From Cystobasidiomycetes sp. EMM_F5 (taxonomy: Eukaryota), in NCBI GenBank assembly GCA_051047955.1, contig JBPGPT010000018.1:62001-126000 (forward strand): a stretch of 64,000 nt of DNA, given 5' to 3'. Under the pieces are notes generated by a model. That model was not told where the DNA came from and searched no databases. It was given only the letters and a program-made list of their open reading frames with translations. Of this stretch, positions 1 through 64,000 are shown piece by piece. Every line of letters starts with the position of its first letter. The stretch's first letter is position 1. A program made the translations under genes and the position numbers.

Positions 1-3000
1 TCCAGCTGCCGGAGTTACGCATTGGCTGATTTGGAGGTCCTCCCTGCCACGGAGGTGATCCAGCAGGATTGCCGTTCCACTGTCCGGTACCTAGTCCAGG
101 AGGCGGTGGACCGCCATAAGGTGCACCTCCATACGGTGACATAGGCTGCTGAGGCCAGCCTCCGGGACCCTGCCAGCCAGGGTTCGCATTTGGGTACATT
201 GGGCCTTGCGGAGCGTTGAAAGGCATCATGGGCTGACCAGGTGGACCATTTTGACCATTAGGTGCACCATTTGGCGAAAAGTAACCCATTTGAGGAGACA
301 TGGACGGTCCAGGTGCCGTATTTAGCGCCTGCATTAAGCTTGGATTCGCCAACAAGCTCTGCAAAGCGGCTGGGTCCAGTGCACCCAGCGCGGGCTGGTT
401 GACTTGAGCATGAACCTGACTACCATTGGCGCCCGCATTCGTGTCGAGACCAGGGATTCCCGGCATATTTGGGGCTCCGACACCCAAAGGCCCTGGCTGA
501 TTGCCACCCTGCGGCGGTATAGCATTTTGTACATGTACAGGTGTTGCTTGCGGATTGGCGATCTGAGGGGTGTGGGCAGGTCCTCTGCTTTCTGGCACAC
601 TTTGTACCGCAGCCGGTGGCGCTACAAGCGGTCCAAGCGCACCTTTGTTGATGACAAGAACGGTCATCAGTAGGTCTTGGGTACGATTTTCACCGATGAG
701 ATGGTCATCCATCAACTCGACATAGTCGGGTAGGGCGTCCGTGCTCTTAAGCGGAACGATATAGTGGTCCTTGACGACTCGCTTGAGTTCGCCACTAGGA
801 GGGCAGACGCCATATCTCCGCTTTTCCGAAAACACTTTGACTAGATGTGCATGTCTCGCGAGAGCCTTCTCATGTGTAGGAATTCCAACCTGTTTGGCTG
901 TAGCTTCATCGGGTGCTCCGGCAGGTAGCAGGGCGATGATGATGATGTCGCGGGAGGAAGAAAATTTGTTTTGAACCAAGTATTCACTAGCAACACCGGT
1001 CTCAATACGATTATTGAGGTCGATCTGACCACGCGGAAGGAGACGCTGCCAGGTTTGCGGCAAGGCGCCCAGCGGTGTTCCAGCGATCTGGACGGCTTTG
1101 GCAGGATACCCTCCTTCCTCTGGTGAAATGACTGCACCGGTCCAGACAGTGGGCAAAGTGGACAAATCGACTTGTTGACTACCAGGCGCACCATCAGTTG
1201 TACTCTGCTCTGATTTGCCCTGCACAGCCCCCTTGTTATCACCGTTGAGCAGAGCATCGAAATCGTCGTCCGCTCGACCGGATGTCTCGAAAGGATCGTA
1301 ATCGACCGGTTCTGCATTACCAGCTGATGGCTCTCCTCCACCTTCGCCGCTCCCGATAGCGACTTCGACATCGACTTCCATCGCATCCTTGTCCTCCGTG
1401 GTTGTGGTCGCTGCGGCCGGTGCGTTAGGTACGGAAGGAGATTTGTATGAACCCCATATCTTGTCGAAATCAATCGCACTCTTTGACATGCTCTCCGACC
1501 GACGATGCTGCAAAGCGGGAGGAGCTGTAGTCGGCTCAGTCACCTGCGTCGCTGCGGCCACGTCCGTCTGCGCGTCGTTGTCCACTTCTGGAGGATCTTT
1601 AAACGATGCATCTAACGCGATATTTTGAGAGAGACGCTTCGAATCTGGAGCAACATGGCTAGGAGTCAAGGGCGACATGCCAGTAGGCGATCCAAAACGC
1701 GCAGAGTTCTCAAAGACAGGCGTGTTGCTCATTGATGCTGACAGTGGCTGCTCACGATCCTCAAAGGAGAATGAGGCGGCATCCCGTTCCAGCGCTGGCC
1801 GACTCATATCGCCTTGAGTAACCACACTGACATCGTCGTTCGTCATGCCCTGATCAAATTGGTCGAGAACTTCCTCGCCTTTATGCGTTATGCGTGTCTT
1901 TGGAGCTTGCTGTACCTGCTTGACAGACTGCTCGAGGGCTTGCTCGCGCATCGCCTGCTGCTCAGCGCGTACTTCGGGCGTAAGCAGATCTTCCTGATTC
2001 ATCGCGACGACGGCCGCTGCATCGAGAGCATCGGAAGCTATCCGCGAACGGAAGTAGTCGTTAGATTTGACGTTGAAGTAGAGTGTACGATATTTTGCCG
2101 TGTATTTGCCACCGGGGCCACGCAGAGTCGACTTGGAAGGCTCGAGGATAGTAGAGAAATTGTCGAAGAGGTCTGCCTCGATGGCTTCCGCGCGGGCACG
2201 AGACTGGTCGACCGGTACGGCTGAACCCTCTGCAGCAAATAACTCTGCAAGTACCTTTTCCAGCTGCTCGATGCAGTACTTGCGGGTTTTGTGCTCGGTG
2301 CCGACTGCCATGTCACCCTTTACAGGACTACCACCGGCTCTATGAGAAGCGCCTGGACGTGTAGACTGTTGCAGAAGCAGGTTAGCTGTGAAACGTTTGG
2401 AAGTGTGAGATTTTTGCTCACTTCGCTCAGACTGCCACGCGATTGCTTGCGATACTTGTTCTCTTCTTCGTCGTCATCATCTTCTACGACTCGCCTTTTC
2501 CGCTTACTAATGGAGGAAGACGGCCTGCGCTGATGCCCCTTCCTGCTGTTGGGATCGTCATCGTACTCGCCATCTGAGGAACTACCGTGAGCACGTCGAC
2601 CTCCCATGTAGTCGTTGTCATCATACTCTCCCCCCGATTCAGACGGTGTACCAATACGTTCTGGGATAGCAGGTACTCCGGTCGATGAGGTGGGTTTTGA
2701 GAGGGATGAAAGCGGTGGAAGAGGCGGAAGAGATGAAAGTGCCGGTAAGGCGGCGCTACCCAAATTTACGTCTGTCGACAGCGAGGGATAAACCTGTGCT
2801 GATTGATTAGGATCTGCCACCAGTTGCCGCTGCACGCCAGAGAACCCTGCAAAAGGAAGCCCAAGTTAGCATTGAATGGGATGGAGACGATGACGCTGAT
2901 GTTGAGAGATGTGCAGCAAGCATCATAGAGGGGTTGGACGTGTGTGGAGGCTGATGCATGCAGAGCTGGCAATCGCCTAAATGGCAATGTCGCTTGCAGA

Positions 3001-3727
3001 AAAAGAGCCAGGGGACTGCAGAACGGCTTGCATAAACAAATGTCGCTTATGACAACGACACTGTCTGGCAAACGCTCTGGCTTGATCTCGGCGCTCTACG
3101 TGCCCCGCTGCGACATATGGATTGTCGAAGGAGATGTATTCCCGAAACTTACATTGCGACTGTCCGGAGCCAGCTTGTTCGCACAGACTGCAGTAGTAAA
3201 CTGCGAGGTCTGACGCGATATCGGGCAGGAGGCCGATGCAGCCAAAGTGGAACCTGGACAGTGTCGAGTTAGAAAATTCCAAAAGAAAAGCATGGATTCC
3301 ACCAGACTCACCAATTGTCGCAGCCCTCGCACTGCACCATAGACCTGCCATCATCCGTTCCGAGGCAGATGCAGAAAACGTCGTCGTCTCCGCCGCCAGC
3401 AAAGTCCAAGTCATCGACGCCCGTGCTGCTCTCGGCGGCCAGGCTGACTGCCGCTGGCGCTGTCGTTGTCGGTGTCCCCCCATCGTTCGCCTTGACCTTA
3501 CTGCCTGCCTTGCCTGCTTTACCGCTGCTGCTGCCTCCCGCTGCGACGCTTTTGCGCTTCTTTGCTTTCGGCTTTGCTTTTCCAGCTGGAGGCAATGGCT
3601 TTCCGCCTTCGAGCAATGGCGGACCAGGCTTTCTTACTCGCATCTCGCGCACACCGCCAGCTGGTATTGCTGCTGCTGCCCCATCGTCTGCCACAGCAGC
3701 GACGCTGGCATCCACGGCACCTTCCAT
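1..3727 (-). CDS. PHD finger / TFIIS-central-domain transcription factor (Bye1/DIDO-like), spliced, 3' end runs off the window
   Basis: PHD motif VFCICLGTDDGRSMVQCEGCDNW|FHFGCIGL..YYCSLCE split by an intron; downstream RKYCIEQLEKVLAELF helical region; Pro/Gly-rich low-complexity sequence continuing to position 1. SPOC domain inferred from family architecture, not verified. Confidence 0.75.
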
Positions 3728-4031
3728 GGTCAGAAATGTATGCTAGCCTGCAGCTTTATCTCATGTGTAATGGGGGCTCGCTCTGCACACGCTCTGACCG
3801 TAAAAGATATGTCACTGCTTTGACCAGTGTGTTTGAGATGGAAAGCGATTGGTTGCGATAGGTTCCCGCAAATTGTCGATCACACCAAATGCGATGCTGG
3901 ACTTCGATGCATTCGTTGAGTTACACACCGCTGTTTACTATCTACTCTATCTACCGCACTCGTATTCATCACTTTCTTATTCTTCAGCGTTGAGACGCCA
4001 TAAATCACTTAACAGCCGCGATGTATATACA

Positions 4032-5512
4032 TCACGCGGTAACCCTTTCTGCCCTTACTATGTATCCCTTGTCCGCAACGAGGGCTCTGTCTCTTATCAG
4101 CACAGTGTACTGCGTACAAATAATACGGATTAGCAAATTGTCAATACCCAAGATCATATACGAAACTTACCTTCAATACCCACCGAGCGGAGAGCCGTTG
4201 TAATGTACTGCGGGCCAAGCCTTCCGCATCTTGTGCACCATTCCCATTAATCACCACCTCGCTGTTCTTCGCGCTTGTTGAGATGAGTGCTGGCGGTAAG
4301 CGTGCTCCATGTCTAGCCAGCAAGCGTGTAAAAGTAGCCGGCGGCAAAAAGTCTGTCATGACGTTCGATCAGCCCATCGCGGGAATCATCTTTTGAGTGT
4401 GTCACCCGGCGCACCGCTACAATCCGAGTGGACCAGCAGATCTACATTCTCTTGTTGAGCATAGTCGATCAGGTCGGACGGCACATCGCAATTCTTGCGC
4501 GTATTGATCTGACCAACTTTCGGCCGTCTCAACTCGGTCGTAGTAACGCCAGTCGTCGCTTCCGATCCAGCTCGTTGAATGAGCCACTTTAAGCGATCCA
4601 GCGAGAATTCGGAGACTCCCAAGCTTTTGAGGCGGTTGTTGGCGGAGAGTGTATGCCATACTTTGATGATGGATTCCTCCAGCGCACGTTCGTCACTCAT
4701 ACGAATCGCATCGTCTTGTCGGCTGTTGCTATCGTCGCAGCATTGGCCATCGGATTTAGCACTTTCGTCAAAGACCAGTCCCGGAAACGATACAATGAAA
4801 GTGTCTACGTCCTGCAGACCAGTCGCTATCCGCAACTGGTCCAGGCTGTCTTGTATCCATGTCGTGTCAAAGTCTTGTTGTTGCTGACTAGACGCTGCCC
4901 CGACCTCGGCACTGGAGACCGTTGCCGGCAGATAGAAGAATTTTGCCGTGACATCTAGAGCTTCACGGAGTACCGAGAAGCGAACAGCTGGTTCCTGAGT
5001 TATTGCTTCGCGAGCTGGAATGGTAACGAGTGGTACTCCAGCCTTTGTCTGAAGGACGCTGTAAGACGGATCGGCTTCACATTCTTCCGCCGCGGGATCC
5101 AGTCTCGTCAAGCTTGGTACGCCGTCCCAGACGTTCTTTGATGTAGAAGCAACGGCATTGCCTTGGGTAGCATCGTCACTGCAGCCAGGAGATGCCGATG
5201 AAGGAGGGAGCGGTTTTGACGGATGTTTCGGACAAGCGAGCGATACTTCCAGCAAAGACTCGAGAGATCGGACGAGCTCGCTGTTGCTCTTGGCTGATGT
5301 GAGGTTATCAGACACGATACCCGTCCGTAGTATCGAATCAACGTAGAGGTATAGGATCTTTCCGTCAGACGGCACCGATTTTAGTCACGGCGAAGATGGA
5401 AAACGATATTGCAGCCATCAGCGGCTTTGCACACATCGGTACACGCAGCTTCGCTTACCAAGTCTTCCGCGCTGCGTGAACGTGAGCCAGAGCTTGCTTC
5501 TGATGCTGCCAT
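4032..5512 (-). CDS. Glutamate-cysteine ligase modifier subunit (aldo-keto-reductase fold), spliced
   Basis: LKSLGVSEFS...QIN..NCDVPSDLIDYAQQENVDLLVHSDC and C-terminal RWVLK|YTVLIRDRALVADKGY typical of GCLM; first exon MAASEASSGSRSRSAEDL followed by GTAAGC donor. Confidence 0.85.
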
Positions 5513-5760
5513 GTTTTCCCGGACGGACGTATTCCGATGATGACCGCCTTTGAGTGTGACAGCTGAGCAGATCAGGTTCGCATGAACAGGTTGGCGGGCA
5601 ACTATTGAGACCTGCTACGTCCGCTTGAGCATGCGAGTTGGGCAGGCTTCAATTTGGACAAAACAGCCCGCTAATCAGGAAGATCGCAATATATACAAAG
5701 TCGACCGCGGAGTTTTACAACGACAATCCAAGACTGAACATTGCCCTACGATTGCTTGAC

Positions 5761-6774
5761 TCATCGAGGCCACCCGAAGGCTTCCAGAGGCATTTGCCAT
5801 TGCGAGCTTCCATATTCCGGGTCTGGATTCATCGAGCGCCTGAAACAAAGACAGTGGTCAATGTGGGGCAGCACTAGTGTGATAGAGGGCTGACTCTGCC
5901 TTGATCCAATCACGCCACGCGCTCGCAAAGGCCTTGTCAGCAGCGCGATCTGATTCTGCAATGATGGGCGCAGAAACAGGCGGAGCCTGCTTGGTGTCGT
6001 CTGTACTGTGCTGGGACCGATACCATTCTTCCAGCGCAGCTCCAAAGTCGCTCCGCCAGAGTCTGATGCTACCAACACCTGACACGGATCGACATGTCCG
6101 GAGAACTTCACGAGCGAGCGTATAGTGCATCCCCGGATATTCCTTCATCACGTCGTCAAGCGAGACGTAGCTGAATCGATAGTCACTTCAGTATAAAACA
6201 TGATGTAGTAATGAGGCACTCACTTGGCTTGTTCGCACGTAGCGCAGGCTCGCCGGTACAGCTCTGGCAAGGGGAAGGTATCACGCGCTCCGCAGGACTG
6301 CATATGATGAATAAGCATGAGCTAGCAGACAGATGTATCGGTAGGACAGGTCAGACATACACTGCATGCATCTTCAAAGATGAGACGAGCGTATGCCGGC
6401 TCCGATAGTAACGGCGGGAGGTCTGGCAACGCAACGGCGACGTCCGTGCTGACTGACACGCCGAACGGTAGCATTTGCGTTCGTTTGCAGAGAATAGGTG
6501 GATAATCGAGTCGCGATTGCTTCCAAATGTCTTCAGTCTTGGAACACCACAGCAGTTGACGCAGTTGTTTACATGTCCGCGACAGATAGAGTAGAGACAG
6601 TGGGTCGCACGCGGAAAGGATCTGAGGGAGCAGGACCGTCATTATAGATTATCGTGATCTGCCAGATTTTGTCCTTACGACCAAGAGAAGCTCGCTCGGT
6701 ATATCTAGTATCTTAGCTTTCTTGAGCCGCCTGAGCGGGACTGTCCTCTGGTCCGACAGAGACATCGTGTACAT
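5761..6774 (-). CDS. F-box domain protein, spliced (3' end uncertain)
   Basis: Joining across the intron gives ILDIPSELLLV|ILSACDPLSLLYLSRTCKQLRQLL (F-box), then IWKQSR...LPDLPPLLSEPAYARLIFEDACSVC. Confidence 0.75.
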
Positions 6775-7073
6775 TGGTGAAGACAGCATCGTTTACAGAA
6801 GATGCCCTTGTTTGCGGATTTAGAAAAGAAACCGGCGAGGCCGTAATGCTATCACTCGTTCGATCGACGCAACGTGGTGCCCCGCTTTTGCAGCAAGTAA
6901 TGTGAATCATAATGCAGACAACAGACGGCATTAACGGATTGCTATCGATTGACAAAATCGTGATGAAACTCGTTTCTTTCTCGCTAAGACGTGAATGACC
7001 GGAGCCGCAGTTCTGTGAACACACGAATCGATTGCGGCAGGCAGTACACAAGTATATACCCACACAGCTACGT

Positions 7074-8121
7074 CTAGTCTGTAGAGTTGTCTGGGACCAG
7101 GTTGCCGTAGCTGTCTCGCTTGGCGCGGCTGAAGGAGAAGATGATCAGCGGCGACGACAGAATAGAGGACGGCGCGCAGACTCACAAGAAAGTGTAGCTC
7201 AGTACCACATCGTCGATATACCGCATCGAGGGATCATCCACAAAGTCCTTGTCGATAAAGAAGAGTATTGGCAGATCGACTTCCTCGCCAGCAAGCAGTC
7301 TCTGCTCCTCGAAGCAAAAGCACTCGACTTTGGCAAAATACGGCGCAACGTTGTTTGGCGTGACATTGTACGTGGCTATGCCAATGATATCCTTGTCGGA
7401 CTTGTTTGTCGCAGTGTAAAATGCCAGCGCGGATTCACCCGGGCGTACCCTGACCTCCCTTTGGAGCGGTGAAAACTTCCAGGGAAGGGCATCCGAACAG
7501 TCGGCATTGAAACTAACGCGTATTTTGCGCTCCTTGCGCGTGTCATCGCCCAGAAAGGGTATCAGTCTGGCTGCACTGAAACGCGAGCCCTCTATGCCAG
7601 CGGTTCCTGATGTCATCGGAGTCCCGCCTGCGCATCGATGATGAATTCAATGATTGCACTTTACCGGTCTGTTTGCATGTCATTCACTCACCGAACCCAG
7701 TAGCACTGCAGAACAGTCTGTATAGTGGCACGGAAGCATAGGTCACGCCGACACCGAGGACAAGGACTGCGGCAGTATAGAGAAGCAGAGATCTGTTCCT
7801 CTGAGCATAGTACGCCTTTCTCGAAGCGTGCATGTGCGATTGGGAGGATTTGTTGTCTGATGGCGTGGAAATTGTGCTTGCATATCGACGGAGGCTGTGA
7901 GAAGCGGCGGGCAAGCGGGACTCCCCATTCGAGAATGCCAAAGACCACCGTACAGCGTGACTGTCGCTCCTTCTTTCACTCATAATCGCCTTGCGCATGT
8001 TGGATATTCTGGCATTCTGCATGGAGCAATTGCAATAGCAACGCGGCTTGACGGCCATTTGGACTGGCCATCGGTGCATTAGTCTGCTGGTGGATGCGCT
8101 CATGGTACTCAGTGTAGTCAT
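7074..8121 (-). CDS. COX11: Cytochrome c oxidase copper chaperone Cox11 (3 exons)
   Basis: TM helix plus YASVPLYRLFCSATGFG; FNAD, WKFSPLQREVRVRPGESALAFY and copper motif KVECFCFEEQ; basic N-terminal presequence. Confidence 0.95.
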
Positions 8122-8328
8122 GGTTTTAACGATTGGAAGTGATCCAGTTGGTAGCAACCAGGGCCTTGGACCATTTCGAAACTGTGAAGTTGCCCAACTC
8201 CAACTACTGCTAACGTCAATACTACTTGCTACTATCTCGCTGCTTCTGTCTGCACTGGAACCGCTCTGTCTAACACATACAGACACTCTGGCGCAAGCAA
8301 AGAAACGCAGCCCGTTTCAGCGTTTCCC

Positions 8329-10021
8329 ATGGAAGCTCTCCAAGCCGAACACAAGCAGCATGAGACCAGACTCGACAGGCTCGAGAGTGAGGTGCAGCGC
8401 GCAACATCCCCGCCAGTAGCTGGGGAGTCGTCCCAGAGCACCGGAGCCAAGCCTTCGAGCAGTGCGTCTAGGGCCAGTCCGGCGTCATTGGCGGCACAGC
8501 TCTTTCACCGGAGTAAACCAAAGTCGAAATCATCCTCGTCGTCAAAGGCAAGCAAGAAGGCCAGCGGCAAGTTTAATACTCCTTCGCCGGCAGTCTCCCA
8601 CGCCGATTCCATAGCCCATTTGGATGAGCTGGAGCGGGAGATTCGCGAAATTGAAGATGAGGAAGCCGCACTCGTCTCTTCCGCTATCGGCATTAGCCAA
8701 GACGGTCAAGCGGTGTCTGAAGCTACCGACGGGCAGGATGATGTTCTGGATCACGCAGACCGCCTCATCTCCCAAATAGAACGAGCAAAGTCGGCAGAAC
8801 AGGAAGTACTGGCTAGAGAAAACAGTCTCTCCAGGACGACCTCTGCCGGTATTGCAAAAGGGAGTGCAGCCGCCAGTCCCGCCGAGCTCGCGCAACCTGT
8901 TCCTATCGCTGGATCCTCAGCAACGCGGACTCCGTCTGGCCTGTCCTCTCATAGTTCGCACCAACACAGCCATGGCAATTTGCACGATCTGGGTACAAAG
9001 ATCAAACATGCACTGTCCCCCGACAGTGTCCACGGAGACTCTTCATCCACTCGCGATGCCAGAGTAGCAGAATTTGCGCGTCAACACTCCTTTCCGGGCG
9101 GCAGCAGCAGCCATAACAGCAGTCATGTCGCTCCGCATCATTCTGCTTCATTACCTGTCGATACAGGCAATGCAGTCACGTCTGGTCCGAACCGGGGTAT
9201 GCCGGTGAAGAACCGACATCAGTTACGCAAGGAGAGAAAACTTGCTGAAGATAATGCTCTCCGAGCTCAAGCTCAAGCGGAAGTCGATGCTGACCGTTCC
9301 GCTGGCAAATTGGATCCTGCCGAAGTCGAAAGGGTCAGCATTGAGAGACAGTGCAAGGAAATGGGTCTCGTGATGGTCGAGATGGATCCTGATGGACACT
9401 GTGAGGTCGCTGTTCGACTTTACTGAATGTATGCTAACATCGCATGGTTGTCAGGCATGTTTTCGGCCGTTGCGGACCAACTTGTCGTGCACTCGCATAT
9501 TGCTAAGGCAGACTACCACACAACTCGCTCAGCCGCCGCATCCTACATGAGACAACATATGGACGATTTCTTGCCCTACATGCCAGCAGAGGATGAAGAA
9601 GGCCAAGGTGAAGGGCTACTCTCGCCCGAGGGGTATGCGGCGCATTGCAATCATATCGAGACGACAGCCGAATGGGGTTCGGAGACGGAATTACTAGCGC
9701 TGTCGAATTTCTACAAGGTTCCGATACATGTCGTACAAAGCAGCGGACCGGTAGTGAAGCACGGAGATAGCGAGCCGTACGCCAAGAATCAAGCTCCTCT
9801 CGCTGTCAGCTATCACAGAGCTATGTACGGTAGGTCCCGCTTACTTGTCCTAGAGTAACAGCGAATATTGGCTGAACAGGTGCTTCGTACCAGGCCTCGG
9901 CGAGCATTACAACAGTCTCAGGCCTGTCGGACACAAGAGCTTACACCATCACAGCGGAGGGCCGCCACCCATACCCCCGCACCGACATCCACCGCACGAT
10001 GTTGTCCCACTCCTGATGTAG
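8329..10021 (+). CDS. OTU-domain deubiquitinase (Otu2/OTUD6B-like), 3 exons
   Basis: DPDGHC|MFSAVADQL catalytic Cys box, TAEWGSETEL, YHRAMYG|LGEHYNSLRP His box after splicing. Confidence 0.9.
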
Positions 10022-10163
10022 TTGTCTGTGCCTACACGCAGTATTGCATTGATATAGTTCAGCCGTTGTGTTGCGAAGGTTTAGACGAAAGTGCAGCATT
10101 GCTGTCGGCTTGACAAGTTCCTGCTTAACAAGATTGTATGGCTGACGTGTACGCGAGCGGATG

Positions 10164-10916
10164 CTACCACGGATAGATTTCTCCTAGCTCCTCATCGTGC
10201 AGAAAGAGGCCATGCTCCTGATCCCTGTGACCACTGGCAATATTGAAGATGGCTTTGGCACTGTGGTCCGGACTCTTTGCGATTCCTGCTTTTTCTTTCG
10301 CTTCTCGTTCGCCCGACAAGTCCGTGATTACGTATCCAGGACACAAGGCAAACACCTTGATCTTATCCTTGAACTCGTACGCGTCGCAGGCGACCAGCAT
10401 GTTGAGAGCCGCCTTGCTCATTCGGTAGGCTGTATACTCCGCCTGGTATGCTATATCTTTCGGGTCACTCCGCTTGGTGATGGAACCAAGTGCGGACGAG
10501 ACGTAAATGATGCGAGGGGTGCTTGCGGATTTCAGTAATAAGGGTGCGAAAGCTTGTGTCACGAGTCCGGGAGAGATGGCATTTGTATCGATGCACTCCC
10601 TTGCAGAGGCGCGCGTAAAGTCAACCGGACAGATGCCAGCATTATTAATCAGGATATCCAGTCTGCCATGCTCTGATTCAACCTGCTTCGCCGCAGCCGC
10701 GATAGAATCGTCAGAAGTTATATCGAGTTGGATCAAGGACAGAGAGCTGGACGCGACTTCGGCTTGTATTGATTGAATGGCTTTCTTGCCTTTCTCGAGG
10801 GAACGACTGCCCATGATGCAGTGGAAGTTGGGCTGGCTTGCAAACAGCTTGCATGTTGCCAGTCCAATGCCGTTACTTCCTCCCGTCACGAGAACTCTCA
10901 ATGCTTTCGCTTCCAT
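10164..10916 (-). CDS. Short-chain dehydrogenase/reductase, intronless (copy A)
   Basis: TGGSNGIG, LINNAG, YRMSK catalytic motif. Confidence 0.95.
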   Translation of the reverse strand: MEAKALRVLVTGGSNGIGLATCKLFASQPNFHCIMGSRSLEKGKKAIQSIQAEVASSSLSLIQLDITSDDSIAAAAKQVESEHGRLDILINNAGICPVDFTRASARECIDTNAISPGLVTQAFAPLLLKSASTPRIIYVSSALGSITKRSDPKDIAYQAEYTAYRMSKAALNMLVACDAYEFKDKIKVFALCPGYVITDLSGEREAKEKAGIAKSPDHSAKAIFNIASGHRDQEHGLFLHDEELGEIYPW

Positions 10917-11243
10917 CCTGTCGTGAGCAAATGTCGGGCCCGGGGTAAGTTTGTACTGATCTGCCTTTTGCTGGTGGAGCTGGGATCACTCGGAAGCCAG
11001 ACGAGCTTAGGTTTGCGATATGGACCGCAAGCCAACTTGTACGATGCAGACGATTTAGGAGGCAAGGATCTCTACAGCCTTTCGCGTAGCTGGAAAAGTC
11101 GATCATATTCGAGGATGGAGCCCCACATCAATGATCTGGCCACTCTCGGGTTGCCTCTGCAGTTGACCCCAACCATGTCACATGCTGCCTTTCTCTGCCT
11201 CGCTTGCCTAATAACATATCGACTGGCACAAATTCTGAACATA

Positions 11244-11987
11244 CTACCATGGATACACCTCGCCAAATTCCTCATCGTGTATAAACAAGCCATTCTCTGC
11301 ATCTCTTTTCCCTTCGGCAACCAAAAGCATGGCTCTTGCGCTAGTATCGGGGCTCGCCATGCCCGCCTTCTCCTCTTCTTCCCGCCGTCCAGAAAGATTT
11401 GAGCTTACTCTGCCTGGGCAGAATGCAAAGACTTTGATCTTGCCTTTGTATTCGAATGCATCGCACGCAGCGAGCATGTTTAATGCAGCTTTGCTTGTCC
11501 GATATGTCTTGGCAGCTAGTGTATACGCAGAGCTCGAGGGGTCGCTACGCTGTGTAATGGATCCCAAACCAGACGAGACGTAGATAATCCGTGGGATGTC
11601 ATTCGACTTTTCCAGTAAGGGAGCAAGAGCCTGTGTGACTAAAGCTGGAGAGATGGCGTTTGTGTTGATACAGTCCCTCAATGCGTTACGTGAAAACTCC
11701 ATTGCGGCATACCCAGCATTGTTGATGAGAACATCTAGATGACCGTACTGTTCTGCTACTTGCTTGGAAGCGGCTGTGATGGAATCATCAGAGGTAATGT
11801 CTAGCTGAACGAAAGAGATTGCTGCAGCTGGGTTTGCCGACTTGATGGTCGCAACAGCTTCCTTTCCTTTCGCGGCGTCTCGGCTTGTCAATATGCAGTG
11901 ATAATTTGGCTGGCTTGCAAACAGTTTGCAGGCAGAGAATCCTATGCCGCTATTTCCTCCGGTGATCAACACGTTGCGAATGGCCAT
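11244..11987 (-). CDS. Short-chain dehydrogenase/reductase, intronless (copy B, tandem paralogue)
   Basis: TGGNSGIG, LINNAG, YRTSK; colinear with copy A through to the C-terminal YPW. Confidence 0.95.
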   Translation of the reverse strand: MAIRNVLITGGNSGIGFSACKLFASQPNYHCILTSRDAAKGKEAVATIKSANPAAAISFVQLDITSDDSITAASKQVAEQYGHLDVLINNAGYAAMEFSRNALRDCINTNAISPALVTQALAPLLEKSNDIPRIIYVSSGLGSITQRSDPSSSAYTLAAKTYRTSKAALNMLAACDAFEYKGKIKVFAFCPGRVSSNLSGRREEEEKAGMASPDTSARAMLLVAEGKRDAENGLFIHDEEFGEVYPW

Positions 11988-12123
11988 TCCTTCGCGAGGC
12001 TTCGTAATTGGCTTAATATTGACAAATGATGCAGGAAGGTGGAGGATGTACTGGGAAAGAGACCAGACTCAGCAGTGGGCAGGCGACCCACTCTCGAAGA
12101 TTCAGTTCAAGATTGGCCAGATG

Positions 12124-12205
12124 ATCGGCATCCAAATTCTCGGACATAGCTAATGACCGTTCATATCATCGGCGTCCAAAACTTCTCGGACATAGCTAAT
12201 GACCG
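12124..12205. repeat. Near-perfect ~36-bp direct repeat (2 copies) upstream of SDR copy B
   Basis: atcggcatccaaattctcggacatagctaatgaccg and atcggcgtccaaaacttctcggacatagctaatgaccg separated by ~8 bp. Confidence 0.85.
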
Positions 12206-12282
12206 ATTAGTAAAGATTAACGGCAATCGGTAGTAGTATGTTCATACTGAAGACACATGTGCTGGTAGATTTTTTCCAATAA

Positions 12283-13647
12283 CTACACCTTGATGCTCTC
12301 AGCTTGCAGTTGCGAGCGATGAAAGCGTGCCATAAGAAATTCTTTGCTGGACATGCGACGCGTATTTGCACTGATACCCTTGGAAGCGATGCGCGCATTA
12401 AAATCTGCTTCTGAGAAATCGCTATGAAACCAGAGTCCCAAATCAGCATGACATTCTCTGAACATTGCGCAAGGTTCGTACCTTCCTGTCATGACCTCCA
12501 AGGCTGTGTCCGCATCTGGCTGTACAAAGTACGCTATGCTGAAGCGAGAAACGGCTTCACCAGTATTCCGCGGAATAACGACCCGATGTACAGTGGATCT
12601 GAAAGTTCCTCCTGACCAAAATTCTAGAGCGTCCGCTATATTCACAAGTCAATGTGGGTGACAGCAAGCACATAGATTGACTAATGACTAACCTATGTTG
12701 ACGATCAGAGCTCCTTCCAAGTGTTGAACATCTTCCCATTGTCCCTGCAAAGTCTGCACCTGTAGACCACCGACCGAATTCGTTGCCAACAGGGTAATGC
12801 TTCCGTAATCGGCTGCTAAGGCTTTCAGTACGGCGCGGTAGCGGTGAGAATGGCTGCTCACAGTGTTGACCTGCTCGGATGTCGTCACTGTGTGTGTAAA
12901 TCAGCTTCTGGCTTACCGGCTCGCAAAAACGTGTGATGCATACCTCCCTTCGAACTTGTCGACAGGCGGGTAATGGATGAAGCGACACCTGTTCTCCGCC
13001 CCGCTGTGACTCGACAGGAATTTCTCTGGGGGCAGATCAAGGGCGCAAGCTAAGCCGGCGATGACTTTCCGGCTGATCTCATGCATAGTGTCGATATACT
13101 GGCTGACAATGTGGATATGCTGTGCGAATGCGGGCGGGAAGTCTTGTAGACCGCTTGAGGGATGTGCAGTATTGAAAGTCTCTTTGACGTCTCCGCCTTT
13201 AGCCGTACTCGGATCCAATCTGTTTGGCGTCTCGTCAGTGTTATTCTTTCGAAATGATGATAGGCTACTCACGCCTCCTTCCGACTGGAGATATACCGGA
13301 TGTTCGACATTACGAGTGGTCAGTCAACATCGCATGAGCCAGTGAGGCTTTTCTTACAAGCCTCCGTGCCCCTGTTACCAATCTAGTTCAATCGGGGGAT
13401 ATCCAACGTCAACGAAACATCTACTGACCAGGCCGGTCTCCATAGAATACGGATATCTTGATTTCTCTTCATCTGTAGACTTCAAGAAGTAGTCTTGCGC
13501 GATGCCGAATGCTGCCTTGACCAAGTCATCGGTCCCGGTATCCGTCAGGTAGAAGAAGCCCGACTGTGTGCAGGCTTTCCGCAGTGGTGCAGCCAAACGT
13601 TCGGGCGTGTCATACTCCTTTAGCGATATAACAGGCAGAGAAGTCAT
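12283..13647 (-). CDS. 2-oxoglutarate/Fe(II) dioxygenase (IPNS/DIOX_N family), multi-exon
   Basis: LPVISL..ACTQSGFFYL N-terminus; GDVKETFN; HYPP; spliced RAGQH-S-DYGSITLL (HxD), FRSTVHRV (distal His), RFSIAYF (RxS). Confidence 0.92.
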
Positions 13648-13894
13648 GCTGACTGCAGCAAACGATGTTCGATGGAAGACAACAGCCGCCGCGGATTCCA
13701 ACACGTGAATGAAAGTATTCGCGACAGCCTGTATAAGATAAATTGACGAGGACAATTGGAATGTCACGCTATTATCGCACTTCGTCCGCGCTATAGATAC
13801 AAGCCAAACGCCTTCTGCTTCTTGTTATGCGGGCGGCTTGCGACCGTTATACACATTGATGCGTTTGTACCGTATGCGCCCGACGCATGTCCTC

Positions 13895-15360
13895 CTACTC
13901 CGGCATCTCATCCGCACTCTTTGGGAAGTACGGTACGCCTAGCAAGTCGCCATTCTTGGATGCGCGGTGATGTCTGCTAGCCTCATATACACGCTTTCGC
14001 AATCTGTTGACGCTTCCGAGCGGACGGTGAGCTTCCAGTCCATTGAACGGACTAAGCGCAATCTTGTCGTCCCACCATGTTCTTCGTTTGTCGCTGAAAG
14101 TATCCTGCGGCGGAAATGTAATGGTAGCGAGATCGTGCCATGGCGACAGGTGCTCGTCCCATGCCGTCGAAGCGTCCTCCACCGGTTGCTTCGACACGTC
14201 TGAGCAAAATTGCGCTCTGAGAACGTACTGTGCCGTTGTATCTCTGTAGTAGTCGCGGAGATGATCGCGCAAAACAGTATAAGAGTCGGAAGACGAATAC
14301 TGTGAAGCATTCTTGAACGGCTCCTGCTCTTGGGAGACCGGTACCAGCGAGAAGTGCGCAACGTATGGCCCATATCTGAAAGCGGCTGTTAGGCATAGAG
14401 CGGTATGAGTTAAGCCAAAACTCTCCAGCAGTGAGCTACTCGTCTTACATTGCGAAAACATGTCCATGCCCAAGATAGGCTTCGATGGCAGTAGTCCCGG
14501 TGCAAACTGTTTGGTTCTGTCGCTTCTCTTGGTGAGCTCAGCCTTCAACTTGTCCAGCTCTCGCCAATACTTCTCCCTCAAAGTGAAGATCTCCAGCGTG
14601 GTATCCAGGTCGGTGAGCTCGAGCATTGGCGCGTTGTTCATCAACAGGTCTTGTGTATTGGTTTCCCCGTAGGTCTCGCCCGCCATACGCTCGCCGTCGA
14701 CACCGAATATCTTCAACGACAGGCCTTGCGGCATAGAGTCTGTGTCGGGCTTCAAATGCGATGGTTCGTTGGCATATCTCCCAATGACATCGTATGTCTT
14801 GCCTGGTCTGTTGGTATAAGTACATCAGCCCGCAGTATGAATCTGTTACGGAGATTGGTGAAAGCATACGTTTCGAACAGGCCGTATTGGAGATGCTGTT
14901 GGAGATCCTTGTGCACTTGTAATGAGCCTTTCACGTATCCAAGCCCTTTCACCTGTGGAGCGAATCACAAACGGCCAACATCATTGGGGTCAGTCGATAG
15001 ACACAGGAATGCCTAAAAGCATGCTGCCCGTACGTGCGTTGCTCGCATTCCATGTTGATGCTCCTCGACATTTCGGTCAATGACCCGCCGGATGACGCTG
15101 CAGATGTCATCTCTGGGCATTGTAATTGGACAACATCAGCAAAGCAGACAGGATGCATATGCTCAGCCATGCACAGTGACACGGTCCCATGACGGCCTCC
15201 CATCAGCTCCCACTCACATCTTGCGATCTTCATCCTCGACTGGCTTCTCGACTTGCGTCCAGGTCACCCAATCTTCCGGCTCTTTGGGTGGTCGCCCGTA
15301 CACTCTGTCCACTATCGCGCTCTTGACGCTGCCTGCTGCACTCTGTATGGCTTCCGTCAT
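13895..15360 (-). CDS. Small catalase-fold heme protein (catalase-related, y4iL-like), multi-exon
   Basis: Spliced HQHGMRATH|VKGLGYVKG (distal His), GRYANEP, GLSLKIFGV, QDLLMNNAP (distal Asn), PVEDASTAW, HRPLGSVNRLRKRVY (proximal RxxxY). Confidence 0.88.
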
Positions 15361-15742
15361 GTTTTGTTCGCAGATGGAATCCGTTGACGAAGAGATCTGA
15401 AACGGGTACGGCACTGACCTCCGTCCTCTCTCATACTAGCTGGGCGCCTTCGTTGACACCATTAGCGAATGCAAGCTGAATTACAGTCTATCGTGTTTTA
15501 TGGAGGGCGGCCTGAGCACGCTCAAACGCCAAGCGCACATCATCAGCGCCCCATCACAGCCTCTTATCGCCTTGTTGTCGAGCATGAAGGGGCTCGGACG
15601 TCGGGGTCGGCGCCGGTCCAGCGCGCCTGCTTGCCGTAAAAGCCCGGCTGACTAGATGTCGGCCTGCTGTTCTGTAGTCTGCTCATCCTGGTCATTTTCC
15701 AATACACACACTCATCACGGCTACAAGCTTCCCTTATCTACA

Positions 15743-16298
15743 ATGCACTGTATCTACGTTCTCTTCGCTCTGGTAGCGGCATATGCATTACCCACTCACG
15801 CCCATCCAGGCGTTCAGACATATCGTCATTCTCGCCGGCATGAGCATGCAACTGGCCTAATCGACAACATCCCGAGTCGATGCAAGACGTAAGTCTGCGT
15901 TAGTCTGCAAAGTGTCATTTTATCCTGGCTGAATTGCGATGAAACAGTAAATGTAACCCATGGGTGAAAGCCATAGACAGCTGTCACCTGGAAAAGCTAT
16001 TTGGAAATCCCACTGATGCTGAAATCAAGGCTGCTGGCAAGTGTCAGTGCAAAGTAAACCTGTTGCGCAGGGAGATCGAGTAAGCCAGAGGCAGTTGCCC
16101 GTCCATCGTAATGTGGCTGATGCAGAAGTAAACATCATTAGCTGCTTGGAATGTACACCGGAATACCTCACCTCTGCAAACAATGCTCGTGGTCCGCAGA
16201 CGATAAAAGCTACCATTCAGGAGCAAGTCGACGACTGTAGCAGTCAGGGACATCCGGTCAAAGGTGGCATGGCTGCTATAGGCTATGATGACCAATGA
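15743..16298 (+). CDS. Secreted 8-Cys CFEM-like protein 1 (soluble, no GPI tail)
   Basis: Signal peptide MHCIYVLFALVAAYA; spliced PSRCKT|KCNPWVKAIDSC..KCQC..D|CLEC..DCSSQG. Confidence 0.8.
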
Positions 16299-16640
16299 CG
16301 GTCTTGTGTCACTACCTCTCCAGATGAACTGAAATTGAATTATTAGCTCACAATGCAATTGAAAGAATTTTGAGTTTCTCAAAAATGATCGTTTCAGTTC
16401 CCCTTCCGAGACTCACAGACTAGTCACTGCGTTACCTGAGCTCAATGCGTCCATTGTTGGTTCAGCTCTACTTGGCTGAGCGTATTGCCTTGTACAGCCC
16501 GTAGCCGCACCCTTCAAGGACATAGCCAAGGCGTCACAGCCTGCTTGCTGTATTTCTGAACTTGGTTAAATCTTACCTCCTTGGCTCTCACCTTCATCTT
16601 GTTCGACGCCATCAACAATCTTACGCAAAAAACCAACAAT

Positions 16641-17292
16641 ATGTATTACCTGATATACACAGTTCTAGCTCTCAGCTGCTGTGCCGCGCTACCCAATCCT
16701 CCACTTGATGAGGGCAAATCGTCAATCGGAGTCCGCGCGGTGGAAGCCAGCATTGATGCTCGCAACATTCTAACCATGTCTGCCGATCCATCTAGTCACT
16801 ACGCCAAAAGAGACATGGTCGACGTACTGCCAGGACGCTGCGAGTCGTAAGTGTTCTTTATTCGTCCTAGCGTTCTAGCATTGAAGTGACATTATGATTC
16901 TCCAGTGTATGTCAGCCGTGGATTGCCGCTCGAAAGACTTGTAAGCTTGACAAGCTGTCGGAGGCGGAGAGCCCTAGTGCCGCAGAGATTCTTGCTGGCA
17001 GCAAGTGTGCATGCCGTGCACGCAACGTGCACAAGTATATCGAGTGAGCCATCTGTACACAATCAGAGTTATTGGCGTAAGCTGACAGGCTGCTTTTCGG
17101 TGTCTCAGCTGCGCATCTTGCTATCCTGAATTCTTCACTACCACACTTATACCACACACTACTCTTCAGCGCTACGTACAGCGGCAGATTGATACCTGTC
17201 GCCGTCTTGGCGTTCCTCTTACAGGCATCTCGACAGACACTATCACAGCCACAGCGCCGCCATCGACTCAAACGGGTTTACTGGACGGCTAG
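16641..17292 (+). CDS. Secreted 8-Cys CFEM-like protein 2 (short Thr tail, no hydrophobic end)
   Basis: Signal peptide MYYLIYTVLALSCCAA, KR site; PGRCES|VCQPWIAARKTC..KCAC..D|CASC..TCRRLG. Confidence 0.8.
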
Positions 17293-17821
17293 GTCTAACT
17301 CTTAGAGATTATGTTCGCAATCAAACGTGTATCCTCGGGCAGTGGTCAACCAGCTGCTCAGCGGTCTATACGATGCCTCCAAAAAGTGTGCTATTCTGAA
17401 TCGCTTGTGTTACGCGACATTGTCTCATGATATGTGCTCGTGCATTGTATCGTATTTGTAGTACTACTTGCGCGAATGAAACGAATTCATTCATTAACGG
17501 TTCACGTTGGTCTTCCCCGCAAACTGCAATATTCAACCATACAACCCTAGTAATCCTCCGCTGTCCAATGCGCAGATGGTCAATAACAGCGCTGCACCAG
17601 TATGAGCTGCCTGCAATATCTGGCAGACGATGCGGACACTCCTACTCGACCGACTGCCAGCCGATATTCACAAAGGCGCACGGTGGATATGGGCCGTTGG
17701 GTGAAGCTAGAATGGGTCTCGAGATAGCGTGTGAATGGGCGAGAGCAGTGTCGACAGTCGATGTTTGAGAGTGCTCCCTTTCCTCTCACTCTGCGCTGCA
17801 ATCGCATCCTGACACGACACC

Positions 17822-18716
17822 ATGGCCTTCAAAGTGTTGGCAGTTCTGCTGATATCCAGCGTTGGCGCAGTCATTGGCCGCCTAGACTACGCTCACAACA
17901 GCCTCGTCCACCGTGCTGTAGCTGCTAGATACGCTACCTCTCACCACGGCCTCGTAGCGAGACAAGCGACTTCAAACTCCGATGACAGCGACCCAATCCT
18001 CCCAGACTCGTGCGAGAGGTCTGTAAAAATTCTACGATGTACCGTAACAAGAACATGCTAACTTGGAGTCTCGTCCCGCTACAGCCAGTGTGCAGCATAC
18101 TTAGCAATGGGCAACAAATGCGATGCCATTGCTGAAGACACGACGAGCTACGTCGACGACGCGTCGCAGGACGATGCAGCCGCCAAATGCAGCTGCTCGA
18201 CCGACATGTTCAACGCTGTTGCACAGTGTGAGCTCAGAATACATAGCAATACGGATCGTGATAGCTTACAACTACCTTCGTGTCTGGCAGGCGCTGCATG
18301 CGCTCCCCTATACTTCTCCCGAGGTGCGAGCAGCCTCCAGGCGGCCTTCCAATGTGAGTGTCATCGAATGCTCCCTATCACGCAGAAAGTGGCCTAATAA
18401 TACCTTGTTTATAGCCGCGTTGGATGAATGCAAGAGCGAAGGCTATCCTGTCAACTTCGACGTTGGCAGTCTTTCTCAAGCATCACAAGCAGCTCCCTCT
18501 TCGGCTAGCGGTGGCAACGGCGGCATCAATGCTCTGGCCGCGGCAGCAGCCACCACGCTGTCAGGTGTCGCTGCCTCTTCGACCTCTGTAAACCCCGCCG
18601 ACACCGCTGCTACTACCACTACCTCCTCGGCATCGTCTGGCCACATTGTCGGCACCACCGCCATCCTGCTAGTATTCACCCTGTCGTCTTTCCTAGTTGT
18701 AGCTCGCTCTATCTGA
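17822..18716 (+). CDS. Secreted 8-Cys CFEM-like protein 3, Ser/Thr/Ala stalk, probable GPI anchor
   Basis: Signal peptide; PDSCES|QCAAYLAMGNKC..KCSC..CAAC..ECKSEG; hydrophobic C-terminus TTAILLVFTLSSFLVVA. Confidence 0.8.
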
Positions 18717-19014
18717 GCCGTTTATTACGTTATGCTTACGATCCAGCCTAAAATTCATGAAATACTCATTTCGCATGCTTCTCGCCGATGCGGTCAGTGC
18801 GCATATCCTCAGCTGATGACCGAGAAAAGTGCCCAAATTTCAACGCATGGATCAAGCTGAACTTCGGCGACGGAGGCACTGATCTTCGCAGCGACCTCGC
18901 GCTTCTCTCTCTCTCTTCTCTCTCCATCCCTTCTGCAAAGGCCGCTTTAGCATCCACCCCACGCATTCACTAGTCCAGGCTCTATCGCGATCCAAGCCAC
19001 TCACAACTCTCGCA

Positions 19015-19934
19015 ATGCTGTCACTCTACTCTTTCACTGTCGTAGCGCTGTCTGCAGTGAGCCTGTTCTCCGCCGCTCAAGCTGCGAACGTCAACAAAAG
19101 ACAAGATGCAAGCCAGTCGTGCCAGAGGTAACCACGAATAAATAGCTACAATCCTCGAAATGGTGTCGATAGCTGATCCTGATTCACTTGCTACTCAGCG
19201 TCTGCGGCCTTTTCTCTTCGTCTCTCCAGAGCAACTGTGGTGCCTTCGTTCCCGGTATCACAGCAATCATCAGTGGCGGGGGAGTACCAGACATCAACAA
19301 TCAGCAGGTCCAGCAAGCCCTTGCTTGCTTCTGCAACAACGAACTCGTCAAGGAGTTCACCGAGTGGGTTGACGATTGCCTTCTTGACATAACGGTGGCG
19401 GAATGTACTGATGAAAGTTTGCACGTATAGCTGTCTCTCCTGCAACCCTAACGCCTTTGGCCCACTCCCTCCCAATGGTCTGCAGCGTGCGTGTGGAAGC
19501 ATATTACCCGAAGGCTGCACATACTGAGATGAAGTTAATTCTGCTTCCGGTCTACTACAGTCATCAGTCAGGTCAGTAACTTTGCGATTGATCTGCTAGA
19601 CGAGCACAATATATTGACAATTCTGGCGTCACAGGGCTGCAATGCTCTTGGACGCCCTGTGTCAGTCTCGAGCTTGCCAACCGCTGCGTCCGCATCTGCC
19701 GCTGCCAGCGATGCCTCATCGTCTGACGCTACTGCTGGTACCACTTCTGCCGCTGCAACCACATCCAACCAGGCCACACCTGCTCAACCTGCCTCGACCA
19801 GTGCATCCTCCTCGTCATCCGTACCGACCACAACACAGTCCGTAACGAAGAATGGAGCAAGCTCTACCTCATCCACTTCGGCCGTTGTCATTGCTGTTCT
19901 ATCAGTGGCAGGCCTCGTCATGGCGACCTTCTGA
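19015..19934 (+). CDS. Secreted 8-Cys CFEM-like protein 4, probable GPI anchor
   Basis: Signal peptide, KR; QSCQS|VCGLFSSSLQSNC..ACFC..D|CLSC..GCNALG; Ser/Thr stalk, NGA, then hydrophobic tail. Confidence 0.8.
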
Positions 19935-21080
19935 TTGCCCGCCAATCACAAGGCATTGCTCCTACGTCTTTCTTTTCTCACTCCAATTCCTCCTACATTT
20001 GTGGAGACACATTTCCCCGTTGTTGATTCCGCTAGATTTCTTGCTTTGCACGTATGTCCTTTCTGAGCTACACCAGCCATACCTTACTAGTCATTTGGCC
20101 TTCAAAATATTCCAAACAATACAGGCCATTCGTTTGAGACTCTTGTGTTTTGCTGCGACGCGACTGTCATCTCGGCCGCCGCGCTCTTTCGGCGTCGCGG
20201 ATTGCCTTGCGGACAAGGTCTTTGTCTCTGAACGATGCAGCTGCAACAGGCGGAGACGCTTGTTTGCACCCTATAATTATGGCATTGCGCGCGCAACTGC
20301 ACCACCTACTCTGCACTTTTCTCCTTCACTGCGAAGCCCTCGCATCTTTGACGACATACAGAACAGGAGCACGAGGCTAACATATGCTGACCTCGGATGT
20401 TGAGACCGAAGCCATCCACCTCATGCGGTCCTTCTCCCCGAATTGCGTATGGTCGCTCTTGAATGACCCAAAGTCGAGCGCATGAATTCTGAGTCTTGGC
20501 ATGCGAACTCGGCGATGTCAGTGTGCGGACGCGTCCATCTTGCTCTCAACAATGGCACCCTTGCTTCTAATGCTGTCATTTCTCGCTCTCGCCTTCATGG
20601 TCCTGTAAATTGTCAGCTGTGTCTCTGCCGCCTACATTCCCAATCGCACAAAGAACAATGCCAGGGATGAGTTCCTCACACAGCAGCCGCCGTCGGAATA
20701 AGAGCTAATGCTACAAGTGCCTTTAAATGCTGAGATGCAGCACCTTCACGGCCTTCGAACGTCTCTCCAAATCGAGTATATCTAAGGCTATTCAATGCTC
20801 GTCGTATGCACCGATATACACTGGCCTGCATCTACAAAACATGCTCTGCACTTCAGTCCACCATCCTGTCTGTGCGTTGAGTACAATCATACTTGTATCT
20901 CAGAGTCAGAAGATGATCGGCCGGACGTTGCACGGGTGACACAAACAGCGGCACACCGTGGGAAATGAGATTTGAAAATATTCAATGAATGCTGCTTTCC
21001 TCTGCTCCAACTCGACTACACCTCGACATCGTCCAGTCCGCATTCGTACAATCACACTCACTCACTAACTCACTCACACC

Positions 21081-21997
21081 ATGCCGTCCCTCGCTACACT
21101 GACCCTCCTCGCACTGTCCGCGTCCAGTTACGTCGCCGCGAGTTACGACCCTCTGGCCCTGTTTGCAAACATTGCAAAACGCCAACAGCTGAGCCAGGAG
21201 TGCCAAAAGTGGGTTCATGTCGGGTGCTATCGCGGTGTTCTGCGCTGATGTAGTGTCCATATCTCCCAGCACCTGTGCCCAGTTCACCACGTCCCTCCAG
21301 AACAGCTGCGCATCCGTCCTCCCTGGAATCCAGTCGGTCATTGCAGGAGGTAGTACTCCAGACCTCAATTCTCCTCAGACGAAACAGATTCTGCAATGCA
21401 TTTGCAAGAATGAAATCATCCAGCAGCTCACAAAGTGGGTGTTTGCCGTCTAGCCACGAGGATTGGCTGACAGACTGCTTTGAAACACAGCTGCCTGGCC
21501 TGCGCTCCCGGTACCTTTGGCAACGTAGGCAGCGACGCACTCAACCGTAGGTGCCTTCAGTAGAAGTGAGCAAACATCTGCTGACGTTCGGACATTTGCT
21601 TCATCTTACTACAGAGCTCAGCCAAGTTCGTACATGCCGCTAACACACACACCCCGATGAAGCTGATGACATTGTTGTCGACACTCAGGTCTGCAGCGCC
21701 TCCGGCTCTCCCATCCAGGTCTCTGGCCAGTCTTCTGTATCTTCTGCCTCTTCCACTACCGGTACATCCTCTTCATCCTCATCCAGCACATCCTCCTCTT
21801 CCTCTTCCACTTCGAGCACCACTTCGAGCGGGCTGGCCGGCTTGACTCAGGCTTCCACAACTCAGTCTTCCACTACCGCAAGCTCACCATCTTCTACTCC
21901 TACTTCCACTCCAACTCAAAACTCTGCTACGTCGACCATGTCTGTGTCTCTCTTTGCGGGTGTCGTCATGGCTGGTCTCGTCATTTTCAACCTCTAG
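21081..21997 (+). CDS. Secreted 8-Cys CFEM-like protein 5, probable GPI anchor (closest to protein 4)
   Basis: Signal peptide, KR; QECQN|TCAQFTTSLQNSC..QCIC..N|CLAC..CSASG; Ser/Thr stalk, NSA, hydrophobic tail. Confidence 0.8.
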
Positions 21998-22421
21998 ACT
22001 CTCGTCAAGGACAGGCCTACATATGGCCGGACTCCCTCTACCTCAAAAATGCACTTCCTTCATACCATTAACTTTTTCTTGCTGTAGACCCGTTTCGTCT
22101 CTGATGGCATTGTAAGGCCCGTGCCGCGTCCTTCATTAATTAGAAGCATGCAATTTGCCAGATCATATTGCAATGAATTTGGAATATGAGGCGAAACGCC
22201 TATAAGACTGCTCGATTCCCCTCTACTTCCTCTTTACTTGTCTTTCCGTCTCGGCTTACGAGCGATATGCAACTGACCAAACATCGAGCCGTCCCATGAT
22301 TGATGCAAGGGAAGACACCTTTGACATATCCAACGCGTGCAGCGTATAAAAATGAGCCTCTAAATGCCAACTAGACTGACATTTGGGCCTTTTGGACCAC
22401 CTCATCCGGCAGCGCACAAAA

Positions 22422-23275
22422 ATGCGAGTACTGATCCTCCCCTTGCTATGCCTCACTGCGTCACCTGTGCTCGGTAGTATTCGAGCAGAGCACATTACGA
22501 AACGACTGAGCGTACATGCTCGTCAGAATGGAGTGGCCGTCCCGCCTTTTACCTCTTCGCTTGTCCCTATCGCTGCTTTATCCACCACTTCCAGCAGCGG
22601 CAGCGGTATGACGTCTTCTGCCATTCTTCATGGAGCGGACGGAAGTGATGGGAACACCGAGATCAGTATCTCAACGTCTTGCGCAGGGTGCGTCCTTCTG
22701 TCATTGGGTGACAACATAAAACACGCAGGCTGATGCTGCCATTAAATGGCACAGAGACTGTAAAGCGTACGAAGGGATACTTTACAAGTGCAACAGCGCC
22801 AAGGATACAAAGCCGAGCTGTTTGTGCAGTAACGATGCTTTCGATGCCATGATCAAATGCTACACCTGTTATCCGCCGGATACCTCTTCGTATCTGGGCG
22901 GTGTCAAAGGGATGATAGAGGGTAAGCACATATATCTCCGTGCACAACGTAATGACACTCTTATGCCGTTTCGAAATAGATGCAAAAGGTCAATGCCTAG
23001 ATCAAGGTGTTACTATCACTGTCGATGCTGCACACCTACCAACGACGACGTCATCTCCGGGAACATTGACTCCATCCTCAGTAAACGGTACAGATATAGC
23101 AAACCTACCCTCCAATGTCATCGAGGCACAACGCACCAATTTCAATATGGGTGAAAGCGGTGCGACATCAATGCCAGTCAATGTAGCTAGTTCGGCTCGA
23201 CTCCAGTGCCTCACCGTCGACATGGTCTCGACGCTTAGCTTGTTGATCGTTGCTGTTGCGTTGGCCAAAACATGA
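22422..23275 (+). CDS. Secreted 8-Cys CFEM-like protein 6, probable GPI anchor
   Basis: Signal peptide MRVLILPLLCLTASPVLG; TSCAG|DCKAYEGILYKC..SCLC..KCYTC..QCLDQG; hydrophobic C-terminus. Confidence 0.8.
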
Positions 23276-23371
23276 ATCTTGAGTTTTCAACAGAGTAAAA
23301 GTCAAGAAGTAAGGTTGTTTATACTAGCACAACAACAATCTATGAACTGCAGTACTGCAACCGCGACCATC

Positions 23372-24562
23372 CTACTGTCTTTTGCTCCACTCCCATACCC
23401 AAGTCTTGGCTTTTGGCGGTGAATTCCCATCATCCGGCTTTCCACCTTCACCAGACGTACCGTTCTTCGATTGAGACTGATCCTTGTCCACCTGTCTATA
23501 CTGCAATCTCCAGCCAAACCACGCCGACCTGACAGACTTGAAGCGTTCTGCTGCCTTTTCAACGGCCACTTGTCGCGTCTCGCTTATCCATTCTGGGATT
23601 GTCTTTCGGGGCGGTAGAGGTGTCTCTGAATGATGTTCAGTAACGAAACCGAATCTGTCCTCCTGAACATCTGTAAAACCATGCCCTGCAAATCCTGCAG
23701 CCGTCTCTTCCCATCTTGCAAACGACTCGCCCAGAGCGGGTGCGAGAAGTGCGCTCAGCGGCGGTGGATGGCCAGCAAGCATTGATTGTCGTAGTCGGGA
23801 ATCGCGAAGTAGTTCGAGTATCGTATGCAGGTGTTGGCGAGACCGGACTATTCCAGCACGATACCGGTTGTGTCCGAATAGTTCGATGCGAGAACGAAGG
23901 AAGGCCATCCCAAAGGACGATGTGACCACTGATGTTGTGTCTATACGTGATCTATGGCAGTGATCAATCCTGCTCTACTGCAATGAGCGAATTGCATTAA
24001 TGCATACACACTTACCCTGTTGAACGATCTTGCGACATGCGCGGTGGAGGCCGTCTATAAGCCGGCGATACTGTCTCGTCGTCCTCATCCAGGTCATCAT
24101 CGTTGGAGTCTGGGTATCCGCCTGTTCCGTCTGAATCTTCGCAGATTAGCAGGTCTTCGTGGATATCCATGAGATTCCGATGATCCAAGTTGCGAGTGAT
24201 GCATTGGACTTGTCTATTGTGGATATCTACCAGACTACGCTCGTAAATCCAGCTTTCGGTCTTGCCCAAGACTTGTTTCGGAAACCATTTCGGCAGGGCA
24301 GACGATGCACCTCGTTTCAGAATGAGTCGCTCAGTCTCGACGGACTGCGTCTCGAGGTCTACGCGCCGCGAGATGACATCCACAGTCGCAATATGGGGCG
24401 TGACGGGCGAGGGATAGCGGAGGGCAAAGGCCAGAACGAGCGACGACCATGACGAGCTGGTGGATGGTTGCAGAGGACACTGTTTAGCAGGAAAAGCAGC
24501 GCAGCATCAATGACCTCGCAGCCTCACTCATATCGGTGAGTTGCCTGCCATAGCTCGGGCAT
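23372..24562 (-). CDS. PRELI/MSF1-domain mitochondrial lipid-transfer protein (Ups1-like), spliced
   Basis: Spliced THRYD|SSWSSLVLAFALRYPSPVTPHIATVDVISR..TERLILKRG..LPKW..ESWIYERSLVD..TRNLDH; RIELFG. Confidence 0.88.
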
Positions 24563-24677
24563 TCATTCATTCGTTGGTGCAAACAATTGTAGGATGGAAG
24601 AGGTGCTGGGACTGAAACAACAAAAAGCCTTGAGATTGACAACAATGACTGCACTAGACTGTAATGATCTCTTGGCG

Positions 24678-25481
24678 TCATACCTGCTGCATCTCTGCCA
24701 GCCGCGCCTTCACTTCTTCCTCTCTTTCTCGCAATGCATCGACCTCCATTTCGAGCTGTAAATTGGCAATCTCTAGTTGAAGATTGCCAGACACCAGCGA
24801 CTGCCACCTCGCTTCGAGTGACTGCAGTTGCGAGCCTGCTTCGAGCTGGGAAGAAGGCACGAATGCGTATTAGTCGAGGATATACCGCCAGCCGAAGACA
24901 CTACCCACCTGCTTTGCTTTTCTTTCACGATTCACTTCCTCGGTCGCACTCTTGACATTGGCTACGCGAGTCTCTATCCGCTCAATCTCCCTCTCGACCA
25001 GGTAGTTTGCTACCCTCCAGCTGTTTGAACCGTACTTTGCCATCAAGTCGAGATTGTTCAGTCTCGCCGACTGATGCTCGAGCTGACTTGCGGCATTGTC
25101 CAGCGCCTTGGTCCACGCTGCACCTGGCGCGTTCAATGGTGGTGCGGGCAAGCTATACCGTACGCTGTCTAGGCCTTTTACTGGCCGTTTTTGAGATATC
25201 CGATCCAGTTCAGCGAGCAGAAAGGGCGACGACGAGAAGAGGTCTGGCAGTTCTGGCGGTATCCGTGTATCGTCTGATTGTAATTCTGATGCGCTTCCGG
25301 AAGCCTGCAGTTCCTCATTTACTATTGTATCCAGCCGTTCTCTGAGGCCTGTACCATCATGAACTCAGACCCAATTTCGCTCAAACGACCGCCGTCATTG
25401 CAGCTCACCTGCGACGGTGTCGATATCGGTATCATAGTACGGCAGCGCGTCAATGTCGACGCTGGCAGATGTGCTGGCCAT
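24678..25481 (-). CDS. SPF27: Pre-mRNA splicing factor Spf27/BCAS2, spliced
   Basis: IDALPYYDTD; AWTKALDNAASQLEHQSARLNNLDLMAKYGSNSW; VNRERKAKQ; LEARWQSLVSGNLQLE. Confidence 0.92.
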
Positions 25482-25651
25482 GGCTGGGGTTTCCGACAGT
25501 CGGCGCAGAGCAAAGCCATATCGCCGAACTCCGTCGGTATTCCGCTACTCACAAGCTGGTTCTCGCGGATATCTTTTGGCTTAGAATTAATCCATTCCTG
25601 GTGCTTCTTTGCTTCTTCTTTCTGCTCCGTAACTAATCACCTTCACTCATC

Positions 25652-26611
25652 ATGTCGCTCGGGGAGTGCTGCAAGACTGGCGTCGTCCACGAAGGCGAGA
25701 GCAAGGGATCCATCGAGACTATCGACGGCATCAAAGTCTACGTCGCAAAGCCGTCCGGCGAGTATGACAACACGAAAGCGGTGGTCATGCTCACAGACGT
25801 TTTTGGTGGGCTTGGTGGAATCGGAAAGGAGCCACTTTCAGAGTTGACGTATACTTCCCCTCCACCTCTGTGTAGGCATCGAGCTCGTCAACAGCCGACT
25901 GCTGGCAGATTCTTTCGCAGCCAATGGATACCAGACCTACATCCCAGACCTCTTCAACAGCGAGGCTGTCCCCGTAGATGGAATGCAACCCGGCAGCAGC
26001 TTTACTGTAAGCATTGCTAACTGACAATGTTGTTGGTGGAGTTTGGGAGTTGACCGATTTAACGGAAAGTGGGACAAGTTCAATGTCTGGATTGGCAAAC
26101 ATATGCCAGATACCGCGAAACCGGTCGTAGACAAATTCCTGGCCAAGCTCGAAGCCGATGGTGTCCTCTTTGTAGGCGCCGTGGGATACTGCTACGGTGT
26201 CAAGCTCGGTTTCTGGGCTGCCTTTGAGCATAAGGTCAAGGTACTCGTGGGCTGCCATCCTTCATTTGTCGAAGTTCCTGGTGATCTCCACAAGATCAAG
26301 GAGAGTGGTGTGCCACTTCTAATCAAGTCAGTCCGATATGATAGTTTTGCTATCGTCCAACATATGCTAACGAACGTCTTTGTGCGTCGCAATTGCTCAT
26401 CAGCTCATGTGAACATGACCCTCGCTTCCCTCCGGAAGCCCAGAAGCAAGCAGACGAGATCCTGGGCGGCTCCTCTACCTACAAGCGAGAGTACTTCCCA
26501 GGGTGCTCACACGGCTTCGCTGTGCGCGGTGATCTATCGGACCCAAAAGTCAAGGCAGGCAAGGAGGGAGCTTTCAAGGCGACCGTTGAGTGGTTCAATG
26601 CCCATTTATAG
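25652..26611 (+). CDS. Dienelactone hydrolase family alpha/beta hydrolase, spliced
   Basis: ECCKTGVVHEG, LTDVFG, GAVGYCYG nucleophile elbow, HPSFV, HGFAVRGD. Confidence 0.92.
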
Positions 26612-27228
26612 TTTGAAATCGTTCTATTCTACCACAAAGCAAAGCATCACGTATCGCAATCGTTTTGCAAGCCGCATAGAGCTGCATTCAATAGATCATC
26701 ACGTAGAAGATAAAAATGTTATGAACGACCGCTGCTTCCCGTAGGCGTCAGAAAAGCCATTCTGTATATCAGGCATCTCACAAAGCCATATTACACAGAT
26801 AAACCAGGATAGTCTAGCCTGTGACGAGCAGTAGAAAGTTAAGCAGTTCAAATATTGTCACGCCAGATTGCCTTAGTGCTGCCAGCGGCCGGGGAGACGA
26901 TCGATGAATATGCATCGATAACACTAAAAGTATGGCGAAGTTGCCGCTACTGCTAGAGTGATGGACACGCACTCCAGCATGAATGGTCTGCTCGTCAGTC
27001 CAGTGAACTGCCTTTGAAAAGGCGAATATTCTTGTTTATCCGAGGTACGCATGAAATGAAACGAGATTACGTTGCGAGTAATGTCAGCAAAGTGGAAGCA
27101 GAGTGAACGAGTCAGTCGTTATGTGTGCTTGGAAAGACTATTGTTGCGCCCGAGCTTCGCGCCCTGTCTGGAGTATACGTTCTCTTCCGTCATTTACGAC
27201 TTTCGCCCGCTGCAACCTTTCTGCAACC

Positions 27229-28755
<1,527 letters not shown>

Positions 28756-28895
28756 GTTGTGCTTGGTTATGGCCGTGCCAATACATCATGACTGCCGTAT
28801 TTCAGCGTACACTGCCGTTGTTGGTTTGATTCGGCTACACGGGTACTGACAAAATCCGAACAGGACGTAAAAGGGTACATCCTGCGTCTTTTCGG

Positions 28896-30039
28896 CTAGC
28901 TGATGACGATGACACTACTCGGAGTCAGACCCAGCTCCTTCAGTGATTTTGCCATTTCTGACGCGTCAAAGGTTTTCCTCGGGTACGTGCTCATCACGGT
29001 GCCTTGCAGAGGCGTATCTGGACTTTGTTGGCGTACCCAGTCTAGCACGGTCTGCAAGGTATCCTCGGCCGGTCGTGTGCACGTAAGTGGCGGACCTGAT
29101 GGCAGGCGGATTTGTAGCCGTGCAGAACTGGCTGCTGCAGCGGCAGGCGCAGATGCAGCTTGCGTAGGCTTGGCCACATTACTCGCTTGGTTGGCTGCCT
29201 CGTCTGGTAATTGAGTCCCATCGCGAATGGCCTTTTCCAATGCTTCCTTTTCTTTGCGCGCACGCCTATCCTCCTCAATCTGCTGCTTAATGCGTAGCCT
29301 CGCTTTGGCATCCTCAATCTTCTCCCTCTTGCGCGCTTCGGCTTCCTTTTGCACCTCCTTCATCTTCATTTCCTCCTTGATCTGACCCAACTCTTTCCCG
29401 CCCTTTCTACGAATGGCTTCATTCTGCTTTGCTTCTTCAGCGTCCTTGACGGAAGTCTGCGCTTTCCTCGCAGCGGCTTTGGCTCTCAACTCGGCTAGTC
29501 TGTGAGTGTTGGCAGTTAGTACCAACAAGACGTTTGAGGGATGTGGATGCCAAACCTACTTTTGTTGCTTTTCCTCCTCAGTCAGCGGCGCCTTCTCTTC
29601 CGTAGACTCTTCAAAGTCTGCATGACCGCTCTTCTCGCCGTGCCATTGTGCTTCCATTGTATTACGGAACACCTTGCCACATTCATTGCAGCGCAAAGAC
29701 TGCGTGAATGCGCGCACACGTCGGCCATTCTGAAATATGCTGTACTTTTGTATTACGGCGCCCACCTTTGCTTCGCCAGCCGCACTTGCAGCTACATTGA
29801 TGTTTTTGGCTCCATCGTCGTCATCGTCTGAGCCGCTGTCTGCTCCATCTTCGTTTTCATTGTTCTGCAGCCAGTCGAGCGCGCCTTGGAGTCCACCACC
29901 TTTGCGCAGGCCTCTAAGACGATAACCAAGTCAGATTCCTGCAATGTTTCCGCACTACTTTGCATCGACTATCCCCATACTTTTTTGCCTTCTTCTCGTC
30001 GAATCCAAACTCGAGCAGCTGTTCCAGGTCTGTTGCCAT
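28896..30039 (-). CDS. UBA / C2H2 zinc finger / UBX domain protein (UBXN1-like), spliced
   Basis: MATDLEQLLEFGF UBA start; SLRCNECGKVF..HGEKSGH; coiled coil; ARLQIRLP..TYPRK..LGLTPS UBX. Confidence 0.9.
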
Positions 30040-30226
30040 GGTTTGAAGAGGTGCAGAATATATGTATCCAAATGTCCAGTTGTAGCAGAGCAGAGGAGAG
30101 CAGCTGAAATGGACGTCGTCCAAGTTGGTTTGACCGGTTGAAGTGATTGGATTGCGGACAACTGGACGCCAAACGACGACGTTGCGATACATCTACATGA
30201 GCCAATGCCGTCCATAACTGAGTGCA

Positions 30227-33200
30227 ATGCTGGAGCTGCAGCTGCTTCCGCCGACAATATCGCCTGGCAGGGCATTCTTTGTCGCAAAAGCTCAGCGCGA
30301 AGCTGCCATCAGTGATGGCAAGGATAACGACGATGCTGGCATTACAGACAATGTACTGTACTCCGATGGACAGACGCCAGGAATTCTCGCGATGCTGCGA
30401 GAGTTGAAGCTGGCCAAGCAAGGTATCGGGGTCGCGAGCAATAAAAGCAAACAATCCATGTCCGAGTCCCCCAAAACTCATTCGAGGATGTACTGCAACT
30501 CTTCTGGACCTTCATCTCTCCCTCCCTTCGGCCCCAGACCTTCCCTCGTGGATGATCATCCCTCGGCACCGCCAGAGTATGTAATTGACGAATTGACGTG
30601 GTCCGGCGCAACTTTGGTTTGGTCTATAGGCAGCGCAATATACAGGACATATACCTTCGAGGAGGAACAACGCGATGATCAGCATATCCGTCAGGCTATG
30701 TTTGCATGGTTTGAAGTGCCAGCATTGCCGAGCGATACAAAGCCCGTCTCCGCATCCGGTGTCAGCTCAAGTACCACAGAGTTTGCGTCCTCTGTCACAA
30801 CGTCATCCGATGCAGATTCACTCTTGGGTCCCTTTCGGCCGACTATGCCACAACCTTGGTCAGATAACGCAACGGCCAGCATAGTCTCGGCCCATCGAGC
30901 GAGAACACATAGCGAAACAGCAGTCGTTCGAGTCCTATGTGTCCTCTTCAGAGATATCGCATACCTCTATTACCCTTCAGGGCACTCACATTCCCTAGCA
31001 ATTCCATGGCCGTGGAGAACAGCTTTAGCATTGGAGCGAGGCCTTCTTTTCGAACGATCCGAAAGCGAAGTCCATGCAATGTTGCGCAAGTACGGAAAGA
31101 GTCTGCTCGATGACAAACGACATATCGTTGGTGATGCTGCGCCCCGCTTCTACGTTCTCATGGACCCGTTTGAGGAGTTTGAGGTGGTTCGCAAAGCTTC
31201 CAAACTCGCAAATATTCCGCCGTCAGCGGCTGAGCGCGGACATAACATGCATCACAACAGAAGTGAGAAACGAAATCTAGCAAGTGCCAGCGGCATCACC
31301 GGGCCCTTCGTAGATGGCAATGAATACGCCGTCTACGCTACCGACAGGCGAGATGGCTCCGAGCCAATTATAGTCTCGTTCAACTCGCGCGAACGTCAGT
31401 TGTCCATTTGGGCATACGCCAGCGTGGTCAGTAGTGCGACTTCAGAACTTGACGCCTATCGCGAACAGATGAAGGCATTGCTAGCTGGCGGATCTAGTAA
31501 GGAAAGTCACGGAGAATCGCCTGAAGAAGATGACGAAACGCCACGTCCCAGCTCGTACACAAGCACTATCGGCAAGAGACGACGAAGTGCCGATACGCCA
31601 ACCAGCAACGGTGCTACACATCCACCAGCTCCTGGCACGCCTTTGACAGTCATCACAACGGCTAGATATCCTTGCTCAGCAATACTTCCGAACCCTCGTG
31701 ATCAGCAGACCAGCCATGAAGGGACTATCATGGCGCGCCGGCGTTCTGCTCTTGGCGCTGCTCCTTCGAGGGCTGCGCTTGATCCAAACACCTCCATTGC
31801 TGGTTTCTTGGACAGCATGGGGACCATACCGGCAACCCGTTCGTCCTCATCGCGAGTTTCAAACCCTGCTTCACAACCGTTTCCATCCGGTACGGCTATG
31901 ACAGGACGTAGGACTTCGACTGCTGCCTCTCTGGCCCCTCACATGGACCGTCGAGCCTCTTCCACGCGGACGGAACTGTCACTGAGCTTGGATCGAATGG
32001 CACTCGGAACTCATTCCATGCTATCGCAAGGCCGAGCGCACGCTTCCAACACGGTCCCACAGTCTACGGCTGCTGCAGTGGCTGCACTACCGGGCTCTCA
32101 AGGGTCTTCAGTCGGTTCAGTGCTCGAAGATCCCCTTCTTCTTGCGGGTCGGCGGACACCTGTGCCGGGGGAAACCAGTATCTCTGATGGAGCCAAAGAT
32201 ATTGTTAAGGCCAGTCATGGACCGATATTGTGCTTCTCCCGGCTTTACAAGGCAACACTTGATGTACCCAGGTGCGTAAACGGATTGAAAAACAGAAAGA
32301 GGATTTGATCTGACCTCGATCCTCCAGCGATAGCTACACTTTAACAACAGTGGAAGTGTTTGACGTCCGGGACGGAAGAGCAATTCTTGCAGTGCATGTT
32401 GCAGATATCAACGTATTATACATGTACACCATATCCCGGTCTGAGCCAAGGCCAGGGCAACACCACACCATACTATGCTCTCCGCTTCGTCAGATGGAAG
32501 CCGTCTCTATAGGGCTCGTAGTCTCTACTCGGCCAGACGTGCGGGATTTACTGGTGACTGACAAGTCTGGGCGTCTTCGCCTGCTTACGGCTGACAGCTT
32601 GGCTATGGAGATTCTACTACTTGATCGTAATATGCAAGGTCTGGCGAGCCTCCATATTGTTTCGTGTGGTTCGCCTTCTGTCCAATTATCCGACAACAGT
32701 GGCAAGGATTGCAGAGGTCTTGATCTCTCGATGCACCACCACTTCCCTCTGTTGCAAGACATCCTCTTCTTGCTGTCAATCTGTCTGCCGGTCAAGACGT
32801 TCATCTTGCTGTACAGTGCAATACTTCGACATTCCAGTAAACTGCAGCCATTTCTCAATCCAAGCGGCATCGTATCGATTTTACAGCATGTGCTGATCTC
32901 GGGTGAATACCAAGGCGAACAAGGGCAGCATTTCACTGATTGGCAAACAATGAGAAGCCTATCATCTCTCGCGGGACCTTTAAGTTCTAGTCTCTTTGAC
33001 TCCGTGAGCCAAGCTCCGGTTCTTTCGTACCAACAACTGCAGTCTGTCCTTTTATGTCTGCGCCTGCTCGGCCAGGAGTGCAAATGTCTCTCACGTCGAC
33101 AGAGGGACCATTTCCAAATCTCAAAGTTGCAAGACGCCATCGGCAATCGCCTGAAACAGCTCAGCTTGCAGCACGGCGAATTGAGCGCTGCCGACAGCGA

Positions 33201-36200
33201 TTTGGCTGCAGATTTTGATATTTTTGCTGAGCTGAGCGGTCGCATGAAGAATGGAGCTGTGACATCGCCCATTGACGCATTTGATCGCATGATCGAATCG
33301 TCGGAACACAGCATGACGAGCTTCTTCACACAAAGAGAGACTTTTCCAGTTATGCGGACATTGCTCAAGATCTACGATCTGTGTTCTACGAAAGACCCGG
33401 CTTTATTAGGAACCTGCACTTCTAGGGCAGAGGCAATAGTCTTGCGCCTGGCTGCTATCGGCTGGACTCTGCAAGATCTGTCTGAGCTGTCGATAGGGGT
33501 AGTCTTGCCAATCAGAGAGGCGATACGTCAATGCCAGCTCAAACCGCCGGAGCAATGGCCAGTTGCGGCGTACGCATTGATGCAGCGGTCGGATCAGATC
33601 GCTCAAGTAAAAGGTCCAGCCAAGAAGCGCGAGGTCGGTTATTTCGGCATACATTACGATCGTGTGTGATATACTGATCGCTTGTACAGTCGTCAAATGT
33701 CAAGAAACGCATTGTGTACAGCATCGACACCTTGACGGAGGTCGCGTCCAATACCAAACCAATAGGTCATCCGGTACATCATATCAAAAAGCGGAACAAA
33801 GACAGGGCCTCGAGGTTCAGTAGCGATTTGAGACTGGAAGATGTACATCGCATGTTACACTACTCAGCACCATTGATTACGAAGGGTCCTACAGGGCCAA
33901 ACTTGACGTGGGAATAATTCAACGTGAGAGAATGTCGCAAGCTGACTTCGTATCGCAGGGAGGCTACGCTACCAGCTGAGCAACAAAAAATGCTTTTAGC
34001 GTTGGCATTTCGCACGTTGTCGTTACCGATCGGCAACGCTTTATACCTGTTCCGCGTCGCTGCCCGACCAAAATCACACGCTACCTCCATTCCCAAGATT
34101 GAATTATCAGCAAGACTCCTGCCCCATCCGGGAACGCTGTCAGTCTCGAGCGAGGACATATCTATTGAACACAAGTTTTGGCCATTTTTCCACAGCGGAG
34201 TGGCCGTGGCTCTACACATCGAGTGGACCAAGGACATGTTTGATTCGTCGGAATATGCGTTCAACAAACCTTCCGAGCTGAGCGCCCGACATGCTGGCTT
34301 CCTGTACGGACTAGGTCTCAGCGGTCAACTGCAGAGTCTAGACACATATCAAGCTTTCAAATACATGGATCCTAAGCACGAATCGACCAGTATCGGCCTT
34401 CTGTTGGGCTTAGGGGCTACGTACATGGGCACGGCTGATGTAAAGGTTACGAGCGCGATGACTGTACATGTGGCCGCTCTGCACCCACCTAGCGCAGCGC
34501 AGCTTAACGTTTCTCACCTCATACAATCCGCAGGCCTCGTCGGAATTGGTCTTCTCCACGTCGGCTCGCGGAATCATCGTTTAGCCAGTAATATCCTTTA
34601 TGAGTTGACTCGCACGCGCAAGGTGGACACTGAGCATCCGGACGGATGTCGCGAAGGATATGCTTTAGGTTGTGCCTTCGGCTATGGTCTAGTCATGCTG
34701 GGACGAGGTACTGAGGAAACAGGTCCGAGTGGCGCTGAGACACTTCGTACTCTTCGCTATCTTCTAGAAGGTGGACACAACTCGCATCTCCCCGCTGCGC
34801 GAAAGAAGACAGAAGGACCGCTGGATGTGGACACGACTAGCCCTGCAGCAGGCATCGCGCTAGCCTTGAGCTTCATGCGGTCTAATCGGCACGACGTTGC
34901 TAGCATGCTGGAGATACCTCAGTCTCGCGATCGGTTGGATCATGTCCGCAACGACCTCATGCTGACGCGAACTGTTTGCAAAGCGTTGATTATGTGGGAG
35001 TCTATTCAGCTGAGCACCAAATGGATCGAGAGCCTTGTGCCTTCTTTCATACTGGTTGCAGTATTGACAAAGAACAAGACCTCGTCGAATATACCGTCTG
35101 ACGAACAACTTGCCTATTGGAGCATACTCGCAGGGGCATGTTTATCAATAGGTCTAAAATATGCGGGCAGTGCTCGAGGAGAGGCGCACACAATTCTCAT
35201 AGAGGCTTTCGATCGTTTGTCGAAGGCGGCCAACAGCGTACCAGGTGAGCGTTAACAGCTTCAGGCCACACGGTCGCAATTGTCCTCTCCGTGCTTACAT
35301 TTGCATGCAGCGACGGCAAGTCTCAGGTCAAAGCTTGCCAAGCACAGTCTGAATGTCTGTGTCGGTACCGTGTGTCTCGCCTTGTCGGCTGTAATGGCAG
35401 GCACTGGCGAACTCAACGTCTTGCGAAGATTGAGAGTGTTACATGGGCAAATTTCAACTCATCCGAGTAGCTACGGTACACATGTTGCATCTCATATGGC
35501 TCTGGGACTATTATTCATGGGTAAAGGCAAGTATACCTTATCCACCTCCAAGACAGCCACAGCAGTGCTGTTTTGCGCATTCTATCCGGCATTTCCTCTC
35601 AGCCCCGGCGACAATCGCTTCCATCTTCAGGCATTTCGGCATTTGTGGGTTCTCGCCGCTGAGCCTAGATGCTTGCTGGCGAGAGATGTTGATACTGGCA
35701 CATCCGTGTACCTTCCGCTCCGTTTACGAGTGCGCGAGCGAGATGACATCGGCAATGAGGTCATACGTTCGTCGCAAATGGTCGCGCCCACCTTGATTCC
35801 CGAGATGCACAACATAATATCGATTCAAACCGACTCGCCGCGATACTGGCCGGTCAATCTGACTTTTGCAGAATCCAGAGAGCAACTTTCCAGATTCCTG
35901 CGAGGACAAACGCTGTATATCAAGCGGAGAGCCGGCCACTCCAGCTATGCGAGCGATCCGCGTGGTATTCGAAGCGTCTTCACCCAGCCCGGAACCGAAC
36001 TCGTCAACAAAGTAAACGATAATGGCGTTCTGCAGGAGCTTTTACGGAAAGCAGTTCAAAGCATCCCGGACGCCATTGATTCCTTCCTAGATTCTCAAAA
36101 TCCGTTACGTGCCGAGCACAAATATCTATGCGACTTCGACCCAAGCAGGCAAAGCTCTGAATCTCTCGCATTCTCCGCCTTCTTTGGCAACGTAGTAATG

Positions 36201-36755
36201 GAGTGTCTTACTCAGGACAAGCCAGAAGCCGTGACCATCTACCGTATCCTACATTTCCTGCGACGATCTGCTCAGCGATTCAGTGCCTCAACGGCGCTCA
36301 GACTGGAGGAACTATCCTGCTGCCTGGAGTTCTACAGTAAAGGCGCTATGAGCATCTTTGACAGCACTTCCAACGCTTGGGCGCCCATGCTTGTCGGCAC
36401 GCCTTTCGTCAATGACGCGCTCACTGAACGCAGATCACGCCTCGCCAGAATCTTGCTCGATGCTGACACGCGCAGCGCGTTGCATCATCACTTGCGGTGT
36501 GATACGGACAACGCAAGCTACTCATCGGAGCCTCATGTGGAACTTTTACGCAAGGTGTTGCCAAATCTGCGCCTTCCTCGCCGCCGTATTCTGCGACAGA
36601 TGTGGCAAATGGCGACGAAGAAGAGAGAGAGCTGGAGTGGCTCGCCTTCAGATTTCAAGGTCTGGCTGGCCTTTGTCCTGCACAAGACTCTTGCCCATCT
36701 GGATATGTACGATGAGACTGTCATTGAAGTACTTAGTGATGCGTGGAGTCAGTGA
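30227..36755 (+). CDS. APC1: Anaphase-promoting complex subunit 1, multi-exon
   Basis: WPFFHSGVA, HAGFLYGLGLSG, PC repeats, VMAGTGELNVLRRLR, YGTHVASHMALGLLF, DNRFHLQAFRHLWVLA. Confidence 0.95.
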
Positions 36756-36941
36756 AGTAGATTTAGTCTGCAGTCTACGGAAGTGTTGTCATTGTTGTTG
36801 CTACTGCTTTTGCACCTTCAGACCGCTCAGACCGCTCAAACCAAGCATCCGGTGTCGTAAATCATCACAATCCGTCTGCCGTACCTGAGCAGGCACGACA
36901 TTTACTGCATCTACACAATGCGCAGCTCTGCCATTGCCCAT

Positions 36942-38993
36942 CTAGACAATTGCGAAATCGTCTGTAGACAGTAGCGTTTCTGTCGAGTAGGGAACATCCG
37001 CGCCCCCTTCTACGGCCTTTACCGCTGAAACCTCAACGCCGCACAGACCTCTTTGGGCCACGAAATCCACTGCGACGGGGAAGACTGCCGACGTATCGTC
37101 GCCTGGCACATTGAACTCCAGTACTCCATTCCTACTGCTCTCATTTGACGCATCGACTTCAGAAATCAACCAGTTGAGGCTGTTGCTGGCATTGTCCAGA
37201 GTCCACGTAGTACCCTCTGCGGCATTGACATTTGAAGGGTCCGCTCCGTCCGGTAGCGGAATGGAGATGATGATGTTTTTGAGAACGATGGAAGGGTCTT
37301 CAGAAGTCAGCTCGTATTCGATATTGACGTCCATTGTCCCATTGTCTGTTGGTGACGGCCAGCAGTTGACTAGTGGGACAGGATTAGCTAGCGATTGACA
37401 TGCTGTGCAGACAGGCTCGGCCTTACTTGACAAAGGTACGACACTCTCATCTTTCGTCGTCAATCTCCATTTGAGAACAGCTAAGCCCTGTCGCACGGGG
37501 AAGCCTTGTTTTGTATCTCGAAGCTGAATGCGCTGAGAGTCGGTCCAGGCCTTTTTGTCGATACGGGGATGGGTCTTGAACTGCAAGTCGTTTCCATACG
37601 CATCGGAGTGCGCAAGCGACAAGACGACTTTGGTAGCTTCGGCAGAAGCGATACGCAAGTCCAAATCTCCCTTGAGGTCCAGTTTCTCCAGGCCACCATC
37701 GCGAGACAAGGCCAACGATAGCTTTTCTCGGATGACAAGGTGTACTCTAAGGAGAAGCGATGCACGTCAGCAGAACACACTTGTACAATTGACAAGCAGA
37801 AGGCAGCGCACTCTTCTTCATCTACCGGACCAAATGGATTTTCTGCTTTTGCTGGTGTAGCGGGAGCTGCTGGAGGAGCAGACATGACTGGCGTTCCTGG
37901 CGCGGAAGCTTGCTGATAGTTCTGTGTTGCTAGTCAATAAACGTCTGACATGTGATGTCTATGCTACGCTCACCATCAGAGGAGCCCGCTCCTCAACTTC
38001 CGGCAAAGGTTCGCCTCCAAGGCTATCGAGCAGGTCTTGTTGCTTCTTTGCACCTTTTGAACCGAGTTGCATGCCTTTTGTCTTGAATGGCTTGTTTGTC
38101 GTAGCCGCTGCCGAGGAAGAGGAGTCGTAATGAGGAGAGATATTCTGCACGGGCGGCGGTACGTATGCTGGCGCGTGAAATGCTGAAGGACCACCGCCTC
38201 CCATGCCCCTGTCATAGTTCACAGAGCGTGTCAGTGTAAAACTGCGGTGGGAGAGCTCTTGTCGGACGCACCCGCTCCGACCGTACGGATCCACACCTCG
38301 CTTTAGTGCCTCCCTTCTCTGCATCTCGAGCTGCTTTGCGCGTCGTTTCAGCTCCTCCTTTGCTTCCTGCTCCTTGTTCTTTGCGATAATCTCCTGTATA
38401 CGCTCCTCGTGCGACTCCATCTCCATTGCTGCGCGCACCTCGGTCATTCCTACTCGCTCGCGGTATCCGAGCGAGATGACTTCGTCAAAGGCCGAGAGGA
38501 GCTCGAATGCGTTTCTTAGAATCTCCCCCTCGCCTACACCACCTCTTGCCGTTCCCACCGAGCACATCTCTGTGACTATCCTGCCGAGGAGGTGGAGCGT
38601 GTCGATATCTTGGAGGATGTTGGACAGCGGCGGGGTGAGGAGGCAGACGTAGAGCTCGTCTATGGGCATGTAGACGTATCTTACGCTCCCGTCTGGCGAA
38701 AGGAGGGTCGTATGTTCTGCTCCTGGGGGAATGAGCTTTGTGAAGCTCATCAGGAGGCTCTCGAGACGCGACCGGGTCATCTGGGCGTGGAATCTGGGGC
38801 ACATGGAGGGTGATATGCGTCAGATGAGACGATACAATATGGAATGAAACGACCGCAGCTCACTGCCGCGCGACCAGAGGTTTGCCCAGCTTGGACACGA
38901 CGCCAGCTGCGAGGACCGTCTGAAGAGGAGCATTTGGAACAGTCAGTGATTGCTCGTCGTGTGTGATATCTGAGTATTTATCGCGCTCACCAT
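36942..38993 (-). CDS. RET2: Coatomer delta subunit, multi-exon; first coding exon appears to be the ATG alone
   Basis: VLAAGVVSKLGKPLVARQF, VRYVYMP, SNILQDIDTLHL, AFDEVISLGYRE, MEMESHEERIQE; mu-homology domain QFKTHP, VLKWR, NCWPS. Confidence 0.96.
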
Positions 38994-39379
38994 CGTCTGA
39001 GTTTGTGTTTATTTGCTGGTTGTCGCTTGTTCAAGCAAGCACGGGTTGGCTTCGTTTGATTAAGCTCGAATTATTGTTGGCTGAATGCATATTAGCATAT
39101 ACATGGCTGATACTGACACTGACACTAACAACAGTCACAGAGTGGGCGGACTTCATTTCGTGACAAGTTGCAATGTCCGCCGCCCAGCACCACAGCTATA
39201 CCGAAAGTACAGCACAAGCACCGCATTCACCGCACTCACAGCAAAGACAATCGTTAAAAGTAGCTAACACCCACGTCGTTCTAACCTATCTTTCCATTCC
39301 TGCGGCTTTGATTCCGCATTCAACAATAGCCAGTAACGAACGCCGACTGTAGAACAATTTCCCATCTTGCCCAGACACA

Positions 39380-40129
39380 ATGTCAACCCAACCTCGAGAC
39401 TTTGCAAACACACAGCCCGAAAATGCTGCTCCGATTCCCCTTTCGCGTCGGGTGAGCTCATCTACGAGCTGAACTTTGTTATCTTGCTGACGGTTTATCA
39501 ACTCGGCGCGGTACTGAATGGGACACGTCCAGGTATCCACTTCTACCAATCAATCAACCCGCAGAAGGCCTGTATCTAGTGTGGAACCTGATATCGACTG
39601 GCGCTTTCCGACTCATGTAGCACCAAAGACGTCGACAACAACTAGTCGGGGAGCACAGTGTTGCGCTGTCGACCTGAAGAATCGCACATGTGTCATATGG
39701 TCGGGCAAATCGACGAGCACCATTCCGGAACCTACGGCTAGAAGAGTCAACTCGATAGCGAGCCAAGGCGTACCAGCACTTGGAGGCAATTCTGCGCTAG
39801 TCTCCTCGATCCCTAGACGAGCACAGTCTCAAATGTCTCATCGAAGCAACAGGTCACCATCTTTGATCTCTACTACTGCACCTACAGAACTGGGCGGCAA
39901 TGCTGTACGAGCGGTTTCTGCTGGGGGCAGGCGATCGCAAGACTATAGTGGTCGTCGCGTTTCCGTAGACAGCGTTACTCGAAACAAAGTATCGCAGCGA
40001 AATGCGGTTGAGCTGGATGCCAATGAGCAGAGTTCGTCCCGACTGGGAGCTTCGTCTGGTCCGCCCATCCAACTTGCTCCGCGTCGAAGCGGATCGACAT
40101 CGAGGTCTGGGAGTAACGCGGGGATGTGA
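39380..40129 (+). CDS. Orphan disordered Ser/Arg-rich protein with Cys micro-motif (family A, member 1)
   Basis: Short exon MSTQPRDF..LSRR, GTGAGC intron, long exon containing TTTTSRGAQCCAVDLKNRTCVIWSGKSTST. Confidence 0.6.
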
Positions 40130-40699
40130 CATTGGTCAACGAATGGAACTCACTACACTGATCGCTGCGCTTCAGCGTTAGTCTCCAGACTCGGTAATAT
40201 GGGCATAAAGCTTTGAACCTTGTTGCCATAGACTACGTCTTGTTTACCGATTGCATAACGACTGACACATGCTTACAATGCTACATGAGCGGGTAACGAC
40301 CCCTCTCAGACTCTATGGTGGCTGGCACAATTCTGGCGGTGTTATTGTTGAAACTCGAGACTGTACTGCCTTTGGAGCTGAACGAGGAAATCTGTCAATT
40401 GGCTTGAGAGTGACGTAGTTTGCTGATACTGTGTACCCTTTCTGACTTTCCGTACCGCCTCGCCATATTCTCAGGCTCGGGACCGTAAATAGCATCGCCC
40501 CAGCTGTGCATTTGTTGTACGCAATGCATAGCAGTAGCATTGCCATCACACATCTCACGCGCCACTTCTCCATGCAAGTATCGCTTAAATACGTGCACCT
40601 ATCATCTGCTTTCTTATTCAGTAAATCCTACTACCAGAGCAAAATAAGACACGTATCGACCGCAGCAAACCATGTCGCGAAATCCAAATCAGGAGAATT

Positions 40700-41602
40700 A
40701 TGGACAAGCGCAACGTGGACAAGAGGTAATTACAATTTCCCTCCCGAAATGATAATTGACTGACCGTATCTCGCTCAACGCTGATTTCCCATTGATACAA
40801 CTCTACCATCTTCATTGTGCAGTCTTTAATTAGTAGACAACGAACTCCCGCCCCACTTCCGGAGGTTGTTCAGCAATACGACGCGCGCTCCCAATATACA
40901 TACCCTCAGCAACAACGACCAGCGACGCCAAGCTCGGTCGCATCGACGCGACAGCGTCCGACCACTACAACTAGAAGCACGGGAGCTTCTTGTCTGAGAT
41001 TTAATTGCTCGCACGACAATCGATCATGCGTTCTTTGGACTGCTGGCGAGACTACGACCACCACCGAAATGCCACTAAACTCTAGACCCGCTACTCAATC
41101 GGAACCTTTTCAGAGCAGTCGCCCGCTATCGCGCTTCGCAGGGTCAAGTGGTACGGCCGGGCCTCCCGGAATGCACAGAACTATGAGTGGTCTATCTGAG
41201 ACTAGCGCAGGTGGGTTGGGAGGCTCCACTTCAATGTCCCGCCGGCCTTCGCAATCTGGTCCTGCACCTGGAGCCGAACTTTCAATCGGAAGCAGACTCT
41301 CCGAAGCACCCGGCGCGCCGCGTATCGCAGAGATGCCTTCCGGAGCACCGCAGCACCGTCGGCGAGGTTCAGAGACTTCCGTAAGGCGAGCTTCAACCGG
41401 CAGGAGAGGCTCGATTTCCAGAACACAGTACGAAGTCGGACAGGAAACAACCGTGTCGCCTCCTATGGGTACGGGCGATAACAGACGGACTCCCCGCCCC
41501 GGATCAAGCTCCTCTACAGGCGGCGGATCCATCACGCCTAGCATATCTCGTCGCAACTCCGAAGTAGGCCAACAACTGCAACAGCCTAACAAGAAAAAGT
41601 AG
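40700..41602 (+). CDS. Orphan disordered protein (family A, member 2); start uncertain
   Basis: 261-codon open frame with TTTTRSTGASCLRFNCSHDNRSCVLWTAGETTTTT and many RRxS sites. Confidence 0.6.
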
Positions 41603-42208
41603 GCAATCTAACACATCGGTCCTCATGAAAGAGTGAATATACCAGCCCATAACCGATATGCCGGACTCGAATGCTCTGCTTCTAGCCTGCTTATACCTTG
41701 ACACGTGTACAGTCAGCTGTCTGTTCTGCTACAACTATACCCATGGCCGAGCGTGGATGTGCTATATCTACTCCGTGCGGACGAGCAGAGCCAAGTCTGT
41801 GCCAGACCGGCATCATATACGCTTTAGAAGATAGAATGCTCGTTTCTACGAGCAGCATCACGTCTGCCTGCGTAACCCTACCTTCTGTTGTTGCACCTGC
41901 TAGCGATGCGGGGCATCCGTTCGCCACTAACTCGCTAATAATGCTCTGCTGCTCATTATGCACCGCCTTGACCACACAATCTTGCCTTTACTTCGTGGCC
42001 GTGACCAAGACAAAGAGTGTCGGCCACTACAAAGAGGTACTCACTGCCTTCACTGACGGTCATGCGCAGTGCTTTGGACTGCCGGCATAAAAGATTTCTC
42101 TGCTTGCAAAAATACTACCTTGTATCCGCATCTTCCCCGCAGATATCGATACACTTGCATCCTTTGGCCTTCACAACTACATTCGCTTCCTATTCTGAGC
42201 CTTTCAGC

Positions 42209-42941
42209 ATGTCTCGCCGGCCATCCACACCTCCAGTTGTGCAGCTTACGCGGGTACGGCCTACAATTTTTCGCATGATAGACAGAAGCTGACTGCGATA
42301 CAACCATTACACGCTAGGCTTCGTCAAATCAGCTGTCGACACTTCCAAACCTCCAAACCTCCTTTGATCGTCCTTCAAGCGTTACCTCTCGAATAGGAAG
42401 CACCGGGCACGGTGCGATACCTCCTGGCTCCGCATCTCCATCGCAAAGAGGCCAAAGTACTACAGTCACAGAGGGTCCGGTCTTTTGCCACACACAGTGT
42501 ACTAAAGGTCAGCGGGGCTGTATAGTATTCAGGGGATCTTCGACCACAACGACCGTTGACCCCGCGCCGCGAGTCGTTTCGAGACCGCCGAGCAATCGCT
42601 CTACAGCAACCGTACCATTCGGTTTAAACGCAACTCCGCAGCGGACTCCTACAAGCCGCCATACCGGGACAATCACCCCAACGACTGCTCATTCAGAAGT
42701 CAGCGGTAACGAGATACACATGTCAGACGGTCAACCTCGTCACGAAATCAGAGGCAGACCTGTGACAGCAATGTCAGGGCGCAGTGCAACCTGGCACAAT
42801 AGCACAACACCCGTGGAACTCGGTGATACCTCTGCAGGAAGATCACGGTCGCGTAGCCCGCTGCGTACTACCCCTGGAAGTCGCAATCGTACACCTGTAC
42901 GCCGCGCTTCGATTTCCAAATCTTCCGAGTTGGTGCCTTAG
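42209..42941 (+). CDS. Orphan disordered protein (family A, member 3)
   Basis: Exon MSRRPSTPPVVQLTR, GTACGG..GCTGAC..TAG intron, then open frame with STTVTEGPVFCHTQCTKGQRGCIVFRGSSTTTT to SKSSELVP-stop; only partly shown in the ORF track. Confidence 0.6.
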
Positions 42942-43190
42942 ACGAGTGCTTCAGGTACAGACTAAGCGGAGAATGTGCTATCCTTGCATCCACTTCCGTT
43001 GTCTCCTGTACGTCTCGCAACTTGTATACTTGTCCGTATGCCACAACCGATCGTTGCATCTTGACTGTCCGCTCTTCTCCGCACGCGAACAATATGAACA
43101 CACTTAGCGAAAGACCTTCAGATTCACTATATCAATCAAACTCATCGCTGGCTGATGGCTACAATCAATAGAGTCATGCTAATCACCTCA

Positions 43191-44855
43191 TCATTGCTGA
43201 TATGTCCACTGCTCCACCGCGTCTTTCCATGACATAAAGTACGGATTCTGAAATTTAGCAGCCTCGTCCATTCCGAATTGATGAATCCAAGGATGCCCCG
43301 CGCGGCTAGAGCTTGTGTGCTCACTAGCGACGTTGTGTCCGTACCACCAGTACTGTGCGTGTTCCTCCGGATTTGTGCTTTGTGGCGGGAGACCGTACCT
43401 GCCAACGATTCCGACAGTAAAAAAACCACGGCAATCGTCGCACCAGAAGTTCTCGGACAGATGTCCAGCAAGAGCTCGGAAGGCGGCCACTTGCTTAGCG
43501 CTCAGCGGGTTCTGCTGGTTGTGGGCAAGGAAGTGTATCATCGACCAGACCTGGTTGGGCTGGGCAGACAGCGTACCAGCTCGGGCTAGTGCCAATGCGA
43601 TATTGCTGCCACTTATTTCCGCCTGCTTGGTACAGTCTTGTGTGCTGCCTAGCGAATTAGGGTCACCGGCAGCTTTGACTACATCGTTGAAGCTGGGGAT
43701 CGCTCCAATGAGATGCGTTGGCCATAACGCAGCTGCAATGTTATAAGACTTCTTCTGCGTATCATATACTTGTGCTCCGAGGCTAGTATTGCGATTCCAG
43801 AACGCACAGTCTCCCGGGGACGCGACCTCGCCTGGGAAAAGAAGGATGAAGCGATGGAGGGCCGCGATTGCGAGAGTCTGGTTCAGTCCGCCTTTTGAAG
43901 TATTCGAAGCGGTTCTGGGACACTCGGTCGAGTCCCACCATGGTCCAGAATAGCAGATATCTTTGGGGCGTTGAGGCAGGCAGGTTGATGGGCTGACCTC
44001 ATAATCCGGACCTGTGCAGACGAGCCCAGGACCACAGACAAGAGGGCGCGCAAATGGCTTGCCATCTTCTTGCCGTTTGAAAGACAAGCCGAACTCATTT
44101 TCGAAAGCTCCGAATTCGAGCGGGTTGCCGATACAACTTTGCTGAGCTGTACGATACTTGACACAGGTTCCTCTAGCTGGCTTCCATGTTTCAATCTTGG
44201 GTCCCATGCTGAGGCCAAAGTCGCCAAGTGTGCTATCAACACACATTTGCTGGTAGCTTGCCAGAAAAGCCTTGTCGGTTGAGTTGGCAGCGATGGCAGC
44301 AGCTTCAAAGCAGTATTCGGACTGAGGAGTAGTACCATCGGCATTCATAGCCCACCGCCCCCACTTTTCGTGAATATCCACCATGCACCATTCGTCAGAT
44401 CCGCATATGCCGGGATTCTCGTAACAATCGGGTCGAGCAGGGATTGGACAGAAGACGTCGTCACACCTGAGCTTGACAAAATCGCCCTTTGAGACGGTAC
44501 GGAGGACAGGTGTGTCACCAGAAGTATCGGCGTAGGTCATGTTTTGACTGGCAATGGCACAGCCGAATTGCGTAAAATACATCGGTTGATCAGCAATGGG
44601 TGTTCCACAGTCGATAGAGTTGTTGTTGCTGTTGACATATTGACGTTCATAGCGGTTTGAGCGTGTCTGTAAGCCAGCGCCGCCGCCACTGCGTTGCGCT
44701 TGGGCGGCGGCCCAATGTCCAACCACTGCATCAGACCAGAATTGTCGGTAGTGGCTCGGAGACGCCGATACACGGCAGGACAGGGCTAAAAGGAGGATTA
44801 TGAGCAAGCTAGACTGCTTGGGTATATGCGAAAACCTCGGTTGTGCGGGCAACAT
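43191..44855 (-). CDS. Secreted Cys-rich protein with C-terminal Erv1/ALR-type sulfhydryl oxidase domain, intronless
   Basis: Hydrophobic N-terminal LLIILLLALSCRVSA; Cys-rich middle; VWSMIHFLA..FWCDDCRGFF..YWWYGHNVASEH matching the Erv W-x3-H / CxxC / W-x3-HN pattern. Confidence 0.72.
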   Translation of the reverse strand: MLPAQPRFSHIPKQSSLLIILLLALSCRVSASPSHYRQFWSDAVVGHWAAAQAQRSGGGAGLQTRSNRYERQYVNSNNNSIDCGTPIADQPMYFTQFGCAIASQNMTYADTSGDTPVLRTVSKGDFVKLRCDDVFCPIPARPDCYENPGICGSDEWCMVDIHEKWGRWAMNADGTTPQSEYCFEAAAIAANSTDKAFLASYQQMCVDSTLGDFGLSMGPKIETWKPARGTCVKYRTAQQSCIGNPLEFGAFENEFGLSFKRQEDGKPFARPLVCGPGLVCTGPDYEVSPSTCLPQRPKDICYSGPWWDSTECPRTASNTSKGGLNQTLAIAALHRFILLFPGEVASPGDCAFWNRNTSLGAQVYDTQKKSYNIAAALWPTHLIGAIPSFNDVVKAAGDPNSLGSTQDCTKQAEISGSNIALALARAGTLSAQPNQVWSMIHFLAHNQQNPLSAKQVAAFRALAGHLSENFWCDDCRGFFTVGIVGRYGLPPQSTNPEEHAQYWWYGHNVASEHTSSSRAGHPWIHQFGMDEAAKFQNPYFMSWKDAVEQWTYQQ

Positions 44856-45790
44856 GCCCAGCTGCTCGGTGCCGAGAATGTAGCAAATTGAGTGGTAGCA
44901 GGCGAATCAGCCGTACGAGCGTAGTTGGGGTGGGCTGAAGCACACAAAGATTGCCATTCTTTCGCTTGACTTCTGGAGGAGGTGTCGCCACCATGAGGCC
45001 CCGCCATGCAAAAAACCTCCGGTATGGAGGCCAGAAGCGGCAGCATAGTTGCCAAGAGTTGCCTGTCACAGTCGCGACAGGGATAACGTTATGGCCATGG
45101 CCAGCGTGCCTGTACGAATGGATGTCAGTGGGTCAGTCACTCAAAAGTTAGTTCCTGCAACTGCCAATTGCGGCGAGGCAGCACCCAATCAGCCTATTCA
45201 GCCCATTCAGCCTAACTAGCACGTTCCGTAACGAAGCTGTCGTGCGTGTTATAGCCTGTGGTAGAGTATAGCTGGTGCCAGCGTCTTCCAGGTCAGTTCC
45301 AGCTCATGATACACCGTCTTCAGCTCGAACAGCCCAGATTAGAGCAGAGCACATCGGGCGAGTCGTGTCCATTGGTCGCAGCTGACACAGGCTCCGATAT
45401 ACACCCAAGGACCATCTCCCGCTCAGCAAACTGACAAGTTGAAGCAATCTCAAGCTGACTCTGAGATCTGACGGATTTCTACACAACGTCGAATAGAAAC
45501 AACGTCAGCGGCTTGTCGTCAGCTGCACGAACAGCCAGTCCAAGTCGGCAGTGCCCACCTCAGTCGTGGTGATACGGCTGGCGTCAGGTGATGAGCCGCC
45601 CCTTGTGCAGAAGACACAGCAACAACGCCCAAATGCCACAGCCCATTGCAAGGTCTATAAAGTGCTCTACGGTATACGTGGTGCTTCTTGTCTTTCTAAT
45701 CCGCTGAAACACCAAGCACGAGCCCGAGCATCACAATCTACCAATCTTTCATCACAACCCTCACGCCACTTTCTCCGTACAATACGCATC

Positions 45791-46481
45791 ATGTCCGCAC
45801 GAACACCCTCAGTACGTCTTTATTCGTCATGCATCGCAGTCTCAAGTACTGATCTGCCTTGATCGTCACCAGAATTCAGGTCCTCGACGACCATCCATCA
45901 ATACTCAAGTGACTCCCACATTCAGAGTAAACAGCCACACACCGCCCTCTGCTCTATCTGCGCGCAGCTCGACTGAAGCTACCAGTCGTCGACCCATCCT
46001 CACAACGACGCATGGACGTAGATTTTGCTTCAAGGATGATGGTGGGTGTGGACTTTACGAGGGTCCCAAGACTGTCCAGGAGCAGGCACAACCTCCCATG
46101 CCGAGGCACTACACCAAGCGACCGTTGGGTAGATATGCCCTTCCCTCCAACATCGCTCGTACCACATCAATGGCCTCTACTCCTTCTCCACTACCACCAA
46201 ACAACGAGCGACCGGTCAGTCAGCTCAGTGCCAGTGCCCAATCTCAACTTTCTGAATTGTCAAACTCTGGCGGATTACGACAAGAACTTCCCGCTGCGAA
46301 GGCACCTGTGGAAATGCCTGCTACTGAGGCATATGAAATGCAGACGCCGATTCAGTCGAAAAAACCGCCTCGCAGAAATTCGAGCTCCCTGCTAGTATCG
46401 CCACAGTCGGCTGGCAACAGTCCAGGCTTAGGCGTGAAGCGGCACGATTCTGCGGGACTTGCTACACCACCACACCACTGA
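45791..46481 (+). CDS. Orphan disordered protein (family A, member 4, most divergent)
   Basis: Exon MSARTPS, GTACGT intron, long exon with LTTTHGRRFCFKDDGGCGLYEGPKTV. Confidence 0.55.
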
Positions 46482-46779
46482 TTCGTCATCATGAATCGGC
46501 CGACATAAACTGTCAAGTCAGAACCCCCATTGAAGGAGCGTACTTTGGACACAAAACGTCCAGTCTCCCTGTGCTCTTCTGCAGACGCAATGTACTCTTT
46601 TACAGCGCAATGTACTCTTTTCATCCATAGTCTACATTCATGAAATAGCAGCTATTCATTCCCTAAAATCTCGATGAAACTCGCACTTATGATACACTGT
46701 CCTTAGCTTTTGTCGAAACCTATTCGTGTTTGTCGTGCGCTACATGCGATGTCAAAATCCAAGACAGGGTGTGCGACCA

Positions 46780-47832
46780 TCAAGATGAAGGCGATGTCCA
46801 TACCAGAGTGACGGCGACGACTAGCAGACCAACATACACTGTCAGAAAAGCAGTGACAATGCGAGTTGACATTTTTTTCTTTTGCAGCGCGTCCATGTTG
46901 TTCCGATAGTACCTGTAGCGTGCCAGGGGACCAGCTCTACGTGCTTCCGCCCTCGCCGTTTCCTTTTCAAACAGCATCTCTTCGTAATCCTCGCGCGTGC
47001 CTACAAAGTAGTCTGGTGAGGCTTTCCCAACCTTTACGCTGATAAAGTTGAGCGAGTCGGGCGGTACTTCAAAGTCGGAATACAACCCAGAGGAGGCAGT
47101 CTCCGACTTTGCGGTGTCATTGCTGGAGATAGTGCCCTGACTTGGACGAGCAAGAGGACGCACAAAGCACCTGTTCTTGTCCGAGTCTTGCTCGTCGACA
47201 GCCAGTAGGTTTCTGCGCGCAGAAAAGGCAGGGGACAGGCAACATCGACCAGTGATAGCACCTGCAAAAACTTCGGGCACAATAATGGCCAGTTTGCGAT
47301 CCTTGACGTCCATGTAGAGGTCAAAGGGGGTGACAGTGCCAGTCCCGGTATTGCGCTGCATATATACAAATCAGTAAGATGGGACGTCATTGCCGCTTTT
47401 GAAATGAGGAAAGATGCCCACAATCTCCACGACTCCGTTGCTCGCGAGTTCGGTAGCGTCCACCTTGAGCTTTGCTCGCTGGGATCCCTGCAGGGTGATT
47501 ACTATATCCAAATCGCCTGCTCCGACTGCAATCTCCGCATTCTGTGCGTCATGCCGCTCGACGACGTCGTTGAATCTCCCAATCTCCGCCGGCAAGTCTG
47601 TGTTGACATTGTAGTGGGTCTTGAGGTCCTGCTTCCTGCCTCGTTTGTCGAGAATGAAGTTACGGGCTGCGTTGCCGTCACTCGACAGTCTCGGGGGATA
47701 GGTCGATGAGCCATAATAGGCCGGTGGTGCTGCAGTCAACCTCGCCGCAGTGGTCGTATCCGAAGACTCGCTCGTTCTGCTGCCATGCTCGATATCGTCG
47801 TCGTTGTCAATTAGCTTGACGTACGCAGACAT
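46780..47832 (-). CDS. Hypothetical tail-anchored membrane protein with beta-rich core (2 exons)
   Basis: Two ORFs joined by a GTGGGC..CAG intron; PPAY motif near N-terminus; basic patch then single C-terminal TM helix. Confidence 0.65.
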
Positions 47833-48135
47833 GGGCAGAAGGCAACGTTCAAATGCAAGTCAACAAGAAAGCAATTGGAATAATAATAATGCTCAACTCA
47901 AATGGAATGCAATGCGTTATTCTATACTAATCCTCATTCTAATGCTCCATTCCAATCCTTCTAATCCACTCTACCGTATTTCCACCTCCCTCCTGATGTC
48001 TCTCCTGCGCCCCGATGTGCCAAGCGAGCAAACGTTCAACGAAACATGTACCGACAGCTGACATGGATGGATGCTGGCTGATGCGCAGACTGATTTGCTG
48101 GCTGGTTGGCTGCTGACCATTTCCATCGACTGACC

Positions 48136-49605
48136 ATGGTCCACATCCCCCGGTGGTCCCGCCTGAGCTACGGCGTGTCGCTGTCATTCGGCGCAGTCAC
48201 CTCGCTATGTCTGTACGCATTCTTCGTCGCTACCCTCGCAGGCCTCTTCGCCTTCAACTTTATCACCCAGACGAAACAGCGCGTGTGCACGGGTTACGAC
48301 TCGCTGGCCTTTGGAGGTGAGTGGGATGGCATGGCTTGTGCGTTGTTACGCAGTTCTCTGATCCGTTGGATGGCAGACTCTGGCAACAGCTGCGAGCCAG
48401 CATCTATCGCATTCGCCCAGCCGTACTTTACTCAGCCCGCTCACACCTCGACCAACACCACTTCCAGCTCTTCAGCTGCATCTGTTGGCCTCTTTCCATG
48501 GATCAATCTCGTGTTTGGGGACGGATCAGATATCCCATTCTTCGACTACGGCGTCCGACAAGTAAACTACAGCGGCGAGGCATTCAAGTGCGAGCCCTAT
48601 TTCACAGCCATTGACCTCCGCCTGCCTGACTACATCAAAGGTGGCGGATGCTTCTATTGCGGAAACAGTCTGCGAGTGCTGTGCACTACAGTAGACAGCG
48701 CAGGCTCGGGTCTACCTCCAGCTAGCGTACAACACTTCTTTCCCCTCATCAACGGTGTCGCTCAGCTTTCGTCTATACTCGACACCATACCCCCCTCGGC
48801 TATCAATAACGGGGTCCCGCTCGCTATCCAGGTAGCTACCTACTCGCAAATATCTGGACTTGATCCCAATACACTACCATGGGACGCAAAGGGGAATCGC
48901 ACAGAGGCAGTTCTAGGCACTTCTAGAGGAAATGTGCCAATCTCGCCACAGAGTGAAAACTCAGCTCTTGCAACAATAGCAAACTCGGCTATCAGCTTGC
49001 GTAAGTCAGGGTGTATCACAGCAAAGACGCATACCTGCTGATCGCGTCGTTACATCGTTACAGTCAATCTCAGCCTCGCAGCATTGACTGCTGATCTGAA
49101 CGGCGTGGGCGGGAGTGGACGATCACTGCTGGTCACTTATCGATGCGAGCGCTGCGAACAGCGCTACAAGCCGACTCGAGAAATCATCGCCATCGTGAGT
49201 CGCGTCTTACTACCAACGTTGCTGCGAACTCTTGCTAACTCTCCTTTCGTACCACAGCTCATCTCTTCAATCTCCGCGGTGCTTTTTCCCGCATTTGCAA
49301 TTGCGAAAATAGTCGCCGAGATGCTAGCGCCAAACAAAGAGGAGAACAGGATGTATGCTGATAAAGATCCTTCGCCCATCACGGGCTCTTCAGCCCCGTC
49401 AGCCTATGCAGGAGGAGGGAACGGTATTCCAATGTCGGGGTACGGGTATGCCCCAGCGCCATATGATCCAAGTGCACAGTATTCAGGTAATGCATCAGGG
49501 GCTGGTGGCATTGCATTGGCACAGCAGCCGGTACTCTACGGTCAACAGGGTCAGCATCAAGGATATCCATACACGCCGACGGAACAGTACGACGCAGCCA
49601 AGTAG
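48136..49605 (+). CDS. Hypothetical two-TM membrane protein with Cys-containing extracellular loop and Tyr/Pro/Gly/Gln tail (3 exons)
   Basis: N-terminal TM (CLYAFFVATLAGLFAFNFI), loop with several Cys and N-glycosylation sequons, second TM, GYGYAPAPYD..QGYPY tail. Confidence 0.7.
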
Positions 49606-49901
49606 AGCCTAGTCAGTTTTCTATGATGAAGACCGCAAAATTGATAGTACTCAAGGGTAGAGCTTGGGTGTAACGAGTGTCTAGAGAACCCAGCAAATCT
49701 GCATTCACAATCCAGGTAATGATACGGCCTGTTACGTTGCTTATCCAGGTCATCATAACGTTTTGCTATGCCGATTTCTGGTGTTACAAGTATTTCGCTT
49801 TACTTATTTAGTTCAAACGTCTACGCAAGCTAAAAGTTGAGCTGATGTCCGTAGTACGGCAAAAAGCTGATTGCACCACTCGTCGCCGTAACAAAAACGC
49901 A

Positions 49902-50636
49902 TTATGCTACAAAGTGACCTCGCCAGTAGATGAGATGGGCGACTTGACCATAGGCACGGTCGTCGACGTCAATAGTATCATACATCGGGTTGCCCTGGTG
50001 CTTGTCGCTGACCGTAACGAAGTATCGCAGATGCGATGGGAGGTCGAGAAGCCTTGAGGGCGACTCAACGCTGGAACGCGGTATGCACCTACCACCTTTG
50101 TACCAATGTGATCTGCTAGGTATGTGCGGATTGGCAAGCACGCGATGTGTAGCTACAGCTGCTGTAGTTCGCAGGTTCGGATTGGACGCTGAATTCCGCG
50201 GACTTGGATTGGCTACTGCAGTTTGCGGACTCGTATTGGAGACCGAATTTCGTGGACTCGGATTGGAAGCACGGCGTTGTTGATGCGAAACAGCACCACT
50301 CTGTATGACTGGCGTGTTCCCAGCGGAGCTAGAACTGCGTTGTCCGACAGGCGCTGCCGCCGAGGGTCCACTGCTGAACATCCGCACTGCTTCTTTGTAC
50401 AGTACGTCACCGTGGTGTAAACGAATCGCGATATGTTTGTGAGGAGAAGGCTCTATTCCTTGCGATGTTTCCGGAGCTGCAATGACATAGTAGCTAGATG
50501 GAGCGATCCGGTGCCGTTTGCCTAAGACGAGCTTTTGGCAGACGTAGCGGATTGGAGAGGTGACGATGGTGCTTGGTTGAGCATTGTTGGTAGCCGTTCG
50601 CCCGCCACTAGCCGCAAGCATCGGAGGGCCAGACAT
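49902..50636 (-). CDS. Orphan protein (family B, member 1), coding region intronless
   Basis: 244-aa ORF sharing blocks with the next gene (RYxC, YVIA, LYxEAxRxF, PSRSxWYKGG, ESPxxxLDLP, GQVAHxIY); internal NPSPRNS repeats. Confidence 0.7.
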   Translation of the reverse strand: MSGPPMLAASGGRTATNNAQPSTIVTSPIRYVCQKLVLGKRHRIAPSSYYVIAAPETSQGIEPSPHKHIAIRLHHGDVLYKEAVRMFSSGPSAAAPVGQRSSSSAGNTPVIQSGAVSHQQRRASNPSPRNSVSNTSPQTAVANPSPRNSASNPNLRTTAAVATHRVLANPHIPSRSHWYKGGRCIPRSSVESPSRLLDLPSHLRYFVTVSDKHQGNPMYDTIDVDDRAYGQVAHLIYWRGHFVA

Positions 50637-51151
50637 CGAGCTGTGAGCGAAAGTGATTATACTGATGGTCAGTACAGATCGGTGTAAGCGTGAGAGATGG
50701 CCAGTAAACTGGAGTCTGCAGACAAGCTGTTGAATTGGCGATGTCTTACAGGCAAGTGGTAGACTCGGGGCAGTGCCTTACCTTACAGTCAGTCAATGCG
50801 ATGCAGGCATATATGTAATTCATTGTAAGTAGTATTGATGTGGTATCAGCCCTCACTTCATGTTGAGTAATGCATCCAGCCTTCGATATATCTGCACGCG
50901 CCTATTGATCAGCATGACGCGGCGAAATAGAAAAAACTGAATCATCGCGGTCGACGCAGTTTCGGAATCGAGTATGAAGGCATATGTCGCGCTTCACTGT
51001 TTTTGCACAAGCACACATCCTGAGAGCTTTTCAGGTCGGAGACTGTCATCAAAACAACAGCCATGACTTTGCTGCTACAAGTCCTGGGAGCGGGAAAAAG
51101 CTCTTTTTGCGGACACCGGATCTTGTTGCGGAGAAATGAGACATTCAGCCA

Positions 51152-51832
51152 TTAGCCTCGCAGGTTCGCAGCCCTTGTGATCCTCGCGGGCAGCGGCGTG
51201 ACTGAGGCTCTTTCCCATGATCTCGCCCTGAAGTAGATGCGGTGAGCGACTTGGCCAAAATCCCGATAAGAAACAGTGACATTGTGACGGAGTGCGTCGC
51301 CCGTATCTCTTTCGTTCACGGTGACGATTGGTCTCCATTCTAGGGGAAGGTCAAGGACTGATGCTGGCGACTCGATTTCGGCCGGATTCAGTTTACCGCC
51401 CTTGTACCACGGCGATCTGCTGGGAAGGAGCGGTCTGTCTTGACCGAGCGGAAACAAAAGGCTCTCGACTGGAGTAGCACTTAGAGAGTTGCGCCAAGAA
51501 ATCGGTCTGGTTCGTCTCGTTGTTGCTTGTCCAACGATGCTACTATTACTGCTGGACATTCTCCGGTTGCTCGGCGTCTGCAAGAACAAACGCTCTGCCT
51601 CACGGTAGAGAGGAGTGCCCGATGGTACGACAACAGCAACATCGTGGTGTGGTGTACGCTTTGTAGGATCTTGTGGGCGATAATCAGTCGGTGTCGCAAT
51701 GACATAGAACGTTGATCCTGACCAACTATGGCGTTTCTGACCCTGCACTAGCCTGATGCAAGTATATCGCCGGGTTTGAGGTCTTGTCGCACCGGTCTGC
51801 AGCGTAGGTGTGCTTGCCGACTGACCGACCAT
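51152..51832 (-). CDS. Orphan protein (family B, member 2)
   Basis: Colinear similarity to 49902-50636; first in-frame ATG at 51832. Confidence 0.7.
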   Translation of the reverse strand: MVGQSASTPTLQTGATRPQTRRYTCIRLVQGQKRHSWSGSTFYVIATPTDYRPQDPTKRTPHHDVAVVVPSGTPLYREAERLFLQTPSNRRMSSSNSSIVGQATTRRTRPISWRNSLSATPVESLLFPLGQDRPLLPSRSPWYKGGKLNPAEIESPASVLDLPLEWRPIVTVNERDTGDALRHNVTVSYRDFGQVAHRIYFRARSWERASVTPLPARITRAANLRG

Positions 51833-52480
51833 TTGTGCTGATCTTCTGGACGATATGCCTACTGCACGGAGTCGATATTCGTGATGTATAGGGAATACTT
51901 CAAGAGTCAAGAGATGGAAGTGAAAGCAAGTCGACTCTCGCTTTGTGAGGATAGCTCATTGTGATTGACACCGCTCGCAAGAATAGGGTAGCTTCGCCCG
52001 CCGGAACATGCCCGTGTGGCCAGTGAACTGAGTGGGCAGATAGCACATAGACTGACAGTATCGCCTTGAGGTGAGTTGTGAGCCTTTATTGCCGGTGTGA
52101 TTGAACGGCTTTGTGCCGCAGTTAGTGCCAGGCGCTTCTCATGTATATCCAGCCGTTCGACGGCCGCAGCTGCCAACGGAGCATACTCTCAGACCATGTT
52201 ATCGTCAGTACGTAGTTTTGCATCATTTGTCGTTTCCGTGCATTGCATAAAATGGCCGGCGGTCGCACTGACAGATTCCTGCGAAACGGGGTGCTTTATT
52301 CAGACATCCAGAGCGTGTCCACTATCAGTATTATATATTGTCCATTCTGAGCAGAACCAAGCCAGCTTTTCCTTCAATTAGCTACCTGAATGTCCCGATC
52401 ATTTACGCGCAAATGGCAGCAAATGCACAGTCGCCAATGCCATCTTTGTCCAATCTTCCTGCTGAGCGACCTGCCAGGCC

Positions 52481-55379
52481 ATGCTCGCGAGGCATCACAG
52501 CCAGCAGCAGCACAGTCTGCGACAAAACATGCCGCCGTCGTCGGGCAGGAAGAGCGTCGGTGGGCTGGGACGCGTCGGGGGAGCAAAGACGGCGACGATG
52601 AAGACGGTCGACGAGGCGGACGAGGAGGGAGAGGTGGACAGCGACGTCGAGGAAAGTCGCATGGACGCCGTGGAGGACGATGGAGACATTCCCATTGAAG
52701 AGCTCGTTGCAATCCCGCGAAATCCGACGACGATATCCTCGTTGACGCGTCAAAGTTGTGTTTCGAGCAGAACAAGGCAGAGAGCTCTGATAGCGAGGGT
52801 GAGCGAGGCATTTGATTGATTCGTACGAGTCGTGCGACTGACTTGAGACTTGTTTTCAGACGTCCAGACTGCTCAAGGGCCGACTATGCCTGGCTGCATT
52901 CAAGGTCGACCGCGGCTGGGAAGGTGCTCCCATTGTTCGCATGGAAGAAGCGCTCGACGCAGAGATAAAAGGCGATTCCAGCATAACTGCTAGTCTATGC
53001 GAACAGGGTCGACAGTACAGACTGCGCAAAAGCACGTCTGCCTCGCAAGATTTGCACCATCATACAGACTCCGCCACTAAAACAACACAATCCCAATCCA
53101 AACAAACTCATCAAGAACGACGTCCTTCAAATACAATTCTATCCTCATCCACTGCATCGTCCACTTCCAGCTCGTCACAGTCTGCCAATTCCTTTGTCGC
53201 TCAACCAGGCATCGATGGTCTCCCTAAACCTGTGTTGACGGATTCCAATTCAGGGAGAAAAGGATCTAATCAGAACGATAGTACTATGTCTACGGATAGT
53301 GCCGTTGTACATCCTGCCGCGAACAACGCTGGTATGCTTGAGATCGGCGCCCCAAGCAGCAACGGCCGGTTGGCAGCCGCCCCGCTTAGCGCTCCGCCTT
53401 CGACTACTACATTCCCTCGTTCTACGGATGACTCAGCTGCCAGTCCGGACTCCTCCACATCCCTAGTCCACCGAAGTAACTCCGTCTCCATCGAAAGCAC
53501 CCAGACTACAGGTTCGTCGTCCGCCGCCATCCCTTACGCATCACCTGCCAAGAAGAAACGCGCTAGAACGGCAACAGTAGGCTCAACTGGCTCCAATGCG
53601 TCTGCATCCACGTCAGTTTCTACCGCAAATAACAACAATAGCGCCGTTACTGTAAAGTTGGAAAAAGAAAAGGGCAGTACGATATCAGCCAAACGCGGTT
53701 CATCGGCAGCTTCAGAGACTCCACCTGCACACAAACGCAAGATATCTCAGAATTCGCTGTGGCACGCCTCTCGAGCAATTCTTGGGCAGGGTATCGGTGG
53801 CATCGGTACGGGACCCACCACGAGTCCAGGTAATTCAACTCTGGCCTCCATGGTCAACGGGACGATGCATACATCTCCTGTACGCTCATCGTACGGTGTA
53901 CAAGCTGGTATTGACGGCACTGGCAATGTCGTGTACTCACCCGCCAGTACTATCACTGGAAGCACGAGCGGGTTGCCTTCGCCAACGCATTCCATACTTA
54001 CTACTCCCCGCCATCAGACTGCTGCAGGTCAGATAATGATGGTCGATGGTGCGGACGGCGGGATCTTTGCTCATCCACATCAAGCCCCGCACACCATTGC
54101 GCATTCGTATATCCCATCCAATCTTGGTCCACATGCGCTCAATAGCGCTATTTTGCCCCAGAATCAGCATCTTATCTTCAATCCTGCCTTTATCTCGCCT
54201 TCACATCCGAACATCTATACTGGCTCCATGTCCATGACACCTCAGCATTCGCAACAACAACAATTTGTACCCATGAGTGCACCTCCAAGCTTTGCTGGTA
54301 CTGCCGGTCTGCCTAGCGGTCCTGGAGACTTTAACGCTGCCAGCGCACTGGCCACATTCAATTTTACGCCAACAGCTAATTTTGACCAGGATATGCACTC
54401 TGGGCTACTGTCTACAGTGCAAGTGGGTCCGCAGATACAACAACCTGGCATATTTGCTCAACAGATGCCGTCACAAAACGCGAATGTCGTCGGGGGCCGC
54501 CAAGCATTGTCTCGAACGCCATCTACCTTGTCGTTTGGCGCCAGCACTGCTGCGACAAACACGACTCTGGACTATGCAGGCAATGTGACTTCGTCGCAAG
54601 AATCATCGTCGAATGTGTCCATGTCGATGCTCGATAATCATCAAAGCGGACAACAGAATGGGACTCTTCTCCCATCAACTCTGCAGGCCCATCACTCCAA
54701 TGGTGAAACAAAGATTCAGACTCGGCCTACCACCTCGGGTGATCCTGAATCGGCGGCAGAGCTCATGTTGTTCCTCGCCGCTAGCCCGTCGCCAAAGCAA
54801 CCGAGTAAGAAGGTCAATACGGGTGGAGCTCCCCTCGGTGGCGATCTGGGCGGTATGAAGGGTCGCAAGCTGTTTGCCGGAGAGGACGAGCCTGATAACG
54901 CTACGAGCAATAATGCAGGCAAAGCTGCTGAACAAGTCGAGCATTCTCCGACGGGACGCCCTCTGCGATCCACGTCTATGGCTGGTAAAACAAAGCGCCA
55001 ACAACAGCAGCAGATGCAGCAAGCGCAGCAAGCGCAGCTCGAAGCCGGCCCGATGTTGAGCTCGACCGCAAAGAGTATAAATGCCAATCCTGGAATGACA
55101 GAGAGCGATGATATGCATCTGGCTTTCGAGACGTCCAATTCACATCAAGCTTACCCGCTTAGCGATATCTTTGGCAACAGCCCGTTCAACGACTCTGCAC
55201 ATGCATTTTCATCTCAGCTTGCTCAACCATTCGAATATCATCAATCGAATGCAATGCACGACACAGGTGGTGACACTGCCATAGGATCGAATCAGCAGCC
55301 ATTCCAGTATGCTCAATTCGGTATGGCAGATTCAGCTTCAGCTATCGCTGTTGATGCGGAGTATGGCAACTCCTGGTAA
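52481..55379 (+). CDS. Whi5/Nrm1-like G1/S transcriptional co-repressor motif protein, mostly disordered, spliced
   Basis: After the intron at ~52800-52859: SRLLKGRLCLAAFKVDRGWEGAPIVRMEE (GTB-like motif); later AAELMLFLAASPSP; NLS-like PAKKKRAR; many S/T-P sites. Confidence 0.7.
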
Positions 55380-55830
55380 CTGTTGTATGATACCTCATCG
55401 CCTCTTGCTTATCTTATCTATGGAGGAAGAACCGCAAGATCCTTGCTCGGAATCTCTCCGCGATGACAATTCCGCGGCTGCCTGTTACAGAAAGCACGAT
55501 GGACAATATCGTCTGTGTATAAGCATATGTGAGGTCCAGTCGCATTCCACGTTGTCTTTCCATCGCGTTGTCATTGTACGTGGTCAAGCGGTAGACACTT
55601 GCGCAAATTGCTCATCGTCTCATTGCGGCCGGTCTCTAACAATGCATGTCCTCTCTGTGCATCATGCAGCACTGCCGCCTGAAAATTCTACTTCGTTACT
55701 GTTTGCGTCCAGCGGAAGCGGACGAAAGTGTGCACTCAGAAATTCGAAAATACCGACATCCCTACATTGCATTTAATCCGCCGATATTGCAGTAAAGCGC
55801 GAAGGAATCAAGATGTGATGACTCTTGGCA

Positions 55831-57445
55831 TCAGCGAGTCATCTCGAGTTCTTGTAACTGGCGGACGGCATCGCGAACTACTTTGATGTTGCTATCGAGG
55901 ATGGCCGGTGCTTGCGCTAATGTTCTCTCTGAGAGCCGAGCCACCAAGGCGATCTCACTATTCATCTAACAATCAGGGTGTTTTTGGCATACTCTCGTTA
56001 GATCAATGTGACTTACTGTGTCATTTCCCAATGCGCCATTGCGACCCCTGTTGTCAGAACGACCAGTCCATTCGCATTGTTCCTGACTGGCTTGGTCGAT
56101 TTCCTGTCGGGTGGAGGTGACGAAACAACTGGGTTTACTTGGCCATTAGGTGCATTTGCACCTCCTGTAGAGCCACTCCGACTTTTGGTATGGTCAGTTG
56201 TATTACAGCTGCATCGCGCGAAGAGATGTGTGAGCTCAACATCAGTGTCGATAAGCGTTGCGAGATGACACGTCACGAACTCGTATATCTGATCGACCTC
56301 CCAGTGGAAATCAATGTACTCCGTACACAGCCCGTGCGTGACTTCATCCCCGGGTGTGGAGTCTGACGCGAAATATAGCTTTGAGGCCATGTCGAATAAG
56401 TAGGCCTTGTCGAATGCAGATTGCTGATCAAAAGTGCGTCAGCACGCTGAAACCTCACTAATCAAGGCGAACGTACTGTAACGAGCATGTCTAGCAGACG
56501 CTCCAGGGGACCTTGTAGAGGCAGTAGTCGCGAGACGATCTTGGACAAGGCTTCCCATATTGACGGAGTGTAGATGGATGTGAAGTAGTATGATATTGGC
56601 GGAGGAACATAGTCTCGTGAAATGATACTGCTGTCGTTGTCTGCATACTCGTTCAGATCGTCCACAATACGATTACGCAGGATCTGTTGCGAATCTAGTA
56701 GAACATAATCATTCAGCCGGTCATTTGGTATCCATGTAAGCGAGTCACCGCACCTGAACGATACGTGTCGGCCATCCCCTCTATCTTGTGGCAGAAAATG
56801 TCGAATGTTATATTCTCGTTGAGCTGATGTATGCTGTAGATTGCGGTGGCAATCCTGAGGTGGTGGTCATCAGCTGAGCGAGGTGCAGGAGTGCTGTATC
56901 TTCGGGACCATACTTTCGCTCAATGCCAGTCTTGTCATTGTCCAGAGCCTTGTTGACAAGATTGTCACTTGGTTTCGGGACGGCACTGAGCGTGATATAG
57001 TCCTCACCTTGACATCGACTACGAATATGCAAGCACCAACCCTGCTTATGTCTAGATTTTCGAGATTTTCGATATCGTACCGTTCTCCAGGAACATCCCA
57101 TATATCGAAACCCAGAAAGGCACTGACGGGGACGAGAGGATGTTAAAGGCTAAAAGTCAGCCTGACTGGGTCGCAATTGCACAAAATTCGTCGTTGGCGC
57201 GCACTTGAAGCTCTTTACTGCTGGCGCTTTGCTGGATTGGTTCTCGACCGTCGTCGACGGCTCGGCGTCATCCAGGACGACGTCGAGGATGGAAGTCTTT
57301 CCGGATCTACCACAGTACACGGCAACGAAGCACAGCCCAAGTCAGCTCAGACTGCCAGGCCAGAGTATCCTACGACAGTATGGACGATGTTTCGACCGCA
57401 CCTTCGTGGACCCAACAGCAGGCAGACTCGAGGCCGCGCAGTCAT
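55831..57445 (-). CDS. Rag-family GTPase, RagC/Gtr2 type, divergent, multi-exon
   Basis: Spliced LLLGPRR|SGKTS P-loop, IWDVPG, FCHKIEG, FTSIY..SIWEALSKIVSRLLP, ASKLYFASDSTP, roadblock-type C-terminus. Confidence 0.85.
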
Positions 57446-57673
57446 TGCTGGCGTCCGGGTCGACGCTTTAGTGTCCGCGAATGGTGCTAGCCTTGAACAG
57501 TCTAAGCGGGCATTGTGTTCCGATAGCGGACAACCTGAGTTGGGCAACAACGACTCGCTGCAGGCACAATTGGCGCACATTGTGCAACGAATGACTCTAT
57601 ACAAGATTCCCAGGAATTCCCGTGACCCCATGCCGTATATGATTCCCTCTCGCCCTTCACCAGTAGCATAAAC

Positions 57674-59075
57674 TCAATCATCCGACTTTGTATGCCTCTC
57701 AATCTCCTGCTCTTTCCGCTGAAAGTGCTCCATGAATCCTACCAGAGTCTTGACCTGGTCCAATGTTACAGCATTGTACAAGCTCGTGCGAATCCCGCCG
57801 ACCGAGCTGATCGATCACATCACTCAGTCATGGGCAACCGGCTTCGACGACGAGTCCTTGTACTCACCGATGCCCTTTTATTTGTTTGATTCCTGCCTTC
57901 TCTGCCTCCTTGACGAAGCGCTCTTCTCTCCCTTCTCCTGAGACTGCAAAGCATATGTTCATTCTGCTTCGCAAGGCCGGCAGAACACGCGCGACGTAGA
58001 AACCTTGACTGTTGTCAATAGCTGTATAGACGGCGTCCGCCTTTGCTTTGTTGATCTGTTCGATCTTTTCTACCCCGCCCAGTTGCTGAAGGTGCTTGAA
58101 TACGAGTCCCGAGACGTATATAGGAAACATTGACGGAGTGTTGTACAGGCTGTTGTTGTCGGCGTGCACCTTGTAGGTCATCATTGCAGGTATTCTCGGG
58201 CCTCCATGCGGGACAGCGTCATCTGGATCGACTATCAAGTCTTTGCGGACAAAGACCAACGTGAGGCCTGAAGGACCGACATTCTTCTGAGCTCCGGCGT
58301 AGACCAGACCAAGATTCGCTTCTTTCCACGGAATGGGGCGAGAGAGTATGTTGGACGACATGTCGGCGCATAGCGGTACGTCTCGCAAATGATCTGGCAC
58401 CGTAGGAGGCGGAATCTCTACTCCGTTTACCGTTTCATTGGCGCAGTAGTATATGAAGGCTGGCAAGGTGCCATCATCACTCTTGCTTGACCAGTTCCAT
58501 TGCTGTGAGGGAGGCAGTTGTTGCGCACCAAATGTAGCCTTTTCTCCGCCCTTGACAGGTTCTCTGCCATCAACGACGACATTCACATCCAAGCCCAATC
58601 TTCGTGCTTCGCCCGCGGCCTTTGCCGACCACGAGCCCGATACAACGTAATCACACCGTGGCTCTTTTGCGCTGTCGCTCTGCTTGTTGCGGCTCCTCCA
58701 CGCTGCCGCGAGGTTGAGCGGGGCCATTGAGAACTGCGTCAATCCGCCTCCCTGCAGAAAGAGAACAGCGTAATCCTCCGGAACGTCGAGCAATTGGCGG
58801 AGGTCGGCTTCAGCCTCCTTCAGACAGGCTTGGAATGGGGCACCCCGATGCGACAGTTCCGTCAGACCCATGCCTGTGTTTGCAAAGTCGAGCAGTCCGG
58901 ACGTTGCCTGCAAAAGGACGGGCGTGGGCAAGGCGGACGGGCCCGCCGCCATGTTGATGGTCGCAGCTCTGTGCTGCAGCAGCGACTGCATCGACGGCAG
59001 TGCGGTCAGTAATTCATCCATGGTTGGCAGCGAGTCAAGGGATGTTACTTTTGAATGGGACCGACTGGCTGCCAT
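57674..59075 (-). CDS. SER1: Phosphoserine aminotransferase (start codon uncertain), 2 exons
   Basis: AAGPSALP, ELSHR, LFLQGGG, GSWS, YCANETVNGVE, DMSSNILSR, GAQKNVGPSG (PLP Lys), SLYNTP, RSRMN, KGHR|SVGGIRTSLYNA. Confidence 0.96.
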
Positions 59076-59367
59076 TGATGGTTCACCCTTCTGTAACGCA
59101 ATCATCAGTGCAGTCCTGTCGCAACATGCTTGGCAAACGTCAATATCGCTTCCTGCAAAGTCTTGCATTTCTCACGGCTTTTGCATAAAGTGCCCCCCAT
59201 TTCGCTACATGCCAAGCTAAACAGGCGTCTTTTTTACAGCATAAATGCTGTCGCATTGACGTCTTCTAGCCATCACTGATACCCTCTATACAAAATAATA
59301 TCTTCATAATCCGCAAATACATACAACAGCCGACTTGTCTTCGGCCTCGAGTGGCTGGACCATTAGA

Positions 59368-61071
59368 ATGCAAGCCTCTGCCAACAATGCCCCTTCTGAA
59401 TATGCACCATACGCGATGTATCCAACGCAAAGCAATCCACATCCTCGCTCACCTCAGGCTGGCCTCAATCCTTTCAGCGATCCCCACTCCGCATATCCAC
59501 CGGACAATGGCCAAACCGCGGAACGATTCCCGCAGTCAATGGATCTAGCAGAAAACGAGCCCAACGCTGCTGGGATCGGCAGCGGTTCGAGATACTACTC
59601 TCGCACCCCATACGACTTTGCGAGCCCAGCGATGGCATCGAATAGCCCGTATCTTATGGCAAGCAACGGCAGGTCCGATATGCAAGCACTGCACAGCGAG
59701 GAGACATTCGACAAATCTTCTGAGCTGGCTCGAGAGGACGAAGTGGAAAAGTACCGTTCGCTGGCAAGCGAGCCGCCAGCACAGTCGTCTTGGAAGAAAT
59801 GGGCAGCTATCCTGCTAGCCGTGCTGCTGATAGCTGGCGCGGTGGCTGGCGGGCTGGCTGGTTGGAAGCTGTCTCAACGAAATTCATCCGATTCTTCAAC
59901 TACATCAGGCTCGACAACAGCCGGTGGAGACCCTAGCAAGTTTACTAAAGATGCCAGACTGCACCAGTCGTTCTACGGCATCGCCTACACCCCCAAAGGA
60001 GCGATGGTAGATCAAGGATGCAATGCAACGCTATCCTCTGTCATCAAGGAGATACAGATTCTGTCTCAATTGACGACGCGCATCCGGACATATGGATCAG
60101 ATTGCAACGCGTCTTTCCTGGTCATGGAAGCTATCGCGCAGACCAAAGTCAACATGAGCGTGTGGCTTGGGGCATACATCGAGATGGACAATGACACAAC
60201 AACGACTCGCCAGATGTCCGATACACTCGCAGTGATCAAGCAATACAGAGGAAAGAACATAGGTGGTGTTACCGTTGGCAATGGTAGGCTGTTTCACCTC
60301 GGTAAGAACTACACACTAAATGCGCCACGCAGAGGTGTTGCTCAATGCGAAGCAGTCGGCTGCTTCGTATCAGTTCATCGCGGATAACGTCGCAAGCATG
60401 AAGAGCAGTATTCAGGCACTAGAGCTCGGTGTAGATATTCCTGTCGGGACATCCGATGCTGGGTCTGCCTTCACTGCCGATCTATCAACTAAGATTGACA
60501 TCTATCTCTCAAACACTCACCCATGGTTTGGAGGCGTCAACATCGACGATGCGGCCACTTGGACGTGGACATTCTGGCAGGATAACAACGTCAAGATCTC
60601 GGCACCCACGTGTCAGACGTACATTGGAGAAGTTGGCTGGCCATCGCAAGCCATGACTGGTTCTCCCGACAATTACGAAGGAGCTGTCGCCTCGACTGAC
60701 AATTTGCAGAAATGTGAGCCAGTCTCTCTTATATTGTGAATCATCGCGGATCGCTGACAGCGTATATCTACTAAGTCTTGGATACCTATGTCGTCAGCAT
60801 GGAGCCTGTGTCATCGTCACTGCAGCAAGCTGATGATTTGTCTTTGAACAACAGTGCCAAGCCAACGCCAATAGTACGAATTACTTCTATTTCGAGGCTT
60901 TTGACGAACCTTGGAAGGAGAAGTACAAGGGAGTCGAGCCGTATGTAAGTCTTGGGACTGACATCAGCAATGGTTGTGGGCATTCCACTGATGTCCGCTT
61001 TTGTGCGTCAGTGGGGATTGTTCGACCGCAACTACAAGCTTAAGGATATTACCATTCCGAATTGCACGTAG
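59368..61071 (+). CDS. Glycoside hydrolase family 17 beta-1,3-glucanase/transglucosylase, type II membrane-anchored (BtgC-like), spliced
   Basis: Cytosolic N-terminus, TM helix, LHQSFYGIAYTP, RIRTYGSDC, VTVGN|E acid/base, NTHPWF, IGEVGWPS nucleophile, YFEAFDEPWK, WGLF. Confidence 0.92.
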
Positions 61072-61914
61072 AGTATCTACGCCTGCTGCCAGACCTTATT
61101 TCATGCAACGGACACTACTGTATCGGCATGTGTATATTGAGGCTTCCTGCAATCTTCTTTTCGCAGCTCTCAGAATTCGCGTTTGCGAGCTCAACGGGTC
61201 AGTTTCTTTGCGGATGAAAGAAGAAGCGCATATCCAACCCGCTTGCTCCAGTCTTGCTAGCGCCTGCCGCATTTGCGATGTCATGGACGCTTTTGGGTTG
61301 TAATTTTTGGTCACGTGATCTTGACACGACGCGTAACGTGGCTCGTCTTGGGTCCGCAAGGAGCGGAGTGCAGCTGCGTATAATAGCGCTACGTAGTTGT
61401 GCAGCATTCTCGAGTACTCGTACGAGTACTGCAATGCATGGCTGCCCGATTTTAGATGCCATGAGCTAAAAGAAGCGGTTGTCGGATTTTTGACGTGTGT
61501 TTTTTGCCAATTTGACCGTGCCCGCCCAACGGCCAATATCCGTTACAACGGTCGTCGCAAGTCCGCCATTCGGACACTGTGAGGAAACCCGTATTTCTGC
61601 ATCCCTGCTGCACGACACAAGCCTGCACCAAACCTTGCTGTACTGCCCGGCGCGGTAAAAGCCAAACACACTAGCTTGCGGTCTGGACTCGGGCCGCGTT
61701 CTGGGACGAATGCCAGGAGGTCTTGGGGAAAAAAGTAGCACAAGTAGCAGGCTGCCAGCAGCGACAGTGGTCAGAAACATACTGCTGGGCTGCAGTGTCG
61801 CATGCAGGACGCTCCCTTTTGCCTGCTAGCTCGACACCGCGGACCGCAATTAGCACGCCACCAGTCCGCAAACACCGGTTCGCAGCAGTGACTTATCGCC
61901 AAAATATCAGCACC

Positions 61915-64000
61915 ATGGGCAGCGACTCGAATCCATCGTCGCCGCAGTCTAGCGCAACGCCGTTGAAATCCAAGAAGAGTCTTGACTGGCTAGCCAAGTC
62001 CTTCAAGCGAAAGGGGTCCACCTCGTCGACTTCCAGTAATTCTAGCGACCATAGGCGAAGCGGACTCGTTGGAAACTCGCGTAATATCCATAATCACGAA
62101 CCTCTCTTAACGATTCCCGGGTCTCCTGCCATTACACAACCGCTTTATTCCCCAGCGACAAGCTCTGACGATGGAGACGCGAGGTCTAGTCGAAGTGACC
62201 TAGGTCCATTCACTCCTGATGAAGCAATCCCGGGCCACCTCGTACTTCCTCAGACGCGTCCCATTCACTCTCCTTTGGCTTCGCCATCCATCTTGCCAGC
62301 TTCTCCGGTTTCTCCAGGCTCGCCCCCAACAATGTCGCTAAAGGCGCCTCAGCCATTAAGTCCTGGGAGAATAGGGACCCTCAGTCCATCCAAGATCTGC
62401 GAAGAATCGCGGAGTATCAGTCTCAGCAACGTACCTTCACGAAGCTCGACTCCAGGCCGGGATTTGCAGTCGCAAATTGATAAGGACAGTCCAGGACGAG
62501 AGAAGGAGAAGTTGTTGACCAGCGTTTCCAGTCGCAAGGCGCTGCGCACAATGTTGGACGAGTGGGTAAAGTCGATTGTCAGATCTCCCGTCACAGCTAA
62601 TTACGGTGCTTCAGCCCTGTTGGTCTGTGGAAGCTAGGCCAATTCTTGGCGTCGGAGATGAACGCGGAAACGCTCGTCTTCTGGTTAAATGTAAGCATGG
62701 ATACTGCACCATTTCGGGGCGAACATGACGCTGATACGAGGATTTATACAGGCTGAACAGCACAGGAATGACCTTAAACGGTTATACGCTCTCACACAAA
62801 AAATCCATTCCCTTCACATACCTTCACAAGCGCCAATGGCACTGAATATCACGTCGAATGAACGTGCAAGCATCGAGCGCGCAATTCGTTCATTTACCAA
62901 AATCGATGACCCTTACAAGGTTGCCAGGGACGCAGCTTTTCAGGCTTTATATCACGACGCGTGGCCACGTTTCTTGCAATGGCGTCTCCAGCTGCTCCAC
63001 AATAAAAGCCAACGTTGTAATAGCGTCAGTATTATTTCACTCAACAATGTGAATCTTCCGGAGCTAACGAGTTCTCGTCTGCCCGTAGCAAAACCAAACC
63101 TCCTTTACCCTGGCAGATCCCAGCCGCGACAGGGATCAGCCTCTGCTACTAGTATCAGATGGTTTCCTTGACCTGACCGGATACAGTCGTCAAGATGTAT
63201 TGATGAGGAATTGCCGGTTTCTGCAAGGACCGGGTACATCCCCCGCTGTGATATCCCGCATACGTCAGGCCAGCAGCGATGGATCCGACATTACGGAGCT
63301 CCTTCTCAATTACCGAAAAGACGGTCTGCCGTTTTGGAGTCTGCTTCGCATCATCGTAAGTCTTGATATTGACTTTCGGTACACAGCAACCTTCAGCTAA
63401 CGTACTTAACGACCCGGCAGCCTTTGCGTAACGCTACAGGCCGCTTAAAGTACCTCCTGGGATGTCAAATCAACGTCACCAGTACACTTGCGGCTACAAA
63501 AGATTTAGCGAATTTACTCAGTGACGACTTGGATCCACTGGATATGCCACCGCGACCACTTTTTGAGGACGACCTTGTTGAGTCCCAGACAGTTCAGACC
63601 AATGAAGCCATGCGAGCGTACCTTACTTCGCTAGATAGCAAAGAAGCCGACCCATTGCATAAGAAGTCTGAAATCGAAAGACGCGATATCGTTGGCCGGA
63701 ACTCTTCAGTTGTGGGCAGTCCCGCTACTGGCTATTTAGATTCACCAGTGATGGGTCGCGGCAACGTGCCCAGTCCAGCCAGTCGCCCTCGATCCGCTAA
63801 TCGGGACATGCATGCAAATGCAGCTGCAGCGTTATTTGATGGATCCGCTGGTATGCAGACAAAAAGCTTTCAGTCGCCAACAGCAAATTTCGGAATGTCT
63901 TCCGCTGCCAGACCGCAAACGTCAGCCAGCTTGTTCGCAAGGCCGGGTACCGCGTATAGTATGGTTGACACGGAGGGCAAGGCGCAAGCACAGCATTCCC
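61915..64000 (+). CDS. RGS-LOV (PAS) blue-light sensor-like protein, spliced, 3' end runs off the window
   Basis: RGS: FLASEMNAETLVFWL..IPSQAPMALNI..LYHDAWPRFL; LOV: FTLADP..DQPLLLVSDGFLDLTGYSRQDVLMRNCRFLQGPGT..LLNYRKDGLPFW..LGCQINVT. Confidence 0.88.

What the first reader, a model, noticed from the sequence alone, without database searches (positions are those of the whole stretch)
43191..44855. Intronless secreted Cys-rich protein fused to an atypical Erv1/ALR sulfhydryl oxidase domain
Seen: a single-exon 554-aa ORF in an intron-rich genome. It has a signal peptide, ~400 aa of Cys-rich sequence (e.g. CDDVFCP..DCYENPGICGSDEWC; CVKYR..SC..CGPGLVCTG..C), and a C-terminal WSMIH..CDDC..WWYGHN module. 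Known: fungal Erv1/Erv2 are ~200 aa, and QSOX has thioredoxin domains, which I do not see here; the canonical HNxVN is HNVAS. Inference: an undescribed architecture for an extracellular disulfide-forming or H2O2-producing oxidase. Its lack of introns and antisense placement inside an orphan gene array fit a horizontal or retro-insertion origin.
Basis: partly seen in the sequence, partly recalled or inferred. Interest (0 to 1): 0.72.

Follow-up and report, generated by a model that had tools for sequence, protein, structure and literature searches.

The report
Secreted Erv-type thiol oxidase, new N-domain
This fungal gene encodes a probably secreted, flavin-dependent disulfide-forming enzyme of the Erv type, joined to a cysteine-rich domain of no known fold; it belongs to an unstudied family scattered among a few fungi and marine protists.

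Summary

**Erv domain.** The C-terminal domain (aa 427-554) is a true but divergent Erv/ALR domain.
- Pfam scores below threshold: 21.4 bits against a cut-off of 27.6.
- Thirteen of 17 weak relatives scanned pass that threshold.
- In an AlphaFold model the nine best of 48,161 PDB chains are all Erv-family oxidases. Z is modest, up to 7.8 and 8.2.
- CxxC is kept in 25 of 26 family members, and W437, H441, H507 and N508 in all 26.

**Other regions.** Residues 314-426 are helical and overlay the pseudo-Erv domain of QSOX, which is suggestive only. Residues 79-313 hold 16 conserved Cys and match no Pfam family or known fold.

**Distribution.** The family is patchy: Metarhizium, Drechmeria, a few Aspergillus and Penicillium species, this Pucciniomycotina-like basidiomycete, dinoflagellates, Chromera, a labyrinthulid, an ichthyosporean and Emiliania.

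**Origin.** No sign of retro-insertion or unusual composition was found. Horizontal transfer is plausible but not shown.

**Verdict.** A new variant of a known enzyme kind, of moderate interest.

The parts
43191..44855 (-). Complete single-exon ORF, 554 aa plus stop (protein P0001)
   Evidence: The closest homologues are collinear over 95-98% of the query. tblastn with P0003 and P0009 gives one unbroken block each.
44763..44855 (-). aa 1-31: signal-peptide-like N-terminus with basic residues, the hydrophobic core SSLLIILLLALS, and VSA before the conserved SPSHY
   Evidence: Read from the sequence, with a Kyte-Doolittle window mean of 3.28. 23 of 26 relatives have the same kind of stretch. No predictor was run.
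44622..44762 (-). aa 32-78: conserved N-terminal motif (A/S-P-S-x-Y ... AV), a predicted helix, then a variable low-confidence linker
   Evidence: Alignment A1, with P33 conserved in at least 90%. Model helix 42-57; pLDDT below 50 at 57-78.
43917..44621 (-). aa 79-313: family-specific disulfide-rich domain with 16 conserved Cys. Twelve are invariant in 26 of 26 and four in 24-25 of 26. Includes the C131-x4-C136 loop.
   Evidence: No Pfam family in any of 45 members scanned. No clear PDB fold: Foldseek best E 0.15, VIA best Z 2.7.
43578..43916 (-). aa 314-426: Cys-poor helical region, a possible pseudo-Erv domain, with a probable C350-C408 disulfide
   Evidence: pLDDT block means 86-97 from residue 321. 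The QSOX1 psiErv+Erv fragments align over 175-178 residues spanning model 314/318-554 at Z 7.7. C350 and C408 are lost together in P0096 and P0099. No sequence similarity to the Erv domain by hhalign.
43194..43577 (-). aa 427-554: Erv/ALR-type FAD sulfhydryl oxidase domain with a family-specific C-terminal extension (NPYFM...W)
   Evidence: PF04777 at 21.4 bits, E 3.4e-4, aa 435-514. Profile against PDB: AtErv1 2hj3 at E 0.026. VIA: 2hj3_A Z 8.2, rmsd 1.9, 100 of 101 residues, model 427-551; yeast Erv1 core Z 7.8, 111 of 113.
43431..43442 (-). C472-D-D-C475, the presumed redox-active CxxC next to the flavin
   Evidence: Aligned with the CxxC of Arabidopsis Erv1. Kept in 25 of 26 members, and both Cys are lost together in P0094.
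43533..43547 (-). W437-S-M-I-H441, the helix-1 motif (WxxxH) of Erv domains
   Evidence: W437 and H441 are invariant in 26 of 26 and align to W and H of AtErv1.
43317..43349 (-). W503-W-Y-G-H507-N508-V-A-S-E512-H513, the counterpart of the Erv HNxVN motif
   Evidence: H507, N508, E512 and H513 are invariant in 26 of 26. HN aligns to HN of AtErv1. The same HNxA(N/S)E(H/Q) form occurs in relatives that pass the Pfam threshold.

Best explanation
The gene encodes a protein of the secretory pathway, most likely secreted. It works as a flavin (FAD)-dependent sulfhydryl oxidase of the Erv type. Dithiols are oxidised to disulfides at C472-x-x-C475, the electrons pass to FAD and then to O2, and H2O2 is released.

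The catalytic Erv domain (aa 427-554) follows a helical region (314-426). That region probably packs on the Erv domain as the pseudo-Erv domain does in QSOX.

Before it lies a family-specific domain (79-313) held together by about eight disulfides. Inference only: this domain takes the place of the thioredoxin domain of QSOX or the flexible tails of Erv1 and Erv2. It would bind substrate or carry a shuttle disulfide, with the C131-x4-C136 loop as the candidate.

**Shown here:** the ORF, its homologues, conservation of the motifs, the predicted Erv fold, and the absence of a Trx domain, transmembrane segment or KDEL/HDEL.

**Inferred:** FAD binding, catalysis, secretion, the role of the N-domain, and the substrate.

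The protein belongs to an uncharacterised, slowly evolving eukaryotic family with a very patchy distribution. Whether this basidiomycete copy came by horizontal transfer or by descent with many losses is open.
For: **Homology to Erv/ALR.**
- PF04777 is the only Pfam hit, at E 3.4e-4.
- The family profile's best PDB sequence hit is Arabidopsis Erv1, E 0.026, with W, H, CxxC and HN aligned.
- Of 17 weak phmmer hits of the query that were scanned, 13 pass the Pfam cut-off (31-49 bits against 27.6). Those 13 hit the query at E 4e-14 to 4.5e-5.
- 23 of 45 family rows hit PF04777 at E <= 0.01.

**Fold.**
- The AF2 model has pLDDT block means of 86-97 over residues 321-470.
- In the Foldseek-independent search of 48,161 chains, ranks 1-9 are all Erv-family oxidases: yeast Erv1 core (Z 7.8), the QSOX1 fragment (7.7), Erv1, Erv2, mimivirus R596 (two entries), rat QSOX, ASFV pB119L and T. 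brucei QSOX.
- 2hj3_A aligns at Z 8.2, rmsd 1.9 A, over 100 of 101 residues.

**Purifying selection on the catalytic set.** W437, H441, N446, H507, N508, E512 and H513 are kept in 26 of 26 members. C472 and C475 are kept in 25 of 26 and lost only together.

**Secretory route.**
- 23 of 26 members have a signal-like N-terminus.
- The highest 19-aa hydropathy in any mature part is 1.53.
- No member ends in KDEL or HDEL.
- The window protein has 20 Cys in its mature part and six N-x-S/T sequons.

**Disulfide pairs supported by joint loss:** 83+99, 131+136, 350+408 and 472+475.
Against: - The window protein itself scores below Pfam's curated threshold (21.4 against 27.6). Two family members, P0016 and P0095, gave no PF04777 hit at E <= 0.01.
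- Structural Z scores of 7-8 are in the range the tool calls 'middling' for helical models, and Foldseek gave no match at E <= 1e-3.
- The usual HNxVN is HNVAS. The Cys of the structural disulfide that I recall in Erv1, ALR and Erv2 is absent, since there is no Cys after C475.
- One family member, P0094, has lost the CxxC, so non-catalytic members exist.
- No FAD-binding, activity, localisation or expression data exist. No RNA run was listed for this locus.
- The N-terminal model is only moderately confident (mean pLDDT 68.5), so its role is a guess.
- The pseudo-Erv reading rests on alignments with rmsd 4.6-4.8 A whose Z is no higher than for the Erv domain alone. It has no sequence support.
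Confidence: 0.68

Rival explanations
1. The protein is a lumenal enzyme of the ER, Golgi or vacuole, or is cell-wall bound. There it introduces disulfides into a few dedicated substrates, as Erv2 or Golgi QSOX do. It would not be a freely secreted oxidase or H2O2 producer.
For: The chemistry and evidence are the same as for the main reading. A signal peptide only shows entry into the ER. QSOX enzymes act in the Golgi, the cell wall or outside the cell (PMC3616962, Background passage).
Against: None of the 26 members has a KDEL/HDEL end or a membrane anchor. Retention can use other signals, so this is weak evidence.
Confidence: 0.2
2. The protein is a catalytically dead, disulfide-rich extracellular binding or structural protein. 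It would keep the Erv fold only as a scaffold.
For: Sub-threshold Pfam score. The motif is HNVAS rather than HNxVN. One relative lacks the CxxC. The large Cys-rich domain weakly resembles small binding modules: the colipase / Dickkopf / MIT1 group at Foldseek E 0.15-0.8, and IGFBP-N at E 3.7-4.5.
Against: The CxxC is kept in 25 of 26 members, and the residues aligned with the W/H/HN set of AtErv1 in 26 of 26, across lineages only 32-46% identical overall. That pattern is what selection on catalysis would give.
Confidence: 0.08
3. On origin: the gene reached this basidiomycete lineage by horizontal transfer from an ascomycete or a protist, rather than by vertical descent.
For: - Very patchy presence. 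Named fungal holders are Metarhizium spp., Drechmeria coniospora, Aspergillus udagawae and A. hiratsukae, and seven Penicillium species.
- The protein is 58-63% identical to the ascomycete-clade copies. The neighbouring coatomer delta C-terminal part is only 46-50% identical to the nearest named Pucciniomycotina.
- The gene has a single exon and lies among lineage-specific ORFs.
- With the unnamed rows included, AU tests reject Hypocreales, Penicillium and Aspergillus monophyly (p 0.036, 1e-40, 0.029).
Against: - Codon usage and GC3 are like the host's.
- No insertion scars were found.
- The first split in the fungal clade separates the window's group from the ascomycetes, as vertical descent would give.
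- With the six unnamed rows dropped, monophyly is not rejected (p 0.17 and 0.13), and the groups were named after the tree was seen.
- The family evolves slowly: fungi against alveolates are still 41-48% identical. So 58-63% across the two phyla is not anomalous.
- An unnamed relative has both a 71% coatomer delta (P0263) and, possibly, one of the 70-72% copies. That would fit inheritance within the lineage, but whether they come from one organism is unknown.
Confidence: 0.4

Closest known systems
QSOX (quiescin sulfhydryl oxidase)
   Same: Both take the secretory route. Both have an Erv catalytic domain preceded by a helical region that overlays the QSOX pseudo-Erv domain: 3llk_B and 3lli_A at Z 7.7, with 175-178 residues aligned across model 314/318-554. 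In both, a large N-terminal module sits upstream that could hand electrons to the Erv CxxC.
   Different: There is no thioredoxin domain. There is no C-terminal third CxxC, since no Cys follows C475. The N-terminal module is an unrelated disulfide-rich domain. QSOX is reported absent from fungi (PMC3616962, abstract and passages). That paper also calls the psiErv/Erv module unique to QSOX (section 11).
Erv1/ALR and Erv2 (single-domain Erv oxidases)
   Same: The Erv helix-bundle fold matches: AtErv1 Z 8.2, yeast Erv1 core Z 7.8, ALR Z 7.7, Erv2 Z 7.2. W, H, CxxC and HN align with AtErv1.
   Different: - Those proteins are about 100-200 aa (chains of 101-152 residues), against 554 aa here.
- From recall: they are homodimers with a shuttle disulfide on a flexible tail and a structural Cx16C disulfide.
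- Erv1 is mitochondrial, whereas this protein has a signal peptide.
- The motif is HNVASEH instead of HNxVN.
Viral Erv-family oxidases (mimivirus R596, ASFV pB119L, baculovirus P33)
   Same: They share the Erv fold: R596 Z 7.0, pB119L Z 6.4, and P33 Z 5.3-5.5 with 168-176 residues aligned. Some also carry extra non-catalytic domains.
   Different: No relative of the whole family was found in 2.9 million viral contigs. The best BFVD match is weak, a Marseillevirus oxidase at E 0.048. No viral match covered the Cys-rich N-domain.
Secreted fungal sulfhydryl oxidases (A. niger SOX, AoSOX1)
   Same: Both are presumed secreted fungal flavoenzymes that oxidise thiols with O2 and produce H2O2.
   Different: Those enzymes are related to thioredoxin reductases, not to the Erv family (PMC2936869, Background passage). 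No such domain is found here.

Membership tests
Erv/ALR sulfhydryl oxidase superfamily (PF04777) | Erv helix-bundle fold | tested here: met
   On the AF2 model, 2hj3_A aligns at Z 8.2, rmsd 1.9, over 100 of 101 residues. Ranks 1-9 of 48,161 chains are all Erv-family proteins. Caveat: this is a predicted model, and Z of 7-8 is modest.
Erv/ALR sulfhydryl oxidase superfamily (PF04777) | Redox-active CxxC at the start of the helix that faces the flavin | tested here: met
   C472-D-D-C475 aligns with the CxxC of AtErv1. It is kept in 25 of 26 members.
Erv/ALR sulfhydryl oxidase superfamily (PF04777) | Conserved flavin-contacting residues: W and H of helix 1 and the HN of the later helix (their roles are recalled, not tested) | tested here: met
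   W437, H441, H507 and N508 are kept in 26 of 26 members and align to the same residues of AtErv1. The final N of HNxVN is S511 here.
Erv/ALR sulfhydryl oxidase superfamily (PF04777) | Profile score above Pfam's curated threshold | tested here: inconclusive
   The window protein scores 21.4 bits against 27.6. Family members score 20.4-27.7, and only P0035 passes. Thirteen of 17 weaker relatives of the query pass with 31-49 bits.
Erv/ALR sulfhydryl oxidase superfamily (PF04777) | Bound FAD and O2-dependent thiol oxidase activity | not testable with these tools
   This needs a purified protein.
QSOX | N-terminal thioredoxin-fold domain with CxxC (defining, according to PMC3616962) | tested here: not met
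   No Trx family appears in Pfam for the query at E up to 10, nor in 45 family rows. The search for longer forms found only one, a 2518-aa model with DnaJ, LicD and hydroxylase domains.
QSOX | Pseudo-Erv domain directly upstream of the Erv domain | tested here: inconclusive
   QSOX fragments align across model 314/318-554 (175-178 residues, Z 7.7, rmsd 4.6-4.8). Z is no higher than for the Erv domain alone, and hhalign of 313-426 against 427-554 finds nothing. The region was not folded alone.
QSOX | C-terminal third CxxC | tested here: not met
   No cysteine follows C475.
Erv1/ALR/Erv2 subfamilies | Small size, and a shuttle disulfide on an N- or C-terminal tail next to the Erv domain (recalled) | tested here: not met
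   The protein has 554 aa. The only Cys between 313 and the end are C350, C408, C472 and C475.
Thioredoxin-reductase-like secreted fungal SOX | Pyridine-nucleotide-disulfide oxidoreductase (Rossmann) FAD domain | tested here: not met
   No such Pfam hit appears at E up to 10.

The most novel reading that the evidence does not exclude
The family would be a third, independent solution to the electron-relay problem of Erv enzymes. It would be a QSOX-like pseudo-Erv/Erv pseudodimer, a module so far thought unique to QSOX. It would have no thioredoxin domain and instead be fed by a new disulfide-rich domain whose C131-x4-C136 loop acts as the shuttle disulfide.

The family would have spread horizontally among eukaryotes, many of which live with invertebrates or in the sea: dinoflagellate symbionts, Chromera, a clam parasite, an ichthyosporean, and insect- and nematode-killing fungi. 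That spread would give a few fungi, which otherwise lack QSOX, an extracellular disulfide-forming or H2O2-producing activity.
Probability: 0.25. Interest if true: 0.65.

Novelty: new variant of a known kind. Interest (0 to 1): 0.5.

Why it matters
**For enzymology.** Erv-type oxidases are known in three settings: small homodimers (Erv1/ALR, Erv2), QSOX with thioredoxin domains, and viral forms. Here an Erv domain is joined to a conserved disulfide-rich domain of no known fold. If the enzyme is active, it shows another way to deliver substrate electrons to the Erv CxxC. If the helical region is a true pseudo-Erv domain, the psiErv/Erv module is not confined to QSOX.

**For fungal biology.** Fungi are reported to lack QSOX. 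Their known secreted sulfhydryl oxidases belong to a different flavoenzyme class. An Erv-type secreted oxidase in a few insect- or nematode-pathogenic and soil fungi would therefore be a new extracellular redox activity.

**For evolution.** The scattered distribution makes the family a useful case for study, although transfer is not demonstrated here.

**For annotation.** The gene model on record for this locus starts at M92 and loses the signal peptide. The names 'KHSRP' and 'licD' on the Symbiodinium homologues look like artefacts of merged gene models.

Tried and rejected
- **PDB by sequence.** The single sequence found nothing.
- **ESM Atlas.** No usable hit for the whole protein or for residues 79-313.
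- **Earlier scan notes.** Nothing was returned.
- **Own genome.** None is held for this window.
- **Viral origin.** No relative was found in viral contigs; 11 pattern matches, none confirmed. The BFVD best match is a Marseillevirus oxidase at E 0.048. A giant-virus origin gains no support. The scan uses two peptide patterns and could miss distant forms.
- **Prokaryotic origin.** 22 pattern matches in genome contigs, none confirmed.
- **Internal duplication.** hhalign of 313-426 against 427-554 gave probability <= 0.06%.
- **N-domain fold.**
  - Foldseek's best matches are MIT1 (E 0.15), Dkk1 C-terminal domain (0.32) and a spider toxin (0.82), with IGFBP N-domains at 3.7-4.5.
  - VIA across 48,161 chains gave a best Z of 2.7, with knottins and colipase at 2.0-2.5.
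  - These are too weak to name a fold.
- **Retro-insertion or mobile element.** No poly(A) tract and no flanking repeats beyond short chance-level matches.
- **Compositional anomaly.** None found.
- **Expression.** No RNA holder was listed.
- **Homodimer test.** The job was residues 314-554 in two copies with FAD. Complex prediction never accepted it: the queue was full, and the job was not sent on. No result exists.
- **Topological evidence for transfer inside Ascomycota.** It looked significant with the unnamed rows included and vanished when they were dropped.
- **Fused forms.** The search for longer proteins found one, a 2518-aa Symbiodinium model that is probably merged.
- **Literature.** Seven searches found no paper on this family. 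Subscription journals are not covered, and no supplementary files were opened.
Full report
**Observation.** An ATG-to-stop ORF of 554 codons lies at 43191-44855 on the minus strand. The protein has 21 cysteines, one of them inside the N-terminal hydrophobic stretch, and six N-x-S/T sequons. The N-terminus has basic residues, the core SSLLIILLLALS, and VSA before a conserved SPSHY. This reads as a signal peptide, although no predictor was available. Twenty-three of 26 aligned relatives have a comparable hydrophobic stretch directly before the same conserved motif. No member has a transmembrane-like stretch in its mature part (highest 19-aa hydropathy 1.53) or a KDEL/HDEL end. The gene is real: 41 near-length homologues have E <= 1e-3, the closest at 70-72% identity over 95-98% of the length. 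The model on record for this locus (P0002, 463 aa) starts at M92. The conserved N-terminal motif and signal peptide upstream of M92 show that M1 is the better start.

**The C-terminal domain.**
- Pfam gives a single hit, PF04777 (Erv1/Alr), at aa 435-514. It scores 21.4 bits against a curated cut-off of 27.6 (E 3.4e-4).
- The single sequence finds nothing in the PDB.
- A profile of 26 family members finds Arabidopsis Erv1 (2hj3) as best hit at E 0.026. W437, H441, C472xxC475 and H507-N508 align to the corresponding residues.
- An exhaustive phmmer search of 1.84 billion cluster representatives returns 157 proteins at E <= 1e-3, of which 42 are at <= 1e-30.
- Of 17 of its weaker hits that I scanned, 13 pass the Pfam threshold with 31-49 bits. 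The family is therefore linked to bona fide Erv/ALR proteins through intermediates.
- An alignment shows that the intermediates share the HNxA(N/S)E(H/Q) form and the C-terminal NPWFM extension.
- Of the 45 rows of alignment A2, 23 hit PF04777 at E <= 0.01. The first row is the N-terminal part only.
- An AlphaFold2 model from the 26-sequence alignment has mean pLDDT 70.1 and pTM 0.72, with block means of 86-97 over residues 321-470.
- Foldseek gives no PDB match at E <= 1e-3, but its top rows are QSOX1 and Erv proteins.
- VIA-align gives 2hj3_A at Z 8.2, rmsd 1.9 A, 100 of 101 residues, model 427-551.
- In the Foldseek-independent scan of 48,161 chains, ranks 1-9 are all Erv-family oxidases (Z 6.4-7.8). 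They are followed by ketopantoate reductase C-domains at Z <= 5.5.
- The Z values are modest for a helical model. The unanimity of the top rows and the sequence evidence together make the Erv assignment firm.
- W437, H441, N446, H507, N508, E512 and H513 are invariant in 26 of 26 members. The two CxxC cysteines are kept in 25 of 26 and lost only together, in P0094.

**The middle region.**
- Residues 314-426 are confidently helical.
- The human QSOX1 fragments that comprise pseudo-Erv plus Erv align over 175-178 residues spanning model 314/318-554 (Z 7.7, rmsd 4.6-4.8).
- Baculovirus P33 aligns over 168-176 residues (Z 5.3-5.5).
- This fits a pseudo-Erv domain packed against the Erv domain. But the Z is no higher than for the Erv domain alone, and profile-profile comparison of the two halves finds nothing. 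I could not fold the region alone.
- According to the QSOX evolution paper, the psiErv/Erv module is characteristic of QSOX alone, and QSOX is absent from fungi (PMC3616962: abstract, passages and section 11).

**The N-terminal domain.**
- Residues 79-313 carry 16 conserved cysteines. Twelve are invariant in 26 of 26 members.
- Joint losses support the pairs C83-C99, C131-C136 and C350-C408.
- No Pfam family matches this region in any of 45 rows.
- A separate model (45-sequence alignment, mean pLDDT 68.5) has no clear PDB match. Foldseek's best E is 0.15 and VIA's best Z is 2.7.
- Only faint resemblance to small disulfide-rich modules appears: colipase / Dickkopf / MIT1, IGFBP-N and knottins, for model residues about 111/203-266.
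- I treat it as a family-specific domain of unknown fold.
- No thioredoxin domain exists in the family. The search for longer forms found only one 2518-aa Symbiodinium model with unrelated domains, probably a merged model.

**How it probably works.** By analogy with the Erv family, substrate dithiols reduce the C472-C475 disulfide, the flavin is reduced in turn, and O2 takes the electrons to give H2O2. Erv enzymes need a second, mobile disulfide to reach protein substrates: tails in Erv1 and Erv2 (recalled), and a Trx domain in QSOX (PMC3616962). The only conserved candidates here lie in the N-domain, and the C131-x4-C136 loop is the most obvious. That step, the substrate, and secretion itself are inferences.

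**Distribution.**
- Named holders among fungi are Metarhizium (guizhouense, robertsii, anisopliae, brunneum, humberi), Drechmeria coniospora, Aspergillus udagawae and A. hiratsukae, and seven Penicillium species.
- Named holders among protists are Symbiodinium spp., Pelagodinium beii, Chromera velia, Mucochytrium quahogii, Pirum gemmata and Emiliania huxleyi.
- 46 metagenome or metatranscriptome loci encode relatives. In contigs of 8.5-16.4 kb (L020-L023) the match is one unbroken block. In L020 it is a single 575-codon ORF.
- No relative was confirmed in viral contigs or prokaryotic genomes.

**The window's organism.** The neighbouring coatomer delta gene matches named Pucciniomycotina best. 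Its C-terminal part is 46% identical to Mixia and 47-50% to Rhodotorula, Sporobolomyces and Microbotryum. Its N-terminal part is 59% identical to Mixia. An unnamed relative matches at 69-71%. The gene therefore sits in a basidiomycete. Other window genes are ordinary housekeeping genes.

**Origin.**
- The fungal sequences form one clade (100/100) whose position among the protist lineages is unresolved. Dinoflagellate sequences fall in two clades.
- Inside the fungal clade the first split separates the window plus four unnamed sequences (69-72% identical to it) from the ascomycete clade, which is 58-63% identical to it.
- With unnamed rows included, AU tests rejected monophyly of Hypocreales, Penicillium and Aspergillus (p 0.036, 1e-40, 0.029).
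- After dropping the six unnamed rows of the ascomycete clade, monophyly was not rejected (Hypocreales p 0.17, Penicillium p 0.13). The groups were named after the tree was seen.
- The ORF's GC3 (0.55) and codon usage (RSCU distance 0.30) lie within the range of 16 housekeeping pieces (0.24-0.52).
- There is no poly(A) remnant or flanking repeat.
- Neighbouring genes do have introns, but uninterrupted frames of 824, 845 and 696 codons occur in the same window.
- Retro-insertion is therefore unsupported. Horizontal transfer remains a reasonable reading of the patchiness, but it is not shown for this copy.

**Surroundings.**
- From about 39.5 to 55.4 kb, no ORF of the 11 scanned has a Pfam hit.
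- Four plus-strand ORFs (39518, 40796, 42318, 45708) are Ser/Thr/Arg/Pro-rich and share a short Cys-containing motif by eye. BLAST links only the first two.

**Comparison and verdict.**
- The protein works like an Erv-family sulfhydryl oxidase and passes the fold and motif tests of that superfamily.
- It fails two defining tests of QSOX (Trx domain and C-terminal CxxC) and the size and tail tests of Erv1 and Erv2.
- It is unrelated to the thioredoxin-reductase-like secreted fungal oxidases (PMC2936869, Background passage).
- Databases already label several members 'Sulfhydryl oxidase' automatically.
- Seven literature searches found no description of the family or its architecture. The library lacks most subscription journals, and no supplements were read.
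- I rate it a new variant of a known kind, of moderate interest.

Noticed in passing
window 43191-44582 (-) against 43191-44855 (-): The protein on record for this locus (P0002, 463 aa) starts at M92. It lacks the signal peptide and the N-terminal motif that is conserved from fungi to dinoflagellates, so the model looks truncated at its 5' end.
   Followed up: partly
window 39518-40126, 40796-41599, 42318-42938, 45708-46478 (+): Four Ser/Thr/Arg/Pro-rich ORFs with no Pfam hit. GC at codon position 2 is 0.63-0.68 in the first three. They share a short motif by eye: two or three Cys, then (V/I)(I/L/V)(W/F), then a run of Thr/Ser. BLAST links only 40796 and 39518 (45% over 38 aa, E 1e-4). They may be a lineage-specific tandem family.
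   Followed up: partly
window 49905-50777 (-) and 51155-51955 (-): Two neighbouring ORFs are paralogues (34-35% identity over 215 aa, E 3e-26 to 6e-29). Neither has a Pfam hit.
   Followed up: no
window 36945-38810 (-): This is the coatomer delta gene, in two homology blocks. Its closest named relatives are Pucciniomycotina (Mixia, Rhodotorula, Microbotryum) at only 46-59% identity. The source therefore seems to be a basidiomycete without a close named relative in the database.
   Followed up: partly
P0016, P0019, P0026, P0361 (Symbiodinium homologues): The source names 'KHSRP' and 'licD' are probably artefacts. P0026 (776 aa) carries a KH domain. P0361 (2518 aa) carries DnaJ, LicD and hydroxylase domains. 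That suggests merged gene models whose names spread to the unfused homologues.
   Followed up: no
P0241 (Emiliania huxleyi, 913 aa): This family member is fused, in its gene model, to a C-terminal 'diatom pyrenoid shell protein' domain (PF25192, E 8.3e-51, residues 744-902). It could be a real fusion or a merged model.
   Followed up: no
P0094 (unnamed protist member): Both cysteines of the CxxC are replaced (S and D), while the rest of the domain is kept. It may be a non-catalytic paralogue. One row of alignment A2 also hits PAN domains weakly (E 8e-4); one search does not say which row.
   Followed up: no
L020:1007-2008 and L020:3265-4458: In a 16.4-kb metagenome contig that looks eukaryotic, the homologue (ORF 8067-9794) has upstream neighbours with other redox domains: a 2OG-Fe(II) oxygenase domain and a vanadium chloroperoxidase N-terminal domain.
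   Followed up: no
P0300 (Penicillium cosmopolitanum): One identical protein sequence is listed under two locus tags of the same species. That would fit two identical copies in one genome, and is worth checking for a mobile element.
   Followed up: no
family tree: Dinoflagellate members fall in two well-separated clades, Pelagodinium in one and Symbiodinium in the other. This points to old paralogy or transfer among protists.
   Followed up: no
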